Below are positions 1-64,000 of a stretch of DNA of 64,000 bases, one piece after another (position 1 is the stretch's first letter; each line of letters begins with the position of its first letter). The stretch is from Candidatus Caldarchaeum sp. (GTDB lineage: Archaea > Thermoproteota > Nitrososphaeria_A > Caldarchaeales > Caldarchaeaceae). The notes beneath the pieces were generated by a model that worked only from the letters and a program-made list of their open reading frames with translations, ran no database searches and had not been told where the DNA came from. Location of the stretch: positions 31,292 through 95,291 of the forward strand of contig JAVQUC010000003.1 of NCBI GenBank assembly GCA_033580815.1. The letters run 5' to 3'. The translations under genes and the position numbers were made by a program.

Positions 1-91
1 TGGTCCTGCACGTGTTTGAATGCTTTGACGAAGGCCTCGGACATCATGAGCTCGAGCTCAAACGTCTATTTATTTGTGTGTCAGATGTCCT

Positions 92-1072
92 TCACGTCTG
101 CTGTTCGTTCAAAAAACATGCCGAAAACCTGGCGCCTCCAAGTTCGTACATCGGCGGTTCGGTCGCGTCGCATTTTCCACGTATGAAAAACGGACATCTC
201 GGATGAAACCTACAACCCGCGGGGGGGTTGATGAGGTTCGGCGGCTCGCCTCCGACCACTTTTCGAAATGCCAGTCGGTTGCGTGGGTCTGGGTCTGGAA
301 TCGCGTCGATCAAAGCTTGTGTGTATGGATGGTTTGGGTTTTTCAGAACGTCTTTCGTCGGCCCAATTTCGACGAACTTACCCGCGTACATGACGGCTAT
401 TCTGTCGGAGAAGTATTTTGCGGTCGCTATGTCGTGGGTGATGTAAAGCATGGTTAGCCCGAATTTTTTCTGAATCTCCCTCAACAACAGCAGGATCTCC
501 ACCCTTATCGAGGCGTCCAACATGGTGACCGGCTCGTCGGCCACGATGAATTCGGGTTTCGAGATTATAGCCCTAGCAATCGCAACTCTCTGACGCTGGC
601 CTCCACTCATCATGTGGGGATATTTGTTCGCGAAATCCTCGGCGGGCATCAGTTTCACGTCCTCTAAAGCCTTCATCACCAACTCTCTCCGCTCGGTTTC
701 AGAGCCGATCCCATGGACGACAAGGGGCTCCTCAACTATTCTATAAACCGTAAACATTGGGTTAAGGCTCGAGTAGGGATCTTGGAAAATAGCACCCATT
801 CGTTTTGTGATCATCCTCAGCTGTTTTTCGTCTTGCTTGTTCACTTCTTGACCGTCAAAGAATATTTTACCCGAATGGGGTTGAACCGCTCCCAGTATCG
901 CTTTTCCAAACGTGGTCTTACCGCACCCGCTTTCACCGACGAGCGCGAGAGTCTCCCCCCTGCTGATGGCGGTTGTGACGTTGTCGACCGCCTTGACAAA
1001 ACCAACCGTTTTGAGAAATTTCCTAATCGGGAAATAGACTTTCAGGTTTTCGACTTCAACGAAAGGCCTCAA
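92..1072 (-). CDS. ABC transporter ATP-binding protein, oligopeptide/dipeptide (Opp/Dpp) family, OppF-like
   Basis: 326 aa. Walker A GESGCGKT, signature/Walker B MSGGQRQRVAIARA..IVADEP, and the Opp-type C-terminal motif GCRFHPRCP. Directly abuts the upstream ATPase gene (1073/1072). Confidence 0.9.
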   Translation of the reverse strand: MRPFVEVENLKVYFPIRKFLKTVGFVKAVDNVTTAISRGETLALVGESGCGKTTFGKAILGAVQPHSGKIFFDGQEVNKQDEKQLRMITKRMGAIFQDPYSSLNPMFTVYRIVEEPLVVHGIGSETERRELVMKALEDVKLMPAEDFANKYPHMMSGGQRQRVAIARAIISKPEFIVADEPVTMLDASIRVEILLLLREIQKKFGLTMLYITHDIATAKYFSDRIAVMYAGKFVEIGPTKDVLKNPNHPYTQALIDAIPDPDPRNRLAFRKVVGGEPPNLINPPAGCRFHPRCPFFIRGKCDATEPPMYELGGARFSACFLNEQQT

Positions 1073-2032
1073 CTACGTCTCCTCCATCAGCCAACAGGAC
1101 ACAATCTGGTCCGGGTCACGTAATAACGGCGGCGGCTCCTCAAGGTCGCATTTCCCCTTCATCATGTACGGACAGCGCGGATGGAACCGGCATCCGGATG
1201 GGGGGTTGATCAGGTCTGGCGGCGAGCCGGGAATAAATTTGGGAATTTTATCCGTTCTCAATGTCGGTACGCTTTCGATTAGAAGTTGTGTGTAGGGGTG
1301 CTTAGGTGATTGAAAGATTTTCTCTGCAGGTCCGCTCTCGACGATTTTTCCGGCGTACATTATCGCAATCTTGTCGGCAAGTTCGCTTGCTAGAGCAAGG
1401 TCGTGGGTGATGAAGATGTAAGAGGTTCCAAAATCATTTTTCATTTTTTTCAGCAAGTTCATGATGTTTGCTTGTGTTATTATGTCGAGGGCGGATGTGG
1501 GCTCGTCCAATATCACGATTTTTGGATTGGTGACCAAAGCCATGGCGATCGCGACCCTTTGCCGCATTCCGCCGCTCAATTCATGGGGGTAACGTGAAGC
1601 CATCTCACGGTTGATTCCGAGGTACGAAAGCGTTTCGAACGCTTTTTCCCTCGCCTCTGCCTTATTAAATCCCAAACCCTCTACCAGAGGTTCCGCAACC
1701 TGTTTGACAACCGGTATCACAGGGTTTAGCGTGTTCATGGCGCCTTGGAAAACCATGGCGATTCCGTTCAGCCTTACTTTCCTCCTAAAGCTTTCTTCGT
1801 CAAGCCTCATCACATCGTCCCCGTCGAAGAAGACTTCGCCGGCGTATTTCGCGACGTTCTTAGGAGTGAGTCTTATCAAGGCGAGCGCGAGCGATGATTT
1901 TCCGGAGCCACTTTCACCGACTATCGAAAGCGTTTCCCGTGCTCGGAGCTCGAAGCTGACCCCGTCTACAGCTTTCACCACTCCTTTCTCGGACTCATAG
2001 TGGAGGATTAGGTCGTTAACCCGAAGCAGCAA
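1073..2032 (-). CDS. ABC transporter ATP-binding protein, oligopeptide/dipeptide family, OppD-like
   Basis: 319 aa. Walker A GESGSGKS, LSGGMRQRVAIAMA..ILDEPTSALD, and C-terminal GCRFHPRCP. Confidence 0.9.
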   Translation of the reverse strand: MLLRVNDLILHYESEKGVVKAVDGVSFELRARETLSIVGESGSGKSSLALALIRLTPKNVAKYAGEVFFDGDDVMRLDEESFRRKVRLNGIAMVFQGAMNTLNPVIPVVKQVAEPLVEGLGFNKAEAREKAFETLSYLGINREMASRYPHELSGGMRQRVAIAMALVTNPKIVILDEPTSALDIITQANIMNLLKKMKNDFGTSYIFITHDLALASELADKIAIMYAGKIVESGPAEKIFQSPKHPYTQLLIESVPTLRTDKIPKFIPGSPPDLINPPSGCRFHPRCPYMMKGKCDLEEPPPLLRDPDQIVSCWLMEET

Positions 2033-2072
2033 GCTATTGTATAAAAAAGAGGAGACTGTTTAAAAAAGTGTT

Positions 2073-4826
2073 TTAGGGCTTTTTTGGTCGGCGTACTATC
2101 GAAAGAACCGATAGCACTAAGGCGATTACCGAGACTGCCAAGACCAACTGAGCTGTCAACAAGATTGATTCGGCCGTGCGTGTCAGCTGCGCTACACTTT
2201 CGTTTATCGTCGTGGCCGACGCTGCTAATGTGTTCACGGTTGATTCGACTCTGCCGACTCTGTCGTTTACCGTTCCCACCCTATCACTGACCGAATTTAT
2301 CGCTCCCTGCACACCCGACAAAGCGGCTGCAAGGTCCCTGCTAACTGCGCCGAGCCTGTCAAGAAGCTCCTTTGATACCACCTCGATGCTTTCAACCAAA
2401 GGCTCGATGTTCAAAACGTCGACGAACTCTTTGACAGAGGCCACCGACGCAACTTCATCGCTGTAAGCCGCTATCGTGAACTCGTACAGGCCGCCGGGTC
2501 TGAGTGTTCTCGTGAAGTCGGGCGCCAGCCTGATGATGAACCTTGTGGGAGTAACTTTTTCTGCGCTGCCGACTTGGAGAATTTCGCCGGTGACGGGGTC
2601 TTTGACCAAGTATATCGCGTATAGGGGTGCGGGACCTCTGACGTCGATGAGCAACAACGACTCTCCTCCGGGAGTAATGGTTGATTTTCCGACGTTAGCT
2701 ATCTCGACTGTGGGGGGCAGGCCCCAGAAGTTGTCACCGGGCCTGTATGGGTAGGTTGGGTCACGGAATGCTTCGAGTTTGAGGTATTGGGCCGTGCTGT
2801 CGAATGCCGTTAACATGAAGGGCCCGTTGCCAATCCAAAGGATCGAGTATTTGTTATGCCAATCGAGCGCCGCGTCGTATCTTTCGACCGCGGTTTCCCT
2901 CGTTTCGAATATTCTGTTTCCCACTCGGAAGAATCCTTCGGGGAAATAGCCTTCGGTCTTCAGTGTACTGATTGCTGACGCAACTGCGGCCGCATGCTCC
3001 CGGAGAACAAGGCTGAGCCATGGAACACCTCTCGCGGTCGCCGCTGAATCACTGTAGGCAAAAGTCCTTTCTTCGAAAACGAGTTTGTCCATCGCCGCCT
3101 TGATCTCCCACGGAACGGTCATGCATGGAGCAGAAACGACCCATAGGTTGCCCTGGCTGGCGATGTAGTTGGGATTGAAATGCCAGTAGTCGATGTATGA
3201 TTCGACCCTGTTGTCCGGCAGTATTCTAAATCCTTTTAGCACTTCAGTGAAAAATGGTCTGTTTGCCGTGGCCACAGCGCTTTCGAGTTCCGATTTCGCC
3301 GGGTCCGCAACGACGTCCCACAGGCTCGCGAGGTTGAACAACAAGTCTGCCACCGATATCTGGATGCCATGATGCCATTTGGACCCGAAGAACTTCGAGT
3401 AATCAAGCGTCACCTTGCTTTTGGCCTTTACACCCGACCCGACGGGCACCCAACGGTCGTTAACAGCATCCCAAACAACTGCGTCGGCGGGCACATCCAA
3501 CGTCCCGTCCGGGCCGGCCGTGACAACGTCGAAGGATGCCCGTATTGGAATGGGCAGACCGTTGAATGGATGTGGATAAATCGCCGGGTCGCAAGTGCAC
3601 GCTGCCGGATCAACTGAGTACACGTCCCTGAAACCACCGACAGGATTCCAGGTGGTTCTCTCAGTCCATACCCAGAGATGACCGACCTTAAGCGTCGGCT
3701 TATCTGGAACGTACGCGTTTCTTATCACGTGCCAGGCCCTCAGACCAGCTCCGACATCGTTGGTGATTCCGACAACTTTGTCGGTTGTGATGTAGGAGTC
3801 AAGCCGTGTCACACCCCATATCCTAATTGACTCGAGAATACCCAGCTCGGCAAGTTGCCTGTATAACTGGTCTCTCTCCTCCTTGCTCTTGAACTCACCC
3901 CGATAGATCTTCTGGCCGAGTTCATCGGCGAGCTTATTTTCGTACTGCCAGAAGCCGGCCTCGGCCCAGCCGGGCATGAAAGTGAACCAAGGCGCGTTGA
4001 ATTGGTTGATTGAAGAGGTGTCATACTTGTCGACTGCTGTCTTGCCCCATCCTTCGGTGTAGAGATGCCACTGGAATTCTTTGGGGTCGGAACCGTAAAT
4101 TATCTGTATAGCGGGGCCGAAAGGCAAATAGATCCTTTCAACCGTGAATCCCAGCTTTTCCAACTCTGCTGCGAAGGAATCGCCCATCTGACGTCTTTCG
4201 TCTTCGATTCTGATGATGAACTTCAGTGTCACGGGCTTTCCCTGGTAAACCCATTTGCCAGCGACTTTCTCAGCACCCAGTCTAGTCATCTCTTCATCGA
4301 TGATGGAAGCCGCAAGAGCCGGGTCGTATTTGAAATCGTATTTAGCGATGATGTCGAAAATTGTGGTGTAGTCTGGGTCTACGGAGCTAAGGAATGATAC
4401 CATCGGCAGCGCAAGCCCGCCGAAAACGTCTCGAACCATGAATTCTCTGTTGAAGACATAGTTCAGGGCGAACCTGATTTTCTGGTTGTTCAACGGGTTA
4501 AGCTCGCCCGTGGGTGCTGGAGCCGGGTTCAAAACGATGTCGTTCAAACCAGAGGCCGCCGCATACAGCCTAATCTCTCTCACACCGACGAGGGCTTTGG
4601 CCTGCGCCGCGCGAAGGCCAAACTGGTAGATGTCGATGTCCCCTCTCCTGACGGCCTCAGGCGCCAAATCCAACGGAACTCTCGTATACTCAACCACATC
4701 TGCCGCGGGACCCGGTCTGGTGTGTGGCGCGGTGTACTGAGACAGAACCGAAGGGATTACCGACGCCGCCAAAAACACCGCTAACAACGCTGCGAACGCT
4801 TTAGACGATATGATTGGGTTTTTCAT
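2073..4826 (-). CDS. ABC transporter substrate-binding protein (family 5, peptide/oligosaccharide type), surface-anchored
   Basis: 917 aa. N-terminal signal-like segment MKNPIISSKAFAALLAVFLAASVIPSVLSQ and a long family-5 SBP-like core. The C-terminal region is Ser/Val-rich and coiled (SDRVGTVNDRVGRVESTVNTL), followed by a TM helix and a basic tail (LVLAVSVIALVLSVLSIVRRPKKP). Lies in an operon with two Opp ATPases. Confidence 0.8.
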   Translation of the reverse strand: MKNPIISSKAFAALLAVFLAASVIPSVLSQYTAPHTRPGPAADVVEYTRVPLDLAPEAVRRGDIDIYQFGLRAAQAKALVGVREIRLYAAASGLNDIVLNPAPAPTGELNPLNNQKIRFALNYVFNREFMVRDVFGGLALPMVSFLSSVDPDYTTIFDIIAKYDFKYDPALAASIIDEEMTRLGAEKVAGKWVYQGKPVTLKFIIRIEDERRQMGDSFAAELEKLGFTVERIYLPFGPAIQIIYGSDPKEFQWHLYTEGWGKTAVDKYDTSSINQFNAPWFTFMPGWAEAGFWQYENKLADELGQKIYRGEFKSKEERDQLYRQLAELGILESIRIWGVTRLDSYITTDKVVGITNDVGAGLRAWHVIRNAYVPDKPTLKVGHLWVWTERTTWNPVGGFRDVYSVDPAACTCDPAIYPHPFNGLPIPIRASFDVVTAGPDGTLDVPADAVVWDAVNDRWVPVGSGVKAKSKVTLDYSKFFGSKWHHGIQISVADLLFNLASLWDVVADPAKSELESAVATANRPFFTEVLKGFRILPDNRVESYIDYWHFNPNYIASQGNLWVVSAPCMTVPWEIKAAMDKLVFEERTFAYSDSAATARGVPWLSLVLREHAAAVASAISTLKTEGYFPEGFFRVGNRIFETRETAVERYDAALDWHNKYSILWIGNGPFMLTAFDSTAQYLKLEAFRDPTYPYRPGDNFWGLPPTVEIANVGKSTITPGGESLLLIDVRGPAPLYAIYLVKDPVTGEILQVGSAEKVTPTRFIIRLAPDFTRTLRPGGLYEFTIAAYSDEVASVASVKEFVDVLNIEPLVESIEVVSKELLDRLGAVSRDLAAALSGVQGAINSVSDRVGTVNDRVGRVESTVNTLAASATTINESVAQLTRTAESILLTAQLVLAVSVIALVLSVLSIVRRPKKP

Positions 4827-4945
4827 ACATATTGTGAATATAGCGTGTGACTTTTATGCTTTGCCCAATTTTTGTGGACCGATAACCGTTTTCGGACAGG
4901 GTTTGATACATTTATTAGCCCACGCCGCCGACTCTTGAATAGGGA
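4827..4945. promoter_or_regulatory. Divergent promoter region of the ABC transporter genes
   Basis: 119-bp intergenic region. On the minus strand, CATAAAAG (4851-4858) lies about 28 nt upstream of the SBP start at 4826. On the plus strand, TTTATTA (4911-4917) lies about 32 nt upstream of the ATG at 4946. The spacing fits archaeal TATA boxes with short or absent leaders. Confidence 0.4.
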
Positions 4946-5992
4946 ATGGGTTTAGGGCGGACCCTGGCATTCAAGGCCGTCACCCTAGGGTTGGTTCTTG
5001 TGGGTGTGCTGGTTCTTACGTCCGCGATTCTCGGCGCTACGGGTGTTTCGGACAAGCTGCTGATGGCAATAGTCAATGAAGAGGTTAGAGGATTCCGGCA
5101 AGCGATATCAAGGAGCGTAACCGACCCAGAAGCTTTGAACCAGGCGGTCAAAGAATACGAAACACAGCTTATCAAGTCCTACGGCCTCGACCGACCCTGG
5201 TATCTGCGGCTGGGAGACATGGTTATCCGGATAATATTCCTCGACCTAGGAAACGCAAAAAACATCCAAAGCTTCGCCGGAAGCAAAAGGGTAGCCGACA
5301 TAATCGCCGAAAGAATACCAAACACAGTATTGCTCGTAACAACGGCGATACTGATCAACTCGGCAATAGGCGTGATGATTGGTCCTCGGTTGGCGATGAA
5401 GGTAGGTTCGAAGTTCGACCAGGTTATCTCATATTTCTCAGCGATTTCCTACGCCTTGCCTACTTGGTGGACAGGGATACTATTCATCCTCCTCTTCGCC
5501 TTTTACATCAGAATCTTTCCCTTCGGAGGCATGTACAGCTCCCCCCCACCAGCCGATGAACTCGGTAGGTTCATTGACCTACTCTGGCACGCAACCCTTC
5601 CAGTGATAGTCTTGGTCATCGCCAACGTCGGAGTCAGCATATACGTGACAAGGACTCTTGTCCTCAACGTCTCGCAGGAGGATTACGTTATGGCCGCCAA
5701 AGCACGTGGACTTCCAGAGAAAATCGTACGAAGAAGATACGTGATGCGGGTGGCAGCCCCACCTATACTGACTAACATAATGCTGGCGCTGGCTGGGTCA
5801 ATCGGAGGAGCGATTTTAACGGAAGCTGTTTTCAGCTGGCCGGGTCTAGGAACCTTATTCTATCAAGCAATCACCACATCGGACGAAGCGTTGATTCTTG
5901 GGCTAACATACGTCTTTACACTGGTTTATGTTGTCGCACGCTTTCTTCTGGAAGCGCTTTATGTTGTGTTAGACCCTAGGGTGAGGATATAA
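4946..5992 (+). CDS. ABC transporter permease, OppB/DppB-like
   Basis: 348 aa, multi-TM. EAA-loop region EDYVMAAKARGLPEKIVRRRYVMRVAAPPILT is typical of Opp/Dpp permeases. Confidence 0.9.
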   Translation: MGLGRTLAFKAVTLGLVLVGVLVLTSAILGATGVSDKLLMAIVNEEVRGFRQAISRSVTDPEALNQAVKEYETQLIKSYGLDRPWYLRLGDMVIRIIFLDLGNAKNIQSFAGSKRVADIIAERIPNTVLLVTTAILINSAIGVMIGPRLAMKVGSKFDQVISYFSAISYALPTWWTGILFILLFAFYIRIFPFGGMYSSPPPADELGRFIDLLWHATLPVIVLVIANVGVSIYVTRTLVLNVSQEDYVMAAKARGLPEKIVRRRYVMRVAAPPILTNIMLALAGSIGGAILTEAVFSWPGLGTLFYQAITTSDEALILGLTYVFTLVYVVARFLLEALYVVLDPRVRI

Positions 5993-7423
5993 TTGGCTCT
6001 CACCCTTAGAGATTCGCTCAAACTCTTCTGGTCATTTGGAAAATCAAAAGCCGGCGTAGTCCTTTTGCTGGTTTTTGTAGTAATTTCGGTTTACGTTGTT
6101 CTCACCTACTCTCCTGAGTATTCTCGCCTTGTCTGGAACAACCCGGCTGCATGGGAAGAATATCCAAAGAGTGTCCCCCCAGCGTGGACATCTCTTTTTT
6201 CTGGAAGAGCACAGCTCGAAACAAAATTCCTAACAACGGACATTCCACGGATAGATCGAGTCGGGAACGAAAAGATTTACACATGGTCTATCCGTTTCAA
6301 CTACCTCGCCGACGACCTACCCTCTTTCGTTCTTCTCAGGGTCGAAGAATTGAGCTATTGGAAAAACCCGCCCGTGATAAACATTGCTGTGGTTAGGCCT
6401 GATGGCTACAAGATCGACCTCTACACGTTCATACCCCCCGCACCCAGAGCCGGCGAAGAGCCGCCGTACAAAAGGTTCGAAACATCGCCGTACCGCGTCA
6501 AACTGGAATCAGAAGTTCAAGCCCTAAGGGCGGTCTCCTCTTTCCTATTCCAAAGATACGGTTTATCTATAACGCCTTCGGAGGTTGGTGCGACAGGCAT
6601 CCAAAGGTACGTTTTCGGACAGATGAAAGCCGACAAAAACTTCACCACTCTGAAGGGCATCTACGAGTTCCAGATAAATGTAAGGGCGTTTGACGAAAGA
6701 GATTCGGTCTCCAGAATTACAGTAGTCTTGGGGGGGACTGTTCACGGGTTGATGGGAACCGACACGATCGGAAGAGACCTCGCTGTGGGGTTGCTCTTGG
6801 GATTTCCGACATCGTTGTTTGTGGGGGTCGTCACCTCGATATTCGTCACCACTGTGGGGGCCGTGCTCGGCACTGTGGGGGGATATCTCGGGGGGAGAGT
6901 GGATGAAGTTATTCAGCGAGCCGCCGACATAGTCAACAACATTCCACTGCTTCCACTGACGATATTTCTCATCTTCATCATCGGCCCGTCAATAACAAAC
7001 ATTGTATTAGTGCTGGTCTTGTTTGGATGGCCTGGATTGACCATCGTGGTTAGGTCCGTTGTGCTGCAGGTGAGGGAGTCGCAGTTTGTTGAGGTGGCGC
7101 GCGTACTCGGAAGCTCGACATCTAGAATTGTCTTCCTTCACATTTTTCCGCAAGTCGCGCCATTCATCGTGGCTCAAATGATATTTTTCGTTCCAAACTT
7201 CATCTTGCTTGAAGCTGCGTTGAGCTTTTTAGGATTGGGAGACCCGTCACTTCCAACGTGGGGGCAGTTGTTGGAGCTCGGCTTCAGAAACAACGCTGTC
7301 TACCTTGGGTATTGGTGGTGGGTGCTGCCTCCCGGCATATTCATAGTCGCTGTCGCAGTAGTTTTCGTCCTGATTGCCTTAGGCATGGAGCCCGTCGTAA
7401 ACCCGAGATTAAGAAAGAGATAA
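5993..7423 (+). CDS. ABC transporter permease, OppC/DppC-like, with a large N-terminal extracytoplasmic insert
   Basis: 476 aa. One N-terminal TM, then about 200 aa of soluble sequence, then the conserved permease core (GTDTIGRDL.., LGDPSLPTWGQLL). The start abuts the oppB-like stop. Confidence 0.85.
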   Translation: MALTLRDSLKLFWSFGKSKAGVVLLLVFVVISVYVVLTYSPEYSRLVWNNPAAWEEYPKSVPPAWTSLFSGRAQLETKFLTTDIPRIDRVGNEKIYTWSIRFNYLADDLPSFVLLRVEELSYWKNPPVINIAVVRPDGYKIDLYTFIPPAPRAGEEPPYKRFETSPYRVKLESEVQALRAVSSFLFQRYGLSITPSEVGATGIQRYVFGQMKADKNFTTLKGIYEFQINVRAFDERDSVSRITVVLGGTVHGLMGTDTIGRDLAVGLLLGFPTSLFVGVVTSIFVTTVGAVLGTVGGYLGGRVDEVIQRAADIVNNIPLLPLTIFLIFIIGPSITNIVLVLVLFGWPGLTIVVRSVVLQVRESQFVEVARVLGSSTSRIVFLHIFPQVAPFIVAQMIFFVPNFILLEAALSFLGLGDPSLPTWGQLLELGFRNNAVYLGYWWWVLPPGIFIVAVAVVFVLIALGMEPVVNPRLRKR

Positions 7424-7467
7424 TGCTCGGTAAAAACTAAATAAAACAGGCAACCTTGTTAAGGTAG

Positions 7468-7541
7468 GCCCAGGTGGTATAGCCAGGTTAGCATCGCCGG
7501 CTGTCGCCCGGCGGACCCGGGTTCAAATCCCGGCCTGGGCG
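7468..7541 (+). tRNA. tRNA-Asp (anticodon GUC)
   Basis: Hand-folded cloverleaf. Acceptor GCCCAGG/CCTGGGC, anticodon stem GCCGG/CCGGC with loop CTGTCGC, and T arm CCGGG-TTCAAAT-CCCGG. There is no intron and CCA is not encoded. The AT-rich AAACTAAATAAAAC lies about 27 nt upstream. Confidence 0.85.
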
Positions 7542-7542
7542 C

Positions 7543-8793
7543 CTAAACTCGATAGCCCCGCATAGATTTTTCGAACGTGATTTCCTCGAAGTTGATTCCG
7601 AGTTTCTTAGCATACTTGTAGGATTCGATGATTTCTTCGCGGCTTGGGTAACGGGCCATGTCGCTGAATCTTTTGTCGTATCTTGGGTCGTTTGGGTTGC
7701 AGTAGCAGTCGGGATGGTACTGGTCCATGATGTTGACTGGGGTGTCGGGCATGTTTGCTGAAATCCATTCCAGAACGGGCTTGGTGCAGCATTCGACATG
7801 CCCCGGCATAATCAAATGCCTGATTACAACGTCTTCACCCCAGTCGTAGATGGCTTTATGGTTCTCAGCCACTGTCTCAAAATACCAAGGCGTTCTCGCC
7901 AAATGTATCGCGCATTTGTTGTTCCCGAACTTGAAGTCGGGCAGCCAAATGTCAACTAGTTCTCTGAGAATCTTCATGGTTTCCCGGCTCATGTACATGT
8001 TGGAGTTCCAAAGGATGGGTGTGTTGAAATCTTTTTCATAGTACGCGTGCCTTGGGTCGAGTGGGTATGGGTAGTAGGCGTCGGCCTTCACGTCTAACGC
8101 TTCCGCCCTAACCTCTTTGAAGAACCGTAGCATGCTGATGGCTTCCACTATCGTGTGGAGATGGATGGTCGGTTCTCCGCCGACAAGGTTGATGTTGTGA
8201 CATCCCTCCATCCGCAGCTGCCACATAACCCACGCAAGAGTCTGCGGCGTGAAGACCACACCGTTTTCCTTGTCGTGCGAAATGTCAGCGTTCTGACAAA
8301 AGACGCAGCGCATGTTACATGATGTGAAGAAAATTGTTCCAGATCCACGAGTTCCACGAATCGGGAGCTCCTCCCCCAGATGATGGAAGTAGCTTGAAAC
8401 ACGTGAATCGGATTCAAGCTGACAAGTGCCGTGTTTGGTTCCAGCCGCGCGGTCAACCCTGCAGTTCCAGCGACAAAAGTTGCAATGTCGAAGCATCTTT
8501 TTCACTATGGCGACCTTGACGTCGAGGAAGTTGGGCTTTTTGACGTCAAGTTGTTTAAACGATGTCGAGCCCTCCCTGATTTCACGGTGTATTTTCCGAA
8601 ATTCTGCAGCGGCTTTCTCGTGGATGTCCCAGAGCTCTTCTTCACCGAGCTCTGAGGGGTTTTCTTCAACGGCCACACGTCTACATAGCAGATATTTTGC
8701 GGGCATTCTGTTCGTCGATACTGCGTAGTACCAGTCGAGTTTCCCCCTTATCCCTGGTGTCTGCCATACCTGAAGGGAGGCGAAACCGGCCAT
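7543..8793 (-). CDS. Radical SAM protein, PflX-like (homolog of pyruvate formate-lyase activating enzymes)
   Basis: 416 aa. CxxxCxxC cluster motif CNMRCVFCQN plus an extra N-terminal Cys cluster CNFCRWNC. The length and layout resemble COG1313-type proteins (from memory). Confidence 0.8.
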   Translation of the reverse strand: MAGFASLQVWQTPGIRGKLDWYYAVSTNRMPAKYLLCRRVAVEENPSELGEEELWDIHEKAAAEFRKIHREIREGSTSFKQLDVKKPNFLDVKVAIVKKMLRHCNFCRWNCRVDRAAGTKHGTCQLESDSRVSSYFHHLGEELPIRGTRGSGTIFFTSCNMRCVFCQNADISHDKENGVVFTPQTLAWVMWQLRMEGCHNINLVGGEPTIHLHTIVEAISMLRFFKEVRAEALDVKADAYYPYPLDPRHAYYEKDFNTPILWNSNMYMSRETMKILRELVDIWLPDFKFGNNKCAIHLARTPWYFETVAENHKAIYDWGEDVVIRHLIMPGHVECCTKPVLEWISANMPDTPVNIMDQYHPDCYCNPNDPRYDKRFSDMARYPSREEIIESYKYAKKLGINFEEITFEKSMRGYRV

Positions 8794-8865
8794 CCTACTA
8801 ACAAATTATGTGCGCAGGGGTTGAAAAACTTATGCTTTTATGAAGCCTGCTTTGTTTTGACGGCT

Positions 8866-9885
8866 GTGTACCGGGTCAGCGTCATCAAGGGCGACGGAAT
8901 CGGGCCCTACATAGTCGAGAGGACAATAGACCTGCTTGGTTGGATGGGTGAAATATTTGGGTTTAGCTTCGATTTCAGGGATGCTCCAGCCGGAGACGCG
9001 GCCATGCAGACTTACGGAACTCCTCTGCCCAGCGACTCCTACAAAACAATACTGGGAAGCGATGCATGCCTTAAAGGACCAGTCGGGGAAACAGCCCGTG
9101 ACGTAATCGTCTACCTCCGTCAAAAACTCGACCTCTACGCAAACATAAGGCCCTTCAAAAACCTCCCCGGAATCAGAAGCAAATGGAGCGGAGTCGATTT
9201 CGTCATCGTGAGGGAGAACACCGAGGATTTGTACAAATCAGTCGAAGACGTTGGCGACCATCACGCGGTCGCCATGCTCGTTATAACGAGGAAGGCAAGC
9301 GAGAGAATAGCGAAGACGGCCTTCGAAATAGCTCTTAAACGACGCAGAAAAATGACGATCGTGCATAAGGCCAACGTCGTCCGAGCCTACCAATTTTTCA
9401 GAAACGTCTGCATGGAGGTTGGTAAAGGCTATGCCGGCGTCTCGGTCGATGAGATGTATGTTGATAACGCGGCTTATCAGATGGTTTTGAACCCGCAAGT
9501 TTTCGACGTAATTCTCACCCCGAACATGTTCGGGGATATTCTCAGCGATTTGGCGGCCGGTGTCGTTGGTACGATTGGCGTCGCAGGCTCTGCAAACATC
9601 GGGGAATCTTATGGGTTGTTTGAGCCGGTTCACGGGTCGGCTCCCGGTCTCAAGCCGGAGCTCGCAAACCCGACTGGCCAGCTGATGGCAGCCAAGATGA
9701 TGCTCGAATGGCTCGGACACAGGAAAAGCGATTCAAGGCTCGAGCAGTCGGCGCAGATTCTGGAAAAAAGCATTGAGCAGGTGTTGAGTGAGGGGAACTT
9801 TTTAACGGCCGACCTGGGAGGAAGAGCAACCTGTGATGAATTCGTGGAAGAAGTGAGGAAAAAAATTGTCGCATCACTTGGGTGA
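8866..9885 (+). CDS. Isopropylmalate/homoisocitrate/isocitrate dehydrogenase family enzyme
   Basis: The ORF track starts at TTG 8821. Family N-termini begin just before IKGDGIGP, so GTG 8866 (or TTG 8857) is the more likely start. Motifs: LYANIRP, VIVRENTEDLY, NMFGDILSDLAAG..GSANIG, EPVHGSAP. Confidence 0.85.
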   Translation: MYRVSVIKGDGIGPYIVERTIDLLGWMGEIFGFSFDFRDAPAGDAAMQTYGTPLPSDSYKTILGSDACLKGPVGETARDVIVYLRQKLDLYANIRPFKNLPGIRSKWSGVDFVIVRENTEDLYKSVEDVGDHHAVAMLVITRKASERIAKTAFEIALKRRRKMTIVHKANVVRAYQFFRNVCMEVGKGYAGVSVDEMYVDNAAYQMVLNPQVFDVILTPNMFGDILSDLAAGVVGTIGVAGSANIGESYGLFEPVHGSAPGLKPELANPTGQLMAAKMMLEWLGHRKSDSRLEQSAQILEKSIEQVLSEGNFLTADLGGRATCDEFVEEVRKKIVASLG

Positions 9886-10868
9886 GAAAATTGCCAGTGG
9901 GAGTTTTCATATCTCCCGCAAGCTCTGCAAACATCGGCCCGGGCTTTGATGTTTTCGCGATAGCTCTTGAAAAACCAAGCTTGAAGCTGGAGGTCGACGT
10001 CGAAGAGGGGGAAGGCGTCACCGTCGAAGTCGAAGGCCCTTACAGGGACGAAATCCCAACTGACCCATCACTCAACGCCGCTGGAAAAGCCGCTCAACAA
10101 CTTCTCCAATCTAAAAGAATCAAGAAAAGCATCCGAATCGCTTTGGAAGCCTCTATTCCGCCTCGTAAAGGCTTGGGTGCAAGCGGGGCAGAGGCCGCGG
10201 CCGCGGTCTACGCCCTCAACAAGCTTCTCGGCCTAGGGCTTACCGACGACGAAATGGTGATGGCAGCGGCTGCGGCCGAGCCTGGAAACCATGCCGACAA
10301 CGTTTCAGCGTCACTTTTGGGTGGGTTCGTTGTTTGTTTACGGGACAGACTCGGTTTGAAAGTTGTTTCCATTCCTCCGCCGTCAGATCTCGGGTTGGTC
10401 GTAATCGTTCCTGACATTCGTAAGGAATCGACTGAGGCGGCGAGAAAAGCCGTTCCCAGCTCGGTTGAAATGTCGGTTCACGTCGAAGTTGCCTCAAAGG
10501 TCGCGGCTGCTTCGGCGGCAGTTTGCTTGGGCGACGTTGGGCTTTTTCTCAGGTCTGTTGTTTTCGACCCCTTGGTTGAATGTTCAAGAGCTGACGCCGG
10601 CGTTTACGGTGTGGGGGTTACGTGTAGGAAGCTTCTGGAGGAAAAACGGGTACTGTTTGAACGCTACGGCGTAGCGGAGGTTGTAAGCGGCGCCGGGCCT
10701 TCGCGGCTTCTCCTCTTCGACCGCAAAGAAAACAAGCAGGAAGTGGGAAGAAGAAAGATCGATGAAGCAGTGGCAGAGCTAATACGTCGTCTCGAAGAGT
10801 CGGGAACTAGAATTCTCGAAACAATTGAAACGAGGCCATCCATGCTGGGGTGCCGTCAAATAGTCTAA
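9882..10868 (+). CDS. thrB: Homoserine kinase (GHMP kinase family)
   Basis: 328 aa. N-terminal SSANIGPGFDVFAIAL and GHMP motif PPRKGLGASGAEAAAAV. The GTG start overlaps the upstream stop (GTGA). Confidence 0.8.
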   Translation: MRKLPVGVFISPASSANIGPGFDVFAIALEKPSLKLEVDVEEGEGVTVEVEGPYRDEIPTDPSLNAAGKAAQQLLQSKRIKKSIRIALEASIPPRKGLGASGAEAAAAVYALNKLLGLGLTDDEMVMAAAAAEPGNHADNVSASLLGGFVVCLRDRLGLKVVSIPPPSDLGLVVIVPDIRKESTEAARKAVPSSVEMSVHVEVASKVAAASAAVCLGDVGLFLRSVVFDPLVECSRADAGVYGVGVTCRKLLEEKRVLFERYGVAEVVSGAGPSRLLLFDRKENKQEVGRRKIDEAVAELIRRLEESGTRILETIETRPSMLGCRQIV

Positions 10869-10893
10869 ATAATCCATCAAAAGCAATTTTCTG

Positions 10894-11778
10894 ATGGACG
10901 CGGACTACAGAGAATTCATCGACAACGAATACAAAGACCACAAGGTCTACAGCATGCTTGCTAAAATCGAGAAGAACGGTGACAGAAAACAGCTCTTACA
11001 GAAACTGGCCGATATTGAAAGGAGTCATTCCGAGTTTTGGCGGAAGTATGCCCCCGAACACAGGCCAAAAATTTCAGGACTTTACCTGCGTCTACTCGCT
11101 TTGATACGGGTTTTCTTCGGGGTGACCTTTGTGGTCAAAATGCTTGAAAACCACGAGAAAAAGACCATGCAGAAATATCTCCGAATGATTCAGCTTCTCG
11201 ACCAAGACAACCCTGAAAGACGTTCAATTGAGAGGTTCATCAAGGAGGAATCGGAACTGGAGACATCCCTGGTGTCTAGCATCGATGAGGCGATAGTGCG
11301 GTACATAGGGTTTGTCATGCTCGGGCTTGCCGACGCGATCATAGAGGTCACTGGTGTTCAAGCAGGGTTTCTCGGGGTTACGAATTCCGCCTTGGTAGCA
11401 GGCTTGGCTGGACTCATCGTCGGAACCGCGGCGTCAATTTCGATGGGGGCGGCGGCCTTCTTGCAGGCGAGGCAAACGCCCAAAGAGAATGCCATCGTTC
11501 CCGGAATGTTGACCGGCATAATCTATTTCATCACAGTCCTCTTCATCGCTTCACCATATTTCTTAGCATCGGACCTCACGATGGCCTTTGGCGTGTCGAT
11601 AACAATTTCTGCTGTTCTCGTTGCTCTGTTTTCATTCTTCGTATCCATAGTCCAGAACAGGAGCTTCCGTAAAGAATTCTTCATCAACATAACGTTACTC
11701 GCATCAGTCATACTTGTCACCTACACCATAGGAAATTTGCTGGGAGCCTACTTCGGCATCAAACAACTGATTCCCTAG
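10894..11778 (+). CDS. VIT1/CCC1-family iron/manganese transporter with N-terminal ferritin-like domain
   Basis: 294 aa. The N-terminal helical soluble domain is followed by about 5 TM helices. The layout is as in the CCC1-like family (from memory). Confidence 0.7.
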   Translation: MDADYREFIDNEYKDHKVYSMLAKIEKNGDRKQLLQKLADIERSHSEFWRKYAPEHRPKISGLYLRLLALIRVFFGVTFVVKMLENHEKKTMQKYLRMIQLLDQDNPERRSIERFIKEESELETSLVSSIDEAIVRYIGFVMLGLADAIIEVTGVQAGFLGVTNSALVAGLAGLIVGTAASISMGAAAFLQARQTPKENAIVPGMLTGIIYFITVLFIASPYFLASDLTMAFGVSITISAVLVALFSFFVSIVQNRSFRKEFFINITLLASVILVTYTIGNLLGAYFGIKQLIP

Positions 11779-12911
11779 ACTTCCTCTATCAGCTGGAAGA
11801 TTTTCGGAAGATGGTTGACGGTTGGAATCACCAAGTCAACTTCGTTTTCAATCATGTAGTCAAGTCTCCGATAGTCGGTGTCCGTCACACCGGCGAACAG
11901 AAGGTCTTCGACTTCTCCCTTGGCTTTCAAGTACATTAGATGATCCTCCGCAGAATTTCCAACGTAGAGCTTAGCTCCGGGAGCGTCAATGTTTCGAACG
12001 GCCTGAAGAAGAGACCACGGGTTTGGTTTCTCGTATTCAAGCGAGTGAGCTGGGTCCGCCTCGACGTAGTCCCCGATGAAGACGCACGCCTTCTTTTCGA
12101 AGAATTTCTCCAGTTCTCCGAGTGTTCTCCAAGTCTCCCATGAACCACGTCCAGTACAGATACCGAGCTTGAGGCCACGACTCGTCAACATCTCCAACGT
12201 CTCCGAGGTGACGATAACCTTTTCCTCCTTCAACCTTCCGCCAAAACTGAAAAAAGGCCCGTTTCCACGACGGAGGAAAATCATGTCGGAGCCGTAGAAA
12301 GATTCATCGAAAGCCGTGTTGAGAAGGCTTGTACCGTATCTTTGGTCCGGTTTGAGTATTCTCTGGACTAGCTTAACCAAGTCCTCGTTGTGCAAAATCA
12401 CCTTTTCCACGGACTGCAGAGGTAGGCCGGAGCCCTCTAGCTCAACGATGCTACGGCTCAACTCGTCCATCCAAATCTTTAAACTAGATTCGTCAAGGTG
12501 CGCTGTCGAGCCTCTGTACCTTAAAAGTTCGGTCAAGTCTTTGCCCTCTAGTTCTTCCAGTCTCTGACGCACCTTTGGACTGATTTCCGCCGTGATTTTG
12601 GAGACAAGCCATTCGACTAGGAGCTGTATCGTGTTGGCGTCGTTGTTGAAACTTCCTACGGCTCTGATGTCGTAGATGGTTTGCGTGGGTAATGATTGTT
12701 CGTCGAACTTATAACCAGTCAAAATTTCCACTAGGATCGAAGTCACTTCTTTGATGACTTTGTCGTATGAGGTTTTTTCGTCTATGAGGACTCCGTCGCA
12801 GTCGAATATTGCTCCGACTGTTTTAGAAATCTTTTCAAAGGACGAGTATTTTACGTAGCATAGGCTGCCGCGTGTCCTGTATTCGAGGTAAAGCTTCGCT
12901 TTCTGAGACAA
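11775..12911 (-). CDS. HAD-superfamily hydrolase-like protein with large cap insert
   Basis: 378 aa. HAD motif I FDCDGVLID, motif II ICTGRG, and motif IV-like YVGNSAED. It overlaps the convergent VIT1 gene by 4 nt. Confidence 0.6.
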   Translation of the reverse strand: MSQKAKLYLEYRTRGSLCYVKYSSFEKISKTVGAIFDCDGVLIDEKTSYDKVIKEVTSILVEILTGYKFDEQSLPTQTIYDIRAVGSFNNDANTIQLLVEWLVSKITAEISPKVRQRLEELEGKDLTELLRYRGSTAHLDESSLKIWMDELSRSIVELEGSGLPLQSVEKVILHNEDLVKLVQRILKPDQRYGTSLLNTAFDESFYGSDMIFLRRGNGPFFSFGGRLKEEKVIVTSETLEMLTSRGLKLGICTGRGSWETWRTLGELEKFFEKKACVFIGDYVEADPAHSLEYEKPNPWSLLQAVRNIDAPGAKLYVGNSAEDHLMYLKAKGEVEDLLFAGVTDTDYRRLDYMIENEVDLVIPTVNHLPKIFQLIEEV

Positions 12912-12980
12912 TCAGACATCCATTTTGCTGTTGTGTTTGTTCTTAAAAGATTTTTAAGGTTTTTTGGACTGGAACACGTC

Positions 12981-13346
12981 ATGACTGGCGTTGTGAAAGT
13001 TAGTTTAGACGAGATGCCATGGGAAACGGTTCGCGAGGACTTGAAGAGGAGGATCGTAACGGGTGAGAAACTGATGCTTGCCCATCTTTCCTTCGCGAAG
13101 GGGTCTAAGGTTGTGATGCATCGTCATCATCATGAGCAGTTCACCGTCGTTCTTCAAGGCTCCGTGCGATTCAGTTTGGAAGATGGCTCCCAGTTTGTCG
13201 CCAAGAAGGGAGAGGTCGTCGTAATACCGTCTAACATAGGCCACGCGGCCGAAGCGCTCGAAGACTCGTTCACCTTCGACATCTTTTCCCCTCCCCGCGA
13301 AGATTGGGTTGCCGGCCGCGATGACTACCTAAAACAAAGAACCTAG
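12981..13346 (+). CDS. Cupin-domain protein
   Basis: The ORF track starts at 12933 and the in-frame ATG at 12981 looks more plausible. His-rich cupin motif 1 MHRHHHEQF and motif 2-like IPSNIGHAAEA. Confidence 0.6.
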   Translation: MTGVVKVSLDEMPWETVREDLKRRIVTGEKLMLAHLSFAKGSKVVMHRHHHEQFTVVLQGSVRFSLEDGSQFVAKKGEVVVIPSNIGHAAEALEDSFTFDIFSPPREDWVAGRDDYLKQRT

Positions 13347-13687
13347 GCCTTGCCGTAGAACACCCATTCCTCCATCAAGCGGTCGTGCCAGCTAACCGAT
13401 TCCTCTATGACCGTGTATTTTTCGGTTAGCTCTGCAATTTTCACGGCTAACAAGTGGTAGCACATCGGTTTTTCGTGGCTCATCACCCTGAAGAAAAAGT
13501 CTTCGCAGGTGCAGAAGCCGGCGGCTGGAACAACGAGGTAGTCGCGCGTCCTTCCCACGACCACCCATCGAACTCTTTCACCCGGTTTGAAGAGATATTT
13601 TTTGACTCGGCCTTGTTTCACTGTCTCGTAGGCCTCTGCAAAAAGCTCTGGATGTTCTTTCTCGAGTTTGGCGAGCTCGATGTTCAT
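13343..13687 (-). CDS. SWIM zinc-finger protein
   Basis: 114 aa. CxC-x14-CxH signature CTCEDFFFRVMSHEKPMCYH. The start overlaps the upstream phosphoesterase stop by 4 nt. Confidence 0.65.
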   Translation of the reverse strand: MNIELAKLEKEHPELFAEAYETVKQGRVKKYLFKPGERVRWVVVGRTRDYLVVPAAGFCTCEDFFFRVMSHEKPMCYHLLAVKIAELTEKYTVIEESVSWHDRLMEEWVFYGKA

Positions 13688-14469
13688 CTCAGGATTTCCC
13701 CCAACTCGCCCAGCGTTCCTATGTATGTTCCGTCGAGTCCGATGACTTCTGCTTTTCGGATGTCGAAGCCCTTAGATCTGAGGAGGGGGCCTCTCGAAAG
13801 GCCTGCTTCGCTGATTTCTACCACAGACCGGCCCTGCAGGACCCTGTTGAAACTCGGCATAACGAGCAGGTTGATTTCTCCAGTAAACGTATCAAAGTCG
13901 GTCTTAAAGAGTGACTGTGCTACCATCCTACGGTCTCCCCTCAGGCGTAGCCAAACTCCCATCCTAGCTGAAGATACGCCGACGCCGATTTTCAACACTG
14001 GGTGAAAATGGCCAATGACAATAGTGTCCATCATCAGTAATTTTTTATCGGGCTTTACGTGACCGTGAGTGAAGCCCGTCTTCTCCTCTAGCACTAGGTA
14101 ACCCTTCAACGGCTGTACCGAGGCCAATCCCGCCACCAGTTTACTGATTTTACCGTCGTGGTTTCCGGGTATTACGATGATTTCGTCGACCACCCGCTTC
14201 AGAGGCTTCAGCATTCTTGGAAGAATCTCGTATTCGAGAGGCGAGGCCCCACGGATGTTGTGTTTGAGGTCTCCGACAACGATGATTTTCCTGGCGTTTT
14301 GTTCCTCTGCGAGACTTGCAAGCTCTTCGACTATTTTCGGACTTTGCAAAGGCACTTTAACACCCTTGCTTCGTAACTCCTCTTCGAACCCGAGATGGAG
14401 GTCTGCGACGGCTAGCATCCGGACGGGTTTTTCAAGAAGGAGTGCGGCATGTCCTTCGACAAGCTTCAA
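13684..14469 (-). CDS. Metallophosphoesterase, archaeal SbcD/Mre11-related type
   Basis: 261 aa. Calcineurin-fold motifs in order: VADLHLG, VVGDLKHN, GNHD, THGH, GHFH. It resembles the SbcD_rel_arch family (from memory). Lies 21 nt downstream of top6A. Confidence 0.75.
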   Translation of the reverse strand: MKLVEGHAALLLEKPVRMLAVADLHLGFEEELRSKGVKVPLQSPKIVEELASLAEEQNARKIIVVGDLKHNIRGASPLEYEILPRMLKPLKRVVDEIIVIPGNHDGKISKLVAGLASVQPLKGYLVLEEKTGFTHGHVKPDKKLLMMDTIVIGHFHPVLKIGVGVSSARMGVWLRLRGDRRMVAQSLFKTDFDTFTGEINLLVMPSFNRVLQGRSVVEISEAGLSRGPLLRSKGFDIRKAEVIGLDGTYIGTLGELGEILR

Positions 14470-14490
14470 ACCCTTTTTGCACTCCGTTTG

Positions 14491-15579
14491 CTAACGTTTG
14501 GTCAACTCCGCGAGCTTTTCTGGGAGATAGTCTGAGACGATGTATTCGAGGCCATACCGGCTGAGCGCCTCAAGCTCGGCTTTCCTCTGTAGTTTTTTGA
14601 AGTTGTTGATTTCACGTTTCCATGGGTCGGCGATGTAACGTGGATCTTTTTCGAGTTCTGCAACTCTTCGGACGTCCTCTTCGTTGAACTTCATCGCCGG
14701 AAGCTTGTATTTCGTGATGTCGCTGGCCCAAAGCCCTGCCCAGACAGCATCGGGAACATTCAACTCTCGAACGTGAGCGGACAACGCTGAGCCGAAAACG
14801 ATCACGCTCGCTATATGCATCCCCCATGGATCCGCGTCAGTGAAGACGTAAACAGGTAAACCCAGCTCCGTGTTTAGCCTTCTAATGAATTTGCGCGTGG
14901 CTCTTGGGGCCTGTCCGGCGGTGTGGATGACGATGGCTTTGTACTTTGACGGCACCTTCTCTTCAAGAAACCTCTGGTAAATCGCACCCTTTTCGACTAC
15001 GAAAACATGTTTTGCCGACGCCCTCACGAATCTGGCAGTTGTCATTGCTGGCCCGATCATCGCGCCGTCCGGAATCGTGGTTAGGTCGAGTTTCCTTCCT
15101 TCGTATCCTGGGACGTCGTATTCGATGACGAGGGGCCCGAAGACGCTCGACCTTTCCTCTGGATATATGTTGAAATCCTCCCGGACAGTTCCAAGAAGAG
15201 TTTCGAGCTCCGTCACGGCTTCGTCGCTTTCCTGCTGGTCTTCAAAATCGACCTCATAGCCCAACGCGTTGTAGAACGCGTCTCTCAACGTGCTTGTCTT
15301 CCGGGTTTTGATGAGTTGGGCCGCGAACATAGCCATCCAACACAACTGGGTCAATGGCCTTAGATGTTTTATATTCCGAGCTGTTCTGACAATTTTCTTG
15401 TCCCCTAACACGTACTGGCGTAGCGACGGGTCGTATTCAATGTTGGAGGTGGTTCTCGCCGGAATGTAGACCTCCGGAAAATTTCCCTTCTCGATGGACC
15501 TTACTATTGACTCCGCAAATTCGCGTATTTTCTTCAGAACTTCCGGCCTTTGCGGTGGAGACGGTTTGGTTTTTGTCAC
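14491..15579 (-). CDS. top6A: DNA topoisomerase VI subunit A (Spo11 homolog)
   Basis: 362 aa. Catalytic-Tyr region TLRDAFYNALGY, Toprim acidic residues VFVVEKGAIY and FTDADPWG. Confidence 0.9.
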   Translation of the reverse strand: MTKTKPSPPQRPEVLKKIREFAESIVRSIEKGNFPEVYIPARTTSNIEYDPSLRQYVLGDKKIVRTARNIKHLRPLTQLCWMAMFAAQLIKTRKTSTLRDAFYNALGYEVDFEDQQESDEAVTELETLLGTVREDFNIYPEERSSVFGPLVIEYDVPGYEGRKLDLTTIPDGAMIGPAMTTARFVRASAKHVFVVEKGAIYQRFLEEKVPSKYKAIVIHTAGQAPRATRKFIRRLNTELGLPVYVFTDADPWGMHIASVIVFGSALSAHVRELNVPDAVWAGLWASDITKYKLPAMKFNEEDVRRVAELEKDPRYIADPWKREINNFKKLQRKAELEALSRYGLEYIVSDYLPEKLAELTKR

Positions 15580-15610
15580 CGTCGGAAGATTGTTCCGGCT
15601 GTTCTTAAAT

Positions 15611-17071
15611 TTACGTCGCGAACGCTGATGAGATGTTTAGGGTTGCTTCAAGGAATGGGGATGGGTATATTCCGATGATGATGGCCGACGCGGCAAGTAC
15701 TAGGAGAGGTATTCTCATGCTTGAAGTGACTGGTTTGGCGATGTGAAGGCTGGGTGAAGGCTCCTTGAGGAAGATTGTCTGAACGAGTCTTACGTAGTAG
15801 GCGACGCTCAGCAGAATGTTGAGCACCATGATTACTGCAAGTGTCGGATAGAATCCTCCCGCGGCAAACGCTGCGGTGACGATGGTGAACTCGCTCCAAA
15901 AAACGTTGAGACCAGGTATTCCCGCTAGAGAAAACGCGCCTATGCCGAAGCAAGTGGCGGCGAACGGTAGCTTTTTCCCGATTCCAGCGAGTTGGTCGAT
16001 GCTCCTCGTTTCGGCAGCGTGTATGAAGGCGCCGGCGCCGAGGAAGAGCAGGGCCTTCATCAAGGCGTGGTTGAGAACGTGGAAGAGTCCTCCGGCGACT
16101 CCCGTCGCCGTGGCTATGCTGATGCCGAAAACTATGTATCCGATGTGTGCTATCGAGCTGAAGGCGAGAAGGCGTTTGATGTCTTCTTGTAGAAGCGCTA
16201 AAACGTTTCCAACAGTCATCGTGAAGACCGCGAACAGAGCGAGCCCCAGCTGCCAGTCAAAAAGGGTGGGCGGGAAAACACCCAGCAGGATTCTAACCAT
16301 AGCGTAAACACCGGTTTTAATTACGACTCCCGATAGCATGGCACTTATCGGGCTGGGTGCCGCTGGATGTGCGTCAGGCAGCCACGTATGAAAGGGCGCC
16401 ATCGCCGCGTTTACGCCGAAGCCTGTGATGAGGAAAGCTATCGCTAGGTAGGCCCATGGTTCTCCAGCAGCAGCGGAAGTACCCAAAACCTGTCCAAGCT
16501 TAGCCAGTTCAAGGGTTCCAGCGAGGCCGTAGACGAGTGACATGCCGAAAAGTATGGCCGCCGCTCCCGCAGCACTCATGATGAGGTATTTAAGAGATGC
16601 TTCAACCGCCTCCCACGATCTGTACCGAAAGGCCACCAGAAGGTAGGATGACACGGACATAAGCTCCCAGAAGATGAAGAACGTGAACAGGTCGCCGGAA
16701 AAAACCACTCCGACCATACCCGTGATCAGCGCGAACAACAGCGGATAGAATTCCGGCTTTCTCTCCTCAAGATATCCTATCGAGAAAAGCGAGGAAAGAA
16801 AGCCGATGAAGACGAACACGACGGCGAGGAATATGGCCAGCTTGTCAACCAGAATAACAGAAGAATATGGCCCATGGGAGATTACGTAGTTTTTGCCTCC
16901 AAAAACTTCGATTGCCTGCTGAACGGCGATAGCGGTGGCCGCCAAGAATGCAAAGGCTGAAAAAGCATCGACTACGGCCGTCTTCCCTGTCCTCCGGCTG
17001 ATCAGTGCGAAAACTGGTGAGATGAGTGTGATGATGATGAGCGTGTTCAGTGTGGGTGTGAAGTCGACCAT
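15611..17071 (-). CDS. Proton-translocating antiporter-like subunit (NuoN/NuoM/MrpD family)
   Basis: 486 aa with about 14 TM helices. Family motif FTFFIFWELMSVSSYLLV. No other Nuo/Mrp subunits are nearby. Confidence 0.8.
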   Translation of the reverse strand: MVDFTPTLNTLIIITLISPVFALISRRTGKTAVVDAFSAFAFLAATAIAVQQAIEVFGGKNYVISHGPYSSVILVDKLAIFLAVVFVFIGFLSSLFSIGYLEERKPEFYPLLFALITGMVGVVFSGDLFTFFIFWELMSVSSYLLVAFRYRSWEAVEASLKYLIMSAAGAAAILFGMSLVYGLAGTLELAKLGQVLGTSAAAGEPWAYLAIAFLITGFGVNAAMAPFHTWLPDAHPAAPSPISAMLSGVVIKTGVYAMVRILLGVFPPTLFDWQLGLALFAVFTMTVGNVLALLQEDIKRLLAFSSIAHIGYIVFGISIATATGVAGGLFHVLNHALMKALLFLGAGAFIHAAETRSIDQLAGIGKKLPFAATCFGIGAFSLAGIPGLNVFWSEFTIVTAAFAAGGFYPTLAVIMVLNILLSVAYYVRLVQTIFLKEPSPSLHIAKPVTSSMRIPLLVLAASAIIIGIYPSPFLEATLNISSAFAT

Positions 17072-17113
17072 GAAACCTCGGGTTGGCTTCCGAAACCCGG
17101 CTTTTTAAGATAA

Positions 17114-20100
17114 TTACGAGCAGCCGGTCGTCGAACCACAGTTTACGCAGACGTAACAGGTTCCGCTCCGGGCCATGATGCTCCCGCATTCCGAACACGG
17201 AGGAGCGTCTGGTGCGGGTGCCGCGGATACCGTGGAATGAATTTCACTGACCATTGACTGATGCTTATCTCCGGCGGAAGTCAGCCCGAGCTCCGCGAGC
17301 TCTTTCTCAGGCAGAAACTTGATGGCGAGCCACTGAAAGACGTAGTCGACTACCGATTTGGCGAACCGTATCTGGGGGTTATCTGTGAAACCCGACGGCT
17401 CAAACCTCGTGTGGATAAACTTGTCGACCAACACTTTCAGGGGAACACCGTATTGTAGCGCGATCGATGTGACGATGGAGAAGGAGTCCATTAGGCCGGC
17501 GAGGGTGCTTCCTTCTTTGGCCATTTTGATGAAGATCTCGCCTGGGCTGCCGTCTTCGTAGAGCCCGACTGTGATGTATCCTTCTTGTTCGCCGACGCGG
17601 AATTTGTGGGTGATGGCCTTCCTTTCGATGGGCAGTCTTCTTCTGACCGGTTTAGCTTGTTGTTCCTCCTTTTTCTTGTTCACGGTCGACAGAGGCTGGG
17701 AAAGCTTGCTTCCATCTCTGTATATCGCGATACATTTCAGGCCAAGCTTCCAAGCATCCATGTAGACCGACGCCACGTCTTCGACAGTTGCCTCGTTGGG
17801 CATGTTAACGGTCTTGCTTATCGCACCGCTCAAAAACGGCTGAACGGCGGCCATCATCAACAAATGGGCCCGATAGTGAACGAAACGCTTGCCCTTCCTA
17901 CCGGAGGGGACGGCGCAGTCAAACACGGCAACGTGCTCGGGCCTCAGGTGTGGAGCGCCTTCAACGGTCATTGAGCCGCATATCACGTCCTCCGAGATTT
18001 CGATGTCCCTGTCGCTGAACCCTAGATGTTTCAACAAGGAAAATCCCGGCTCCCTGTACACTGTTTCCGGTATTCCAAGCCTTCTCATGGCTTCAGAGCC
18101 TAGAACATGTGGGTTGAACACATCGCTTAGACGCGATGCCGAAACCAACAGCATTTCGACTTTCTGGAGCTCGTCATCCCGTAAACCGCGGGCTTTAAGA
18201 GAGTGATAGTTGATTGGCTGTTTTCCGTGAAGCGTGTTCGTTCCGACCACGTATTCTATAATTTCGCGTATCTGCCTTTCAGAGTATCCCAGTTTTCTTA
18301 AAGCAGGCTCTATCGACCTGTTGACGAGCTTGAAATATCCACCTCCCACGAGTTTCTTCATCTTGACAAGCGAAAAATCAGGCTCTATCCCCAAGGTGTC
18401 GCAGTCCATCAAAAGCCCGATGGTACCTGTCGGAGCTATCAAACTCGCCTGCGCATTACGGATGCCGTATTTTTCACAGAGCGAAACTGCCTTGTCCCAG
18501 GCAGACCTCGCGGCGTCGAGTAGATACTTAGGGGCTAGCTCAAGCGGCGGCAGATGTGGCTTGATTTCTAATCCGTCGTATTCTTCCGGTTTGGCGCCGT
18601 AAATGGCTCTCCGGTGGTTGTTCAACACACGGAGGACATGCTGCTTGTTTTTCTCATATTCGACGAATGGACCCGCAAAACTCGCTATCTCGGCTGATGT
18701 CGCATAAACCTCTGCCGTCATTAATGCCGTTATCGCCGCTGCGACGGCGCGGCCTGCGTCGCTATCATAGGGAAGGCCCATCCTCATCAGTAGGCCGCCG
18801 AGGTTGGCGTAACCCAATCCAAGGCTTCTGGTTCTGTAGCTCATTTCTGCGATCTCGGGGCTGGGATACTGAGCCATTCCAACAGTGATTTCGAGGACAA
18901 TAGTCCACAGACGGACAGCGTGTCGAAACGCTTCTACGTTGAACTCTCCTTTGTCCTCGTCATAGAACTTGACCAAGTTGAGCGATGCCAGGTTGCAGGC
19001 GGTGTTGTCTAAGAAGTTGAATTCGGAGCAGGGGTTTGTCGCGTTTATCCTTCCCGTCTCTGGACAGGTGTTCCACTCGTTGATCGTTGTGTCAAATTGA
19101 AGACCTGGGTCTGCGCACGTCCACGCCGCTTTCGCAATCTTTTCCCATAGGTATCGGGCTTTGACCCGCTTCGCCACCTGTCCATTCGTCCTCCAGGTCA
19201 AGGCCCAGTCTCTGTCTTCGATGACGGCTTTCATGAAATCGTTCGTCACCCGAACGGAGTTGTTGGAGTTCTGACCTGAGACCGTCTGATACGCTTCTCC
19301 TTCAAAATCCGCGGGATAGCCGGCGGCAACGAGCGCGGCGACCTTCTGCTCCTCTTTCATCTTCCAGTCGATGAAATCCTCGATCTCTGGATGGTCGATG
19401 TTCAACACCACCATCTTGGCCGCCCGCCTCGTCGTTCCTCCGGATTTTATCGAGCCCGCGACGGTATCGCCTACTTTGAGGAAGGACATCACTCCGCTGG
19501 AAACACCTCCTCCTGAAAGAGGCTCACCTTTCGCACGGAGTGTGGAATAGTTGCACCCTTCGCCGCTGCCGTATTTGTATATGCGGGCCTGTTTAACCCA
19601 GGTGTCCATGATGCCGCCGGGATTGACCAAATCATCCTTGATGGATAGTATGAAGCAGGCGTGGGCTTGAGGCCGCGAATAGGCATCTTTCGAAGGCACT
19701 ACCGCCTTTAATTCCTCGTCGTAGTAGTAGTGACCCTGCGGCGGCCCAGTGATTCCATAAGCCCAGTGCAGGCCCGTGTTAAACCATTGAGGGGAGTTTG
19801 GGGCGGCCATCTGCATGATCAGCATGTATTCTATCTCGTCCTGAAAGGCTTGAGCGTCTTCCGCCGACGCAAAATATCCGAACTTTTCCCCCCAGTATCT
19901 CCAGCAGCCGGCCAGTCGTCTCACGACCTGCTTTAAGGACCTTTCAGGCCCCGTTACGTGTTTTCCGTCCTTATCTAAAACGGGATTACCGCTTTCATCA
20001 TACTGGGGCACCCCTGTTTTCCGGAAATATTTCTGAGCCAAAATATCTGTCGCGACCTGTGACCAAAAGCTCGGAACTTCGACATCCTTCATCTCGAAGA

Positions 20101-20236
20101 TGACCGCACCGCTCAGGTCTTTTATCTGCGAAGTTCTCCTTTCCCACTTGAAGTAGGAGAAAACATCCCTTCCGTCCGTGTAAAACCGCTTAATCCTCAA
20201 ACCCTTCATCGTTTCTTTCTGCTCTACAACTGTCAC
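17114..20236 (-). CDS. nrdJ: Ribonucleotide reductase, class II (adenosylcobalamin-dependent)
   Basis: 1040 aa. Active-site TNPCSEF, LIAPTGTIGLLMD, SKTVNMP, and a C-terminal zinc ribbon CSECG..CVNCG. No intein blocks recognised. Confidence 0.9.
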   Translation of the reverse strand: MTVVEQKETMKGLRIKRFYTDGRDVFSYFKWERRTSQIKDLSGAVIFEMKDVEVPSFWSQVATDILAQKYFRKTGVPQYDESGNPVLDKDGKHVTGPERSLKQVVRRLAGCWRYWGEKFGYFASAEDAQAFQDEIEYMLIMQMAAPNSPQWFNTGLHWAYGITGPPQGHYYYDEELKAVVPSKDAYSRPQAHACFILSIKDDLVNPGGIMDTWVKQARIYKYGSGEGCNYSTLRAKGEPLSGGGVSSGVMSFLKVGDTVAGSIKSGGTTRRAAKMVVLNIDHPEIEDFIDWKMKEEQKVAALVAAGYPADFEGEAYQTVSGQNSNNSVRVTNDFMKAVIEDRDWALTWRTNGQVAKRVKARYLWEKIAKAAWTCADPGLQFDTTINEWNTCPETGRINATNPCSEFNFLDNTACNLASLNLVKFYDEDKGEFNVEAFRHAVRLWTIVLEITVGMAQYPSPEIAEMSYRTRSLGLGYANLGGLLMRMGLPYDSDAGRAVAAAITALMTAEVYATSAEIASFAGPFVEYEKNKQHVLRVLNNHRRAIYGAKPEEYDGLEIKPHLPPLELAPKYLLDAARSAWDKAVSLCEKYGIRNAQASLIAPTGTIGLLMDCDTLGIEPDFSLVKMKKLVGGGYFKLVNRSIEPALRKLGYSERQIREIIEYVVGTNTLHGKQPINYHSLKARGLRDDELQKVEMLLVSASRLSDVFNPHVLGSEAMRRLGIPETVYREPGFSLLKHLGFSDRDIEISEDVICGSMTVEGAPHLRPEHVAVFDCAVPSGRKGKRFVHYRAHLLMMAAVQPFLSGAISKTVNMPNEATVEDVASVYMDAWKLGLKCIAIYRDGSKLSQPLSTVNKKKEEQQAKPVRRRLPIERKAITHKFRVGEQEGYITVGLYEDGSPGEIFIKMAKEGSTLAGLMDSFSIVTSIALQYGVPLKVLVDKFIHTRFEPSGFTDNPQIRFAKSVVDYVFQWLAIKFLPEKELAELGLTSAGDKHQSMVSEIHSTVSAAPAPDAPPCSECGSIMARSGTCYVCVNCGSTTGCS

Positions 20237-20337
20237 GCCGTCTTTCGTTAAAGCGGCTGCATATAATTTTGTCTTTCGATCTACACATTCGTCAGATGAC
20301 TAAATGAATAAAGATACGATTCGAAAAGGTTATTTGC

Positions 20338-21429
20338 TCATCTTGTGATCTCCTGGCCTCTGACGAATTCGTATAGTTCTCTGGCCCTTGGAGAGGTTTC
20401 AAACCAGTTTCGCACGGGTGAAAGAAGATGGTTCAAGTACTCGGCCACGGCGTTTTTGAGGTCAAGTGGATGTAGACGGCCTTCGACATAGTCCTTTTCC
20501 AACGACTGGTAGTCTTGGTAGACAATTTCCCCGCCAAATTTCGAAGGGCGCTCGATTCGCATGGTGCTTTTGAGCGGGAAGATTATGTATCGGCAGTATT
20601 CGAGCACTGGGTTTCCTGATGCTTGTTTGGGAGGGCAGTAGGCGTTGTGGATTTTTCTCCTTATTGTTTCGTGGTCGTCGTGAACGTAGATACTCGATTC
20701 GGGAATGCTTTTGCTCATCTTCGAGCTTATCTGGACATCGAGCTCTTCCTCTTCTTCAAGACCCATGGGCCCGGTGGGACCTGACAGACCCATTAGCATG
20801 TGATGATGAACAGCGACTGGCTTCCAGTATCCGAGCTTCGGCCCAAGCTCCCTAGCCAATATGTTAGCCCTCCGCTGGTCAACGCCGAGTTGACAGATCT
20901 TTGCCTCCAGTTTGAAGATATCCGCCACCTGCATGCCCGGATAAAGCAGCTGCGCAGCCTCCTGAAGCTCACCCTCCTTCCTACCCATGATCGGAAGACA
21001 TCGCAGAACACGCCGAAGCGTCGTGTTTCTAAGTACTTCGATTACAAGCCGCCAATAGTCGGGGTCAGCCGCCAAATCACTCGCCCACACGATTTCAACC
21101 CTGTTGACATCGATGCCCGAAGCTTTCCAAACCTCGATGAAGTATTCTCCTACTTTCTTGATTTTTTCGAGGTCTCCGCCCATTTTTCTGTTGATGGCGG
21201 CGTGCCAGTCTGCGAGCAACAGCTTGAACCTGCATCCAGCCTCTAGCATGTCACGGAGTTTAATCGCTCTTAGAAGCGCAAAAGGAATGTGAGCGAGGCC
21301 GCTCGGCTCAAAACCATCGTAGGCGACCGGGCTACTCTCTGTTTCAAGAAGAATCCGCAGTTCCTCCGGAGTCAGAACCTCTTCTGTCGGCTGACGCATG
21401 ATGAGCTCCATCCTCTTTTCCAAGTCCAT
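20338..21429 (-). CDS. tyrS: Tyrosyl-tRNA synthetase, archaeal type
   Basis: 363 aa. It aligns by eye along its length with archaeal TyrRS: GFEPSGLAHIP (HIGH region), LLADWHA, YPGMQVADI, KMSKS, GNPVLEY, HPLDLKNAVAE. Confidence 0.9.
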   Translation of the reverse strand: MDLEKRMELIMRQPTEEVLTPEELRILLETESSPVAYDGFEPSGLAHIPFALLRAIKLRDMLEAGCRFKLLLADWHAAINRKMGGDLEKIKKVGEYFIEVWKASGIDVNRVEIVWASDLAADPDYWRLVIEVLRNTTLRRVLRCLPIMGRKEGELQEAAQLLYPGMQVADIFKLEAKICQLGVDQRRANILARELGPKLGYWKPVAVHHHMLMGLSGPTGPMGLEEEEELDVQISSKMSKSIPESSIYVHDDHETIRRKIHNAYCPPKQASGNPVLEYCRYIIFPLKSTMRIERPSKFGGEIVYQDYQSLEKDYVEGRLHPLDLKNAVAEYLNHLLSPVRNWFETSPRARELYEFVRGQEITR

Positions 21430-21508
21430 TCGCCATTCGCCGTTCGAGCAAACGTTCAGCCAAGTTATATGAATATGCTCTTAAAGGAGCCGATGGGATA
21501 CAAACGGC

Positions 21509-23557
21509 GTGCGAAAGCCTAACCGGCTGATTAACGAGCGCAGCCCATACCTGTTGCAGCACGCCTACAACCCCGTCGACTGGTATCCATGGGGTGAAGA
21601 AGCGATAAACAAGGCCAAAGCCGAGAACAAGCCCATATTCCTCAGCATAGGCTACTCGTCATGTCACTGGTGCCACGTCATGGAGAGAGAATCATTCGAG
21701 GACGAAAAAATCGCCGAGCTCCTCAACACATACTATGTGCCGGTAAAGGTCGACAGAGAAGAGAGGCCGGATATCGATGAATTATACATGAAATCGGTAT
21801 TGATGATAACAGGGCACGGTGGCTGGCCACTCACAGTCTTCCTTACTCCCGATCTCAAACCGTTTTTCGGCGGCACGTATTTCCCTCCAAGGCGTAGGGG
21901 TGGGCTACGGGGTCTAGATGAAATATTGAGGGACATAGCAGAGCTTTGGAGGAAGAACCCCGAAGAGCTGAGGAAGGCGGCTGAGCAAAACGTCGACATG
22001 CTCAGAGCAATCTACACCACGGAAACATCACCGCAGATACCTTCCCATAATTTGGTCACTCAAACCTTCGACGTTTTGGCGTCTTCATTCGATGGTCTTT
22101 ACGGCGGCTTCGGCTTAGCTCCAAAGTTCCCCATGCCGGTTTACATCGAGTTTCTGCAAACCTACGCCGTCATCGACAAAAACACTGCAGCGTTGAAGAT
22201 GGCGTCTGCTACTCTCGAAAACATGGCTCGTGGTGGAATATTCGACCAGCTTGCCGGAGGGTTTTTCCGTTATTCAACAGACCGCATATGGCTGATACCG
22301 CATTTCGAGAAAATGCTTTACGACAACGCTCTTCTCGCGAAAGTTCTGCTCCAAAACTACCAGCTCACCGGGTCGAATTTCCTCCGTGGAGTCGCGGTCG
22401 AAACGCTTAACTGGATGCTATCCGAGTTGGCGGCGCGAGACGGAGGATTCTACTCCGCGGTCGATGCCGACAGCCCCGAAGGCGAAGGAGCTTTTTATGT
22501 ATGGCGTCTTAGAGATGTATACGATGTTCTAGACGAAGAGTTGGCTGGAGTCGCGTGTAAAGTATTCGGCGTGACAGACGCTGGAAACTTCGAACACGGA
22601 AAAAATGTTTTGACATTCAAACGAGATATTGAATCCTTAGCGGAGGAAATGGGCGTAGATGCTTCTACGGTCCTGATGAAAATTCGAGAGATAAAGTCTC
22701 GCATGCTCGAAGCCCGCTACAAAAGACCCAGGCCCGCGGTCGACGATAAGATCATCGCTTCATGGAATGGGTTGGCCCTATCAGCCTTTTGCCTCGGATA
22801 TCAAATCACCGGTGAAAACCGATACCTCGATGCCGCGGTAAAAACAGCCGACTTCATCCTGAGTAATATGTGGACGGGAAGCAGGCTTTATAGAATCTAT
22901 AAGAATGGCGTCGGAGTCGAAGGTTTTCTCGACGATTACGCATTTTTCTCTAACGGCCTTCTCGACCTGTTTCAGACAAACTTTGACCCAAAATATCTTC
23001 GGGCGGCGGTCGAGATAGCGCACAAAATGCTTGAGCTTTTCTGGGACGGTGAACACGGAGGTTTCTTCTATTCAACAGAGTCGACGGCGGGGCTATCACG
23101 CATAAAAGAAGCTTACGACGGCGTGATTCCGTCCGGAAACTCCTTAGCGGCTTTGACGTTTCTCAAATTATCGGACATAACTGGAAAAACTGAATACCTC
23201 GAGATTGTGGAAAAAGTTTTGAAGTGTTTCGCGTCGCGTATGGAATCGTTGCCGTCTGAGCACGCGACCATGGTGACGGCCCTTGCAGGCTACTATGGCA
23301 CAAGAACCCAGGTTGTGATTTCATGCAACAAAATGACCGATGCGAGAGACTTCTTGAGCTTGTTATGGAAAAGTTATGCACCCTTCAGAACGGTTGTCGT
23401 CGTTGATGACCAAAACAGGAATCAGCTCGAAGACCTGTCTCCGTTGGTAAGGGACAAACCAGTTCGCGATAACCGACCCACCGCATACGTATGCCACAAC
23501 TTTACGTGCAAAATGCCCGTCTCAACGGTCGACGAATTCGCCAAAATGCTTCGGTGA
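21509..23557 (+). CDS. Thioredoxin-domain protein of the DUF255/YyaL family (N-terminal Trx-like domain plus alpha/alpha-toroid domain)
   Basis: 682 aa. [42 protein letters not shown] is characteristic of this family. Confidence 0.8.
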
Positions 23558-24732
23558 AAGAATTTTTGAAGAAAAATTTAGCCGTCCTCGTCCTTACTTG
23601 GATTTCCTGGTTTTGGAGTCACGGAAGCCGCGTAGGCGTATCAGCTGTCACACCTTTTCTCAGACAGAAATATGCGATGTCTACGGCTGAGGCCGCAGTT
23701 GTTCCCGGCGCTCTTAACCTTGGGTTCTACCTGTTCGCGTTCGTTGCAGGCAGGGTTCCGGGCCGAATCGGGTTCAAGAACACTGTTTCGATCGCGGCTC
23801 TCGGAGCATCGGCCATGTTCTTGACTGCCGGACTAGTCGACAGCAAGATTCTTCTTTATGTGTTAGTTTTCATGGCGGGGGTGTTCCTCTCTCTTCACCT
23901 TCCGGCCGCGATCCCTTGGTTGGGTTCTCTCTTCAAGGGCGGTAGGCAGGGATTTTACATAGGAATTCATGAATCTGGAGCTCCGGCGGGACAAACCTTC
24001 GGCCCGATTATACTGGCTCTGTTGTTTGGCTCGGTCGGTGTTGCATGGTCCTTCTCTCTGTGGGCATCGATATCGCTTTTAGCGGGGGTCGGAGTTCTTG
24101 CGGTCTTCCTCAGCGAGAAATCAACTCAGAAGGAGTCGAAGGAGAATCGGGTATCAACTTGGGTTGGGCCGGGTTTTTACGGTCTGACATTAATCACGGT
24201 CGCAAACCTAGTGGGCAACCTTGGAGTAGTCGCAATAGTTCCACTTCATCTAGTCGATACTTTCCAACTGGATAAAGCCCTTGTTGCGACGTTAGTGGGA
24301 ATAAGCAGGTTTGTCGGCGTGTTCGGTCAACCCATCGGAGGATACTTGCATGACAGATATGGCTTCTTCCGAGTCGCCACCGTTCTGACCTCTCTGAACT
24401 TCGTCACCAGCCTATACATCACAGTCGCCCCCTACAATTTGCTGTACGTCGTAGCCATGACCGTTCAAGCATTCGTAACAGCCATGTACTTTCCGCTCAT
24501 CTACAGCTACTTTGTCAAACTCCAAGGCCCAAACGCAGCACAGCACCTGGGCAAAATGATTTTCATCGCCGGCCTCACGGGACCAACTACGGCTCCTATC
24601 GTAGCCGGATTCCTCGCCGAGAGGTTCAGTTATACGGTCGCGTTGATTTACCCGACGGCTTTGGCATTAGCTGGAACCTTGCAGGTCATTTCGATGACCA
24701 AAAAATACGCGAAAAGTTCTCCTTATATATGA
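23554..24732 (+). CDS. MFS transporter
   Basis: The ORF track starts at 23491 inside the upstream gene. The in-frame GTG at 23554 overlaps that gene's stop (GTGA) and is preferred. About 12 TM helices. Confidence 0.75.
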
Positions 24733-24756
24733 ACCCGTGCTCATGATAGGGGTGAC

Positions 24757-25887
24757 ATGGTTGTTCTCCGACTCCCAGACGTGGGCGAAGGCCTAGCCGA
24801 AGGAGAGGTGATAAAGTTTCTGGTCAAGGAAGGGGATGTAGTGGAGAAGTATCAGCCGCTGGTCGAAGTCATGACCGTCAAAGTTACCGTTGAAATCCCG
24901 TCCCCCGTCAAGGGAGTTGTCAAGAGAATTCTGGCTGCTCCGGGACAAGTTTTGAAGGTGGGAGACCCTTTCATAGAAATTTTAACGGAGGAGGCTCACG
25001 AAGTTGAACAAAAACCTTCTTCGATCTCGGGCGAACGGTCTGTGCCAGAAGTGAAGGAGAAGTCAAGAGTTTTAGCCACTCCAGCCGTAAAAAAGCTTGC
25101 CAAAGACCTCGGCGTCGATTTAACTACGGTCGTCGGCTCTGGGCCGGGCGGGAGGATAACTGAAGATGACGTTAGAAAGGCGGCGGCCGTTTCTGAGGTG
25201 AGGATTCCCATACGAGGGCTGAGGAGAATCATAGCCGAAAGACTCGTTCAAGCAAAGTCGAAAGCTGCTCTCGTGACAGTTTTCGAAAACGTTGACGCAA
25301 GCGAGTTGGTGATGCTAAGGGATGAGTTGCGGAGTATACAGGAGGAGAAAGGAGTTAGGATGACTTATCTTCCGCTAGTGATGAAGGCGGTCGTCGCCGC
25401 AGTAGGGGATGTTCCACCGATTAATGGATGGATTGATGATGAAAGGAATGAAATCGTTTTGTCAAAGGCGGTCAACATCGGAATAGCTGTAGACACTCCA
25501 GATGGACTAATGGTGCCCATCGTAAAAAACGCCGAAAAAAAAGACGTGTGGACCCTTGCGAAAGAGGTCGAGGAATTGGCAGAAAAAGCTCGACAGGGGC
25601 GTTTAACCTTGGAAGATGTTAGGGGAGGGACGATAAGCATATCGAATTATGGATCGCTAGGCTCTCTTTCGGGAACCCCCATCGTGAATTTACCAGAGAT
25701 TGCGATAGTCGGTGTGGGAAGGATCGAGAAGAGACCCGTCGTTAAAGATGATTCAATTGTGGTCGGAAACGTGCTGGAGCTGGCAGTCACTATGGACCAC
25801 AGAGCGGTGGATGGGGGGACGATGGCGAAGTTCGTCAACTCCTTGAAGAAACATCTTGAAAACATTAGGTCCGTCGTGCGAAGTTGA
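24757..25887 (+). CDS. 2-oxoacid dehydrogenase E2 component (dihydrolipoamide acyltransferase)
   Basis: 376 aa. Lipoyl domain LVEVMTVKVTVEIPSP, E3/E1-binding motif ATPAVKKLAKDLGVDL, and catalytic DHRAVDG. No E1 or E3 genes are adjacent. Confidence 0.85.
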   Translation: MVVLRLPDVGEGLAEGEVIKFLVKEGDVVEKYQPLVEVMTVKVTVEIPSPVKGVVKRILAAPGQVLKVGDPFIEILTEEAHEVEQKPSSISGERSVPEVKEKSRVLATPAVKKLAKDLGVDLTTVVGSGPGGRITEDDVRKAAAVSEVRIPIRGLRRIIAERLVQAKSKAALVTVFENVDASELVMLRDELRSIQEEKGVRMTYLPLVMKAVVAAVGDVPPINGWIDDERNEIVLSKAVNIGIAVDTPDGLMVPIVKNAEKKDVWTLAKEVEELAEKARQGRLTLEDVRGGTISISNYGSLGSLSGTPIVNLPEIAIVGVGRIEKRPVVKDDSIVVGNVLELAVTMDHRAVDGGTMAKFVNSLKKHLENIRSVVRS

Positions 25888-26507
25888 CGATGCTTTTCGA
25901 TTTCGGGTTTGAGCCAGACCTATGGTACGAAGTCATATTGACCACTTACTGTGAAGACCGGCGCCCTCACGCCGCGCCCATGGGATGCTCGACATCGGAC
26001 GGCCAACTCCTCCGCCTCAAACCCTTCACAAACACGACCACTTTTAAAAACCTGAAAGACAGGAGATATGCCGTCGCCAACATATCCCACGACCCAGCGC
26101 TGTTCTACAATGCCCTATTCAAGAATGACTTGGATTTCGTGAACGCGCAGCAGGTCGACGCACCTGCATTACGCGGATGCGACGGATGGGTTGAACTCGA
26201 AATCACACGACTCACGCAAATTGACGAGATGAGGGCAGAGGCCTCTGGAAAGGTCGTGAACATCGTGACATTCTCCACAAGTTTGAAGCCCTATTCGAGA
26301 GCAGAACACGCTCTGGTCGAGGCCCTGATACACTTTACAAGAGTCGTGGTGTTCGCCAACACGACACGCCATGATGAAGCAGTCCGACTCGCAGAAAAAA
26401 TTCGTGAGTATATCGAGTTGACCAAGCGTGTGTCGCGCAAGCCAGCTCATATGACTATTTGTGAAAAACTCCTCTGTTCGCTCGAGGAGGTGATGGGTGG
26501 AAAATGA
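25884..26507 (+). CDS. DUF447-family protein (FMN-binding split-barrel-like), associated with methanopterin-type cofactor gene clusters
   Basis: 207 aa. The assignment is from memory of the family N-terminus (YEVILTT..RPHAAPMG). TTG 25884 overlaps the E2 stop, and there is an alternative ATG at 25890. Confidence 0.55.
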   Translation: MTMLFDFGFEPDLWYEVILTTYCEDRRPHAAPMGCSTSDGQLLRLKPFTNTTTFKNLKDRRYAVANISHDPALFYNALFKNDLDFVNAQQVDAPALRGCDGWVELEITRLTQIDEMRAEASGKVVNIVTFSTSLKPYSRAEHALVEALIHFTRVVVFANTTRHDEAVRLAEKIREYIELTKRVSRKPAHMTICEKLLCSLEEVMGGK

Positions 26508-27439
26508 AGGTCATCGTTGAGGCTTTTTCTCGTCTACATCTTGGTCTTTTCGAGCTTGGGAAACATTTCGGCAGACAATATGGGGGAATAGGTGTTTACG
26601 TTGACAGGCCACGGTTGAGGGTGTTTGCCGACAACTCCGCCGATAATATCATCTCAGGAGACCTGAGGCAACTGGCCCTCGAAACGGTCCGAGAAGTCGA
26701 AGCACATTTTGGGAAGAGGTTTTCGGGAGAACTGGCCGTATCATCCAACATTCCAGTTCACAAGGGATTTGGCGCAACGACTCAACTGAAACTCGCCGTA
26801 GCTACCGCAGTCACGAAAACTTGGCAGTTGGATGTAGCGCCTTCGTATTTAGGAAAAATTCTCGGCCGCGGCGGCATATCCAACGTGGGAACACTGCTTT
26901 TTGGTTCAGGAGGTTTAGTAATCGAGTTCCCGAAGAAACAAGGAGCGGACAAGACACCATCCTTCATTCGCCTTGATTTTCCAGATGAATGGCGGTTTCT
27001 CGTAATCTACCCAATAAATGAAGTTGGCCCAGACGACGAAACCGAGAGAATGCTGTTTGAGAGGCTTGGACCCATGGATTCGGACAAGTGTATGGAGGCG
27101 AGTCACCTTGTCTTATCACGTTTGCTACCGTCACTTCTGGAGAAAGATATAGTGGAATTCGGCGAGGCGCTCTCCGCTCTTCAGAGACTGGTCGGCGACC
27201 ACTTTTCGAAGCTACAGGGGGGAATCTATAGGTCTCAACGAGCTGCCGACTTGTTGATAGAGCTGGGTGCTTTTGGGGTGGGCCAAAGCTCATGGGGACC
27301 AGCGGTTTACGGGTTGTTTGGAGACGCAGAAACCGCCGCTCTGGCCGCAGAGCACGCGATGAAACACCTCGGCAACTCTTGGGTAGTGTTCACTACCAAA
27401 GCAGTCAACCACGGAGCCATATCATCAATCACGCCTTAG
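26504..27439 (+). CDS. Beta-ribofuranosylaminobenzene 5'-phosphate (RFAP) synthase-like protein (GHMP fold)
   Basis: 311 aa. The N-terminus SRLHLGLFELGKHFGRQYGGIGVYVDRP closely resembles MptG/MJ1427-type RFAP synthases. The ATGA start overlaps the upstream stop. Confidence 0.75.
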   Translation: MKVIVEAFSRLHLGLFELGKHFGRQYGGIGVYVDRPRLRVFADNSADNIISGDLRQLALETVREVEAHFGKRFSGELAVSSNIPVHKGFGATTQLKLAVATAVTKTWQLDVAPSYLGKILGRGGISNVGTLLFGSGGLVIEFPKKQGADKTPSFIRLDFPDEWRFLVIYPINEVGPDDETERMLFERLGPMDSDKCMEASHLVLSRLLPSLLEKDIVEFGEALSALQRLVGDHFSKLQGGIYRSQRAADLLIELGAFGVGQSSWGPAVYGLFGDAETAALAAEHAMKHLGNSWVVFTTKAVNHGAISSITP

Positions 27440-28531
27440 ACTTTTGACCACTTCCTCAACCACGAATCCCGCCAATTTTATGTTGTCCAGAACAGTTCCA
27501 AAAGATTTTCTAATCTCCATTACCTCGACGAGTTCCGCGTACCTCCCGCCACCCAAGCCGTCGGCCACGAGGGCCGCACCCATGGCAACGTCTTTGGCCC
27601 TCTTCGCAAACACATTCACGGGACGTCTAGCCTTCAAACCAGTCCTCCTATGAACAGCCGACTCCATCTCGGTGCGGAGGGCGTCAACCCTGGATAACCG
27701 TCCCGTCAAAATCACTTCATACGGCCTCGTATCCATCACGGCCACCAGACCTGCTACGGCTTTGATGACGCCCTCGACAAAACAGCGCAACCCATCTCGA
27801 TAACGAGTCCACATCCCGTCGACGAACTCGTCCAAACTCAAAGGAGCACCTGAGGCAGTCCACGCAACACCTCCCTCGAAAAGCCGTTTCTTACTGAACT
27901 CTCCTAGGAGGTAGGCGAGCTCTCCGTCCATCAATCCGAGAGAGAGAAAGCCTGGGCCTGGAAAAATGGTGCCACCTATCCCGTCCACGATCTTTCCGTT
28001 TTCGACGGCAACGGCGGCGTTGTAGCCGAGCCCCATCTCGACACATATCAGGCATGTTTCGTCGAACCTTATGTTTCGGGTGACTGCTTGGTCCCAGACA
28101 CAGTAAGCGGTTACGCATGTTTTGTCGGCGGTTCCCATATCGATTTTGTTAAATTTTCTGTGTATGGGGACGGTTGGAAGCTGTACTATCCCCGGCACCG
28201 TGTAGCCGTTCAAGGATTGTTTCTTCATCAGCTTTAACAGGTTTCGCACCGCAGAAAGAACAGGTGCACCAAAGTCGGTCTTCTTCTCCAAAGTAGTCAA
28301 ACCGATGTCATCATCAGTCAAATCCCTCAACGGCATGCAACGAAGCCCGTATCCCGAAGGCCCGACAACCACGTCAGGCCGTGCATCCAAAATCATTTGC
28401 AGAATTTTTTCCGTCTCCTTGGCCACGACTTTGGAAGGTATAGATTCGTCGAGAACAACCCTGTCAACGTCATTTTCGATGCACACGAAGTCGAAATTCC
28501 CTGTTCCGGGGTCTATTCCCAGAGCCCTCAT
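27425..28531 (-). CDS. ASKHA-fold (sugar kinase/actin-like) protein, DUF1464-like
   Basis: The ORF track extends to 28855 and so overlaps YeeE. The real start is probably ATG 28531, giving MRALGIDPGTGNFDF, a phosphate-1-type ASKHA motif (368 aa). It overlaps the convergent RFAP synthase gene by 15 nt. Confidence 0.55.
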   Translation of the reverse strand: MRALGIDPGTGNFDFVCIENDVDRVVLDESIPSKVVAKETEKILQMILDARPDVVVGPSGYGLRCMPLRDLTDDDIGLTTLEKKTDFGAPVLSAVRNLLKLMKKQSLNGYTVPGIVQLPTVPIHRKFNKIDMGTADKTCVTAYCVWDQAVTRNIRFDETCLICVEMGLGYNAAVAVENGKIVDGIGGTIFPGPGFLSLGLMDGELAYLLGEFSKKRLFEGGVAWTASGAPLSLDEFVDGMWTRYRDGLRCFVEGVIKAVAGLVAVMDTRPYEVILTGRLSRVDALRTEMESAVHRRTGLKARRPVNVFAKRAKDVAMGAALVADGLGGGRYAELVEVMEIRKSFGTVLDNIKLAGFVVEEVVKSLRRD

Positions 28532-28557
28532 CGAAAAAATGGGTAATAAAACGCATT

Positions 28558-29742
28558 TTAGCGTTTTATCTGTGGGATGACTGTTGTTTTGAGGTTCTGG
28601 AAAGCTTGTCTTATTCCCGTGTCGATGCTCGTGCCGTAGAGGATGAGTATGCTGCTGAAAAGCAGCGGCATGAGGTAGGCGGCAGTGGGGTTTATGGAGT
28701 AAAGGCTGAAGGAGGGAAGCAATGGCGGGAACAGAGAGAGCCAGAAGTCGTAGTGCAAAGCCAGCGCCGGCATGCCGAGGAAAACTGTTGAGACGAAGAC
28801 AATCAGCGAGTAGAGGCTGCCGCTTCCGGCCCTCCATTCGGTGCTGAAGATGCATGAACCAGCTAGTGATATGCCGATTCCGAAGATGATGCCGCCGACG
28901 GCTATTTGAAGCTGGCTGATGTTAGGCACCACGCCAGCGAAGCTGAAAGGTATTCCGAGAAGTTGAAGGATGTAGACGCCCGTCGAAAAGGTTAACAACA
29001 ATAGCCCAATCGCCTTGACCATTATTCCGCTGGCGAACTGTCTGCTGACTAGGTCGCGGTAGCACGTTCCGAAGCATATTCCCGAGAAAGTTCCCAGAGC
29101 TCCGAAAGCTAGGCCTGCGACCCAGAACAACCCGACCAAAGGCGGTAGGAAAGGTGTCAAAACAGCGGCCAAACCGAGTAACCCGATTCCAACCGCTCTC
29201 TGCAGCTTTGCCGACGGTAGGTAGGAGAACTTCGACGCCTTTGCTCTGAAAATCAGGAACCTCTCGGTGACGCGTAAACCGATGAAAACCCCTGCAATCA
29301 GCGCAAGCGTGAAAGTCACGGCGTTTATGCCGGCGGCGGTCCAGCCGGAAAGGAAGTGGCCGATGTTGCATCCGAGGGCTAGACGAGCGCCGTAACCCAG
29401 CAGAAACCCTCCGACTACGGCCTGAAGAAGCATCCACCGGTTAGGGATATGCCGTATCAGGAAGCGGCCGGAGAGAAGCGCTGGAATCGCACCGCCGACT
29501 AAAATGGCCACCACGATGGTTTGTGTCTGGTCTTGGAAGACGGGCAACAGCTTGAACTGCTGATAGTAGCTGAGCGACGTCACTGGAAGGCCGAGGAGGT
29601 TGTATAGGTGTCCGCCGATCTTGGATTCCCCGCCTGTTATCCCCCAGAGGCTGCCTTTTCCAGTGACCTGCGAAACGCCGTATGCAAGACCTACCGATAC
29701 TAGGCCAATTAGCACAGCTGAGATGTAGATTTTTTTAGCCAA
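28558..29742 (-). CDS. YeeE/YedE-family sulfur (thiosulfate) transporter
   Basis: 394 aa, polytopic. Conserved Cys-containing motifs LALGCNIGHFLSG and LAGSCIFSTEW. Confidence 0.8.
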   Translation of the reverse strand: MAKKIYISAVLIGLVSVGLAYGVSQVTGKGSLWGITGGESKIGGHLYNLLGLPVTSLSYYQQFKLLPVFQDQTQTIVVAILVGGAIPALLSGRFLIRHIPNRWMLLQAVVGGFLLGYGARLALGCNIGHFLSGWTAAGINAVTFTLALIAGVFIGLRVTERFLIFRAKASKFSYLPSAKLQRAVGIGLLGLAAVLTPFLPPLVGLFWVAGLAFGALGTFSGICFGTCYRDLVSRQFASGIMVKAIGLLLLTFSTGVYILQLLGIPFSFAGVVPNISQLQIAVGGIIFGIGISLAGSCIFSTEWRAGSGSLYSLIVFVSTVFLGMPALALHYDFWLSLFPPLLPSFSLYSINPTAAYLMPLLFSSILILYGTSIDTGIRQAFQNLKTTVIPQIKR

Positions 29743-29865
29743 CTTGGACCACCTTTTTGTGGTGATATCGCCTAATGCGTCGCATATAAGGTTATTCTAA
29801 GTTTGTTATAATAGCGTAATAATATCGAGCATACACTTATAACCAGGCTTTTTCCTGCAAAAGAC

Positions 29866-30138
29866 ATGACCGAAGAAATCAGCACAATTCTAAGGAAGGT
29901 CGACGGAAAAAAATACGTCCTCGACGCAAGAGGCTATTCTTGCCCCTACCCACAGCTTTTTCTGGCAAGAGCCATCAAAACCCTCGAGAAGGATGCCCTG
30001 ATCGAAATACTGACCGACAACCCGCCCTCATTAGAAACACTTCCCAGGTCTATCAAAAACAACAAACAACAGTATCTCGGAACCGAATCAGTAGCACCGG
30101 GCGTTTGGAAGATCGTTGCAAAGAAAATCACGGAATGA
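29866..30138 (+). CDS. tusA: TusA/SirA-like sulfurtransferase
   Basis: 90 aa. Motif LDARGYSCPYPQL (CPxP). Divergent from YeeE. Confidence 0.8.
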   Translation: MTEEISTILRKVDGKKYVLDARGYSCPYPQLFLARAIKTLEKDALIEILTDNPPSLETLPRSIKNNKQQYLGTESVAPGVWKIVAKKITE

Positions 30139-30140
30139 GG

Positions 30141-31196
30141 TCAGGGCAGCGTTAACGATCCCCTGATGACTGAAACGTCTGAAACACCCTCTTCTATGTA
30201 TTTGGCTATTGTGGCCAAGTTTCTCACCTCGTTCTCCTTCAATACGAGATAAGCGACCAGAACAGTTTGGCGGAAGGGGGTCTTGTAAAAGCTTTGGCTG
30301 GCCCAACGGAGCTTGTATCTTTTAGCTGATTCCTCCAAGTTGAACAAAATTTTGGAGAAGTTTGTTTCGTTCCTGATTCGGGCGAAGACCTCGTTTTCTG
30401 GAAGCTTTTCCAACGCCTTTCTAACGTCCTCGGCTTCGACCAAACCGGAGAGAAAATCAGTCTCGAGAGTAACCATTGCAGACGGTAAAAAGTTCCTAAC
30501 CTGGTTTGGAGTTACTCCCCAGAACTTTGCCCTCAGAGCCGTAGTTAAAGCTTTGACGTCTATTTCGATGAACATGAAAAACTGGAGAAGCTTTCTTTCG
30601 GCCCTCGCTGTTTTCTTGAACGCCGTGTAGAGGCCTTCCAGATACGTTTTGTCGATCATAGCATCTATGGCTGAAAAGTCGCGTCTTTCATTCCAGATGT
30701 CCAAAGCTGTTTTTACTGTTGCCGCCAATGGCGTTTCAAGATATTCGGCCAGAAATTCTGACAGCTCCTTAGCGTTCAACGCTTTCAAAGTTTGGTCCCT
30801 TATCCCTAGCAAGGTTTCGGGGTAAAGGTCTATGTTTTTGAGGATTTCTTCGGATGATTTGCCCATAGCCTTTGATTTGAGCACTGTCTTGATGTTGAAA
30901 TGGATGTAACGCATGAAGAGTTGCTGTAGCAAACCCGGGTTCAACGATGTTTCGATAAGCCTGAAATGGGTGTCGACGAGGCTTTTCCACAATGCTCTTT
31001 CAACTCCCGCTGAAGTGTAGGGTTTCTGGAGTTGGGAAAGAAAAGGCCCATAGTTAGTAGGCCTTAGTATGTCGACAAAGTCCCCGAGGTTCTTGACGTA
31101 GGCAAGTTCTTCGAGCGCTGAAGGGCTAAGCAAATAAGACCTTAGCCCATAAGCTTTTGTTACAGCGTAGACAGGGTCTCCTCTAATCGTCACCAA
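30141..31196 (-). CDS. atpC: A/V-type ATP synthase subunit C (AC39/d-like)
   Basis: 351 aa, all-helical. The pattern YAVTKAYGLRSYLLS..LEELAYVKNLGDFVDILRPTNYG..VERALWKSL..FMRYIHFNIKTVLKSK matches the subunit C family. Confidence 0.75.
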   Translation of the reverse strand: MVTIRGDPVYAVTKAYGLRSYLLSPSALEELAYVKNLGDFVDILRPTNYGPFLSQLQKPYTSAGVERALWKSLVDTHFRLIETSLNPGLLQQLFMRYIHFNIKTVLKSKAMGKSSEEILKNIDLYPETLLGIRDQTLKALNAKELSEFLAEYLETPLAATVKTALDIWNERRDFSAIDAMIDKTYLEGLYTAFKKTARAERKLLQFFMFIEIDVKALTTALRAKFWGVTPNQVRNFLPSAMVTLETDFLSGLVEAEDVRKALEKLPENEVFARIRNETNFSKILFNLEESAKRYKLRWASQSFYKTPFRQTVLVAYLVLKENEVRNLATIAKYIEEGVSDVSVIRGSLTLP

Positions 31197-31216
31197 AACA
31201 GCATGCCTCCGAAAAC

Positions 31217-31543
31217 CTACCCGCGACCGAGAACAGCTTTTGACACCAATTCCTCAGCGCGTGTCCTGACCTTTTCAGCTTTCTCACGAACTTTTTCAAC
31301 GGCTAGTAGGCCTTCGGCCATCATCTTCTTCGCCTCCTCCTCGGCTCTCGCAACTTCCTCAGCGTAGACCCGGCTCTCCCACGCTCTCGCCTCCTCGAGA
31401 ATGAGTTGACGTTTCTTTTCAGCTTCGCGTGCAGCTATTTCAACCAAAGCCCGCTTCATAGCAGCCGCCGCTTGCTGGATTTCATCGACTTTTTTCTCGA
31501 CTTCGCGAAGCTCATTGAAGACTTTCTCCAGTTCTTCGGCCAC
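31217..31543 (-). CDS. atpH: A/V-type ATP synthase subunit H-like coiled-coil protein
   Basis: 108 aa. Highly charged E/K/A-rich single long helix, lying immediately upstream of atpC. Confidence 0.5.
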   Translation of the reverse strand: MAEELEKVFNELREVEKKVDEIQQAAAAMKRALVEIAAREAEKKRQLILEEARAWESRVYAEEVARAEEEAKKMMAEGLLAVEKVREKAEKVRTRAEELVSKAVLGRG

Positions 31544-31588
31544 GTCATCCCGTGTTGGAACCTGGTAATAACCTTAATTTTCCACGAA

Positions 31589-31888
31589 ATGGATGAAAAC
31601 GTGATGTCGGGGCTCGCTGAGAAGGTTCGGAGCGAATTGGCGAAGCTTAAAGACCCGGTCTCAAACGTTCCGTTGCTTTTCGTCGACGCAGAAATCGACG
31701 TACAGGAATCGAGCTCTGGTGATATTTACATCGTCTACATCCCTAAAAACCCCTATTCACCACACATCATCACCAACGCAGAAGCTGTCAAAAGCATAGC
31801 CTCGAAAATCGCGGGTCAGAGAAGAGTTGTCGTTGAGGTTCGAAACCATGTTATGGCAGACTTTCTGAACATGAAATTGAACGGCTGA
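31589..31888 (+). CDS. Small DUF59/MIP18-like protein (conserved Cys replaced)
   Basis: The ORF track starts at 31406, antisense to atpH. ATG 31589 gives 99 aa. The pattern VRSELAKLKDPVSNVPLL..IDVQ..GDIYIVYIP..YSP..I resembles DUF59, but Tyr replaces the usual Cys-Pro cysteine. Confidence 0.4.
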   Translation: MDENVMSGLAEKVRSELAKLKDPVSNVPLLFVDAEIDVQESSSGDIYIVYIPKNPYSPHIITNAEAVKSIASKIAGQRRVVVEVRNHVMADFLNMKLNG

Positions 31889-31930
31889 TTTCGTTTGATT
31901 CAACTTTTTAACCAAGCGAACGCGTAAGTA

Positions 31931-33124
31931 ATGCGAATGAACAAAAACTATTTCGGTGAAAGGACCGTTCTCATGATTCCTGGCCCCACGGAGCTTCATC
32001 CAGCGGTTCAAAGAATTCTTTCGACACCGATAATGGCTCATTACGGCCCAGAATGGGCGCCGATCTATAATGAGGCGCTCAAAGCCGCCGCTGCCATTTT
32101 CAAGACAAAATCGGAGGTTTTCATGATGCCGACGCCGGGAACCGTCGCGTTGGAAACTGGCGTGAACAGCTTAGTTGAGCCAGGAGAGAAGGTGGTGGCC
32201 ATGGTGAACGGCTTCTTCAGCGAAAGGCTGGCCGAAATCGCTTCTCACATCGGCGCAGATACGATACGTGTGGAAGCCGAGTACGGTCAAATCGTGGACC
32301 CAGCAGCTCTCGAAGACGCACTCAATAAACATCGAGATACCAAAGCCGTTCTGGCTGTTCAAAACGAGACCTCTACTGGCGTCTTGAACCCAATACCGGA
32401 TTACGCAAAAATTGTATCACGCTATGGAGCGTTATTCATAGTCGACGCCATTTCCTCCTATGGGGGTGTTGAGATGGAGTTCGACGGTTGGGGATTGGAC
32501 TTTTGTGTTGGGTATGCGAACAAATGCCTAGGCAGCATACCTGGAACTGTGCCAGTAGCTGTGAGCGAGAAGGCCTGGGAAGCTTTTCGAAGAAGAAAAA
32601 CTAAGCCAAGGTCTTTCTTCACAAACCTTGGGGTTTGGCGATACTACATAGATGAATGGGGGCCGATCGGTCACCCCTACCCGACGACCATAAGTCCTCA
32701 CGCGGTTCTCTGTTTCAAGGCCGCGGCGGAGGCGGCGTTGGAAGAAGGCCTCGAAAACCGTTATAGGAGACATCTGCAAATCGGCGCGGCCTTCCGTAGG
32801 GCCGTGCGGGCTATGGGGTTAGAAACTCTGCCAAACGAAAGGGATGCGTCGCCAGTAGTCACCGCCATCAGTTTGCCATCTTCGCTCTGGAAAGACGGTG
32901 GCAGAGTCAACCAGATAATGTTGCAGAAACATCGAATAATGATCGGCGGCGGGTTGGCTAAGCTTCATGGAAAAATTATCAGGGTCGGACACATGTGTGT
33001 TACGGCGAGCACCCGCTACATCGTTCCAACTTTAGCGGCCTTGAGGGACACTTTCGAAGAGCTTGGACTCAGCCTCAACGACGGTGTCGAAACTTTCATC
33101 AAGACAGTGCCAAAAGACCATTAA
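31931..33124 (+). CDS. Class V aminotransferase (serine-glyoxylate/alanine-glyoxylate/phosphoserine type)
   Basis: 397 aa. MIPGPTELHP.., QNETSTGVLNP, DAISSYGG, and the probable PLP-Lys context GYANKCLGS. Confidence 0.85.
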   Translation: MRMNKNYFGERTVLMIPGPTELHPAVQRILSTPIMAHYGPEWAPIYNEALKAAAAIFKTKSEVFMMPTPGTVALETGVNSLVEPGEKVVAMVNGFFSERLAEIASHIGADTIRVEAEYGQIVDPAALEDALNKHRDTKAVLAVQNETSTGVLNPIPDYAKIVSRYGALFIVDAISSYGGVEMEFDGWGLDFCVGYANKCLGSIPGTVPVAVSEKAWEAFRRRKTKPRSFFTNLGVWRYYIDEWGPIGHPYPTTISPHAVLCFKAAAEAALEEGLENRYRRHLQIGAAFRRAVRAMGLETLPNERDASPVVTAISLPSSLWKDGGRVNQIMLQKHRIMIGGGLAKLHGKIIRVGHMCVTASTRYIVPTLAALRDTFEELGLSLNDGVETFIKTVPKDH

Positions 33125-33154
33125 GCTTTTATCATACAGTGGATAGGAAACGCC

Positions 33155-33799
33155 GTGCCAATACTAAACGAGCGGGATAAAAGGGCTGTTCGAAGCAGGC
33201 TTCAAGGCAACCTTGAAAATCCAGTGATCATGCGTGTCTTCACCCAAGAATTTGAGTGCCAATACTGCGCCGACCTCAGAACGCTAGCCGAAGAGCTCTC
33301 TGAGCTCGGGGACGGAAAGCTGAAACTTGAGGTCTACGACCTTGAAAAACACGGAGAACTCGCCATGAAATGGAAGGTCGACAAAATCCCAGCTTTACTT
33401 CTTCACGGCTCAAAGGAATACAAGGTACGCTTCTTCGGCCTCCCGGCTGGCTACGAGTTCGCGGCTCTGTTGGACGACTTGATCGATGTCAGCAGAGGGG
33501 TTTCGCGACTTTCTCCCCTTGTAAGGGATAGGGTGAAACAGGTTGACAGGCCGGTGCACATCCAAGTTTTCGTCACGCCGACATGTCCCTACTGTCCAAG
33601 GGCTGTGAGGACAGCTCATCAGATGGCCATCGAAAATGATTTGATAACGGCCGACATGATAGAAGCGATAGAGTTTCCCCATCTCGCGAACAAATATAAC
33701 GTCATGGCGGTTCCGAAAATTGTGATAAACGACAAAATCGCGTTCGAAGGTGCGTTACCCGACATCCATTTCCTTGAACATGTTTTGATGGCTGTATAG
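33155..33799 (+). CDS. Protein disulfide oxidoreductase (two-thioredoxin-fold, glutaredoxin-like, PDO type)
   Basis: 214 aa with two CxxC sites, CQYC and CPYC, one per half, as in archaeal PDO proteins. Confidence 0.8.
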   Translation: MPILNERDKRAVRSRLQGNLENPVIMRVFTQEFECQYCADLRTLAEELSELGDGKLKLEVYDLEKHGELAMKWKVDKIPALLLHGSKEYKVRFFGLPAGYEFAALLDDLIDVSRGVSRLSPLVRDRVKQVDRPVHIQVFVTPTCPYCPRAVRTAHQMAIENDLITADMIEAIEFPHLANKYNVMAVPKIVINDKIAFEGALPDIHFLEHVLMAV

Positions 33800-33829
33800 C
33801 TGAAAACCGTTAAAAACAAGCCAGCTGCG

Positions 33830-34747
33830 GTGTGGCCAGGCTTGAAAGCGGTTTGGATGGATGGAGAAATAGTTCCGTGGGAACAGGCGAAAATCCATGT
33901 TTCGGTCAACGCGCTTCACTACGGAACGGCCGTCTTCGAGGGAATCCGCGGATATTACCATGACGACGAAATCTACATCTTCAGGCTCCGGGAACATCTT
34001 CGAAGGCTCGTGGATTCGGCGAAAATAGTCATGCTGAAAAACCCATACACAGTCGAGCAACTCTTCGAATCCGTCTTACAAACCGTCCGTCAAAACGGTT
34101 ATAAAACCAACATATACATCAGACCCATCATTTACGCGGGTGAAAACATAATGTCACTAAACGCTGTCGAGCTTCCCGTACGCGCGGCAGTTTTGGTGTT
34201 TCCGCTTGAGAAGTTCTTCTCTAAGCAAGGTTTGAGAGTCTGCGTTTCATCTTGGCGTAGGTTGCCAGATTCTTCTATGCCCCCCAGAGCTAAGGCCTCG
34301 GCGAACTATCTGAATTCGATACTTGCTTCGACCGAGGCGCGTCAACAAGGATATGATGAGGCAGTTCTGCTCGACCAAGCTGGCTACGTAAGCGAAGGCG
34401 CTGGTGAGAACATCTTCCTCGTGAAGAACGAGATTCTCATCACACCCCCCGCCAGCTCCTCCATTCTCGAAGGCATAACACGTGATACGGTCATCAAACT
34501 ATCCACGGACATGGAGTATAGGGTGGTTGAAAGGCTGATATCAAGAACTGAGCTGTACACGGCTGACGAGCTGTTTTTCACAGGCACCGCCGCTGAAATA
34601 ACTCCTATAGTCGAAGTCGATGGAAGGAAAATCGGTGACGGGCTACCGGGACCCATCACGCAGAAGCTGGCTGAGAAGTATTACAGAGTGGTAAGAGGAT
34701 TGGAGCCGAACTACAGAAAATGGCTCACTCCTGTGTATGGCAGGTGA
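33830..34747 (+). CDS. ilvE: Branched-chain amino acid aminotransferase
   Basis: 305 aa. Fold-type IV motifs: GTAVFEGIRGY, EGAGENIF, ILEGITRD, FFTGTAAEITPI. Confidence 0.9.
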   Translation: MWPGLKAVWMDGEIVPWEQAKIHVSVNALHYGTAVFEGIRGYYHDDEIYIFRLREHLRRLVDSAKIVMLKNPYTVEQLFESVLQTVRQNGYKTNIYIRPIIYAGENIMSLNAVELPVRAAVLVFPLEKFFSKQGLRVCVSSWRRLPDSSMPPRAKASANYLNSILASTEARQQGYDEAVLLDQAGYVSEGAGENIFLVKNEILITPPASSSILEGITRDTVIKLSTDMEYRVVERLISRTELYTADELFFTGTAAEITPIVEVDGRKIGDGLPGPITQKLAEKYYRVVRGLEPNYRKWLTPVYGR

Positions 34748-34750
34748 CAG

Positions 34751-35080
34751 GTGGTTTTCTTGAAATGCGAGGTCTGCGGCGAACCAATCCCGTATGTTTT
34801 GCTGCGTCTAGACCTGCCTAGATGTCCGAAAGGCCACGAACTGGGTGTCTGGGTTGCGTGCGGCAATTCCGATGAAAGCCACGTTTACTTGCGCAAGGGC
34901 CTGGCGAGATGCCCTTACTGTGGAAACGATTCGTATCGTTTGATGTCGAAAGGCATGAGAGTTAAGTGTCTTCACACCGGACCCGCCGGCCCATGTGCTT
35001 ATCCTGATTATGTTTGGCTTGAAGACGGCCCGCCATGCCACCTAAACCATTTAACTAAGATAGCGGTAGTCAAACAGTAG
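34751..35080 (+). CDS. Cys-rich zinc-ribbon protein, function unknown
   Basis: 109 aa. CEVCG..CPKGH and CPYCG plus further Cys/His. It sits between ilvE (3 nt intervening) and sua5 (1 nt intervening). Confidence 0.5.
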   Translation: MVFLKCEVCGEPIPYVLLRLDLPRCPKGHELGVWVACGNSDESHVYLRKGLARCPYCGNDSYRLMSKGMRVKCLHTGPAGPCAYPDYVWLEDGPPCHLNHLTKIAVVKQ

Positions 35081-35081
35081 C

Positions 35082-35681
35082 TTGAGGAGGATTGAACAAA
35101 TCGCTGAAGCCGTGAAGGCCGTTTTGAAAGGAGGCGTCGTGGTTTACCCGACTGACACTGTTTACGGAATCGGATGCGACCCATTCGACACTAACGCAGT
35201 TCAGCGCGTAATCGAAATAAAGAAGAGGGAGGCAAAGCCGATGCCGGTGCTCTTGTCCAACATTGACATGCTCTACGCGGTGGCCGAGCCAACATCCGAG
35301 GAAATCGAAGCGGCCTTCAAGCTTTGGCCGGGTCCCGTAACCATCTTGATGAAGAAAAGCCCAAACCTCCCGGGAATAGTCACGGCCGGCGAAGAAACTG
35401 TGGGAGTTAGAATACCAGCACACCTCATACCGTTAACTATCATGGAAAGAACCGGGAAGCCGCTCGTCGGAACGAGCGCCAACATCTCGGGCCAACCATC
35501 CGCAACAGAGCTCGATCAAATAGAGCCGGCTGTCTTGTCTAACGCAGATGTTGCAATCGACGGCGGCCCCACTTTCTTCGGCGCACCATCGACAGTGATA
35601 AGAATCCACGGAGACGGGTTCACGGTCTTGAGAGAGGGCGCGATGAATTCAGATTCAATCGCGAAAAGGCTCAGACTCTAG
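35082..35681 (+). CDS. tsaC: L-threonylcarbamoyladenylate synthase, YrdC-domain-only form (Sua5/TsaC)
   Basis: 199 aa. VVYPTDTVYGIGCDP, KKREAKPMPVLL, GPVTIL, VGVRIP, GTSANISGQP. No C-terminal Sua5 domain. Confidence 0.85.
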   Translation: MRRIEQIAEAVKAVLKGGVVVYPTDTVYGIGCDPFDTNAVQRVIEIKKREAKPMPVLLSNIDMLYAVAEPTSEEIEAAFKLWPGPVTILMKKSPNLPGIVTAGEETVGVRIPAHLIPLTIMERTGKPLVGTSANISGQPSATELDQIEPAVLSNADVAIDGGPTFFGAPSTVIRIHGDGFTVLREGAMNSDSIAKRLRL

Positions 35682-36223
35682 ATCATCGTGGCGCTCATTT
35701 TCTGTATGATAAGTAGCTTGACAGCTTCCTTCTCGGTTTTGGCTTGAACCGCAGCTAACTGCTCCCGTTCGATACCGTAGGCTTCGACAATTTTCTCAAT
35801 ATCTGGATTTTCGTCTAGTCCTCTCTCGACCCCTCCCGCGGCCTCGACGATTTTCCTTGCCATGGCAACCGCATCCTCCGGATTGTCTGCGACCACTACA
35901 TACAAGGCTTCTCTGGAGTTCGGGGGGAGGCCGGCTTTCGCAATCGCATCGTCTATTTGAGTTGTAGCCGCGAGGCGGAGCAAAACTTCATTTGCCAGCG
36001 TCTTGGCTTTCTGCTTCTGACTTCCGAAAGCGAGCATGGCTGTAACGATGGCGGCGTCGAAAACGTCCCAATCCATGACTATTTCGGGTTTAACCAGCTG
36101 GACGTTCTTAAAACCAGCGAAAACCTCCTCCACAAACTCTTTCGCAGTAGTCTTTACTATTTCAACAACACCAGTCGCGAAAAACATCCCCCGAAACTCC
36201 AGCAGCCTCATTTTATCCACCAT
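35678..36223 (-). CDS. cgi121: KEOPS complex subunit Cgi121-like
   Basis: 181 aa. By-eye match to the archaeal Cgi121 pattern (NVQLVKPEIV.., AKTLANEVLLRLAATTQIDDAI, YVVV, IVEAYGI, C-terminal helix). The start lies 11 nt inside the upstream Ubl gene. Confidence 0.6.
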   Translation of the reverse strand: MVDKMRLLEFRGMFFATGVVEIVKTTAKEFVEEVFAGFKNVQLVKPEIVMDWDVFDAAIVTAMLAFGSQKQKAKTLANEVLLRLAATTQIDDAIAKAGLPPNSREALYVVVADNPEDAVAMARKIVEAAGGVERGLDENPDIEKIVEAYGIEREQLAAVQAKTEKEAVKLLIIQKMSATMI

Positions 36224-36485
36224 GAATAGACGGTATTAGGGTTACTGTGTCGCCGTCCTCGATCTCGGTTTCGAGCCAGGAGAGATAACGTACATCAACA
36301 CCGTTGACGAGAATTAAAACCCCTGGCTGCGGCTTCCCCAAGTCGTCCACCACAAACCTTCTGAGGCCTTCATCAAGCCTGTTAAGCAGTTCAGACAACC
36401 TAATCCTACCTTCAACATCCAGTTCGACAAATCTCTTTCCGGCAACAGACCGAAGCGGTCCGAGTAACTCGACTCTCACCAACAC
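36213..36485 (-). CDS. MoaD/ThiS/SAMP-type ubiquitin-like protein with C-terminal diglycine
   Basis: The ORF track starts at GTG 36533. GTG 36485 or 36479 fits the family N-terminus (VRVELLGPLRSVAGKR) and the upstream TATA. The protein ends DGDTVTLIPSIHGG-stop, which is typical of beta-grasp sulfur carriers and modifiers. Confidence 0.7.
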   Translation of the reverse strand: MLVRVELLGPLRSVAGKRFVELDVEGRIRLSELLNRLDEGLRRFVVDDLGKPQPGVLILVNGVDVRYLSWLETEIEDGDTVTLIPSIHGG

Positions 36486-36502
36486 ACAGAAAACGTTTTG
36501 TC

Positions 36503-36543
36503 TAAAAAATATTTGCAAACCGTTCGACGGCACAATTTTATAT
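36503..36543. promoter_or_regulatory. Back-to-back TATA-like boxes of the divergent Ubl and HEAT-protein genes
   Basis: On the minus strand, AAATATTTTTTA (36503-36514) lies 24-30 nt upstream of GTG 36485/36479. On the plus strand, TTTTATAT (36536-36543) lies about 25 nt upstream of ATG 36565. Both genes would be leaderless. Confidence 0.45.
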
Positions 36544-36564
36544 CAGAGTCTGTTTGGTTTATTG

Positions 36565-37068
36565 ATGCAGATTCCCGGGGAAAGGATAAGAATCTTCTTC
36601 GAAATGGAGGGAAAATACAGGGAGAAGGATGCCGAATATTTTCGAAGACTCTTAACCAGCAGCGATTTCGTTGTACGTGCGAGGGCGACTTGCATCCTTG
36701 CGGAGATCGGCGGCCGCGAATACATCCCTGACCTCGCCCGCGTACTACTCGAAGACGATAACCCAATCGTGAGACATGAAGCAGCGTACAGCCTTGGACA
36801 ACTTGGTTACAGAGAGGCGATTCCCTACCTCGTCCAGTCTATGAAAACCGACCCACATCCGATAGTCAGACACGAGTCGGCCATAGCTCTCGGAGTCATA
36901 GGGAAAGAGGAGCCTGTTCCAGAGCTTATCCAAGCACTTGAAGACCCTTCACAGGAGGTGGTCGATTCAGCAATCATTGCGCTCAGTAACATCGAATTCT
37001 GCAAAAGACTGTTCAGCGCATCAACTGACGAAACGTCATTGGAGTTCGCTAGGAAAACGGGTGGATAA
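36565..37068 (+). CDS. HEAT-repeat protein resembling one half of deoxyhypusine hydroxylase (two His-Glu repeats)
   Basis: The ORF track starts at 36304, antisense to the Ubl gene. ATG 36565 gives 167 aa with four HEAT-like repeats. Repeats 2 and 3 are NPIVRHEAAYSLGQLGYREAIPYLV and HPIVRHESAIALGVIGKEEPVPELI. See findings. Confidence 0.65.
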   Translation: MQIPGERIRIFFEMEGKYREKDAEYFRRLLTSSDFVVRARATCILAEIGGREYIPDLARVLLEDDNPIVRHEAAYSLGQLGYREAIPYLVQSMKTDPHPIVRHESAIALGVIGKEEPVPELIQALEDPSQEVVDSAIIALSNIEFCKRLFSASTDETSLEFARKTGG

Positions 37069-37090
37069 GTAACGTGGAGAGACCAATAGC

Positions 37091-37098
37091 TATAAAAA
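37091..37098 (+). promoter_or_regulatory. TATA-like box of the molybdoenzyme operon
   Basis: TATAAAAA is centred about 28 nt upstream of ATG 37123. Confidence 0.4.
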
Positions 37099-37122
37099 CA
37101 TCATGCCGCGAAAATCCTTGAA

Positions 37123-37587
37123 ATGGTAAATCGTGTTATGAGGGAGTTCAGCTTTATCCTCAACGGTCAACCAGTTAAGATATCTTCGCCTCCCGGCTAT
37201 ACGCTGCTGGAGGTGTTGCGATACGTTCTCCGTTTAACCGGGACGAAAGACGGTTGCAGTAGCGGTGATTGTGGAGCATGCACTGTGCTGCTCGACGGCC
37301 GGCCGGTACATTCATGTCTCACGCTGATTTCGCAAGTTGAGGGCAGAAACGTGGTTACCGTCGAAGGTGTCGACGAAATATTTCCAAGGTCTTACGCTGA
37401 AGAAGGGGCGGTTCAGTGTGGATACTGTATACCCGGATTCGTTGTCACAACAGCGGCCTTCCTAAGGGAGAAGCCGACTCCCACGGTTGATGAAATCAGG
37501 GAAGCGTTGAGGGGGAACCTCTGCCGCTGCACTGGATATGTCAAAATCATCAAAGCTGTTCAGAAATCAGCGGGTGAAATGCGTTGA
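37123..37587 (+). CDS. Xanthine dehydrogenase/CO dehydrogenase family, small [2Fe-2S] subunit
   Basis: 154 aa. Plant-type cluster CSSGDCGACTV and second cluster QCGYCIPGF..CRCTGY. Confidence 0.9.
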   Translation: MVNRVMREFSFILNGQPVKISSPPGYTLLEVLRYVLRLTGTKDGCSSGDCGACTVLLDGRPVHSCLTLISQVEGRNVVTVEGVDEIFPRSYAEEGAVQCGYCIPGFVVTTAAFLREKPTPTVDEIREALRGNLCRCTGYVKIIKAVQKSAGEMR

Positions 37588-38462
37588 GGTCACTGGCTTA
37601 CATCGATGTCTTCACACCCAAAAACCTTGAAGAAGCCCTCGAAATACTCGATAAACAATCTGACCGCATACGTGTCCTCGCGGGAGGAACAGACCTCATA
37701 CTCCAACTAAGAAGAGCAAAGCAGTCAAGAGAGAACCTGCTGAACATCTATTCCTTGGACGAGCTCCGATACATCAAATTCGAAAATGGGCTAGTCAAGA
37801 TCGGGGCCTTAACCGATTTTATGACGATAACACAATCCCCTATAATCCAAAAGTATGCACCTATTCTGGCGGAAGCCGCCCAAACCATCGGCTCCATCCA
37901 AATACTGAACAAAGCATCCATAGGGGGGAACATAGTCAACGCGTCTCCTGCGGCCGATTCCCTACCAGCTCTTTACGTCCTCGAAGCATCTCTCACACTC
38001 CGGAAAAAGAATTCAAGCAGGCAGACGTCGATTTTGGATTTCTACCGAGGCTACAAGCTGCTTGACCTGCAGCCGGGGGAGCTGCTGGTCGAAATTTCGT
38101 TTAAGCCAATGAGGGAGAATCAGGTAGGGATGTTTTTCAAACACGGTCTCAGGCAGGGTGACGCGATTTCCGTCGTCAACGGCGCCGTCTTACTCGAGAT
38201 AGAGCCAGCATCCCATATCGTCAGGGATGCAAGGATTGCGTTGGGGGCCGTCGCGCCCACGGTTGTCCGAGCTCATCAAGCTGAGCAATATCTCGAAGGG
38301 AGGAATCTTGATGAAAAAACCATCAAACAAGCTTCCGAATACATCGTCACGTCTATAAGCCCTATCGACGATGTTCGTGGGTCGGCCGCCTACAGGACAG
38401 AAATGTGCAAGAATTATGTCTTTATGACTTTGTGGAAGATTGCCGAGATGTTGGGGAGATGA
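37584..38462 (+). CDS. Xanthine dehydrogenase/CO dehydrogenase family, medium FAD-binding subunit
   Basis: 292 aa. AGGTDL and ASIGGNI motifs, and a C-terminal CO-dehydrogenase flavoprotein domain (DVRGSAAYR). 4-nt overlaps with both neighbours. Confidence 0.85.
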   Translation: MRSLAYIDVFTPKNLEEALEILDKQSDRIRVLAGGTDLILQLRRAKQSRENLLNIYSLDELRYIKFENGLVKIGALTDFMTITQSPIIQKYAPILAEAAQTIGSIQILNKASIGGNIVNASPAADSLPALYVLEASLTLRKKNSSRQTSILDFYRGYKLLDLQPGELLVEISFKPMRENQVGMFFKHGLRQGDAISVVNGAVLLEIEPASHIVRDARIALGAVAPTVVRAHQAEQYLEGRNLDEKTIKQASEYIVTSISPIDDVRGSAAYRTEMCKNYVFMTLWKIAEMLGR

Positions 38463-40717
38463 CTTCGGTCACTCGCTGGGTTGGAAAAGAAGTTGTCCGA
38501 AGGGATGCGTTGGAGAAGGCACGCGGCATTACAAAATACGCTTCGGACATGTTTCCTGAAAACCTTTTGTGGGTAGCCACCCACAGAAGCAAGCATCCTC
38601 ACGCGAGGATACTCAAAATCGACGTCTCGAAAGCCTTGAAGAGTTCAGGCGTCGTCGCGGTTTTTACGCACCGGGACGTACCGAACAACAGGTACGGAGT
38701 TTTCGTTAAGGATAGACCGGTTCTCTGTGACGACCGTGTCAGATACATCGGGGACCCGATAGCCCTCGTGGCTGCGGAGACGAAGGAAGATGCTGAGCAG
38801 GCGGTTGATGAAATCATCGTCGACTACGAGCCCTTGCCAGTCGTTACAGACCCTCTAGAAGCTATGAAACCATCGTCGACGCCGATACACGAAAACGGCA
38901 ACATTGCACGAAGTACCAGAATAACTCGTGGAAATGTTGCGCTCGGGTTGAGAGAGTCGAAGGTGGTCGTGGAAAACGAATACAGGACTTCGTCTCAGAT
39001 ACATGCTTTCCTCGAGACGGAAGCCGGAATATCCTACATTGATGAAGCCGGTAGAATAACCGTCGTGGCCGGCGGACAGTCTCCGTACCGGGACCACCAT
39101 GAAATTGTCTCAACTCTGATGCTTCCTCCCGAAAAAGTGAGGGTTATCATCCCCCAGGTCGGAGGAGCTTTTGGCGGAAAGGATGACATTTCCGTGCAGA
39201 TCCATCTCGCCTTGGTCACCCTCCGGACGGGGAGGCCTGCTCGTTTGGTTTGGGACCGAGAGGAGTCGATGATCTCGGGGACAAAACGTCATCCATCCAT
39301 CGTTAGGATGCGCACCGGCGCCTCCGCCGACGGCAGGTTGCTGGCCAACGACGTCGAAATCATTTACGACACAGGTGCATACTGCGCACTCGGCCCGGCT
39401 GTGCTTGATGTAGCCATCGAAAACTGTAACGGGCCCTACAAGATACCCAACGTAGACGTAAAGGCGACTCTGGTGTACACGAACAACTTGGTTGCCTCTG
39501 CTTTCCGAGGTTTCGGAGCCCCGCAGGTTATGTTTGCCATGGAGCAGCAGGTTGACCAGCTCGCCCATGAGCTCGGCATGGACCCCGTCGAGTTCCGTCT
39601 CATCAACGCGCTCCGGAAAGGAGACACCATGGTGTTCGGCAACAAAATCGAAACCAGCGTCGGCATAGCGAAATGCCTCGAAACCGCAAAAAACCATACG
39701 CTGTGGCGTGATAAGCATCACCACAAAACTCTGAAAAGTTATCCGTGGATCAAGAGAGGTGTTGGTGTGGCGGCGGCCGTGAAAGGATATACGTTAGGGG
39801 CGCTGCCCGACAGGGGAAGCGTCGCCGTGGAGCTGAGGCTTGACGGCGGCTTCACGGTAAAAGGCAGTTTTACGGAAATCGGGCAGGGAGTCATTCAATC
39901 CGTTGCCCAAATCGCCGCCGAGCTTTTCAGCGTTGACATAGGTAAAGTCGATGTTGTATTCGCGGACACGGACAAAACACCCGACACGAGCGTGACATCG
40001 GCCTCCAGACAACTCTTTCTGGCGGGCAACGCTTTGAAAGATGCGGCAAAGAAGATGACACAGCATGTTCGAGATTTTCTATCACGGACGATGGGTCGGG
40101 CTGTTGAGGATGGACGGTTCGAAAACGAGTATTTTGTCGGACGTGATTTGAAAATTTCGCTCACCGACCTGGCTCAATTGATGGAGAAAGGCGGTGTCAA
40201 ACGCGAAGTGACAGGCGTTTATGACGTCCCGCGCGTGCAACCGATTCCGGGATCGCTTGAGATTCCTCACCTATTTTACATGTTCGGTGTTTCACTGGTT
40301 CTGGTCGAGGTCAACACCCTAACCGGGACAGTAGCCGTACAAAAGTTGGTCAGCATAGCGGATGTCGGCAAAGTCATCAACCCACAAACTCTGACGGGTC
40401 AGCTTGAAGGAGCGGCCGCCCAGGGCATCGGGTTCGCCCTTCTAGAAGAGCCAAAAATCGAGAACGGTATCTTGAAAACTACTAACCTCTCTACATACTT
40501 GATTCCCAGCATCTTGGACACGCCTGAAATCGAGGTCATCCCCATCGAAGACCCCGAAGAATCAGGGCCCTTCGGAGCGAAAGGAATAGGCGAAATCGGA
40601 ATCATATCCGTCGCGCCCGCGGTGGCGAACGCTATCTACGACGCGGTCGGAGTAAGGCCAAGGTCGGCGCCGATGACACCTGAAAAAATCTACTGGCTGT
40701 TAAAAGACAAGAAATAA
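38459..40717 (+). CDS. Xanthine dehydrogenase/aldehyde oxidase family, large molybdopterin subunit
   Basis: The ORF track starts at 38405. ATG 38459 overlaps the medium-subunit stop (ATGA). Motifs: GGAFGGK, FRGFGAPQ, GAKGIGEIG. No CoxL-type VAYRCSFR loop was seen, so this is probably not an aerobic CODH. Confidence 0.9.
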   Translation: MTSVTRWVGKEVVRRDALEKARGITKYASDMFPENLLWVATHRSKHPHARILKIDVSKALKSSGVVAVFTHRDVPNNRYGVFVKDRPVLCDDRVRYIGDPIALVAAETKEDAEQAVDEIIVDYEPLPVVTDPLEAMKPSSTPIHENGNIARSTRITRGNVALGLRESKVVVENEYRTSSQIHAFLETEAGISYIDEAGRITVVAGGQSPYRDHHEIVSTLMLPPEKVRVIIPQVGGAFGGKDDISVQIHLALVTLRTGRPARLVWDREESMISGTKRHPSIVRMRTGASADGRLLANDVEIIYDTGAYCALGPAVLDVAIENCNGPYKIPNVDVKATLVYTNNLVASAFRGFGAPQVMFAMEQQVDQLAHELGMDPVEFRLINALRKGDTMVFGNKIETSVGIAKCLETAKNHTLWRDKHHHKTLKSYPWIKRGVGVAAAVKGYTLGALPDRGSVAVELRLDGGFTVKGSFTEIGQGVIQSVAQIAAELFSVDIGKVDVVFADTDKTPDTSVTSASRQLFLAGNALKDAAKKMTQHVRDFLSRTMGRAVEDGRFENEYFVGRDLKISLTDLAQLMEKGGVKREVTGVYDVPRVQPIPGSLEIPHLFYMFGVSLVLVEVNTLTGTVAVQKLVSIADVGKVINPQTLTGQLEGAAAQGIGFALLEEPKIENGILKTTNLSTYLIPSILDTPEIEVIPIEDPEESGPFGAKGIGEIGIISVAPAVANAIYDAVGVRPRSAPMTPEKIYWLLKDKK

Positions 40718-40840
40718 AACAGTTAAATACATCACCGACAACGTATGAGCATAGTTGAGTTCAGCAGGCGTGGTTTCCACGACCAACGTCTTCCGCTTTA
40801 CCTGCTATAGCTAAATTTTTCGCTCGTTGGGTGGTGATGG

Positions 40841-42079
40841 TTGGCTAAAATTGTCGTCAAACTTGGTGGGTCTGTTCTTTCTGACGAGCCAAGTATCGAG
40901 AAGGCAGCTGAATGGGTGAAGCAACAAAGGGAAAAAGGGCACAAAATAGCCGTCGTGGTGTCTGCTCTGAAAGGCGTCACCGACGACCTGCTTAGAAGCG
41001 CTCAACGGATTAACCCCGACGCTCCTCCCGAGCTTTTGGACGAACTGCTTGCCATGGGTGAAAGAACGAGCGCACGTCTTTTCACCATCGCTCTGAGGAA
41101 AAAAGGCGTCGAAGCCGTAGTTGTCGACCCCGATTCCGAAGAATGGCCAGTGATAACCGACGACAGGCATCTCGACGCTACCCCGATCCTGGAGCTCTGC
41201 AGACCCCGCGTTAAAAATGGTGTCGAGAGGTTGATGGAAAGAGGGTTGGTGCCTGTGGTTTGTGGATACGTTGGGTTGACGGCTGACGGGAAAATCACCA
41301 CGATGGGTCGCGGCGGAAGCGACACAACTGCTGTGCTGCTTGCAAACTGTCTCGAAGCAGATGAAGTGGTGTTGGTTAAGGATGTCGCGGGTGTCTACTC
41401 AACAGACCCGAGCAAATCAGCTGATGCTAAAATTCTTGAGATTCTGAGCGCGGACGAAGTTCTCCGGCTGAGTAAAGGCGGTGCTAAAATCATACACTCT
41501 AAAGCTCTTCTCTTTCTTCATCCAAAGGGAAAAATCAGAATCGGGTCTCTTGAAACGATTGAAAAGACCGGGACAATAATTTTGGGCGCCGAAATTCCGC
41601 GGCTCAACGTGGTCATAGATGACAAGAACGTCACGATGGTTACAGTCATCGGCCAATCGATGAGCGAGCCGAACAAGCTTTCCGCCGCAATCAAAGCAGT
41701 CGAAACATCGGGCGGAAAACTTGTCGCTGCGTCGGCCGAGGAGGAATCACTCATCCTTTACCTGCATGGTGACGGTGAAATAGTCGAAAAAATCCACGAT
41801 TATTTCGTCCAGAACCGGCTCGGCAAGGCCGTCAGCCATTTCCCGAACCTGAGCGTTATAAGGGTTTACGGCGCGATGCTCGAGTTGGTTCCAGGCGTTG
41901 TCTCGAAGGTGGTCCAACCTCTCGCGGCCCGTGCCGTGAACCTGTTTGGCGTTTTGACCATAAGCTCTTCCATACGGGTCTTCGTTTCAACCAAGGAGGT
42001 TGACAAAGCCATAGAGCTCATAAAGGAAAACCTCGCCGACTACATGGCCCCCCAACCAGATGTTCACCCAAGTTCTTGA
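40841..42079 (+). CDS. Aspartate kinase
   Basis: 412 aa with a TTG start; an in-frame TGA lies 6 nt upstream. KIVVKLGGSVL, VVVSALKGVTDDL, GRGGSDTTA, and C-terminal ACT-like repeats. Confidence 0.85.
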   Translation: MAKIVVKLGGSVLSDEPSIEKAAEWVKQQREKGHKIAVVVSALKGVTDDLLRSAQRINPDAPPELLDELLAMGERTSARLFTIALRKKGVEAVVVDPDSEEWPVITDDRHLDATPILELCRPRVKNGVERLMERGLVPVVCGYVGLTADGKITTMGRGGSDTTAVLLANCLEADEVVLVKDVAGVYSTDPSKSADAKILEILSADEVLRLSKGGAKIIHSKALLFLHPKGKIRIGSLETIEKTGTIILGAEIPRLNVVIDDKNVTMVTVIGQSMSEPNKLSAAIKAVETSGGKLVAASAEEESLILYLHGDGEIVEKIHDYFVQNRLGKAVSHFPNLSVIRVYGAMLELVPGVVSKVVQPLAARAVNLFGVLTISSSIRVFVSTKEVDKAIELIKENLADYMAPQPDVHPSS

Positions 42080-42984
42080 ACAAGCCCTAGAGCAAGGAAG
42101 GGGAGGACTATGGAGACGTCGGCTTTGACGAAAACGTGCCGTGCCTTGGGTGAGACCTTGTGCCAGCTAACCGCCTCACGAGGCCTAGCACCGCTCAGGC
42201 TTCCGTCGTATTCGTCTGCAGTTGAGATGTAGATCGCGTAGTCGAGACCCTCTCCGCCGAACTGCGACCACCAAAGCAGATGATGCTTTGAAATTCCGCC
42301 GCCGAGCACAAGCCCAGCCTTGCGACGATAATTCCACATTAAATCCTGGACCATGTCCATGTCCTTCTCGTAAGATATGCTCAGCTTCTTTGTCCTACCT
42401 TGGAGCCAGAGTTGGTAGCCGAACGCGCCGTCGAAGATGCCCGGGACGAATACTGGAATGTTGTTTCTCCAGCACCAATATAGGAATGAATTTTCGGACC
42501 CAAGCCTTCGGCCGACGATGTGCAATAGCTCCGAGAAAGACAAGACCGAGCCTATTTCCTGAGATTCGAGCAGTTGCTTCACCTCGTTTTCTATCGTCTG
42601 TCCATAACTTTTTTGGTGTATGAAGACGTTCCCCAGTCTGTGTACGTCCTTTTGGGCCAGCTCCCAGTCGTCGGCGTCGAAGCTTCCAATTCTGTATGTT
42701 GAGCGAGTGCGGGCTATGTCATGGTCAACCGCGCCGCATGTCGTGAATACCACGTCAAACCATTTCCGTTTGAGCATCTCGACCAAAACTCCTCTCAACC
42801 CCGTGGAAACCAAGTTACCCGTGAAGGAAATCAGCCTCAGACAGGACCTATCAAGCACCATCTCCCTTAGCAACTGATAGGCTTGTCCCAGGTGGGCGCC
42901 CATGAAGCCACCCATCCTCACCATCATCCTAAGAACCCCGTCTACGGTAGCATCTTTCGACAAAACTAGGTCTTCGACTTCCAT
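42064..42984 (-). CDS. dys: Deoxyhypusine synthase
   Basis: The ORF track extends to 43065. ATG 42984 (MEVEDLVL..) fits family N-termini and has a TATA-like box upstream. Motifs: GNLVSTGLR, VVFTTCGAVDHD, RLGNVFI, GGGISKHH (catalytic Lys), DGSLSGARP. Confidence 0.85.
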   Translation of the reverse strand: MEVEDLVLSKDATVDGVLRMMVRMGGFMGAHLGQAYQLLREMVLDRSCLRLISFTGNLVSTGLRGVLVEMLKRKWFDVVFTTCGAVDHDIARTRSTYRIGSFDADDWELAQKDVHRLGNVFIHQKSYGQTIENEVKQLLESQEIGSVLSFSELLHIVGRRLGSENSFLYWCWRNNIPVFVPGIFDGAFGYQLWLQGRTKKLSISYEKDMDMVQDLMWNYRRKAGLVLGGGISKHHLLWWSQFGGEGLDYAIYISTADEYDGSLSGARPREAVSWHKVSPKARHVFVKADVSIVLPFLALGLVQELG

Positions 42985-43008
42985 CTGCCAATTCCGCCCG
43001 CCGCAGAC

Positions 43009-43018
43009 TAATAAAATC
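43009..43018 (-). promoter_or_regulatory. TATA-like box upstream of the DHS gene
   Basis: On the minus strand, GATTTTATTA is centred about 29 nt upstream of ATG 42984. Confidence 0.35.
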
Positions 43019-43061
43019 ATTCCCTTTTTTTCACCGCGCCGATTCCCACGGTTGGAAATTT

Positions 43062-44051
43062 TCAAACTGGCTTACCGTGTTCCCTGTTCTGCCGAGCAAC
43101 CACTACTATGAACATAAGACTGGAAATCACTAAAGACACATAGTAGGTTGCGAGGCGCCACTGCATCGTGGTGGCGGGGGAATTCACTCCAAAAACACTA
43201 CTTAGGTAAAGGTAAACGCCTGCCTCGGTTAAACCAGCGCCGCCCACCGTGACCGGTAAAACCCCCAACGCGTTACCTGAATGGAATGAGAGCAAACAGG
43301 CAAAAAAGCCAGAGACATCCGGATAGCCGAGCAAAATTTGGAGAACGATTGCCGGAGCAGACATCACGACCACAGTCGAAAGAAGTAGCATGATCATGGA
43401 ATTCCGAAAAGATTTGGAGAAAGTCGTGCCTATCACCTTCTTCATCTCCTCTGAGCTGTTTAACAGAAGCTCACGAATTCGAGAAGGGATCGGAAGCGGG
43501 AGGAAACCCTGCATAGGCTTGACGAGGTTGGGGTTTTTGCTCAAGACCAATAACAGCGCGGCTACGCAGAGTTGTGTACTGGATACCAAAACTATTATCA
43601 AACTCAGATTCGCTGCTTTCGCAGATGCGGCATACAAGCCCGCCGCCAAGGCTATGGTTCCGCCCACATCTATGTCTAGCAACATCTCAGTCAAAGCTAT
43701 CATGAAGGCTTTCGTAGCCGTTTCTCCTCGTTGAGTGAGCAGCCATGTACGCGCCGCTTCATCCGCCATGAATGGAATAGTTGTTAGCGCGAAGAACTCG
43801 CTGGCCCCCCGCATCAATAGGGAGTCAAAATAGCTTCTCGAAGCGTTGGAAAACTTTCGCAGAAGCAGATGGAATCTAAGGCCTTGCGCTGCAAACCTAC
43901 CGCCGTTAAGCGCCATCACTGACCAAAATACCAACGGGTTGACCGACAGAAGTTCTTCTAAAGAGATTTTGAACAAGTTGAAGACGATGGCAAAAATCGC
44001 TGAACTCAGCAATATTCCCGCTATTGCATGTGTTAGATACTTACGGCTCAT
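43062..44051 (-). CDS. Flippase-like membrane protein (UPF0104 / lysyl-phosphatidylglycerol-synthase TM-region family)
   Basis: 329 aa with about 8 TM helices. The family call is from memory of the overall pattern. The start overlaps the upstream methyltransferase gene by 11 nt. Confidence 0.55.
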   Translation of the reverse strand: MSRKYLTHAIAGILLSSAIFAIVFNLFKISLEELLSVNPLVFWSVMALNGGRFAAQGLRFHLLLRKFSNASRSYFDSLLMRGASEFFALTTIPFMADEAARTWLLTQRGETATKAFMIALTEMLLDIDVGGTIALAAGLYAASAKAANLSLIIVLVSSTQLCVAALLLVLSKNPNLVKPMQGFLPLPIPSRIRELLLNSSEEMKKVIGTTFSKSFRNSMIMLLLSTVVVMSAPAIVLQILLGYPDVSGFFACLLSFHSGNALGVLPVTVGGAGLTEAGVYLYLSSVFGVNSPATTMQWRLATYYVSLVISSLMFIVVVARQNREHGKPV

Positions 44052-44583
44052 TTTGTTTCACTGCTACAACACATATCGATTGCTGTAGTCGGCGGAGTCT
44101 ATGACTTTTGAAGGGGAAGAAGACGTGAAGCTGAATGGGTATTTCTTGTTTTACATCAAAGCCATTTTGCTTCAAAATTGTTCTCAGACTGTTCCACGTG
44201 AAGTGGTGTTGGTGTGTGGAGTCCGCGAAGCTGTCGTAAACGCCGAGGCCAGCTGTGTTGGGAGTTATGATGAGGAGCTGGCCATCACGCGTCAAAACCC
44301 TGCGACATTCCTTCAAAACGGTTACTATGTCATTCACGTGTTCCAGAACATCCATCATCACTACTCGGTCGAAGCATTTACTCCGGAAAGGCAGACAAGT
44401 CGCCGATGCCAGCACATCGGGACGCATCGCAACATCTACACTGACATAGGATTCCGCCATGCAAAATCTGGAGTAGTGCTTCAACCCACTCCCTACTTCA
44501 AGAACACGTTTCGCGCCCAAAGTAATCATCAATTCAGCTTTGTATCTCCTAAACACGAAAGGCTGAATCGCGAAGAAACGCAT
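44041..44583 (-). CDS. Class I SAM-dependent methyltransferase
   Basis: 180 aa. Motif I VLEVGSG and motif post-II/III DRVVMMDVLEHV, which is the type-11 pattern. Confidence 0.7.
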   Translation of the reverse strand: MRFFAIQPFVFRRYKAELMITLGAKRVLEVGSGLKHYSRFCMAESYVSVDVAMRPDVLASATCLPFRSKCFDRVVMMDVLEHVNDIVTVLKECRRVLTRDGQLLIITPNTAGLGVYDSFADSTHQHHFTWNSLRTILKQNGFDVKQEIPIQLHVFFPFKSHRLRRLQQSICVVAVKQNEP

Positions 44584-44744
44584 GGTCGGTATTCACGAAG
44601 TTTTTCACCGTTTATAATTTTTTGATACGTGAAAAGGACACCGGCATGGAAACAAGGTTTTTATCATGCGTCAAGCGACTAACGACAGATTCGGCAAAAA
44701 CGGTTAGACGGAAGTGAAAAATTGGAGTGGAAGTGGAGGGGAGA

Positions 44745-45998
44745 ATGGAGGTTAGGTTCCTAGGGGGGGCGTTAGAGGTAGGTAGGTCGGCAATTTTGGT
44801 ATCGTACAAGGATACGAGAATTCTTCTTGATTATGGTGTTATGCTTAACGACCATCCAGAGTTTCCACTGCCAGTCGAAACGAAAAAGCTGAACGCAGTT
44901 GTTCTCAGCCATTCCCATCTAGACCATTCTGGGGGTGTTCCGATGCTATACGTCAACAAACAGCCGAAGCTCTATGCAACGTCTATGACGCGAGACACCG
45001 CCGAACTGCTTGTATACGACTTCATAAAACTTTCCGGCGAATACTTGTTGTTCGACAAGACCGAAGCTGAAAAAATGTTTCGAAACACCAAAACTGTTTA
45101 CTACAGAGAGCCCTTTAGAGTTGGGGATTTGGAGGTAGAGTTGATTGACGCGGGACACATACCTGGTAGCGCGCAAGTCGTCGTCAACGGGGACAAAACA
45201 CTAGTTTACACCGGCGACTTTACCACTGTTAAGACGAGGATGCTTGACGGCGCAGACACCGTCGTAGGAGACGCGGACGCCGTGATAATCGAGTCCACCT
45301 ATGCCCATGAAGACCACAGGCCAAGGCTTGAGCTCGAGAAGGAGTTTGTGAAAGCATGCAGGGAAGTTGTGGAAAACGGCGGACGGGTTCTTGTTCCCGC
45401 GTTCTCCGTTGGGAGGGCTCAGGAAATCATCTCCATACTCGCGGCCCACAACTTCAGGCAACCTGTTTGGTTGGATGGTATGGCTAAAAAAGCCCTGGAA
45501 TACTATCTGTCTGACAGACGTTTCGTCGACGGTGCCGAAATTCTCGAGAAGGCGAGCCGGAGAACGAGGTTTGTTAAGGGGAAAAGAGGTAGGGAAAACG
45601 CATTGTCTGAGCCTGGGGTTATTGTGACGCCGGCGGGCATGCTCAAAGGCGGGCCCGCTCTCTACTATGCGCCTGCAATAGTGGAGGACGAGAAATCCGC
45701 GATATTTCTTGCGAGCTTTCAGATACCCGGCACTCCGGGGGAAATCCTTCTCAACCAAGGTAGGTTGGTCGTCAACGACATCGACAAACCAGCCAACTGC
45801 ATCGTCAAACAGTTCAGGTTCTCAGGCCATGCAGGAAGGTCGCAGCTCCACGACTATTTACGCAAGATTGAAACCAACGCCAAAGTCTTCACGGTCCACG
45901 GTGAACCGGAAATGTGTCATCTCCTGGCGGATTGGGCGGCGTCCGAGTTGGGGATGGAAGCGATAGCGCCTGAAAGGGGCGGTCAATACTCGATTTAA
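44745..45998 (+). CDS. Beta-CASP metallo-beta-lactamase-fold ribonuclease (aCPSF2-like)
   Basis: The ORF track starts at GTG 44727, but ATG 44745 gives the family N-terminus MEVRFLGGALEVGRSA. Motifs: HSHLDHSGG, DAGHIPGS, ESTYA, and the terminal HGE. Confidence 0.8.
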   Translation: MEVRFLGGALEVGRSAILVSYKDTRILLDYGVMLNDHPEFPLPVETKKLNAVVLSHSHLDHSGGVPMLYVNKQPKLYATSMTRDTAELLVYDFIKLSGEYLLFDKTEAEKMFRNTKTVYYREPFRVGDLEVELIDAGHIPGSAQVVVNGDKTLVYTGDFTTVKTRMLDGADTVVGDADAVIIESTYAHEDHRPRLELEKEFVKACREVVENGGRVLVPAFSVGRAQEIISILAAHNFRQPVWLDGMAKKALEYYLSDRRFVDGAEILEKASRRTRFVKGKRGRENALSEPGVIVTPAGMLKGGPALYYAPAIVEDEKSAIFLASFQIPGTPGEILLNQGRLVVNDIDKPANCIVKQFRFSGHAGRSQLHDYLRKIETNAKVFTVHGEPEMCHLLADWAASELGMEAIAPERGGQYSI

Positions 45999-46036
45999 CC
46001 CCGCACCACTTATAAGCACCTAAGGCCTACCTTCCG

Positions 46037-47386
46037 TTGATGCTTTTAATCGCCGAGCTATCTTTCAGTATTGCACTTACCTTTTCTTTCATTCTGCTAA
46101 TCGAAGTTGTTTACAGGTTGATTTCCGAGAGAGGGGATGCCTCCCCGCTCGTGGTCAAGGCTTCCATAGTGTATGTAAGCACTGGGTTGCTTTTGCGTTT
46201 TGTCCTTGAGAGCTTGTACTTGTTTGGCTGGTTACCGCTGCCGCGCTATTCGATAGTTGAAATCTCAAGTTTTCTGATGGTTGCTACTTCCGCCGTCCTT
46301 GCGATAATGATCATCCGTAACGTTAGAGAATTCGACAGAAGATGGTCTATCGTCCTTTTGATTAGCCCAGTGATAATATTCGTTACACCATTGGCATTTT
46401 GGGTCTTTGCGTACTCTTTGAGGGTGTTTGATTATTTCTCGCCTCACTTCCTGTTCTATCTATTCGGTTTCAACTACTTGATGGCTCTCTTTTACGGCGT
46501 GTTGAGTAAAACACTTCTGGAGAAAGGCTATGCAGCCTCCCGGTTAGTCCAACTTTTTTCAGCCGTTTGTTTCATATTGGCGGCCCTCACTCTACCCTAC
46601 GGGTTGCAAACATACGCTAACTCGAATGAAACAGCGATTACATTCCCGTCGATGTTTTATGCTGCTCATTCCGCGATGGCTTCTTTGACTTTTCTGACGT
46701 GGCGACTGGCAAGAAGAAAGCTCATACAAAATTCAGAAAAAATCCTGACTGGAATAGAAGTTTTGGACAGCCAACTAGATAATGGGCTGCCTTACCCTGC
46801 GGCTATAGTGGTCATGGGACCCGCAGGAACAGGGCGCACAACAATTCTTTGCAGAATAGCTCAAACGCTGTTGTTAAAAAATGATGGAGTGCTCTTTTTC
46901 TCGATAGACCAGCCGATTACGAGACTTGAGAAACAGTTTTCCGCTAGTTTTCCTGAGTGTGAAAAAATGAAGCAGGAAAACAGAATAATTTTGGTGGAGG
47001 TAAACGAAGGGCCGCAAGGTATCAGGCTTGACCCGCAGGAAATAAACCTCGCATTCGTCGAAAAACTATCAAAGTTAAGGGGAGTTCGAAAATGGGTTAT
47101 AGTTGACTCGTTCTCAACTTTGATCGAAGAATTCGGCTGGTCTACAGCGGTCAAGCTTCTCAGAATTCTTGTTCAGAAATCGCATAGAAGTCAAACTGGC
47201 TTGCTCTTTTCTTATAACCCCTACGCTTTTCCCGAAAGCACGACGGCTGCGGTGGAAGACTGCGTGAACGGAGTCATCGAGATCATGACTGAAGCGAGGG
47301 AGGGAAGAACGGTCAGAAAAATCAGGGTCAAATGGATGACTGGTTATAAACCAGTTGGAAAATGGCTGCCGCTGGAAAAACTCTAA
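46037..47386 (+). CDS. Membrane-anchored KaiC/RecA-superfamily ATPase
   Basis: 449 aa. The N-terminal ~230 aa contain about 6-7 TM helices. The C-terminal domain has Walker A GPAGTGRTT and Walker B WVIVDSFSTL, a KaiC-like layout. Confidence 0.65.
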   Translation: MMLLIAELSFSIALTFSFILLIEVVYRLISERGDASPLVVKASIVYVSTGLLLRFVLESLYLFGWLPLPRYSIVEISSFLMVATSAVLAIMIIRNVREFDRRWSIVLLISPVIIFVTPLAFWVFAYSLRVFDYFSPHFLFYLFGFNYLMALFYGVLSKTLLEKGYAASRLVQLFSAVCFILAALTLPYGLQTYANSNETAITFPSMFYAAHSAMASLTFLTWRLARRKLIQNSEKILTGIEVLDSQLDNGLPYPAAIVVMGPAGTGRTTILCRIAQTLLLKNDGVLFFSIDQPITRLEKQFSASFPECEKMKQENRIILVEVNEGPQGIRLDPQEINLAFVEKLSKLRGVRKWVIVDSFSTLIEEFGWSTAVKLLRILVQKSHRSQTGLLFSYNPYAFPESTTAAVEDCVNGVIEIMTEAREGRTVRKIRVKWMTGYKPVGKWLPLEKL

Positions 47387-47441
47387 CCAACTTGAAAGTT
47401 TTTATTATTCTAACAACCACTGGAATTTGCAGCTAAATCGG

Positions 47442-47515
47442 GCGGCGGTCGTCTAGCCTGGTAGGACACCAGCCTGCCACGCTGGGAGTCGCGGGTTCAA
47501 ATCCCGCCCGCCGCA
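47442..47515 (+). tRNA. tRNA-Gly (anticodon GCC)
   Basis: Hand-folded. Acceptor GCGGCGG/CCGCCGC, anticodon stem CCAGC/GCTGG with loop CTGCCAC, and T arm GCGGG-TTCAAAT-CCCGC. The AT-rich TTTTTATTATT (47399-47409) lies upstream. Confidence 0.85.
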
Positions 47516-47556
47516 TCGATTGTAGGAATTTTTTAGGTAAATATGATGGTATTCGA

Positions 47557-48777
47557 ATGATTATATGTATGGTTCGCTGGTTTTATCCATTCGTCGGAAT
47601 GTGTGCAAATGTTATTTTGGGAACGATTTACAGTTGGAGTGTTTTTCGTAAGCCTTTGGAAAACATGTGCGGATGGAACGATTTCGAGTCTTCGCTTCCT
47701 TTTTCCGTGTTTTTGTTCTTTTTCGCGTTGACAATGCCTCTCGGCGGAAAGCTTGTCGCCCGGTTTGGTCCTCGGAACACTGCGATCGTCGGAGGGCTGC
47801 TTGTTGGGTTGGGATGGTCCCTGTCCGGGTTAGTGGTCAACCTTCCCAACTCGCTCCCGCTGACCTTGTTTTCGTACGGTGTTGTGGCAGGCTCCGGTGT
47901 AGGAATTTTCTACGGTGTACCCATAGCTGTTTCAAGCCGTTGGATACCCGAAAGACGTGGGCTCGCAGTCGGTTTGACTGTTCTCGGCTTCGGTCTCTCA
48001 CCCCTGATAACCGCTCCACTGGCATCCGCGCTCATCACCGAGTTCGGAGTTACAGCCGCCTTCACGGGGTTGGGAACAGCCTTCGGAATCCTGCTCGTGC
48101 TCCTCGCTCTTCCCCTCAAATTCCCGACGGCCGCCGTCGCCACCCCAACATCGACGGCTCAAAAAGCAACGGCCAGGGATTACTCCACGAACGAAATGGT
48201 GAAGACAAGCCTGTTCAAAACGCTCTGGCTGCTTTACTTGGTGGGTACTTTCGGCGGGTTCATCGCGATTTCTCTTTCCGCCAAATACTGCATCGAAGTG
48301 GTGGGGCTGACACCTCAGCTAGCTGCGGCTCTTACGGCTGTTTTCGCTGTTTTCAACGGAGCGGGTAGGCCGCTGTTCGGGTATCTTTGCGACAGAATGG
48401 GCGTCCAGAGGACAGCGACCTACTCCTTCGTCATCTTGACCGTGGGAGCACTTCTCGCAAACTTTTCACAGTCTTTGCCAGTCTTCATAGTATCTTTCTC
48501 TCTTTTCTGGCTAGTTTTTGGCGGATGGCTCGCTATAGCACCCAGCGCCACCTCCACGTTCTTCGGGCTCAAAAACATGGGAACAAACTATGGCGTCGTC
48601 TTCACTGCCTACGGCGCTTCCGCTCTCCTCGGCCCACCGGCCGCTTCGGCCCTCCGGGAGCTAACCGGTGCATACTTGATGCCGTTCGCGATGATAGGCG
48701 CGCTGGCCTTGGTCGGTCTCGTTCTTTCAGCCACTAAGCTAAAAGCCGGGGAAGCCCTACTCGCCCAACAGCGATAG
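47557..48777 (+). CDS. MFS transporter, oxalate/formate antiporter-like subfamily
   Basis: 406 aa with 12 predicted TM helices. The N-terminal GTIYSWSVFRKPLE motif is typical of OFA-type MFS proteins (from memory). Confidence 0.7.
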   Translation: MIICMVRWFYPFVGMCANVILGTIYSWSVFRKPLENMCGWNDFESSLPFSVFLFFFALTMPLGGKLVARFGPRNTAIVGGLLVGLGWSLSGLVVNLPNSLPLTLFSYGVVAGSGVGIFYGVPIAVSSRWIPERRGLAVGLTVLGFGLSPLITAPLASALITEFGVTAAFTGLGTAFGILLVLLALPLKFPTAAVATPTSTAQKATARDYSTNEMVKTSLFKTLWLLYLVGTFGGFIAISLSAKYCIEVVGLTPQLAAALTAVFAVFNGAGRPLFGYLCDRMGVQRTATYSFVILTVGALLANFSQSLPVFIVSFSLFWLVFGGWLAIAPSATSTFFGLKNMGTNYGVVFTAYGASALLGPPAASALRELTGAYLMPFAMIGALALVGLVLSATKLKAGEALLAQQR

Positions 48778-48809
48778 TCCCACAAACAACGGTAAATATG
48801 TTGCAGTAG

Positions 48810-49715
48810 TTGCACGTTGCTGGGTTGTCTTGGCTAGACTATTTGCTGAAGGCGGGCGAAGTCGCCAAACAGGTTCGCGCCAAAATCCCCGAAATAGTGA
48901 AGCCGGGAACGAGCTTCCTCGAAATAGCAGAACATGTAGAGGGCATGATACGTGACCTCGGAGCGACGCCCGCTTTCCCCTGCAACATATCCATAGATAG
49001 CGTGGCGGCTCACTATTCACCGCCACCCGGGGACGCGACGATCCTGCATAGAAACTTCGTGGCGAAAATAGATTTCGGAGTCGTGGTTGAGGGCTACATC
49101 GCCGACACCGCGGTTACTGTGACAAACACGGCTGTTGGAGAAATGCTGAAGAACGCCGTTGAAGATGCTCTGAAGGCAGCCGTCAAATCGGTCGCCGACG
49201 GCGTCAAGGCCTCGGCCGTGGGGCGGGTAATCCAAAACGTTCTGACCCGTCACGGAGTCAAGCCAATAAGGAATTTGACGGGTCATGAGATACAGAGGTT
49301 TAACCTGCACGCTGGAGTATCAATCCCCAACATTGCGACAGCGAACGGCGCCAAGCTCCTCGAAGGCCATGTTTACGCTATCGAGCCTTTCGCGACCGTC
49401 GCGGATGGAATAGGAGAAGTTGTCGATGTCAAAACGGCAAACATCTACCGCCTCGAAAAACCCGTTCCAACAGCCAAGCCCGCCTCCGCTGAAACCCTCC
49501 TCCTCAAAACCATAGCGGAACGGTTCAAAGGCCTTCCCTACACTCTGCGTTGGCTCCAAGACCTCGGCCCAGACGCACTAGCCCTTCACCAAAAGCTGGT
49601 GAAAATGGGTAGGCTAAAGTCTTATCACGTCCTTGTCGAAAAAGCCGACAAGCCGGTCGCGCAGGCTGAGCATACGGTCGTCGTCACTAAAGACGGATGT
49701 CTCGTAGTTACTTAG
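48810..49715 (+). CDS. map: Methionine aminopeptidase, type 2 (archaeal)
   Basis: 301 aa. Pita-bread motifs: FPCNISIDSVAAHYSP, KIDFGV, DTAVTV, LTGHEI, YAIEPFAT, QAEHTVVV. The start codon is uncertain (TTG 48810 or 48825). Confidence 0.85.
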   Translation: MHVAGLSWLDYLLKAGEVAKQVRAKIPEIVKPGTSFLEIAEHVEGMIRDLGATPAFPCNISIDSVAAHYSPPPGDATILHRNFVAKIDFGVVVEGYIADTAVTVTNTAVGEMLKNAVEDALKAAVKSVADGVKASAVGRVIQNVLTRHGVKPIRNLTGHEIQRFNLHAGVSIPNIATANGAKLLEGHVYAIEPFATVADGIGEVVDVKTANIYRLEKPVPTAKPASAETLLLKTIAERFKGLPYTLRWLQDLGPDALALHQKLVKMGRLKSYHVLVEKADKPVAQAEHTVVVTKDGCLVVT

Positions 49716-49932
49716 GAGTCTTCTTTTCAGGAACGTAAATGTTCACGATTTTGCTTCTCGTTCCACCGCATTTAGGACATTTCTCGTCCTCGACTATCCT
49801 CATCACGTAGTCATGTTCCTTGAAGGGTCTCGAGTTTTCAACCCCGCAGGTAAAGCAGCGGAGAAAAGTAAGTGGTTCTAGAATTTTTTCCTTCATGCGA
49901 GAGCCAATCACGATCGAGGGTTCACCCATCAA
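49708..49932 (-). CDS. Small zinc-ribbon protein
   Basis: 74 aa with CFTCG and CPKCGG pairs. The start overlaps the upstream gene's stop by 4 nt. The 3' end overlaps the convergent map gene by 8 nt. Confidence 0.5.
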   Translation of the reverse strand: MMGEPSIVIGSRMKEKILEPLTFLRCFTCGVENSRPFKEHDYVMRIVEDEKCPKCGGTRSKIVNIYVPEKKTPK

Positions 49933-51083
49933 ACACCAACTCCTATCGTGTTGCCGATGCCGGCTACGATGGCCGACTCCCCACCATTTACTTTTTCGAG
50001 GATGAGTTTCTTGACTTTTTCGAGGACCAAGTCGGCGGATTTCGCGATAGATTCCCTCATCGGGGTGATCGCCTCAGTGATGGATTGGAAGATGACGAAG
50101 GCATAAAGAGGTATTCCGCGGCTGCGCGCCAATTCCTCGATCTTATACTTGTCCACACCGGGTCCGCCGATGGCTACCCCTACTCCTTCGGCGACCTTCC
50201 CGGTTTCCTCTCCTTCAAGTTTGAGGGCGGCGTCGATGGTTACGATAAGTTTGGGGTTTTCGGGAAGTTTTTCCACGAGTTGTTTGACGGCTTCGCCGGG
50301 CCTGCCCACGGTTCCTCCCGGGCCCGCGGCCCTGACTACGTAGACCTTGCGGTTCTCAATGTCCAGCTCCTGCACTATGGTGTCCTTCGCTATTTCATAC
50401 CTCTCCTTCTCGTGTCCGTCGGCGAGCTTGGCGGCGACTAGCGGACCAACGCCGTCCCCTATTGGCTGGCCTTTGCTGAAGGCCACAGCCGCCTGTTGAT
50501 AGGATTCAGCGATCTCGATGATCATGGGAAGAACCATCTGAATCTGCAAAACCATGTAGATGTTGGAGGTTTTCCTTCCCAGCAGGTAGTAGTGTCGGAC
50601 CACGCGGTAGAGTGTGTTGATTCCACGCAACACTTCGACGAGGTTTGTCAAGGATTTCAACTGATGTTCTGTGGCGTGCGGAGCTATTTTCGCAACTTCG
50701 TCCTCGTAAGACCTTTCGCCAGTTTCGAGGATGTGTTCAAGTTTGTAGACGAGGCCGTAGGGGTCCATGGATTCGGGTTGAATGATGAAGAATTCGCTGA
50801 GACGCTCTATGTCGGGCACTGGGTCCTTCTCGGGCTTGCCCACTCTTTTGATAGTTTCGACCGTCGTTTTGTGTATATCGTCTTTGATTGCTTTCAGTTT
50901 GTTGAGCTTCTTCTCGAGGTCGCGGAGCATGTAGGACAGCTGCATCCTTTGACCAAAGGAAGGATACAGGAAGAATATCATCAGAAAAGCTATCCAGATA
51001 AGCGACAGTAGGAAAGATAGAACGTTGTCACCGCCAGTGGCAGGGTTTAGAACAGCCGAGAAATCAACAACCATTTTCCACAC
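49929..51083 (-). CDS. Membrane-anchored protein of unknown function (DUF1512-like)
   Basis: 384 aa. One N-terminal TM (LSFLLSLIWIAFLMIFFLY), a helical middle, and a Gly-rich C-terminal domain (AAGPGGTVGRPGE, GGPGVDKYK). The DUF1512 assignment is from memory only. Confidence 0.5.
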   Translation of the reverse strand: MWKMVVDFSAVLNPATGGDNVLSFLLSLIWIAFLMIFFLYPSFGQRMQLSYMLRDLEKKLNKLKAIKDDIHKTTVETIKRVGKPEKDPVPDIERLSEFFIIQPESMDPYGLVYKLEHILETGERSYEDEVAKIAPHATEHQLKSLTNLVEVLRGINTLYRVVRHYYLLGRKTSNIYMVLQIQMVLPMIIEIAESYQQAAVAFSKGQPIGDGVGPLVAAKLADGHEKERYEIAKDTIVQELDIENRKVYVVRAAGPGGTVGRPGEAVKQLVEKLPENPKLIVTIDAALKLEGEETGKVAEGVGVAIGGPGVDKYKIEELARSRGIPLYAFVIFQSITEAITPMRESIAKSADLVLEKVKKLILEKVNGGESAIVAGIGNTIGVGV

Positions 51084-51109
51084 CGAGAAAGTAACATGTC
51101 TTTATAAGC

Positions 51110-52909
51110 TTATGCATGCGGAACATCACCTGATTTTGTCCTTTGAAAAGCGCGCAACCTTTTGCCCTTGTAAGCCGGAGTTGCTACGGTTTGGGCCAGC
51201 CGGCTGCTGATTTCTTCTATTTTAGTATTGCATGTTTTGAGAAGCTCTTCATAGATCTGCAGAGTTTTATCAAGGCTTTCCTGCAAAGAAGTTTCTCCAC
51301 GTTCTATCTTCGTCATGTATTCTTCGACGATCCTCCTGGTTTCCGGTGTCACTAACCGCGCGTCTGCTTCGGCAAGCGACTCGATCAGCGACATTCCTAG
51401 CGGTGTTGGTTTGAAGTATTTTCCCTCTTTGACGGCATAGTTTCGTTCGAGTATCAGCTGGGGGTAGAGTGCTCTCGTGGCGTCTGTGCCGATGCCGTTT
51501 TTCTCCATCAGCCTGAGAAGGTCGGCTTCGGTAAGCCTTGGAGGAGGCTTTGTCTCATCTTCGATTACTTGGATCTCTACGATTTCCAGCTTTTCACCCT
51601 GTGATAGCGGTGGAATCGGCCTGTCTGCGGGTTTGAAGTAGTCGAAAGCTTCAAAGAAACCCTGTGAAACCAATCGGACGCCTTGAGCATTCAGAGTCAA
51701 ACCCGCGACGTTCACCACCGTTTGTTGGACAAGTTGAACAGCGTCGTCGAAGAAGGCGTTGGCGTAAAAGCGTCGTGCAACGTATTCCCAAACCTTCATC
51801 ATCATACCCTCACCGCGGAAAGTTTTGATAGGGTAAATGGGTGGGTGTGCGCCGTCGTCCTTTGAGCCGTTCCTCGGGTTCGCCTTGTCAAACACAGGTT
51901 TGACCGCTTTGAGCGGGTCGTATTTCGAGACAGCTTCGAGCGGTGTTTGAAAATCGAAGCTCCTACGATATCTATTCGTATCCGTTCTCGGATAGCTGAT
52001 GTATCCTTCGGCGTACAGCTGCTCCATTAACCCAAGAATTTTGTTTGCCGAAAGCCCCGTCAAACGCGTGAGGTCTCGGAGAACATCGTCAGTCCTCATA
52101 GGCAGAGGTCTCGCAATCTTCCTCTCAGATTCAGAATACTGCGTAACTGTTGCTTCACGAACGTTTCCTATCGACTCCTTGGTTTTCATCACATCGCTCT
52201 GGTTCCAGTACGGGGCGCTTGTGACCTGAAAAACTTCACCGCGTCTGGTCCGTAGCGTGACCGAGATAGTCCAGTATTTCTCCGGTTTGAAGGAGAGAAT
52301 TTGTTTTTCCCTTTCGATGACGAAGTTGAGGGTCGGTGTCTGGCACGACCCCCAGCTGATAAGTCGGACGAAGGCCTTTCGACGCGTTGATTCGGTCAGA
52401 AGCCTTGTGAACGCCGCACCCGTAATAAGGTCGAAAACCTGCCTAAACCTTGCTTTCTCGACCCAACGCATGTTGAGACCTTTTTCCATGTTTCTCAGGC
52501 TTGCGAACAACTCTCTTCTCTCCACGGAGTTGAACCTCATTCTCAAACATTCTCCACCATCGCCGCGGATTTTCCGGTAAGTTTGAAGGATTTCGTGTCC
52601 GATCAGCTCTCCTTCCGAATCGTTGTCGGTCGCGACGACGAGAACCCCTTCTTCCGAGAAAAGTTTGGTCAAGAGTTTGTACGTGGATCTGTCGCTGACC
52701 TTGTCGACGACCTCTCGAAGCTTGATGATTTCGAGCGGGTGTTTTGCTCCCCATTCATATCCGTCCGGCAAGTCGGCTTCCATCATGTGACCTCTCACCG
52801 AAACAACTTCGGCGTTCATCTTAGCCGCAGCAACAACTGCTTTAATCGCCCTAGCTACACTCGCTTTCTCCGCGACGATGAAGAGTTTATTGCTGTTCAT
52901 CGGCTCCAA
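51110..52909 (-). CDS. topA: Type IA DNA topoisomerase (Topo III/Topo I-like core, no zinc-finger tail)
   Basis: 599 aa. Toprim LFIVAEKASVA and TDNDSEGE, and the active-site Tyr motif ISYPRTDTNRY. There is only one Cys in the C-terminal 100 aa. Confidence 0.9.
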   Translation of the reverse strand: MEPMNSNKLFIVAEKASVARAIKAVVAAAKMNAEVVSVRGHMMEADLPDGYEWGAKHPLEIIKLREVVDKVSDRSTYKLLTKLFSEEGVLVVATDNDSEGELIGHEILQTYRKIRGDGGECLRMRFNSVERRELFASLRNMEKGLNMRWVEKARFRQVFDLITGAAFTRLLTESTRRKAFVRLISWGSCQTPTLNFVIEREKQILSFKPEKYWTISVTLRTRRGEVFQVTSAPYWNQSDVMKTKESIGNVREATVTQYSESERKIARPLPMRTDDVLRDLTRLTGLSANKILGLMEQLYAEGYISYPRTDTNRYRRSFDFQTPLEAVSKYDPLKAVKPVFDKANPRNGSKDDGAHPPIYPIKTFRGEGMMMKVWEYVARRFYANAFFDDAVQLVQQTVVNVAGLTLNAQGVRLVSQGFFEAFDYFKPADRPIPPLSQGEKLEIVEIQVIEDETKPPPRLTEADLLRLMEKNGIGTDATRALYPQLILERNYAVKEGKYFKPTPLGMSLIESLAEADARLVTPETRRIVEEYMTKIERGETSLQESLDKTLQIYEELLKTCNTKIEEISSRLAQTVATPAYKGKRLRAFQRTKSGDVPHA

Positions 52910-53423
52910 CCGTGGTCATGAACCTCTTCATCGCGGAATCCCGGCGGAATTCACGGATGCTTTGGACCGCCACCACACGGTTTCCCGTCGGAAGACCAGC
53001 GATAAACAACACGCATTTTTGAAAACCCAGCTTTTCAGCCTTCTTCGCCACGCTTGACGAAATAGCGGGAGCAGACAAGACCGCGTTTCCGACACGACCA
53101 GTGATGATGGCCTGTTTCTCTAGACCGGTAGGTACCTGTATGACTTCACACGAATCGACCTGTACAGCTCGCGGTTGAGCAAGCTCCTTGGCTTCGGACA
53201 AGTCCTGAATTTCGTAAAAGTCGTCAGCTTTAACCACGTATCCAGAAACAGGTGTGCCGACGAAAGCCCATTCCGGAGGAATCCTCAAACGGAAAACAAC
53301 CTCTTCACCTTGAACAGTCGACAAGGTAAAAACATAAACCACTCCGTCACGAAGCGCCCTCACAGCGACCGACGAAAGATATCCAAGAACAGGTTTCCCA
53401 ACCGTCGCCGGAGTCCTGCTCAT
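52887..53423 (-). CDS. Hypothetical protein, translationally coupled to Topo IA
   Basis: The ORF track starts at 53444. ATG 53423 (MSRTPATVGKP..) sits about 32 nt downstream of ATATTTATA (53451-53459). About 178 aa, and the sequence looks beta-rich. No motif recognised. The 3' end overlaps the topA start by 23 nt. Confidence 0.5.
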   Translation of the reverse strand: MSRTPATVGKPVLGYLSSVAVRALRDGVVYVFTLSTVQGEEVVFRLRIPPEWAFVGTPVSGYVVKADDFYEIQDLSEAKELAQPRAVQVDSCEVIQVPTGLEKQAIITGRVGNAVLSAPAISSSVAKKAEKLGFQKCVLFIAGLPTGNRVVAVQSIREFRRDSAMKRFMTTVGADEQQ

Positions 53424-53563
53424 CGACCAGCCCAAAAACAGCATGAACAGATATTTATAACGTACTCATTCGACGAACACCGGATCAAAATTCGGTCTGA
53501 GACTTGATTGGCGAAACATCACCGATGAAACAAGATAAATAAAGGCTTCCCAATATATTGTAT

Positions 53564-53638
53564 GGCCCCGGTAGCGCAGGCTGGGAGCGCGCCCGGCTGA
53601 AGACCGGGGTGTCGGCGGTTCAAGTCCGCCCCGGGGCA
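53564..53638 (+). tRNA. tRNA-Phe (anticodon GAA)
   Basis: Hand-folded. Acceptor GGCCCCG/CCGGGGC (a G-C, C-G, and so on, 7-bp helix), anticodon stem CCCGG/CCGGG with loop CTGAAGA, and T arm GGCGG-TTCAAGT-CCGCC. It is followed by TTTT (53639-53642). Confidence 0.85.
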
Positions 53639-53795
53639 TTTTCAGGAGAACTGGGGACATGAGTTCTTGCGTTGTTCGTCTCCGATGTTTCAACGAGTCA
53701 CGGGTTGCGCTATATGTTGCGGTGGGGTTGACATCCCTAGATGCGAAAAGCGAAAATAGCAGCTCTGCGCGAACTCTATGAGGTTTTGACACTGA

Positions 53796-54338
53796 ATGTC
53801 GTTGCAAAACGTGTTTGATGGTCTGTTTTCCATTCTGCCATCCTCTTTCACGGGTTTTCCGGTCCTCATCTTGGTGGTCGTTGGTTTGGCGCTCGTGTTT
53901 TTCGGAAGAAAGCTGGCTAAAGCACTGGCATTCATCGTGACGGGAACTGCAGCAGCCCTTCTCGCAGCCAACTTCCTACCCCAGTATTTGGGAGGTCCCA
54001 TAACGTTGGTAGCTGCCATCGTATCGTTCATCGTTGGCGGCTTGATTGGTTTATTCGTCCTAAGAATCGGTATAGGAATAGCCTTTGGCGTACTCGGATA
54101 CTTTTTCACAACGTCGTTCGGCGCTGAACTACTGGTCGCTGTGGTGGTCGGCGTTATCCTTTTTATTGTCGGTTATGTGCTTTCCGACAGAATTTTAGCG
54201 GCCGCGACAGCGTTGCTCGGCGGCTTAGTTCTCATCCTCGCACTCACTGCGTTGGGATTTCCGTCAATAGTATCGTTGGCGGTCGCAGCAATCCTAGCGG
54301 CAGCGGGTCTACACGTCCAAATGCGGCAGAAAGGCTAA
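53796..54338 (+). CDS. Integral membrane protein, function unknown
   Basis: 180 aa. Five to six Gly/Ala/Val-rich TM helices and essentially no soluble domain. Confidence 0.6.
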   Translation: MSLQNVFDGLFSILPSSFTGFPVLILVVVGLALVFFGRKLAKALAFIVTGTAAALLAANFLPQYLGGPITLVAAIVSFIVGGLIGLFVLRIGIGIAFGVLGYFFTTSFGAELLVAVVVGVILFIVGYVLSDRILAAATALLGGLVLILALTALGFPSIVSLAVAAILAAAGLHVQMRQKG

Positions 54339-54489
54339 AGCACCATGCAGCGTACCTAAGGTGTGCACATCATCCTGTTTAAGCATGGTTTCATATCTGG
54401 TCTTTATCTGTTTGATGGCGCATTGTCGACCCGGACAGGAAGGGCGTGGATTCAGCCCAAACATAGTAATCTTGATGGAGAGCGGGCGA

Positions 54490-54532
54490 GGGTAGTGGTG
54501 TCGACCTGCTGTTCGTGGTTGACTAACTACCC
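54490..54532 (+). other. Extended imperfect hairpin in non-coding DNA
   Basis: Outer stem GGGTAGT (54490-96) / ACTACCC (54526-32). Inner stem GTCGACC (54500-06) / GGTTGAC (54517-23, one G-U). 10-nt loop. A second hairpin is GGCTTT-7nt-AAAGCC at 54547-54565. Confidence 0.35.
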
Positions 54533-54835
54533 GAGTACTTGCGTATGGCTTTCGCCAGAAAAGCCAACAAGAATCTGAAAGATAGCGTTTGCAATAAGAA
54601 ACTGAGGCCAAAAAGTGGGGTTCGACAGTTTCGGAAATCATCCTAATCCGCCAGGAAATTGCAAACGTCCTCCGATGCTTGTCGAAGACGGCGTGATTGA
54701 CCGCGATGCTGGAGTTGCGAGCTTTGGCCGGTGAGCTTGAAGAAATGGGCGCCAACGTGGTTGAATCGGAGAAAGGCCGCCATTCAAGCCTGATGTAAAG
54801 CCCGACCGGGAGTTCTTCGTTTGAAGAATCATGAA

Positions 54836-54958
54836 ATGGCTGAACACCATCTTCAGCAGGCGAAACGCCGCTTTAAAGAAGCCCGAATGGCTTTGGCTGA
54901 CGAGGATTTCGCCTCCGTGGTTTGTAGTTGTAACCTAATATTATTGTTAACCGACTGA
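54836..54958 (+). pseudogene. HEPN-domain-like gene fragment (truncated)
   Basis: 40-codon ORF MAEHHLQQAKRRFKEARMALADEDFASVVCSCNLILLLTD. Its first ~30 aa resemble the opening helix pair of HEPN toxins (A..L..A...L..A...L....Y..). It stops long before the Rx4-6H motif. No intact partner nucleotidyltransferase gene lies upstream. Confidence 0.25.
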
Positions 54959-55225
54959 GCCGGAAATCGAACCTTTTGTTGTCAAAAGCCGCCCATCAGA
55001 ACCGAGTCGAAATTCAATGCAGTCTAATGGCCGGATTTTTGAAGGGTTCCGATTCTGAAATAGTCTGTTTCCTACCCGTTTCGGGGTGCAGAAAGCCGCT
55101 GTATCGTTTCCCCGTAGACCTCTCTCGGTACTTTTTATTCGTTCTGAAATTATCCTCACCCAAATATACAATATTTCGGATAATGTTAAATCCCTTTGCT
55201 CACTAATCCTATCGTGGAGCGGCTC

Positions 55226-56467
55226 ATGTTAAAGAAAGCGGTCATCCCGATAGGGGGTTTGGGAACTCGTCTTTACCCGTTGACCGTCGACACATCGAAA
55301 GCAATGATACGTTTTCTTAACCGGCCTTTGATCGAATGGATGGTGGTCTCCCTTGTTTCTCAAGGAATTCGCGAAGTCTATTTGGCGGTCAGCGGGTTTA
55401 ACAACTACATCCCTTTAATAGATTATATGGGGGGTGGGGAGAGGATTGCGTTTGCGATGAGGATGGCTCCCGACGTCTTTCGTGTGAGGTATCAGCCCAA
55501 CATAGAGAGCCTTGGGAACGCTCACGCTGTTAAAGTCATTTTGGACTATTATGGAATAAACGAGCCCGTTCTGGTGTTGCAGGGAGACACCGTGGCCAAG
55601 CTCGACCTAGTGAATATCTGGGTTTCACATTACGAGAATGGGTCGTTCATGTCGATTGGGCTTAAGGAGTTGGAGCCTTGGAAGGACTTGAGCATGTACG
55701 GAGTCGCTGACGTCGACGAGGAATTTCGCATTAGGAGGTTTGTGGAAAAACCCAAAACATCTCCGCCATCCCGCCTCGTAAACACGGGCATATACGTTCT
55801 TTCGCCTCAGTTTCTCGACTTCTTCAAAACATCTGTCGGCCAGCATCTTCTCAACACTGGTCAGATGGATTTCGGCCGGCATGTGATCCCCGCTTTGATA
55901 GAGCATGGCTACAAGGTCAGCGGGTTCCAGCTCGATGGTCATTGGTTTGACATCGGAACCCCTGAAACCTACGTGGAAGCTGTTTTCTACATGTTGAGAA
56001 ATTTGAGCTTGGACGACCTCGGCGTCACCTCAAGCTACAAGGGAGTTAGAATGCAGGGTAGAACTCCCGAATCTCGGAGGCTTCACAACGAACTGATTGA
56101 GAGAGAGAAGACGGGTCAAATATCATTCGAAGGAGACATCTTGCTGGGCAGACACATTTTCGTGGGAAATGGTACACAGATATCCAACTCAGTAATTGAT
56201 CACTACACCATAATTGGTGAAAAAGTCACGGTAGAAAATTCGGTAATCATGGACAGGTGCGTCATAGGCTCTGGAAGTGTTGTCAAGGATTGCATAGTGG
56301 GAAGACACGTAAAAATTGGTCAAAACGTTGAGCTGCTCGGTTCTATTGTGGGAAACGGCGCTGAAGTTATGGATGGCGTGAAATGCGTCGGCTCCAAGAT
56401 TTGGCCTCACCAGAGGATATCGGAGAAAAGCGAGTTTAACAACGTCGTGACGCATCAACTCGCGTGA
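55226..56467 (+). CDS. Sugar-1-phosphate nucleotidyltransferase with C-terminal left-handed beta-helix (GlgC-equivalent candidate)
   Basis: The ORF track starts at TTG 55196. ATG 55226 gives [20 protein letters not shown] (the G-x-G-T-R motif). The C-terminus has hexapeptide repeats. glgB starts 4 nt downstream. Confidence 0.8.
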
Positions 56468-56471
56468 GAAG

Positions 56472-58379
56472 TTGCAACCAGTCCTTCCCTACAGCATGCT
56501 GACGGAGTATGATATCTGGCTTTTCAGGCAGGGACGACATTACCGCTTATACGAAAAAATGGGGGCCCATTTCGTCGTCTCGGACGGGGTGGAAGGTGTC
56601 TACTTCTCTGTTTGGGCTCCGCACGCCTCCCGCGTCTCGGTTATGGGTGATTTCAACCACTGGAACCCTGATTCGCATATCCTACATCCACGGCCGGACG
56701 GCTCGGGAATATGGGAGGGGCTCATCGAAAACATCGGCCCTGGGACGCGGTACAAGTACCACATAGTTTCGTGGAGCGGCTACAGAGCCGACAAAGGAGA
56801 CCCATTCGCCTTCCTTTGGGAAACTCCGCCGGCAACAGCGTCGGTCGTCTGGGACCTCGGATACGATTGGGGAGATGGTGAATGGATGCAAAACCGAGTT
56901 AAACACAATTCTCTGTCCGCTCCGATTTCAATATACGAGGTGCATCTGGGTTCGTGGCGTCACTTCGAAAACATGACCTACGCAAGCATCGGCCGCCAAC
57001 TGGCCGAATACGTAGCGGATTTAGGGTTTACGCATGTCGAGTTGCTGCCGGTTATGGAGCATCCTTTCTACGGTTCATGGGGATACCAGACCACGGGATA
57101 CTTCGCTCCAAGCAGTAGGTACGGCACCCCCCAAGACTTCATGAAGCTCGTCGAAACCCTCCACAACCATGGCATCGGAGTTTTCCTCGACTGGGTGCCA
57201 TCACATTTCCCGACCGACGTCCACGGACTGGTATACTTCGACGGAACACACCTCTACGAATACGAAGACCCACTGATGCGGTACCATCCAGACTGGAACA
57301 GCTACGTTTTTGACTACGGCAAAAACGAGGTCGTTTCTTTCCTCATAAGTAGCGCCTTCTTCTGGCTGGATAAATATCACGTCGATGGGCTTAGGGTTGA
57401 TGCCGTCAGCTCAATGCTTTACAGAGACTATTCACGTAAGCAATGGTCGCCCAACATCTACGGCGGGAAAGAAAACCTCGAAGCCATCAACTTCCTCAGA
57501 GAGTTGAACAAGGCCGTTTACGGAACTTTCCCCGGCGTTCAAATGATCGCGGAGGAGTCGACCGCGTGGCCCCTTGTTTCAAGGCCGGTTTATGCCGGAG
57601 GTCTTGGTTTCGGCATGAAGTGGAACATGGGATGGATGCACGACACCCTCGAATACTTTAGCAAAGACCCTATCTACAGAAAGTACCATCACAACCTCGT
57701 CACTTTCAGCTTCTGGTATGTTTTCAGCGAAAACTACGTACTTCCGATTTCGCACGATGAAGTGGTTTACGGGAAAAAATCGTTGCTGAGTAAAATGCCC
57801 GGCGACCTCTGGCAAAAATTCGCCAACCTCCGTCTTCTTCTCGGATACATGTACGGGTTTCCGGGAAAGAAGCTATTGTTTATGGGAAACGAGTTTGGGC
57901 AGTGGACTGAATGGGACCATTTGCGTCCCCTCGACTGGGCTTTAACGGGCTTCGAGACGCACAGAGGTTTGATGATGCTTGTAAGGGATTTGAACCATGT
58001 TTACCGTAGAGAGCGAGCTCTGCATGAACATGATTTCGACCCGTCCGGGCTTGAAATCGTCGACATGTCCGATGTCGAACAGAGCGTCATCTCCTTTCTC
58101 AGAAAATCCGGGGAAGAGATGGTTTTGGTTGTCTGCAACTTCACACCCGTAACCCGGTACCCGTATTTGGTGGGTGTGCCACGCGACGGGTTCTGGAAGG
58201 AGATAATCAACACCGACGCGACCGTGTATGGCGGAAGCGGGGCCGGAAATCTTGGCGGCAAACAGGCGGAAAAAAGGCCGTGGCATGGAAGGCCCTACAG
58301 CCTCGAACTCGTTCTTCCACCCCTAGCAGCGCTCTACCTAAAACACGAACCAGAAAACAGCTATCCAGAAGACTCGTAG
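56472..58379 (+). CDS. glgB: 1,4-alpha-glucan branching enzyme, GH13 type
   Basis: 635 aa. GH13 regions: [35 protein letters not shown]. It has an N-terminal CBM48-like segment. The start is TTG 56472 or ATG 56499. Confidence 0.9.
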
Positions 58380-59896
58380 TATTTTGCGAGAGTTTTCTCG
58401 ATGTCAAAGTATTGACGCATTGATTTTAACGCGTTTATCTGGACATCGACGTATTTCTCAGGCTTTTCCACGTATAATCTGTGGATTTCTCTGAATTTTC
58501 GGATCATGTCGCCGTAGTCGGCTTCAATTTCCGCTGCCTTCTCATGGTCTGTGTAAATGTTGACGAGGTAGTCGAGTTCTCGTCCGAAAAGCCAGCCGTT
58601 GAACCCGTCTCGGACAACCTCCAGAATGCCGCCGTCGCGAGAAGACAACGAAGGGACTCCGTTTATTCCGGCTTTCATGTAGCTTGTCCCGCAGGCCTCC
58701 CATCCTGGAAAAGGTGTGAAAAGAAGTAGGTCCACCGATGAAAGAATTACCTTGGCCTTTTCAACATCGTAGTCGTGCAGATAAACGACGTTTCGGAATT
58801 TCCTTTCCAGCTCACGGAAACGCTTCATGAAATAGTGACCATCGGCGTCGAAGGGATGGGCCTTTCCGCCCAGGACAAAGAAGATGTTTTCACGGTCAGC
58901 GAATTCGTTTACCAACTTTTCGACAAAATAAGGTCGCTTATACCTCGTGATTCTCCTCGGCCAAGCGACCACGAACATGTTTTCAAAACTCAAACCGTCC
59001 TTGTATTTTCTGAGCAACTCCTCTAGCTGATGGCGCATCTTCCGCCTGGCTCGGAGAAAATCATCGACTTCGATGCTTTTTTTCTGTGCCACTATGCGAG
59101 CTATTTCTGGATGCGTCCATCTTTCTAGGTCTACGCCGTTGGTAACGTGGGAAATTTTGTGTGAGAATGGCTCTGCTACCTGTCGGACGAGCTGTTCATG
59201 CTTGGCGGAGACGGCGAAAGTCCGCGGAGTATTCCGCAGCGCTACGTAATATAACGACAGACCGCCCTCTCCCACGTCTGCTTCCGGAATATCCTTTCTG
59301 ACCGTCTCCGCGTTGACGCCGAAGTTTGTCCACGGAGCGATGGTGTGGACTACGTACCTGGTCTTGCTTTTTAGCTCGGGAAGCAGGTAGGTAATCAACG
59401 CTCCCATGCTTTCTTGCAAATCGATGTAGTCGACGTTTTCGACCCCAATCCTATCGGTTATGTAAGCTTTGGCTGCCTTTGCCAAGATTATCGCCGATAA
59501 ATCCCTTGCATCCTGTTGTTCGTAGACGTAGAGCCTTTCCGTTGCGTGGGCAGCTCTTTCGGGCGAAAGAACATGGAAGAAAACGACCTTCGACCTACCC
59601 ACACTTTTGGCATATGGCCTTACGACGACTTCTTCGCCCAAGTAGCCTGACTGGAAAACGATGTCGGTTTCGACGGCGAGGCTTTCCGTTGTTATGTTCT
59701 GGGGCTTCTGAATTAACTCGTCGTTGGAGAAATCATAATCAACGTAGCCTTTAGGATAGAAGAAAGTGAGTACCGTGTAGGACCAGCCTTTCCGCGCGGC
59801 GGCGTAGAACTTGTCGGCTTCGAGGACGCCGAGGCCGCCGGCGTACACGGGAAAATTGTCTAAAGCTATTTCGGGTGTGATGCTGACAACCCTCAT
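58361..59896 (-). CDS. Short GT35-like alpha-glucan phosphorylase
   Basis: 511 aa. N-terminal [15 protein letters not shown] and C-terminal [25 protein letters not shown] match GT35 motifs (SGGLGxLAGD; EASGTSGMK with the PLP Lys). It lacks the long N-terminal extension of the 700-830-aa forms. The 3' end overlaps glgB by 19 nt. Confidence 0.7.
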
Positions 59897-59935
59897 CGTC
59901 GGGCAAGCGACAAATCGTGGTTTTTTACCTTATCT

Positions 59936-61513
59936 TCATCGAACACCTTGAGTACGCTCTAAAGCCATACGACGGGCTTTCTCATAGCAGCGTAGAAGAT
60001 GTTCTAGGGTGTTTTTCTCTCGGAAATTGGTTTCCACCCAAGTAACGGCGCTCTTTCGAATGTTCTTTAACGAGTTGAAGCGGCGGGCTATGAATTCGAG
60101 GGGGATTTTGTTGGCGTATGATGTGTTTCCCGTGTCTATGGCCTCTGTCAGAAACGCGAGCGATGTTATCGCTAACCCGAGATAGGGGGTTTCCTCGAAC
60201 CCTACGAGCATGCCGCCGCCATCGTCGAAAAAGTAGACATCCTTCAAGGTTTCGGCGAGGCCGGGAACGCTGGTCGCGACGACGGGGGTTCCCAAGGCCT
60301 GAGCTTCGACCGAAGATATTCCGAAGGGTTCGTAGCGTGAAGGCATCGCCGCCACGTTAGCCGAGTAAACGACAGCTTTCAGAAGCGACGGCGGCAGGGC
60401 TCCCCACGTAATCATAACCCGTCCATACCGTTTCTCCGCCTGTTGACACAGGTATTGTTCGTGTCCAGCGTCCCCTGAAGAAAGACCCATGACCAACACG
60501 CCTATGGAATGGTCCATGTAGTCGACCGCGTTAATCAGCACGTCGTAGCCTTTTTGCCAAACGAGCCTTCCATGCGCAACGGCGAGAAGACTGCTTTTTT
60601 CAAGAGATCCGCAAACTCTTTCCGCTTTCTTGAGAACCTCGCCCAGCAACACGGATCTCAGCACTTTGCGAGAAGAAGTTCCAAAATGAGAAGATACATA
60701 GTCTACGACCTCTTTTTCCGTCCAGTCGGTCGAGTTGTGGATATAGTCAGTCTTTTGTCGTGGGATGAAAGGCCATCGCGACAGCAGGTTTTCCAAGTAG
60801 CCTCTGCTCACCGATGTCAGCAGGTCTGATTCGAGGGCGGCGAAGGCGTCGACGTTACCTCCCAAACTATCCCAGGCGTCGCTGACCCATGTCGAATACG
60901 TGCCGTCATGCGAAAAGACTCGGTGATAAACGCTCGGTACCCCGCTCCACTGCTCCGAAGCATAATGCCATGGAAAAGACGGGGACGAGACGAGATGGAC
61001 TGTATGAACCCAAGGGACGTTAACGCCTCCGGATAAGTAAATGGTTTTGACGGCCATGGCTGCCAGCGCGGCTGTCCAATCGTTGCTGTGGAGTACGTCC
61101 GGGGGTGTCTTTTCACGGGCCCAGTGAATCACGCCGCGCGTGTAGAGCGAGGTTTTCTCAGCTGCTTCACGGTAGATTTCAGCGTCTTCGAGGAAACGTT
61201 TTGTGCCCGGGTCGAGGCCTCTGAACACGACTATCTTGATGCCGTCAAACAGCCTAGCGTCGGCGGCGATCCTGTAGGGGTAACTGCCTCCGTCGACACC
61301 GGTTCTCACTCCATTCCATTCACCCTCTCTAACCGAATCGGCCAGTTCCTTTCCATGAGAAGGAAGTAGGACCGTGACCTCTACGCCGGCCGAAGAAAGA
61401 GCACGGGCATGCCTCGCAACCGCAGCCCCTAAACCACCGGCCTTGACAAATCCTTCGAATTCGAAGGAAAGAATCCAAACCCTGCGCGGCCACGCCCTAC
61501 TCAATACAATCAC
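59936..61513 (-). CDS. glgA: Glycogen/starch synthase (GT5-like)
   Basis: 525 aa. N-terminal SFEFEGFVKAGGLGAAV (K-x-GGL motif). C-terminal GT-B motifs: PSRYEPFGISSVEAQALGTPVV. Confidence 0.8.
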   Translation of the reverse strand: MIVLSRAWPRRVWILSFEFEGFVKAGGLGAAVARHARALSSAGVEVTVLLPSHGKELADSVREGEWNGVRTGVDGGSYPYRIAADARLFDGIKIVVFRGLDPGTKRFLEDAEIYREAAEKTSLYTRGVIHWAREKTPPDVLHSNDWTAALAAMAVKTIYLSGGVNVPWVHTVHLVSSPSFPWHYASEQWSGVPSVYHRVFSHDGTYSTWVSDAWDSLGGNVDAFAALESDLLTSVSRGYLENLLSRWPFIPRQKTDYIHNSTDWTEKEVVDYVSSHFGTSSRKVLRSVLLGEVLKKAERVCGSLEKSSLLAVAHGRLVWQKGYDVLINAVDYMDHSIGVLVMGLSSGDAGHEQYLCQQAEKRYGRVMITWGALPPSLLKAVVYSANVAAMPSRYEPFGISSVEAQALGTPVVATSVPGLAETLKDVYFFDDGGGMLVGFEETPYLGLAITSLAFLTEAIDTGNTSYANKIPLEFIARRFNSLKNIRKSAVTWVETNFREKNTLEHLLRCYEKARRMALERTQGVR

Positions 61514-61517
61514 TCTT

Positions 61518-63014
61518 TCACGTCAAGGCTATCTTTGCGACTGCGTCTGCATCTCTTTCTCCGAGCTTAAAAGAAACTATGCCTGTGAAAACTCCGAGGT
61601 CGATGATGTTCTTCCCCCGCTTCACAGTGTATTTCTCGGAGAGGGCTGGAAGTGTAGGAAGACTTAGGTCGTATTCGTAGACTGTGAGAATGTTGTCGCG
61701 GCCGAGATGAAGGTGGAGCGTCGGTGACCTGTAGCCGGACAGCGGGATGCCGCCGAAAGCCGTCGCGTCGTGTTTTTCCCCGATAGTCAGCAGACGGTTA
61801 AGGGGGATCGTGAACATGGCTGGAGGTGGTTCGCGCTGTAGTCTATCCACGTCCATGATGACGAATTCTTTTTCTCCGCTGTCGAAAGGCGTGACCTTGG
61901 GGCCTCCGGCGTTTGGGCTGTTGTTTGTGGCGAGCAGGATTTTGTCGCCGACTTTTTCAACGCTTGTAATCCTCGCTCCGAAGGCTGCCACTATTTTCAC
62001 CATCGGCGGCGTTATGTAAAGCAGCACCGAGGGGCCTGCGATTGTGTTGCTGTAGGTTGAGTATGTTTTGGCCTCTTCCGTGGAGGGCTGGTACACCGAG
62101 TCGTGGTGTGCGTTGTAGGGGACAAGGATTCCTCCGCCGACGCTGACGGAATTCGTTCTGAAGGGCGCGTAGAAGTTGAGGAAATCGAGAAGCCGTACGT
62201 GTGTAAATGGTTCGTCGAGGTAAGGGTTGCCGACCACCATTCCCCCGCGGACGAAGGCAAAAACACGGTCGTAGGCAGAAGCCATTTCTCCGAGGGCGGG
62301 CTTGAAAAACTTCTGGCCGTCCAACGAGCGGTGGCCGAAACCATGACTTTCCATCCGGCTTGAGACAAGGTCGAGAAAACGCATTTCCCGCAGACCTGCA
62401 ACATAGTTCTCCCCAACCCCGAAACAGGCCGCGTCCCTTATCAAACAGCCTTTCAAACATTTTTCCGCAAAAACGTTCTCAATAGTTCCCGTTCTTCTGT
62501 CGAGACGGTACACTCCGTTGTTGAAATGTCCATCTTCACGCATGATGAAGAGCTTGTCGTTGAAGGGGTCGTAGAGGATGTCGCCGACCTCAGCCGCCCA
62601 TTCATCGTCTCGGTGAACCGATTCTTTCCAAATCAGACGTACCTCCCGGTTTTCAACGTTGTATTCATGGACGTGTGAAAATTTGTTGGTGAAGACAATT
62701 TTCGAAGTGTCGTCGGTGCTTCTGTAAATCGCCGGCGCGTTCACCCATCCGCCGAAATAGATGAATTCATCGACGCATTCGACAGCGTTGTATGTGTCGC
62801 CGCCCGAACGAGGGCCTTCGCCGACCAGCTCGAACAAATAGGTCTCCTTTTTGTCGGAATGGATGAAATGGGCCTCCGCATCGAACGCGACCGTGTAGTA
62901 GAGAACGTCTCTGTGAAAACGAAGCCCGAATATTCCCCCGCTCCCCCATTCTGGCCCTCTGCGGGGAGGAAAACGCTCCAGTCGGTCGAAAGGCCAGTTC
63001 ATGACCGTCGGCAA
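61518..63014 (-). CDS. Conserved-looking hypothetical protein, 498 aa, upstream of glgA
   Basis: A long ORF with coding-like composition and no TM or signal peptide. It is beta-rich with Gly/aromatic turns (repeat- or propeller-like by eye). No catalytic motif recognised. Its stop lies 4 nt before the glgA start. Confidence 0.6.
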   Translation of the reverse strand: MPTVMNWPFDRLERFPPRRGPEWGSGGIFGLRFHRDVLYYTVAFDAEAHFIHSDKKETYLFELVGEGPRSGGDTYNAVECVDEFIYFGGWVNAPAIYRSTDDTSKIVFTNKFSHVHEYNVENREVRLIWKESVHRDDEWAAEVGDILYDPFNDKLFIMREDGHFNNGVYRLDRRTGTIENVFAEKCLKGCLIRDAACFGVGENYVAGLREMRFLDLVSSRMESHGFGHRSLDGQKFFKPALGEMASAYDRVFAFVRGGMVVGNPYLDEPFTHVRLLDFLNFYAPFRTNSVSVGGGILVPYNAHHDSVYQPSTEEAKTYSTYSNTIAGPSVLLYITPPMVKIVAAFGARITSVEKVGDKILLATNNSPNAGGPKVTPFDSGEKEFVIMDVDRLQREPPPAMFTIPLNRLLTIGEKHDATAFGGIPLSGYRSPTLHLHLGRDNILTVYEYDLSLPTLPALSEKYTVKRGKNIIDLGVFTGIVSFKLGERDADAVAKIALT

Positions 63015-63038
63015 CGCAACCGGCCGACGATAATAACC

Positions 63039-63314
63039 TTAGGGCTTCGAGCCCCTGAACATGAAGAACGTCAGTGGGATGTTTCCGGCAACAAGCCCGG
63101 CAAGCCATAGCGACAGGTCTGCGGCGAGAAGGACGACGTCTACAGACCACAAATTGGCTGGTCCTGTTATCGTGACAACGGTGTGGACCGAATAGGTAAA
63201 GGGGAAACCATACCGCACGTGAACAAAATCGGGCCATTCGTAGAGCTGGCCATGGGTCATCGAAAAAACCGTCAAAGCCGACCGAGCTATGTTGAAAAAT
63301 AGGAGCTGGAGCAC
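63039..63314 (-). CDS. Small two-TM membrane protein
   Basis: This is the C-terminal part of track ORF 63039..63785. GTG 63314 (91 aa) or ATG 63260 (73 aa) gives a hydrophobic product (LQLLFFNIARSALTVF.., VVLLAADLSLWLAGLVAGNIPLTFF). The remainder of the track ORF overlaps the Rdx gene out of frame. Confidence 0.4.
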   Translation of the reverse strand: MLQLLFFNIARSALTVFSMTHGQLYEWPDFVHVRYGFPFTYSVHTVVTITGPANLWSVDVVLLAADLSLWLAGLVAGNIPLTFFMFRGSKP

Positions 63315-63325
63315 GGCGTGTGTGT

Positions 63326-63580
63326 TTATCGCTGTGTTTTGAGCTTGTTTTCTATCATTTCGACGATTTCGTCCTGTGTCGGAAACCTTCTCTGTTGATG
63401 GCGGGAGAAAACGAGCTGGTCGTCGATGTAGACTTCGAAGATTCCGCTGTCCGTTGTGTCCAGAGTCACCGAGAAGTTTTTGTTGAGTTTTTGACCATAC
63501 CTGCTGAGAAGCCCTTTCGCCATGTCCATGGCCTGTGGAAGGTGTCCGCACGGCACGCAGTACCGAATCTTCACGTTCAT
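63326..63580 (-). CDS. Rdx-family (SelW/SelT-like) thioredoxin-fold protein with CxxC
   Basis: The ORF track starts at 63649. ATG 63580 gives MNVKIRYCVPCGHLPQA.., the canonical Rdx N-terminus with a CVPC redox motif. 84 aa. Confidence 0.6.
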   Translation of the reverse strand: MNVKIRYCVPCGHLPQAMDMAKGLLSRYGQKLNKNFSVTLDTTDSGIFEVYIDDQLVFSRHQQRRFPTQDEIVEMIENKLKTQR

Positions 63581-63663
63581 GTGTCCAGCGGTGACGGAGC
63601 TTTGAATTATGTTTTGCGTATCTACGGAAAAAGTAATCAAAGAGCTCATGGAGATATTGTGCC

Positions 63664-64000
63664 ATGGATTTTAGATGGTTCGCGCTGGTTCTGGTCACGC
63701 TTCTGGTTTGGGGAATATGGGGGGTTGCTGCGAGGTTGGCTTCCTCGGCATTGGGTTGGCGAGATACTATGGCGGTCGCCGCCATCGGCTACATGGTCAT
63801 CGCCGTGACATTCATTTTCGCTTCGAGAGCTCAAGTTCTTCCACAAGGCCCTGTCTGGCTTCTGGCGTTGGCCGTTGGCTCGCTCGGTTTCATCGGCACG
63901 CTGACCTTCTACATGGCGCTTAACCTCAACCCCTCATCGATAGTAGTCGTCGCAACATCCCTCTACCCAATAGTAACGCTAGCACTGTCTTTCCTTTTGC
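63664..64000 (+). CDS. EamA/DMT-superfamily membrane protein (partial, runs off the window)
   Basis: Not in the ORF track because it has no stop codon. My own translation from ATG 63664 is MDFRWFALVLVTLLVWGIWGVAARLASSALGWRDTMAVAAIGYMVIAVTFIF..LYPIVTLALSFLL. It has no stop through 64000 and contains 4 TM-like segments. Confidence 0.55.
   Translation, partial: MDFRWFALVLVTLLVWGIWGVAARLASSALGWRDTMAVAAIGYMVIAVTFIFASRAQVLPQGPVWLLALAVGSLGFIGTLTFYMALNLNPSSIVVVATSLYPIVTLALSFLL

Follow-up and report, generated by a model that had tools for sequence, protein, structure and literature searches.

A Urm1-like gene closely coupled to the gene for KEOPS subunit Cgi121 in Candidatus Caldarchaeum, an apparent split form of a thaumarchaeal fusion

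Which described system comes closest to a ubiquitin-like gene lying directly against a KEOPS gene? Makarova and Koonin (Archaea 2010:710303, PMC2948915) have already reported a fusion of a ubiquitin-like (Ubl) domain with Cgi121 in Thaumarchaea, and they proposed the same two ideas as the earlier note on the present DNA, namely coordinated anticodon-loop modification and Ubl modification of KEOPS. The impression given in that note, that a link between a Ubl and KEOPS had not been described, is thus mistaken. Aigarchaeota are not mentioned in PMC2948915, and among the full texts searched that name both Cgi121 and Urm1 we found no follow-up experiment on the Ubl–KEOPS link, which this paper is the only one to draw. 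What is new here is the split, tightly coupled variant in the sister lineage; what was known is the thaumarchaeal fusion. A second precedent comes from Haloferax, where, as reported in PMC4443979, the SAMP1–MoaE linkage is cleaved by HvJAMM1, i.e. a Ubl is covalently joined to a partner and released by a JAMM protease.

In ammonia-oxidising Thaumarchaeota (Nitrosopumilus and relatives), the orthologue is a single fused protein of 257–283 aa, represented in 1736 clusters, and IPVIHGG is invariant at the junction of the Nitrosopumilus-type proteins. None of five complete ammonia-oxidiser genomes has a free-standing Ubl; the domain occurs there solely as a part of the Cgi121 protein and, once more, as a part of the E1. 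Further, Aigarchaeota-like fusions are found in the proteins P0159 and P0199. Judged by its sequence, the locus described here, which lies in the window (the whole 64,000-nucleotide stretch of DNA that was analysed, from the hot-spring archaeon Candidatus Caldarchaeum sp.), is the split variant of the Ubl–Cgi121 module of the Aigarchaeota–Thaumarchaeota clade (Table 1).

Table 1. Features of the Ubl–Cgi121 locus, in window coordinates.
Feature	Position	Strand	Evidence or remarks
Sua5/TsaC-type L-threonylcarbamoyladenylate synthase, YrdC domain only, 199 aa	35082..35681	+	PF01300, TIGR00057
KEOPS subunit Cgi121, 177 aa from genus-conserved ATG (181 aa from ATG 36223)	35678..36211	-	PF08617, NF011465; stop 35680-35678
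His-Gly-Gly codons CAT GGT GGA	36216..36224	-	read from sequence; hold ATG 36223-36221 and Shine-Dalgarno-like GGTGGA
Urm1-like ubiquitin-fold protein, 90 aa	36213..36485	-	start GTG 36485; stop TAA 36215-36213
Divergent intergenic region, 79 bp, two A+T-rich TATA-like elements	36486..36564	.	read by eye
HEAT-repeat protein, divergent neighbour	36565..37068	+	PF13646 102.6 bits

Pfam and NCBIfam models bear out both gene identities proposed in the earlier note, a diglycine Ubl and Cgi121. The Ubl contains a beta-grasp domain of the ThiS/MoaD/Urm1 superfamily (Pfam ThiS PF02597, 42.8 bits, cut-off 22.5) and ends in ..IPSIHGG followed by TAA, giving an HGG end with a free carboxylate. Its longest open reading frame, as read from the sequence, covers 36533..36213 on the minus strand; homologues and a 98%-identical database protein of 90 aa (P0121) indicate GTG 36485 as the start, directly followed by two other possible ones, TTG 36482 and GTG 36479. 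Cgi121 scores 55.1 bits against PF08617 (cut-off 25) and 65.8 bits against NF011465, ‘KEOPS complex subunit Cgi121’ (cut-off 40). For the Cgi121 fold, modelled in the Nitrosopumilus fused orthologue only, the C-terminal domain resembles yeast, human and archaeal Cgi121 (TM 0.66–0.74, E 1e-8 to 1e-6).

The two genes are tightly coupled, as the earlier note had claimed: on the same strand they either overlap or are separated by 1 nt, and the junction is extremely tight whichever start is used. The 11-nt overlap that the note described does exist, ATG 36223 lying inside CAT-GGT-GGA, but it is probably not the functional junction. This ATG arises incidentally from the use of CAT for His, and relatives using CAC are without it. 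By contrast, a second start, ATG AGG/CGT (M-R), is common to all members of the genus and is found here at 36211-36209 (TAA A ATG), 1 nt past the Ubl stop. Junctions were compared across the 53 relatives in which the genes are adjacent; this genus-conserved ATG 36211, rather than the overlapping one, is probably where Cgi121 begins. The GGTGGA of the Gly-Gly codons stands 5 nt ahead of it and constitutes a putative ribosome-binding site. In the window the two frames differ and the Ubl TAA separates them, so the locus does not encode one continuous polypeptide.

On its far side, Cgi121 meets a convergent Sua5/TsaC gene (PF01300, 186 bits; TIGR00057, 179 bits, cut-off 123), the 3′ ends of the two genes sharing 4 nt; the earlier note mentions neither this gene nor the HEAT-repeat gene. 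A convergent Sua5 gene lies beside Cgi121 in 28 of 60 relatives. Several ammonia oxidisers share this arrangement, as do other families lacking a Ubl at that place. Upstream of the Ubl, one TATA-like element (36504-36514, in minus-strand reading) lies ~24 nt before the Ubl start and the other, TTTTATAT at 36536-36543, ~25 nt before the ATG of the HEAT gene; these would be compatible with promoters and leaderless transcripts in both directions. The HEAT gene neighbours Ubl–Cgi121 only within the genus, at some g1 loci, and is not part of the module.

Conservation of the pairing extends far beyond the genome in hand. Directly upstream of Cgi121 and on the same strand, the Ubl is present in 53 of 60 relatives and in 6/6 further class members, which makes 59 out of 66 for the class (Aigarchaeota/Caldarchaeales) outside the genome in hand; the arrangement is class-wide and not due to chance. 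In 49 of the 53 paired relatives, the reading frame of Cgi121 is already open when the Ubl stop is reached or opens at most 6 nt after it, and in 10 genomes both genes share one frame with a single stop codon between them. Tails of 1–12 residues past the GG are found in 24/53, their sequences unrelated between lineages. Genus g8 keeps the Ubl (100–104 bits) unlinked from Cgi121, and in 11 other families of the phylum Cgi121 stands without a Ubl in its vicinity. In an alignment of 25 diverse homologues P83, H86, G87 and G88 are invariant, and P..HGG is retained in split, tailed and fused forms alike. Because of this invariance, together with the unrelated tails and the unlinked yet preserved Ubl of g8, selection appears to act on the Gly-Gly chemistry of the Ubl.

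To which branch of the superfamily does the Ubl belong? Its top NCBIfam model is Urm1_like (47.9 bits, under the curated cut-off of 70), Pfam Urm1 PF09138 is matched at 33.7 bits (cut-off 21.8), and moaD_arch gives 40.9 bits, under its cut-off of 49.5. Searching the PDB with the family profile places Ta0895, annotated only as a hypothetical protein, first (7.5e-13), followed by Sulfolobus solfataricus Urm1 (4wwm, ending IPINHGG; 8.8e-12) and yeast Urm1 (1.5e-11), with mouse Urm1 also among the first matches. Far weaker are SAMP1 (1e-5), SAMP2 (0.02), TtuB (0.5) and Escherichia coli MoaD (0.6), so that the Urm1-type proteins are ahead of these four by 5–10 orders of magnitude. In a fold search with the Ubl half of a fused homologue, Trypanosoma brucei Urm1 tops the beta-grasp matches, other Urm1, SAMP and MoaD structures being close behind. 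By profile scores rather than by a tree, we class the protein tentatively as Urm1-like, and not as MoaD.

What might a Urm1-like protein do next to Cgi121? Our preferred explanation, which as a whole we hold with moderate confidence, is that a Gly-Gly-activated sulfur carrier of the Urm1/SAMP2 type is co-translated in equal amounts with Cgi121 and is thereby tied to t6A37 synthesis. The Ubl would be this lineage's Urm1/SAMP2-type beta-grasp protein, which an E1 of the MoeB/UbaA type could activate only if its C-terminal Gly-Gly is free. Once activated, it would most likely act as a thiocarboxylate sulfur carrier for a tRNA 2-thiolase of the NcsA/TtuA type, perhaps doubling as a protein modifier. 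A single transcript presumably carries both genes; ribosomes ending at HGG-TAA could restart at the ATG 1 nt on, with GGTGGA as a Shine-Dalgarno-like site, and the Ubl and the tRNA-recruiting Cgi121 would consequently be made 1:1. Fused or tailed relatives would require a cut after the Gly-Gly, for which a JAMM protease is the likeliest enzyme. Finally, the coupling to Cgi121 and the convergent Sua5/TsaC gene would connect the Ubl pathway with t6A37 formation, both acting on the same set of tRNAs. The account gives no reason for Cgi121, rather than the thiolase, as the partner of the Ubl.

Such a sulfur carrier would call for an E1 and a thiolase as pathway partners. Neither a MoeB-type E1 nor NcsA was found in the window's own assembly, which is 76.6% complete, but an E1 of this type and an NcsA-like enzyme occur elsewhere in the genus. 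A MoeB-type E1 is present at 299–300 bits in three near-complete genomes, in Ca. C. subterraneum (G009) at 1098520-1099221. A single NcsA/TtuA-like thiolase is encoded in this genome (1154440-1155021) and another in G008; the NcsA model gives 164 bits and TtuA 142 bits, both under the equivalog cut-offs, and a TtuA LIM domain is present. JAMM proteases are encoded in complete genomes of the genus as well. The sole strong ThiF match in the window's assembly, on contig C4, was rejected as the E1 of the Ubl, belonging as it does to a eukaryote-type ubiquitin operon (JAMM, E2, E1, RING), and a weaker second match proved to be an FAD oxidoreductase. Some archaeal NcsA/TtuA enzymes can use sulfide directly, so thiolation does not strictly require a Ubl.

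If sulfur chemistry is not the point, the Ubl could instead bind Cgi121 non-covalently as a structural or accessory part of KEOPS, a ‘Rosetta-stone’ partner that keeps its Gly-Gly for binding or folding, with no C-terminal activation. The recurrent fusion and fission of the two genes (joined in ammonia oxidisers and in P0159 and P0199; separate in the others; one in-frame stop away from fusion in 10 genomes) does point to physical association, the coupling yields 1:1 synthesis, and a fused protein has its Gly-Gly inside the chain, where it could not be activated without cleavage. Nevertheless we consider this account unlikely. The Gly-Gly is usually lost from ubiquitin-like domains that undergo no activation, whereas P..HGG is invariant in every form, and g8 keeps its Ubl far from Cgi121. 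Nor do structure models, for which natural fusions were folded as a proxy for the Ubl:Cgi121 complex, support a fixed interface: for the Nitrosopumilus fusion, AlphaFold2 returns two well-folded domains (pLDDT 87.6) without confident interdomain packing (pTM only 0.66, floppy junction at pLDDT 67), and the model of the Aigarchaeota-like fusion P0159 is poor (pLDDT 64, pTM 0.39) and uninformative.

A bolder version of the preferred sulfur-carrier explanation draws on ubiquitin itself. Aigarchaeota and Thaumarchaeota might make Urm1 as eukaryotes make ubiquitin, as a bicistronic or polyprotein leader before Cgi121; a JAMM protease would cut after HGG in fused and tailed forms, and the released Urm1 would stay with Cgi121, so that a single assembly carries out U34 2-thiolation and t6A37 formation on one and the same tRNA. 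In ammonia oxidisers, with no free-standing Ubl gene, the cut would release the only sulfur carrier/modifier. We offer this as speculation that is more apt to fail than to succeed.

Alternatively, the Ubl may be mainly a protein modifier (urmylation/SAMPylation) with KEOPS as target or regulator, conjugation to Cgi121, Bud32 or Kae1 tuning t6A synthesis. Urm1 and SAMP2 both have dual roles as carrier and modifier. The Urm1-like profile, the HGG end and the E1 and JAMM genes in the genus would suit such a function, which was proposed by Makarova and Koonin (PMC2948915). Linkage of the modifier gene to its target instead of to the conjugation machinery would, however, be unusual, and the module contains no E2/E3-type gene; we judge this option improbable.

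That the adjacency is simply an inherited operon arrangement, co-expressing two small translation-related genes whose proteins are functionally unlinked, seems very unlikely to us. The separation of the pair in g8, which retains both genes, and the Cgi121-bearing families without a nearby Ubl are what one would expect of it. Yet the pair is conserved over the class and in the sister lineage, fused forms exist in several separate instances, and the junction is held at 0–20 nt, a conservation far exceeding operon drift.

The simpler proposal of the earlier note, that the Ubl is a MoaD making molybdopterin for the neighbouring operon of the xanthine dehydrogenase family, is effectively refuted: although that operon begins at 37123 and moaD_arch does detect the Ubl, the score is below cut-off while another paralogue passes (62.7 bits) and adjoins MoaE (C1:87280-87621) as a separate MoaD–MoaE pair on contig C1, the Urm1 models are matched by the Cgi121-linked paralogue and not by this C1 MoaD, E. 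coli MoaD ranks with the poorest PDB hits of the family profile, the opposite-strand HEAT gene, a neighbour in g1 only, stands between the Ubl and the molybdoenzyme operon, and in the 59/66 relatives the Ubl stays with Cgi121 and not with molybdenum genes.

Together with the published fusion, the split form of the Aigarchaeota completes a natural series—free Gly-Gly, short variable tails, single in-frame stop, full fusion—that turns a vague association into directly testable questions, namely whether the fusion is cleaved behind its Gly-Gly, whether the Ubl and Cgi121 bind each other, and whether the Ubl serves a thiolase of the NcsA type. Should the Urm1 pathway prove to be physically coupled to t6A synthesis, this would reveal how the cell coordinates two modifications of the anticodon loop, and archaea would provide a precedent for precursor genes in the style of ubiquitin. 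If co-expression is all there is to the link, the locus is an ordinary conserved operon.

How does the locus compare with known systems? With the thaumarchaeal fusion, exemplified by a 257-aa protein of Nitrosopumilus sp. K4 annotated ‘KEOPS complex subunit Cgi121 / MoaD/ThiS family protein’, it shares the order of the module (Urm1-like first, Cgi121 second), an orthologous Ubl (profile A1 scores 73–81 bits on the fused domains) with the invariant P..HGG, and a Sua5/TsaC gene that is often convergent downstream. Unlike the fusion, the window, from an aigarchaeal lineage (Caldarchaeum), encodes separate proteins: TAA follows the Gly-Gly and Cgi121 restarts 1 nt on, so the Ubl should have its free Gly-Gly without proteolysis. 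The eukaryotic Urm1–Uba4–Ncs6/Ncs2 system and Sulfolobus Urm1 (PDB 2pko, 2ax5, 1xo3, 4wwm) provide the beta-grasp fold of closest profile similarity; in printed alignments yeast and Sulfolobus Urm1 likewise end in HGG, and the genus has an E1 and an Ncs6/NcsA-like PP-loop enzyme. The window Ubl differs from Urm1 genes in its link to Cgi121 and in missing the Urm1_like cut-off (47.9 versus 70 bits). To our knowledge, no eukaryotic or Sulfolobus Urm1 gene is linked to Cgi121, and no haloarchaeal SAMP gene to KEOPS. In Haloferax volcanii, the SAMP2/UbaA/NcsA system offers an archaeal Ubl that, served by one E1, carries sulfur and also modifies proteins, a likeness tempered by the weak match of our family profile to SAMP2 (E 0.02).

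A last parallel is by analogy only. The eukaryotic ubiquitin–ribosomal protein fusions UBA52 and RPS27A place a Gly-Gly ubiquitin N-terminal to a protein of the translation apparatus, in fixed stoichiometry. The fused thaumarchaeal form has the same layout, its cleavage being putative; the window form, unlike UBA52 and RPS27A, requires no cleavage.

What do the paired genes encode? The longest reading frame of the ubiquitin-like (Ubl) gene opens at 36533 on the minus strand, and homologues and the database protein P0121 (90 aa, 98% identity) point to a run of GTG-TTG-GTG codons at 36485, 36482 and 36479 as the likely start. The protein ends in ..TLIPSIHGG directly before its TAA; it exceeds the Pfam cut-offs for ThiS (42.8 bits) and Urm1 (33.7 bits), and stays below the respective cut-offs of the NCBIfam models Urm1_like (47.9), SAMP1 (41.7) and moaD_arch (40.9). 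The downstream gene scores 55.1 bits against PF08617 (cut-off 25) and 65.8 bits against NF011465 (cut-off 40). These scores and the ..IPSIHGG-TAA terminus bear out the earlier identification of a diglycine Ubl and the KEOPS subunit Cgi121. Convergent with Cgi121, and overlapping it by 4 nt, lies a gene for Sua5/TsaC, the maker of the first intermediate in t6A synthesis. A 109-aa, cysteine-rich, zinc-ribbon-like frame precedes Sua5 (window 34751-35681), a pairing also present in 13 of 17 sampled loci of family f1.

Features of the window (on contig C3) and of other contigs (C1, C4, C5, C8) of the same genome
Feature	Position	Strand	Basis or remark
Ubl, Urm1-like beta-grasp protein	window, start 36485, stop TAA 36215-36213	-	Pfam ThiS and Urm1
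Cgi121	window, likelier start 36211	-	PF08617 and NF011465
YrdC-only Sua5/TsaC, 199 aa	window 35082..35681	+	TIGR00057, 179 bits
HEAT-repeat gene	window 36565..37068	+	between Ubl and molybdoenzyme operon
ThiS-family paralogue beside MoaE	C1 (locus L001) 1462-1791	-	moaD_arch
ThiS-family paralogue beside CoxS/CoxM-like genes	C5 (locus L003) 1498-1800	-	moaD_arch below cut-off
JAMM/Rpn11-like gene	C4 31644-32354	-	JAB match
UBC-like E2, HPNF motif	C4 32610-33134	+	by eye
E1	C4 33098-34318	+	ThiF match
Membrane protein, C-terminal RING-like zinc finger	C4 35806-36495	+	by eye
Phosphoribosyltransferase homologue	C8 29009-29524		unlinked

How widely is this arrangement shared? The class (Aigarchaeota) is represented by 76 genomes of a single order in the genome collection; for 60 relatives from four families and 14 genera, we used the window proteins to search the translated frames of the 2.5 kb flanking Cgi121 in either direction. 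In 53 of them the Ubl immediately precedes Cgi121 on the same strand, as it does in six of six additional class members whose loci were read, so that the adjacency on which the earlier note built is indeed conserved. The seven exceptions are every member of one genus (g8), which retains an orthologous Ubl (100-104 bits against the family profile) 38-113 kb from Cgi121 or on a different contig, next to genes that by eye resemble the DnaG and MoxR types. Where the pairing is present, the Cgi121 frame opens upstream of the Ubl stop or at most 6 nt past it in 49/53 relatives. The Ubl terminates precisely at Gly-Gly in 29 and continues for 1-12 lineage-specific residues (e.g., WDACSSR, CN, AF, KTEPFGPPVHPG) in 24. 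Ten of the 53 genomes, from families f2 and f4, hold both genes in the same frame with a single intervening stop codon (loci L039, L047, L051, L053, L056, L057, L059, L063, L065 and L066; 5 TGA, 2 TAG, 3 TAA). At L051 (genome G045), no ATG, GTG or TTG occurs from the TGA to the conserved DKW motif of Cgi121, and read-through or an unusual start are therefore possibilities there. Sua5 is convergent with Cgi121 in 28/60 relatives as well as in several families of the phylum without a Ubl at the locus, making this pairing broader than the Ubl link.

The earlier note had the two genes overlapping by 11 nt. The ATG in question (36223-36221) does exist, within the CAT-GGT-GGA codons for His-Gly-Gly, but the likelier Cgi121 start lies past the Ubl stop, at 36211-36209, since an M-R start (ATG AGG or ATG CGT) is common to all members of the genus and the upstream ATG is missing from relatives that encode the histidine as CAC. 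In the window (CAT GGT GGA TAA A ATG), the conserved ATG follows the stop at a distance of one base, and the junction is maximally tight whichever ATG serves. The Gly-Gly codons (36216-36221) themselves read GGTGGA, a Shine-Dalgarno-like sequence just upstream of the Cgi121 ATG that might act as such a site; they are GGT GGN or GGA GGN in 43/53 relatives, placing a similar GGNGG a few bases before the Cgi121 start. Given that every gene ending in Gly-Gly would have such a motif, GGNGG may simply come with the Gly-Gly codons and not be a signal under selection. A single Ubl-Cgi121 transcript would begin in the 79-bp divergent spacer, where TATA-like elements lie ~25 nt upstream of each flanking start codon and would yield leaderless mRNAs, and ribosomes ending the Ubl would re-initiate on Cgi121, resulting in 1:1 synthesis.

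Beyond the class, we read 40 Cgi121 loci from a sample of the phylum. Seven of eight sampled loci of family f5, Nitrosopumilus sp. K4 among them, encode a single protein of 257-283 aa with an N-terminal Ubl and a C-terminal Cgi121, joined as ..IIPVIHGG-S/A plus two to four residues; at the eighth, the halves are in frame with one stop between them. Family f11 (loci L109-L116) has the order Ubl (..LPSVHGG-stop), phosphoribosyltransferase-like gene (PF00156), Cgi121, and a Ubl-phosphoribosyltransferase fusion joined after HGG is found in family f28 (L136) and in database protein P0202; the phosphoribosyltransferase homologue in the window's genome is unlinked. Eleven other families of the phylum have no Ubl within 2.4 kb of Cgi121. 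The Nitrosopumilus-type fusion accounts for 1736 clusters in a large protein collection, under labels including 'KEOPS complex subunit Cgi121' and 'MoaD/ThiS family protein'. Searching representative proteins with the window Ubl further returned two fusions, P0159 (277 aa) and P0199 (279 aa), whose Ubl domains share ~40% identity with the query and are similar to those found in families f4 and f3; split and fused forms are thus scattered across these lineages.

Which kind of Ubl is this? The earlier note offered, as the simpler alternative, a MoaD serving the nearby molybdoenzyme. The genome has three ThiS-family genes, however, and the C1 paralogue, which adjoins MoaE and scores 62.7 bits against moaD_arch (cut-off 49.5), is on sequence grounds the real MoaD. 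It carries 12 residues past Gly-Gly (..PPIAGGYLKLGSRTPLCP) and would need C-terminal processing before acting; CSUB_C1603 of Ca. Caldiarchaeum likewise has residues past Gly-Gly (PMC3082918). The C5 paralogue ends in ..VVEVVGGG, scores 40.3 bits against moaD_arch, and adjoins CoxM/CoxS-like subunits of a second xanthine-dehydrogenase-family enzyme. Only the Cgi121-linked paralogue matches the Urm1 models. Only P83, H86, G87 and G88 are invariant across an alignment of 25 diverse family members (split, fused and phosphoribosyltransferase-linked), and the profile built on this alignment matches, among solved structures, Ta0895 best (7.5e-13), followed by Urm1 of Sulfolobus solfataricus (ending IPINHGG; 8.8e-12) and yeast (ending STLHGG; 1.5e-11) and then of mouse, trypanosome and plant, with SAMP1 (1e-5), SAMP2 (0.02), and E. 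coli MoaD and TtuB (both ~0.5) matched more weakly. With a true MoaD beside MoaE and a profile that favours Urm1, we reject the MoaD reading.

We favour a Urm1/SAMP2-type carrier, perhaps also a modifier, co-produced with Cgi121. That Gly-Gly is invariant even when internal argues that its C-terminal chemistry remains under selection, as do the variable tails of the 24 split genes, the g8 Ubl kept apart from Cgi121, and the conservation of the motif. Tailed and fused forms would be cleaved after Gly-Gly. In five of five complete ammonia-oxidiser genomes (G113, G127, G076, G155, G134), the family profile finds exactly two beta-grasp Ubl domains, one joined to Cgi121 and one to the single E1 (within a frame of 440-458 aa; for Nitrosopumilus sp. 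K4, G113, immediately before the sole ThiF-type E1 domain), and no free-standing Ubl gene; any free Ubl must hence come from a fusion. Complete genomes of the window's genus encode a MoeB-type E1 (299 bits), an NcsA/TtuA-like PP-loop thiolase with the TtuA LIM domain, and JAMM proteases; the E1 and thiolase were not found in the window's assembly (0.95 Mb, 76.6% complete). Its strong ThiF match was discarded as the E1 of this Ubl, belonging instead to a eukaryote-type ubiquitin operon outside the window (C4:31644-36495) that is known from Ca. Caldiarchaeum subterraneum. Why Cgi121 should be the partner is a matter for a reasonable guess: U34 thiolation and t6A37 may be coordinated on the same tRNAs. 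For the Nitrosopumilus fusion, AlphaFold2 gives two well-folded domains (pLDDT 87.6) that match Cgi121 and Urm1/MoaD-type structures, and the model lends no support to a fixed Ubl-Cgi121 interface (pTM 0.66, junction pLDDT 67); the model of P0159 was poor.

The earlier note took the link between Ubl and KEOPS to be undescribed, yet the fused form was reported in 2010 by Makarova and Koonin, in a text from which Caldiarchaeum is absent (PMC2948915). Four ThiS/MoaD genes are listed in the paper on the Caldiarchaeum genome, where KEOPS goes unmentioned (PMC3082918), and neither KEOPS nor these lineages come up in a 2025 study that examined archaeal Urm1 in yeast; within the literature searched, only the 2010 paper ties Cgi121 to Urm1-type proteins, and we found no experimental follow-up. 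Judged from its sequence, the present locus represents a split version, probably with translational coupling, of this module known since 2010. Makarova and Koonin proposed either regulation of KEOPS via SAMPylation or a coordinated function in tRNA modification (PMC2948915), and the comparative series of forms now makes the module's function directly testable.

Follow-up and report, generated by a model that had tools for sequence, protein, structure and literature searches.

Among archaea, hypusine has been reported from Sulfolobus and Acidianus as well as from Thermoproteus and Pyrodictium, which are strict anaerobes. Between 2012 and 2020, both reviews and primary papers called the archaeal route to it unsolved, and an orthologue or homologue of deoxyhypusine hydroxylase (DOHH) was stated to be absent from Archaea in papers of 2012, 2016, 2018 and 2020. 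According to one paper, the formation of hypusine without oxygen implies a different mechanism. The locus described here lies in a 64,000-nucleotide stretch of DNA from Candidatus Caldarchaeum sp. (the window) and raises the question of whether an archaeal lineage encodes a hydroxylase of the DOHH type. One of its ORFs was originally predicted to encode a half-length, DOHH-like HEAT protein and was put forward as a candidate for the missing archaeal enzyme. The accompanying statement that no hydroxylase has been assigned for archaea agrees with the searchable literature, which says that no archaeal DOHH is known. Neither an archaeal DOHH nor hypusine in ammonia oxidisers was described in the literature that we searched, and nothing is reported there on the modification state of aIF5A in Nitrososphaerota, ammonia oxidisers included. 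We consider the protein probably to be a homodimeric di-iron deoxyhypusine hydroxylase for aIF5A, with one iron per chain, and thus a candidate for this function in Nitrososphaerota.

The ORF encodes a four-repeat HEAT protein

The ORF of 167 aa was present exactly as described, the repeat strings that had been quoted for it were correct when compared with the translation, and the protein ends in KTGG as stated. Its features are listed in Table 1. In the alignment, orthologues have a length of 162-172 aa and keep R7, F11, M14 and E15, which supports the ATG at 36565 as the start codon. The position of a putative TATA-like box, which was read directly from the sequence, suggests that the transcript of the ORF is leaderless. 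The N-terminal helical hairpin contains eight family-invariant residues (R7, F11, M14, E15, Y18, D22, F26 and L29) and is followed by four HEAT repeats. An AF2 model calculated from a 19-sequence alignment reached a pLDDT of 93.6.

Table 1. Features of the half-size DOHH homologue and of the deoxyhypusine synthase gene (positions in the window)
Feature	Position	Strand	Remarks
TATA-like box TTTTATAT	36536..36543	+	~25 nt 5' of the ATG
Half-size DOHH homologue	36565..37068	+	ORF, ATG start, 167 aa plus stop codon
N-terminal helical hairpin, aa 1-30	36565..36654	+	From the alignment; model helices 5-19 and 23-29
HEAT repeat 1, aa 31-62	36655..36750	+	Without His-Glu; R-x-R-A...L....GG common to both DOHH halves
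HEAT repeat 2, aa 63-94	36751..36846	+	VRHEAAYSLGQ; H71/E72 at 36775-36780; G78 and Q79 invariant
HEAT repeat 3, aa 95-126	36847..36942	+	VRHESAIALGVIG; H103/E104 at 36871-36876
HEAT repeat 4, aa 127-149	36943..37011	+	Degenerate capping repeat DPSQEVVDSAIIALSNIEF; matches DP..EV.E[ST]C..A in DOHH
C-terminal helix and tail F-A-R-K-T-G-G	37012..37065	+	TGG at 37057-37065; pLDDT 66-78
Deoxyhypusine synthase (DHS)	42064..42984	-	Pfam DS PF01916, E 1e-91; NCBIfam PRK01221, 384 bits (cut-off 350)

Both His-Glu dyads align with metal and substrate residues of human DOHH

For residue-level comparison, a human DOHH sequence was used that corresponds to PDB entry 4D4Z residue for residue over positions 1-289. 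When aligned by BLASTP, the archaeal protein is in register with either half of the human enzyme, at 36% identity (E 6e-17) for one and 34% identity (E 8e-14) for the other. In this register, H71E72 falls on H56E57 and on H207E208, H103E104 falls on H89E90 and on H240E241, and G78-Q79 falls on the glycine position of the DOHH LGQ motif. The residues H56, H89, E90, H207, H240 and E241 are the anchors of the di-iron centre of human DOHH, and the deoxyhypusine side chain is bound by E57, E90, E208 and E241 together with conserved glycines (PMC9117371). The archaeal counterparts of these side-chain-binding residues, E72, E104 and G78, are invariant in the alignment. The proposal that both dyads occupy metal or substrate positions of DOHH is thus borne out by the register with either half.

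The repeats also carry their signatures in the order found in DOHH: R-x-R-A...L....GG, then HE..[YF].LGQ, then P.VRHE...ALG.IG, and finally a degenerate DP..EV.[DE][ST] cap. The repeat order originally given for each human DOHH half proved right on the 4D4Z-verified sequence. With the eukaryotic enzymes (human DOHH and yeast Lia1; 4D4Z/4D50) the archaeal protein shares the HEAT alpha-solenoid fold, the four-repeat order per half, His-Glu on the iron and substrate positions and the co-occurrence with DHS. It differs from them in being half as long, with four instead of eight HEAT repeats, in its archaeal host, in its invariant C-terminal TGG and in a scaffold that has stayed closer to the generic HEAT_PBS consensus.

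DOHH has eight tandem HEAT repeats, which form a symmetrical dyad within one polypeptide, and four His-Glu dyads per enzyme. The 167-aa protein represents one dyad-half and is therefore filed as a DOHH variant instead of a canonical member; as each chain brings two dyads, an arrangement of four would require a dimer.

The dyads are conserved in two archaeal clades

In the alignment of Caldarchaeales and Nitrosopumilales sequences, H71, E72, G78, H103 and E104 are invariant; the invariant blocks are R70-H71-E72-A73, S76-L77-G78-Q79, V101-R102-H103-E104, A108-L109-G110 and the final T-G-G. Among the matches listed, 117 of 120 homologues contain exactly two VRHE motifs, and the TGG end was likewise found in 117 of the 120. 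The exceptions among these 120 are mostly fragments or odd gene calls. A second clade of half-size proteins (~167-172 aa), which carries the NCBI label Candidatus Bathyarchaeia, has both RHE dyads in 117 of the 119 members listed. The TGG end is invariant in the Nitrososphaeria clade and lacking in its Bathyarchaeia-labelled sister clade.

A pattern scan detected relatives in 516 GTDB species-representative genomes, and the best 80 of these 516 all belong to Nitrososphaerota. The nearest homologues listed (63-84% identity) are labelled Candidatus Caldarchaeum, Caldiarchaeum subterraneum or Nitrososphaerota, which assigns the window to an aigarchaeon of this group. Orthologues occur throughout the Caldarchaeales and, with ~50-55% identity, throughout the ammonia-oxidising Thaumarchaeota. 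Among the matches listed, the half-size family was found only in Nitrososphaerota and in Bathyarchaeia-labelled MAGs, full-length forms were found in Nanoarchaeota MAGs, and crenarchaeal members, including members from the hypusine-containing Crenarchaea, were not seen. A profile search of 1.84 billion representatives was also tried for the phyletic distribution and was abandoned for this purpose, since its output was dominated by giant multi-repeat HEAT proteins. The same search still yielded a metagenomic protein, P0125, and the set of generic HEAT proteins used as background below.

Mixed evidence on the closeness of the family to DOHH and to generic HEAT repeats

A different explanation for the ORF is that it encodes a non-catalytic HEAT or PBS-lyase-type scaffold, or a metal-binding adaptor, in which the His-Glu pairs serve binding or regulation. 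Pfam and NCBIfam agree with this explanation in so far as they place the protein only in generic HEAT families. The thresholds of the PBS lyase HEAT-like superfamily (PF03130/PF13646) were exceeded, with 102.6 bits for HEAT_2 (cut-off 27.7) and 58.9 bits for HEAT_PBS (cut-off 20.9), and the Pfam models HEAT and HEAT_EZ matched as well. No NCBIfam model approached its cut-off; for the best ones, the equivalogs of phycobiliprotein lyases and NblB, the top score was 35.6 bits against a cut-off of 300 (~10%). There was no match to a DOHH-specific model in Pfam or NCBIfam, which we count as uninformative and not as negative. The PBS-lyase HEAT-like proteins (PF03130/PF13646; CpcE/F, NblB and the source family of alphaRep) have the same 31-residue repeat, VR..AA.ALG.IG...A...L, a cap resembling E-T-x-x-x-F-A-R-K and high profile scores in common with the half-size family. 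They differ from it in the variable dyad positions and repeat numbers, the lack of a fixed repeat order and the lack of a link to DHS or IF5A.

In sequence searches of the PDB, human DOHH (4D4Z) was the best natural match, with two aligned stretches, an E value of 1.8e-26 and 96 bits; the next natural matches were Rpn2 (37 bits) and CpcE (29 bits). The sole sequences scoring above it were artificial consensus-designed alphaRep proteins with many idealised repeats. The same was seen with Foldseek: 4D4Z was the only natural protein among the top PDB matches and had the highest query-normalised TM score (0.71). The top fold and sequence scores were otherwise held by alphaRep consensus-designed binders, a result that fits a scaffold.

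Profile-profile comparison with hhalign gave the half-size family a score of 184 with generic HEAT_PBS units, 182 with eukaryotic DOHH N-halves and 163 with C-halves. The scores for generic units and N-halves are thus about equal and that for C-halves is somewhat lower, a result that can be counted in favour of a scaffold. Seen from the other side, the DOHH halves scored 182 and 163 against the half-size family and 131 and 108 against generic units. On the family HMM, a few idealised generic units without His-Glu outscored the DOHH halves (81 versus 63 and 58 bits per domain), although these comparators had been picked as the top matches among 1.84 billion proteins. The originally proposed test for a profile preference for DOHH thus came out neutral: DOHH is the best natural PDB match, and its profile score does not exceed that of generic HEAT_PBS. 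As neither hhalign nor the per-domain HMM scores preferred DOHH over idealised generic repeats, overall profile similarity was dropped as a discriminator. The argument for DOHH is therefore built on four other lines: the dyads, the order of the repeats, the tree and the gene context. The exhaustive profile search, dominated as it was by large generic HEAT proteins, may also be counted on the side of a scaffold.

The dyads speak against a scaffold. As generic background, 1594 HEAT_PBS-type repeats were extracted; they come from 148 of the 150 proteins that scored highest in the 1.84-billion-protein library. Variability in these repeats is greatest at the two dyad positions, and His-Glu occupies both in only 8 of the 1594 (0.5%), compared with 117 of 120 listed members of the half-size family that have exactly two VRHE motifs. 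Ordinary PBS-lyase HEAT repeats therefore rarely carry the dyad, in line with the original claim, and in the half-size family it is kept without change in two consecutive repeats even between deeply diverged members.

A neighbour-joining (NJ) tree was calculated from an HMM-registered alignment of 81 four-repeat units. The best generic units were separated from a group comprising the half-size family and the eukaryotic and Nanoarchaeota halves with a bootstrap value of 94%, and the same split was obtained at 64% after the four His-Glu columns had been deleted. The tree thus places the family with DOHH, with less support once the dyad columns are left out, and the match to DOHH extends repeat by repeat. 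Together with the profile scores, this gives a mixed picture of whether the family is closer to DOHH than to generic HEAT proteins. In a word-indexed search seeded with P0125, eukaryotic DOHHs followed directly after the close relatives; this result is given little weight because the index favours shared words such as VRHEA. With these data and the fusions and operon described below, which tie the family to hypusination, we regard a non-catalytic scaffold or adaptor as improbable. Membership in the DOHH lineage and metal binding by way of the dyads are very likely, more so than the proposed hydroxylation of aIF5A.

Tandem fusions of half-size units

P0125 is a metagenomic protein of 363 aa in which two halves of the Nitrososphaerota type are fused in tandem. 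Each unit contains both dyads and is on average 52-53% identical to the single-unit proteins; the motifs are those of the half-size proteins, and the difference lies in the fusion into one chain, encoded within a DHS/polyamine/IF5A-like cluster. The C-terminus of P0125 is IGG in place of TGG. Archaeal full-length forms are also represented by P0280, P0296, P0301 and P0303 from Nanoarchaeota MAGs. These proteins of ~280 aa have eight HEAT repeats and four [RKIL]HE dyads and fall into the DOHH clade, and one of them is called a deoxyhypusine monooxygenase by JGI. They differ from the half-size family in being full-length single chains that apparently arose from an independent internal duplication, in having LGE for LGQ and in lacking the TGG end.

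In the NJ tree, N- and C-halves clustered with each other within the eukaryotes (80-89% bootstrap) and within the Nanoarchaeota (100% bootstrap), and the two P0125 units paired as sisters, the pair carrying no bootstrap value. The simplest reading of these sequence relationships would be three independent duplication-fusions of a half-size ancestor, in the eukaryotes, in the Nanoarchaeota MAGs and in P0125, with concerted evolution as a possible alternative. Repeated tandem fusion of halves argues for the unfused protein acting as a homodimer.

As a natural fusion, P0125 was used as a structural proxy for this homodimer. Its single-sequence AF2 model, which is of moderate confidence (pLDDT 70), matched full-length human DOHH with TMt 0.77 and TMq 0.62, and every other PDB match had a TMq of 0.40 or lower.

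Gene context and possible substrates

A deoxyhypusine synthase had been recognised 5 kb away from the ORF, and its identity was confirmed by Pfam and by an NCBIfam equivalog (Table 1). It is encoded downstream on the opposite strand, and an unrelated molybdenum hydroxylase operon of the CoxS/M/L type lies in between together with the gene for an aspartate kinase, an arrangement that counts against the proposed function. A spacing of 5.5-7.7 kb between the two genes is kept in seven related Caldarchaeum genomes, which is expected because these genomes are closely related. When the 64-kb window was searched for aIF5A, no GKHG.A[KR] loop was found in any frame.

More telling than the spacing in the window is Archaeon HR01, whose protein is 68% identical. 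Here the gene is contiguous with that of a DHS-family paralogue, in divergent orientation with a spacer of 76 nt, and a canonical DHS is encoded 1.1 kb from it; the rest of the neighbourhood is not shared with the window. The strongest gene-context case is the P0125 locus, a single metagenomic contig of ~40% GC on which the enzymes were named by Pfam and NCBIfam. The genes are arranged in the order IF5A-like, DHS, PLP-dependent decarboxylase, N-carbamoylputrescine amidase, agmatine deiminase, P0125, IF5A-like. The loop of the first IF5A-like protein reads KAGKHGGPK and that of the second KTGKQGH. In the PDB, both small proteins match a/eIF5A almost exclusively and with the hypusine loop aligned, at weak E values of 1.7e-4 and 1.9e-3. 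A viral origin of the contig was also considered and discarded, as no viral relatives appeared in the scan. The independent tandem fusions and this hypusination gene cluster support the homodimer idea as well as the link to the pathway.

Gene context also bears on another explanation, namely that the protein is a metal-dependent HEAT oxygenase of the DOHH clade with a substrate other than aIF5A. This could be a polyamine in free form, a different modified lysine of a protein, or a redox-linked target that is handled jointly with a conserved thioredoxin-fold neighbour in Thaumarchaeota. In the 69 Thaumarchaeota loci analysed, DHS and IF5A are missing from the surrounding 10 kb throughout, and neither gene was found near the homologue in the Nitrososphaerales-type and Nanoarchaeota loci examined. 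Instead, 63 of these 69 loci have a divergent gene upstream, on the other strand, that encodes a thioredoxin-fold protein of ~220 aa with a CPGC motif; in 55 of the 63 it lies within 400 bp. Both the missing linkage and this CxxC redoxin would suit a different substrate, as would the invariant C-terminal TGG, for which DOHH has no equivalent. The atypical IF5A-like proteins of the P0125 cluster likewise imply that non-canonical substrates can be served. Against this stand the invariance, in the half-size family, of the counterparts of E57/E208 and of the LGQ glycine, the nature of the partners where linkage does exist, which are DHS and IF5A-like genes, and the fact that eIF5A(Dhp) is the only known substrate of the DOHH lineage (PMC9117371). 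We therefore regard a substrate other than aIF5A as unlikely, albeit less so than a non-catalytic scaffold, and favour deoxyhypusinated aIF5A.

The other neighbours in the window are Sua5, Cgi121 and a Urm1/ThiS-like ubiquitin-like protein (Ubl). That a diglycine Ubl gene is transcribed divergently from the ORF was correct; the protein belongs to the ThiS/Urm1 family and ends in HGG. A functional link was rejected because the two genes are paired in close relatives within Caldarchaeum and not beyond them, and because the Ubl gene sits with Cgi121 and Sua5. The Ubl is probably unrelated to the half-size protein and belongs with these adjacent tRNA-modification genes. In Nitrosopumilus, a 95-aa ORF at the position of the Ubl gene does not encode a Ubl. 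In the Bathyarchaeia-labelled clade, the homologue is located among the translation-modification genes for Trm5/Taw2 and a Dph5-like methylase.

Proposed reaction and scope of the enzyme

Each chain consists of one N-terminal hairpin and four HEAT repeats and carries the two dyads on its concave face. In the proposed model, two chains would associate head to head in the manner of the N- and C-halves of eukaryotic DOHH, and each chain would give H71, H103 and E104 to one iron, so that the di-iron site would exist only at the dimer interface. Human DOHH reportedly holds one iron per half, as Han and colleagues are said to have described in 2015. The di-iron site would activate O2, E72 and the region around G78 may hold the deoxyhypusine side chain of aIF5A, the product of DHS, and C2 of this side chain would be hydroxylated to give hypusine on the presumed substrate.

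The original prediction had spoken of a candidate for the missing archaeal hydroxylase. The DOHH-like half, its dyads and the nearby DHS gene uphold the core of this claim, but the protein is a candidate for one archaeal lineage and not the missing enzyme of the domain, because no crenarchaeal members were seen among the matches listed and an O2-dependent enzyme cannot explain the hypusine of strict anaerobes. Hypusine in the Sulfolobales and in the strictly anaerobic Crenarchaea is thus left unexplained by the half-size family. Within its own range, the conserved and widespread half-size homologue opens the question of archaeal hypusine to direct tests in one major lineage of aerobic archaea or more.

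A more comprehensive scenario can be drawn, in which Nitrososphaerota and some Bathyarchaeia-labelled MAGs make hypusine by an ancestral homodimeric half-size DOHH with one iron per chain, three independent fusions gave rise to the longer forms, the statement that Archaea lack the enzyme is wrong, and the redoxin is a possible reductant in ammonia oxidisers. Taken jointly, we give these propositions slightly less than an even chance. If they are true, the redoxin encoded in ammonia-oxidising archaea could be the reductant that has long been sought for the di-iron site under physiological conditions.

What is new here is a half-size and presumably homodimeric protein that, judged by its sequence, would be a member of the DOHH lineage in a domain said to lack the enzyme. 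With a single metal in each chain, it may represent a minimal symmetric form of this unusual type of di-iron oxygenase, and it offers a picture of how the duplication of a half of archaeal type could have led to eukaryotic DOHH. The likeness to DOHH is latent in databases, because the automatic annotation of JGI/IMG already names several orthologues 'deoxyhypusine monooxygenase'. The F-A-R-K sequence ahead of the terminal TGG, finally, is similar to the C-cap found in the scaffold family of the alphaRep proteins.

Genomic neighbourhood of half-DOHH

In the window, the gene for half-DOHH (the HEAT-repeat protein with two His-Glu dyads) lies beside a tRNA-modification-type cluster formed by Sua5/YrdC, Cgi121 and a ubiquitin-like protein, Ubl (35082-36533). 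The start of Ubl is probably located near 36479-36485 rather than at 36533, and a separate TATA-like box for this gene lies at 36504-36514. No Pfam match was obtained for the 109-aa Cys-rich ORF, which is conserved with 62-75% identity in related Caldarchaeum genomes, flanked by a branched-chain aminotransferase and Sua5. A Cox-type operon in the window fits an aerobic or facultative way of life.

Features of the window and of loci around half-DOHH homologues
Locus	Position	Strand	Feature	Remark
Window	34751-35080		Cys-rich ORF, 109 aa	zinc ribbon by appearance
Window	35082-35681	+	Sua5/YrdC
Window	35678-36223	-	Cgi121
Window	36213 to about 36485	-	ThiS/Urm1-family Ubl	HGG at end
Window	37123-40717		CoxS/CoxM/CoxL-type molybdenum hydroxylase operon (2Fe-2S, FAD, large subunit)	between half-DOHH gene and deoxyhypusine synthase (DHS)
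L011	7982-10498	+/-/+	canonical DHS, second DHS-family paralogue, half-DOHH	contiguous; Archaeon HR01
L011	11069-11551	-	ferritin/rubrerythrin-like ORF, 160 aa	directly downstream of DHS/half-DOHH block
L029	9232-9891	-	redoxin	divergent from half-DOHH gene
L001	9030-9695		redoxin	equivalent position
L013	9258-9920		redoxin	equivalent position
L038	5934-6611		redoxin	equivalent position
L082	3857-10635		compact cluster around P0125	Logan SRR21363124, ~40% GC
L086	8001-8540		half-size gene	Bathyarchaeia-labelled
L088	8001-8498		half-size gene	Bathyarchaeia-labelled

A thioredoxin-fold 'redoxin' gene is divergent from the half-DOHH gene in 63 of the 69 Thaumarchaeota loci (examples in the table), mostly with a spacer of ~100 bp. 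The encoded protein of ~220 aa carries a VNCPGC motif and matches AhpC/TSA faintly; it could be a reductant partner for the putative metal site of half-DOHH. The redoxin gene is absent from the window. In P0278 (204 aa), an N-terminal segment from the thaumarchaeal redoxin continues into the C-terminal two-thirds of half-DOHH, in contrast to the usual divergent arrangement of the two genes; this protein record is probably a chimera from assembly or gene call.

Around P0125, a metagenomic tandem fusion of two half-DOHH units, the genes are ordered as IF5A-like, DHS, PLP decarboxylase, N-carbamoylputrescine amidase, agmatine deiminase, P0125 itself and another IF5A-like gene. The first IF5A-like protein has a long and acidic N-terminal extension. 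The cluster may represent a self-contained hypusination system with atypical IF5A-like substrates.

Other half-size and full-length homologues

A second abundant half-size clade (P0389-P0507, NCBI label Candidatus Bathyarchaeia) retains both dyads and lacks the C-terminal TGG end. Directly downstream of the half-size gene lies a Trm5/Taw2-type methyltransferase gene, and a Dph5-like TP_methylase gene is found nearby.

P0280, P0296, P0301 and P0303 from Nanoarchaeota MAGs (L083-L085), which comprise ~280 aa with eight HEAT repeats and four [RKIL]HE dyads, are full-length DOHH-like proteins of DPANN archaea. Their genes are convergent with a NOG1-type GTPase gene, and neither DHS nor IF5A was found within 8 kb.

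Among 148 large HEAT proteins, consecutive RHE repeats were observed only in P0229, a generic 1029-aa protein with three VRHEAAQALG repeats in succession (residues about 700-780), which could reflect either a DOHH-like metal site or chance.
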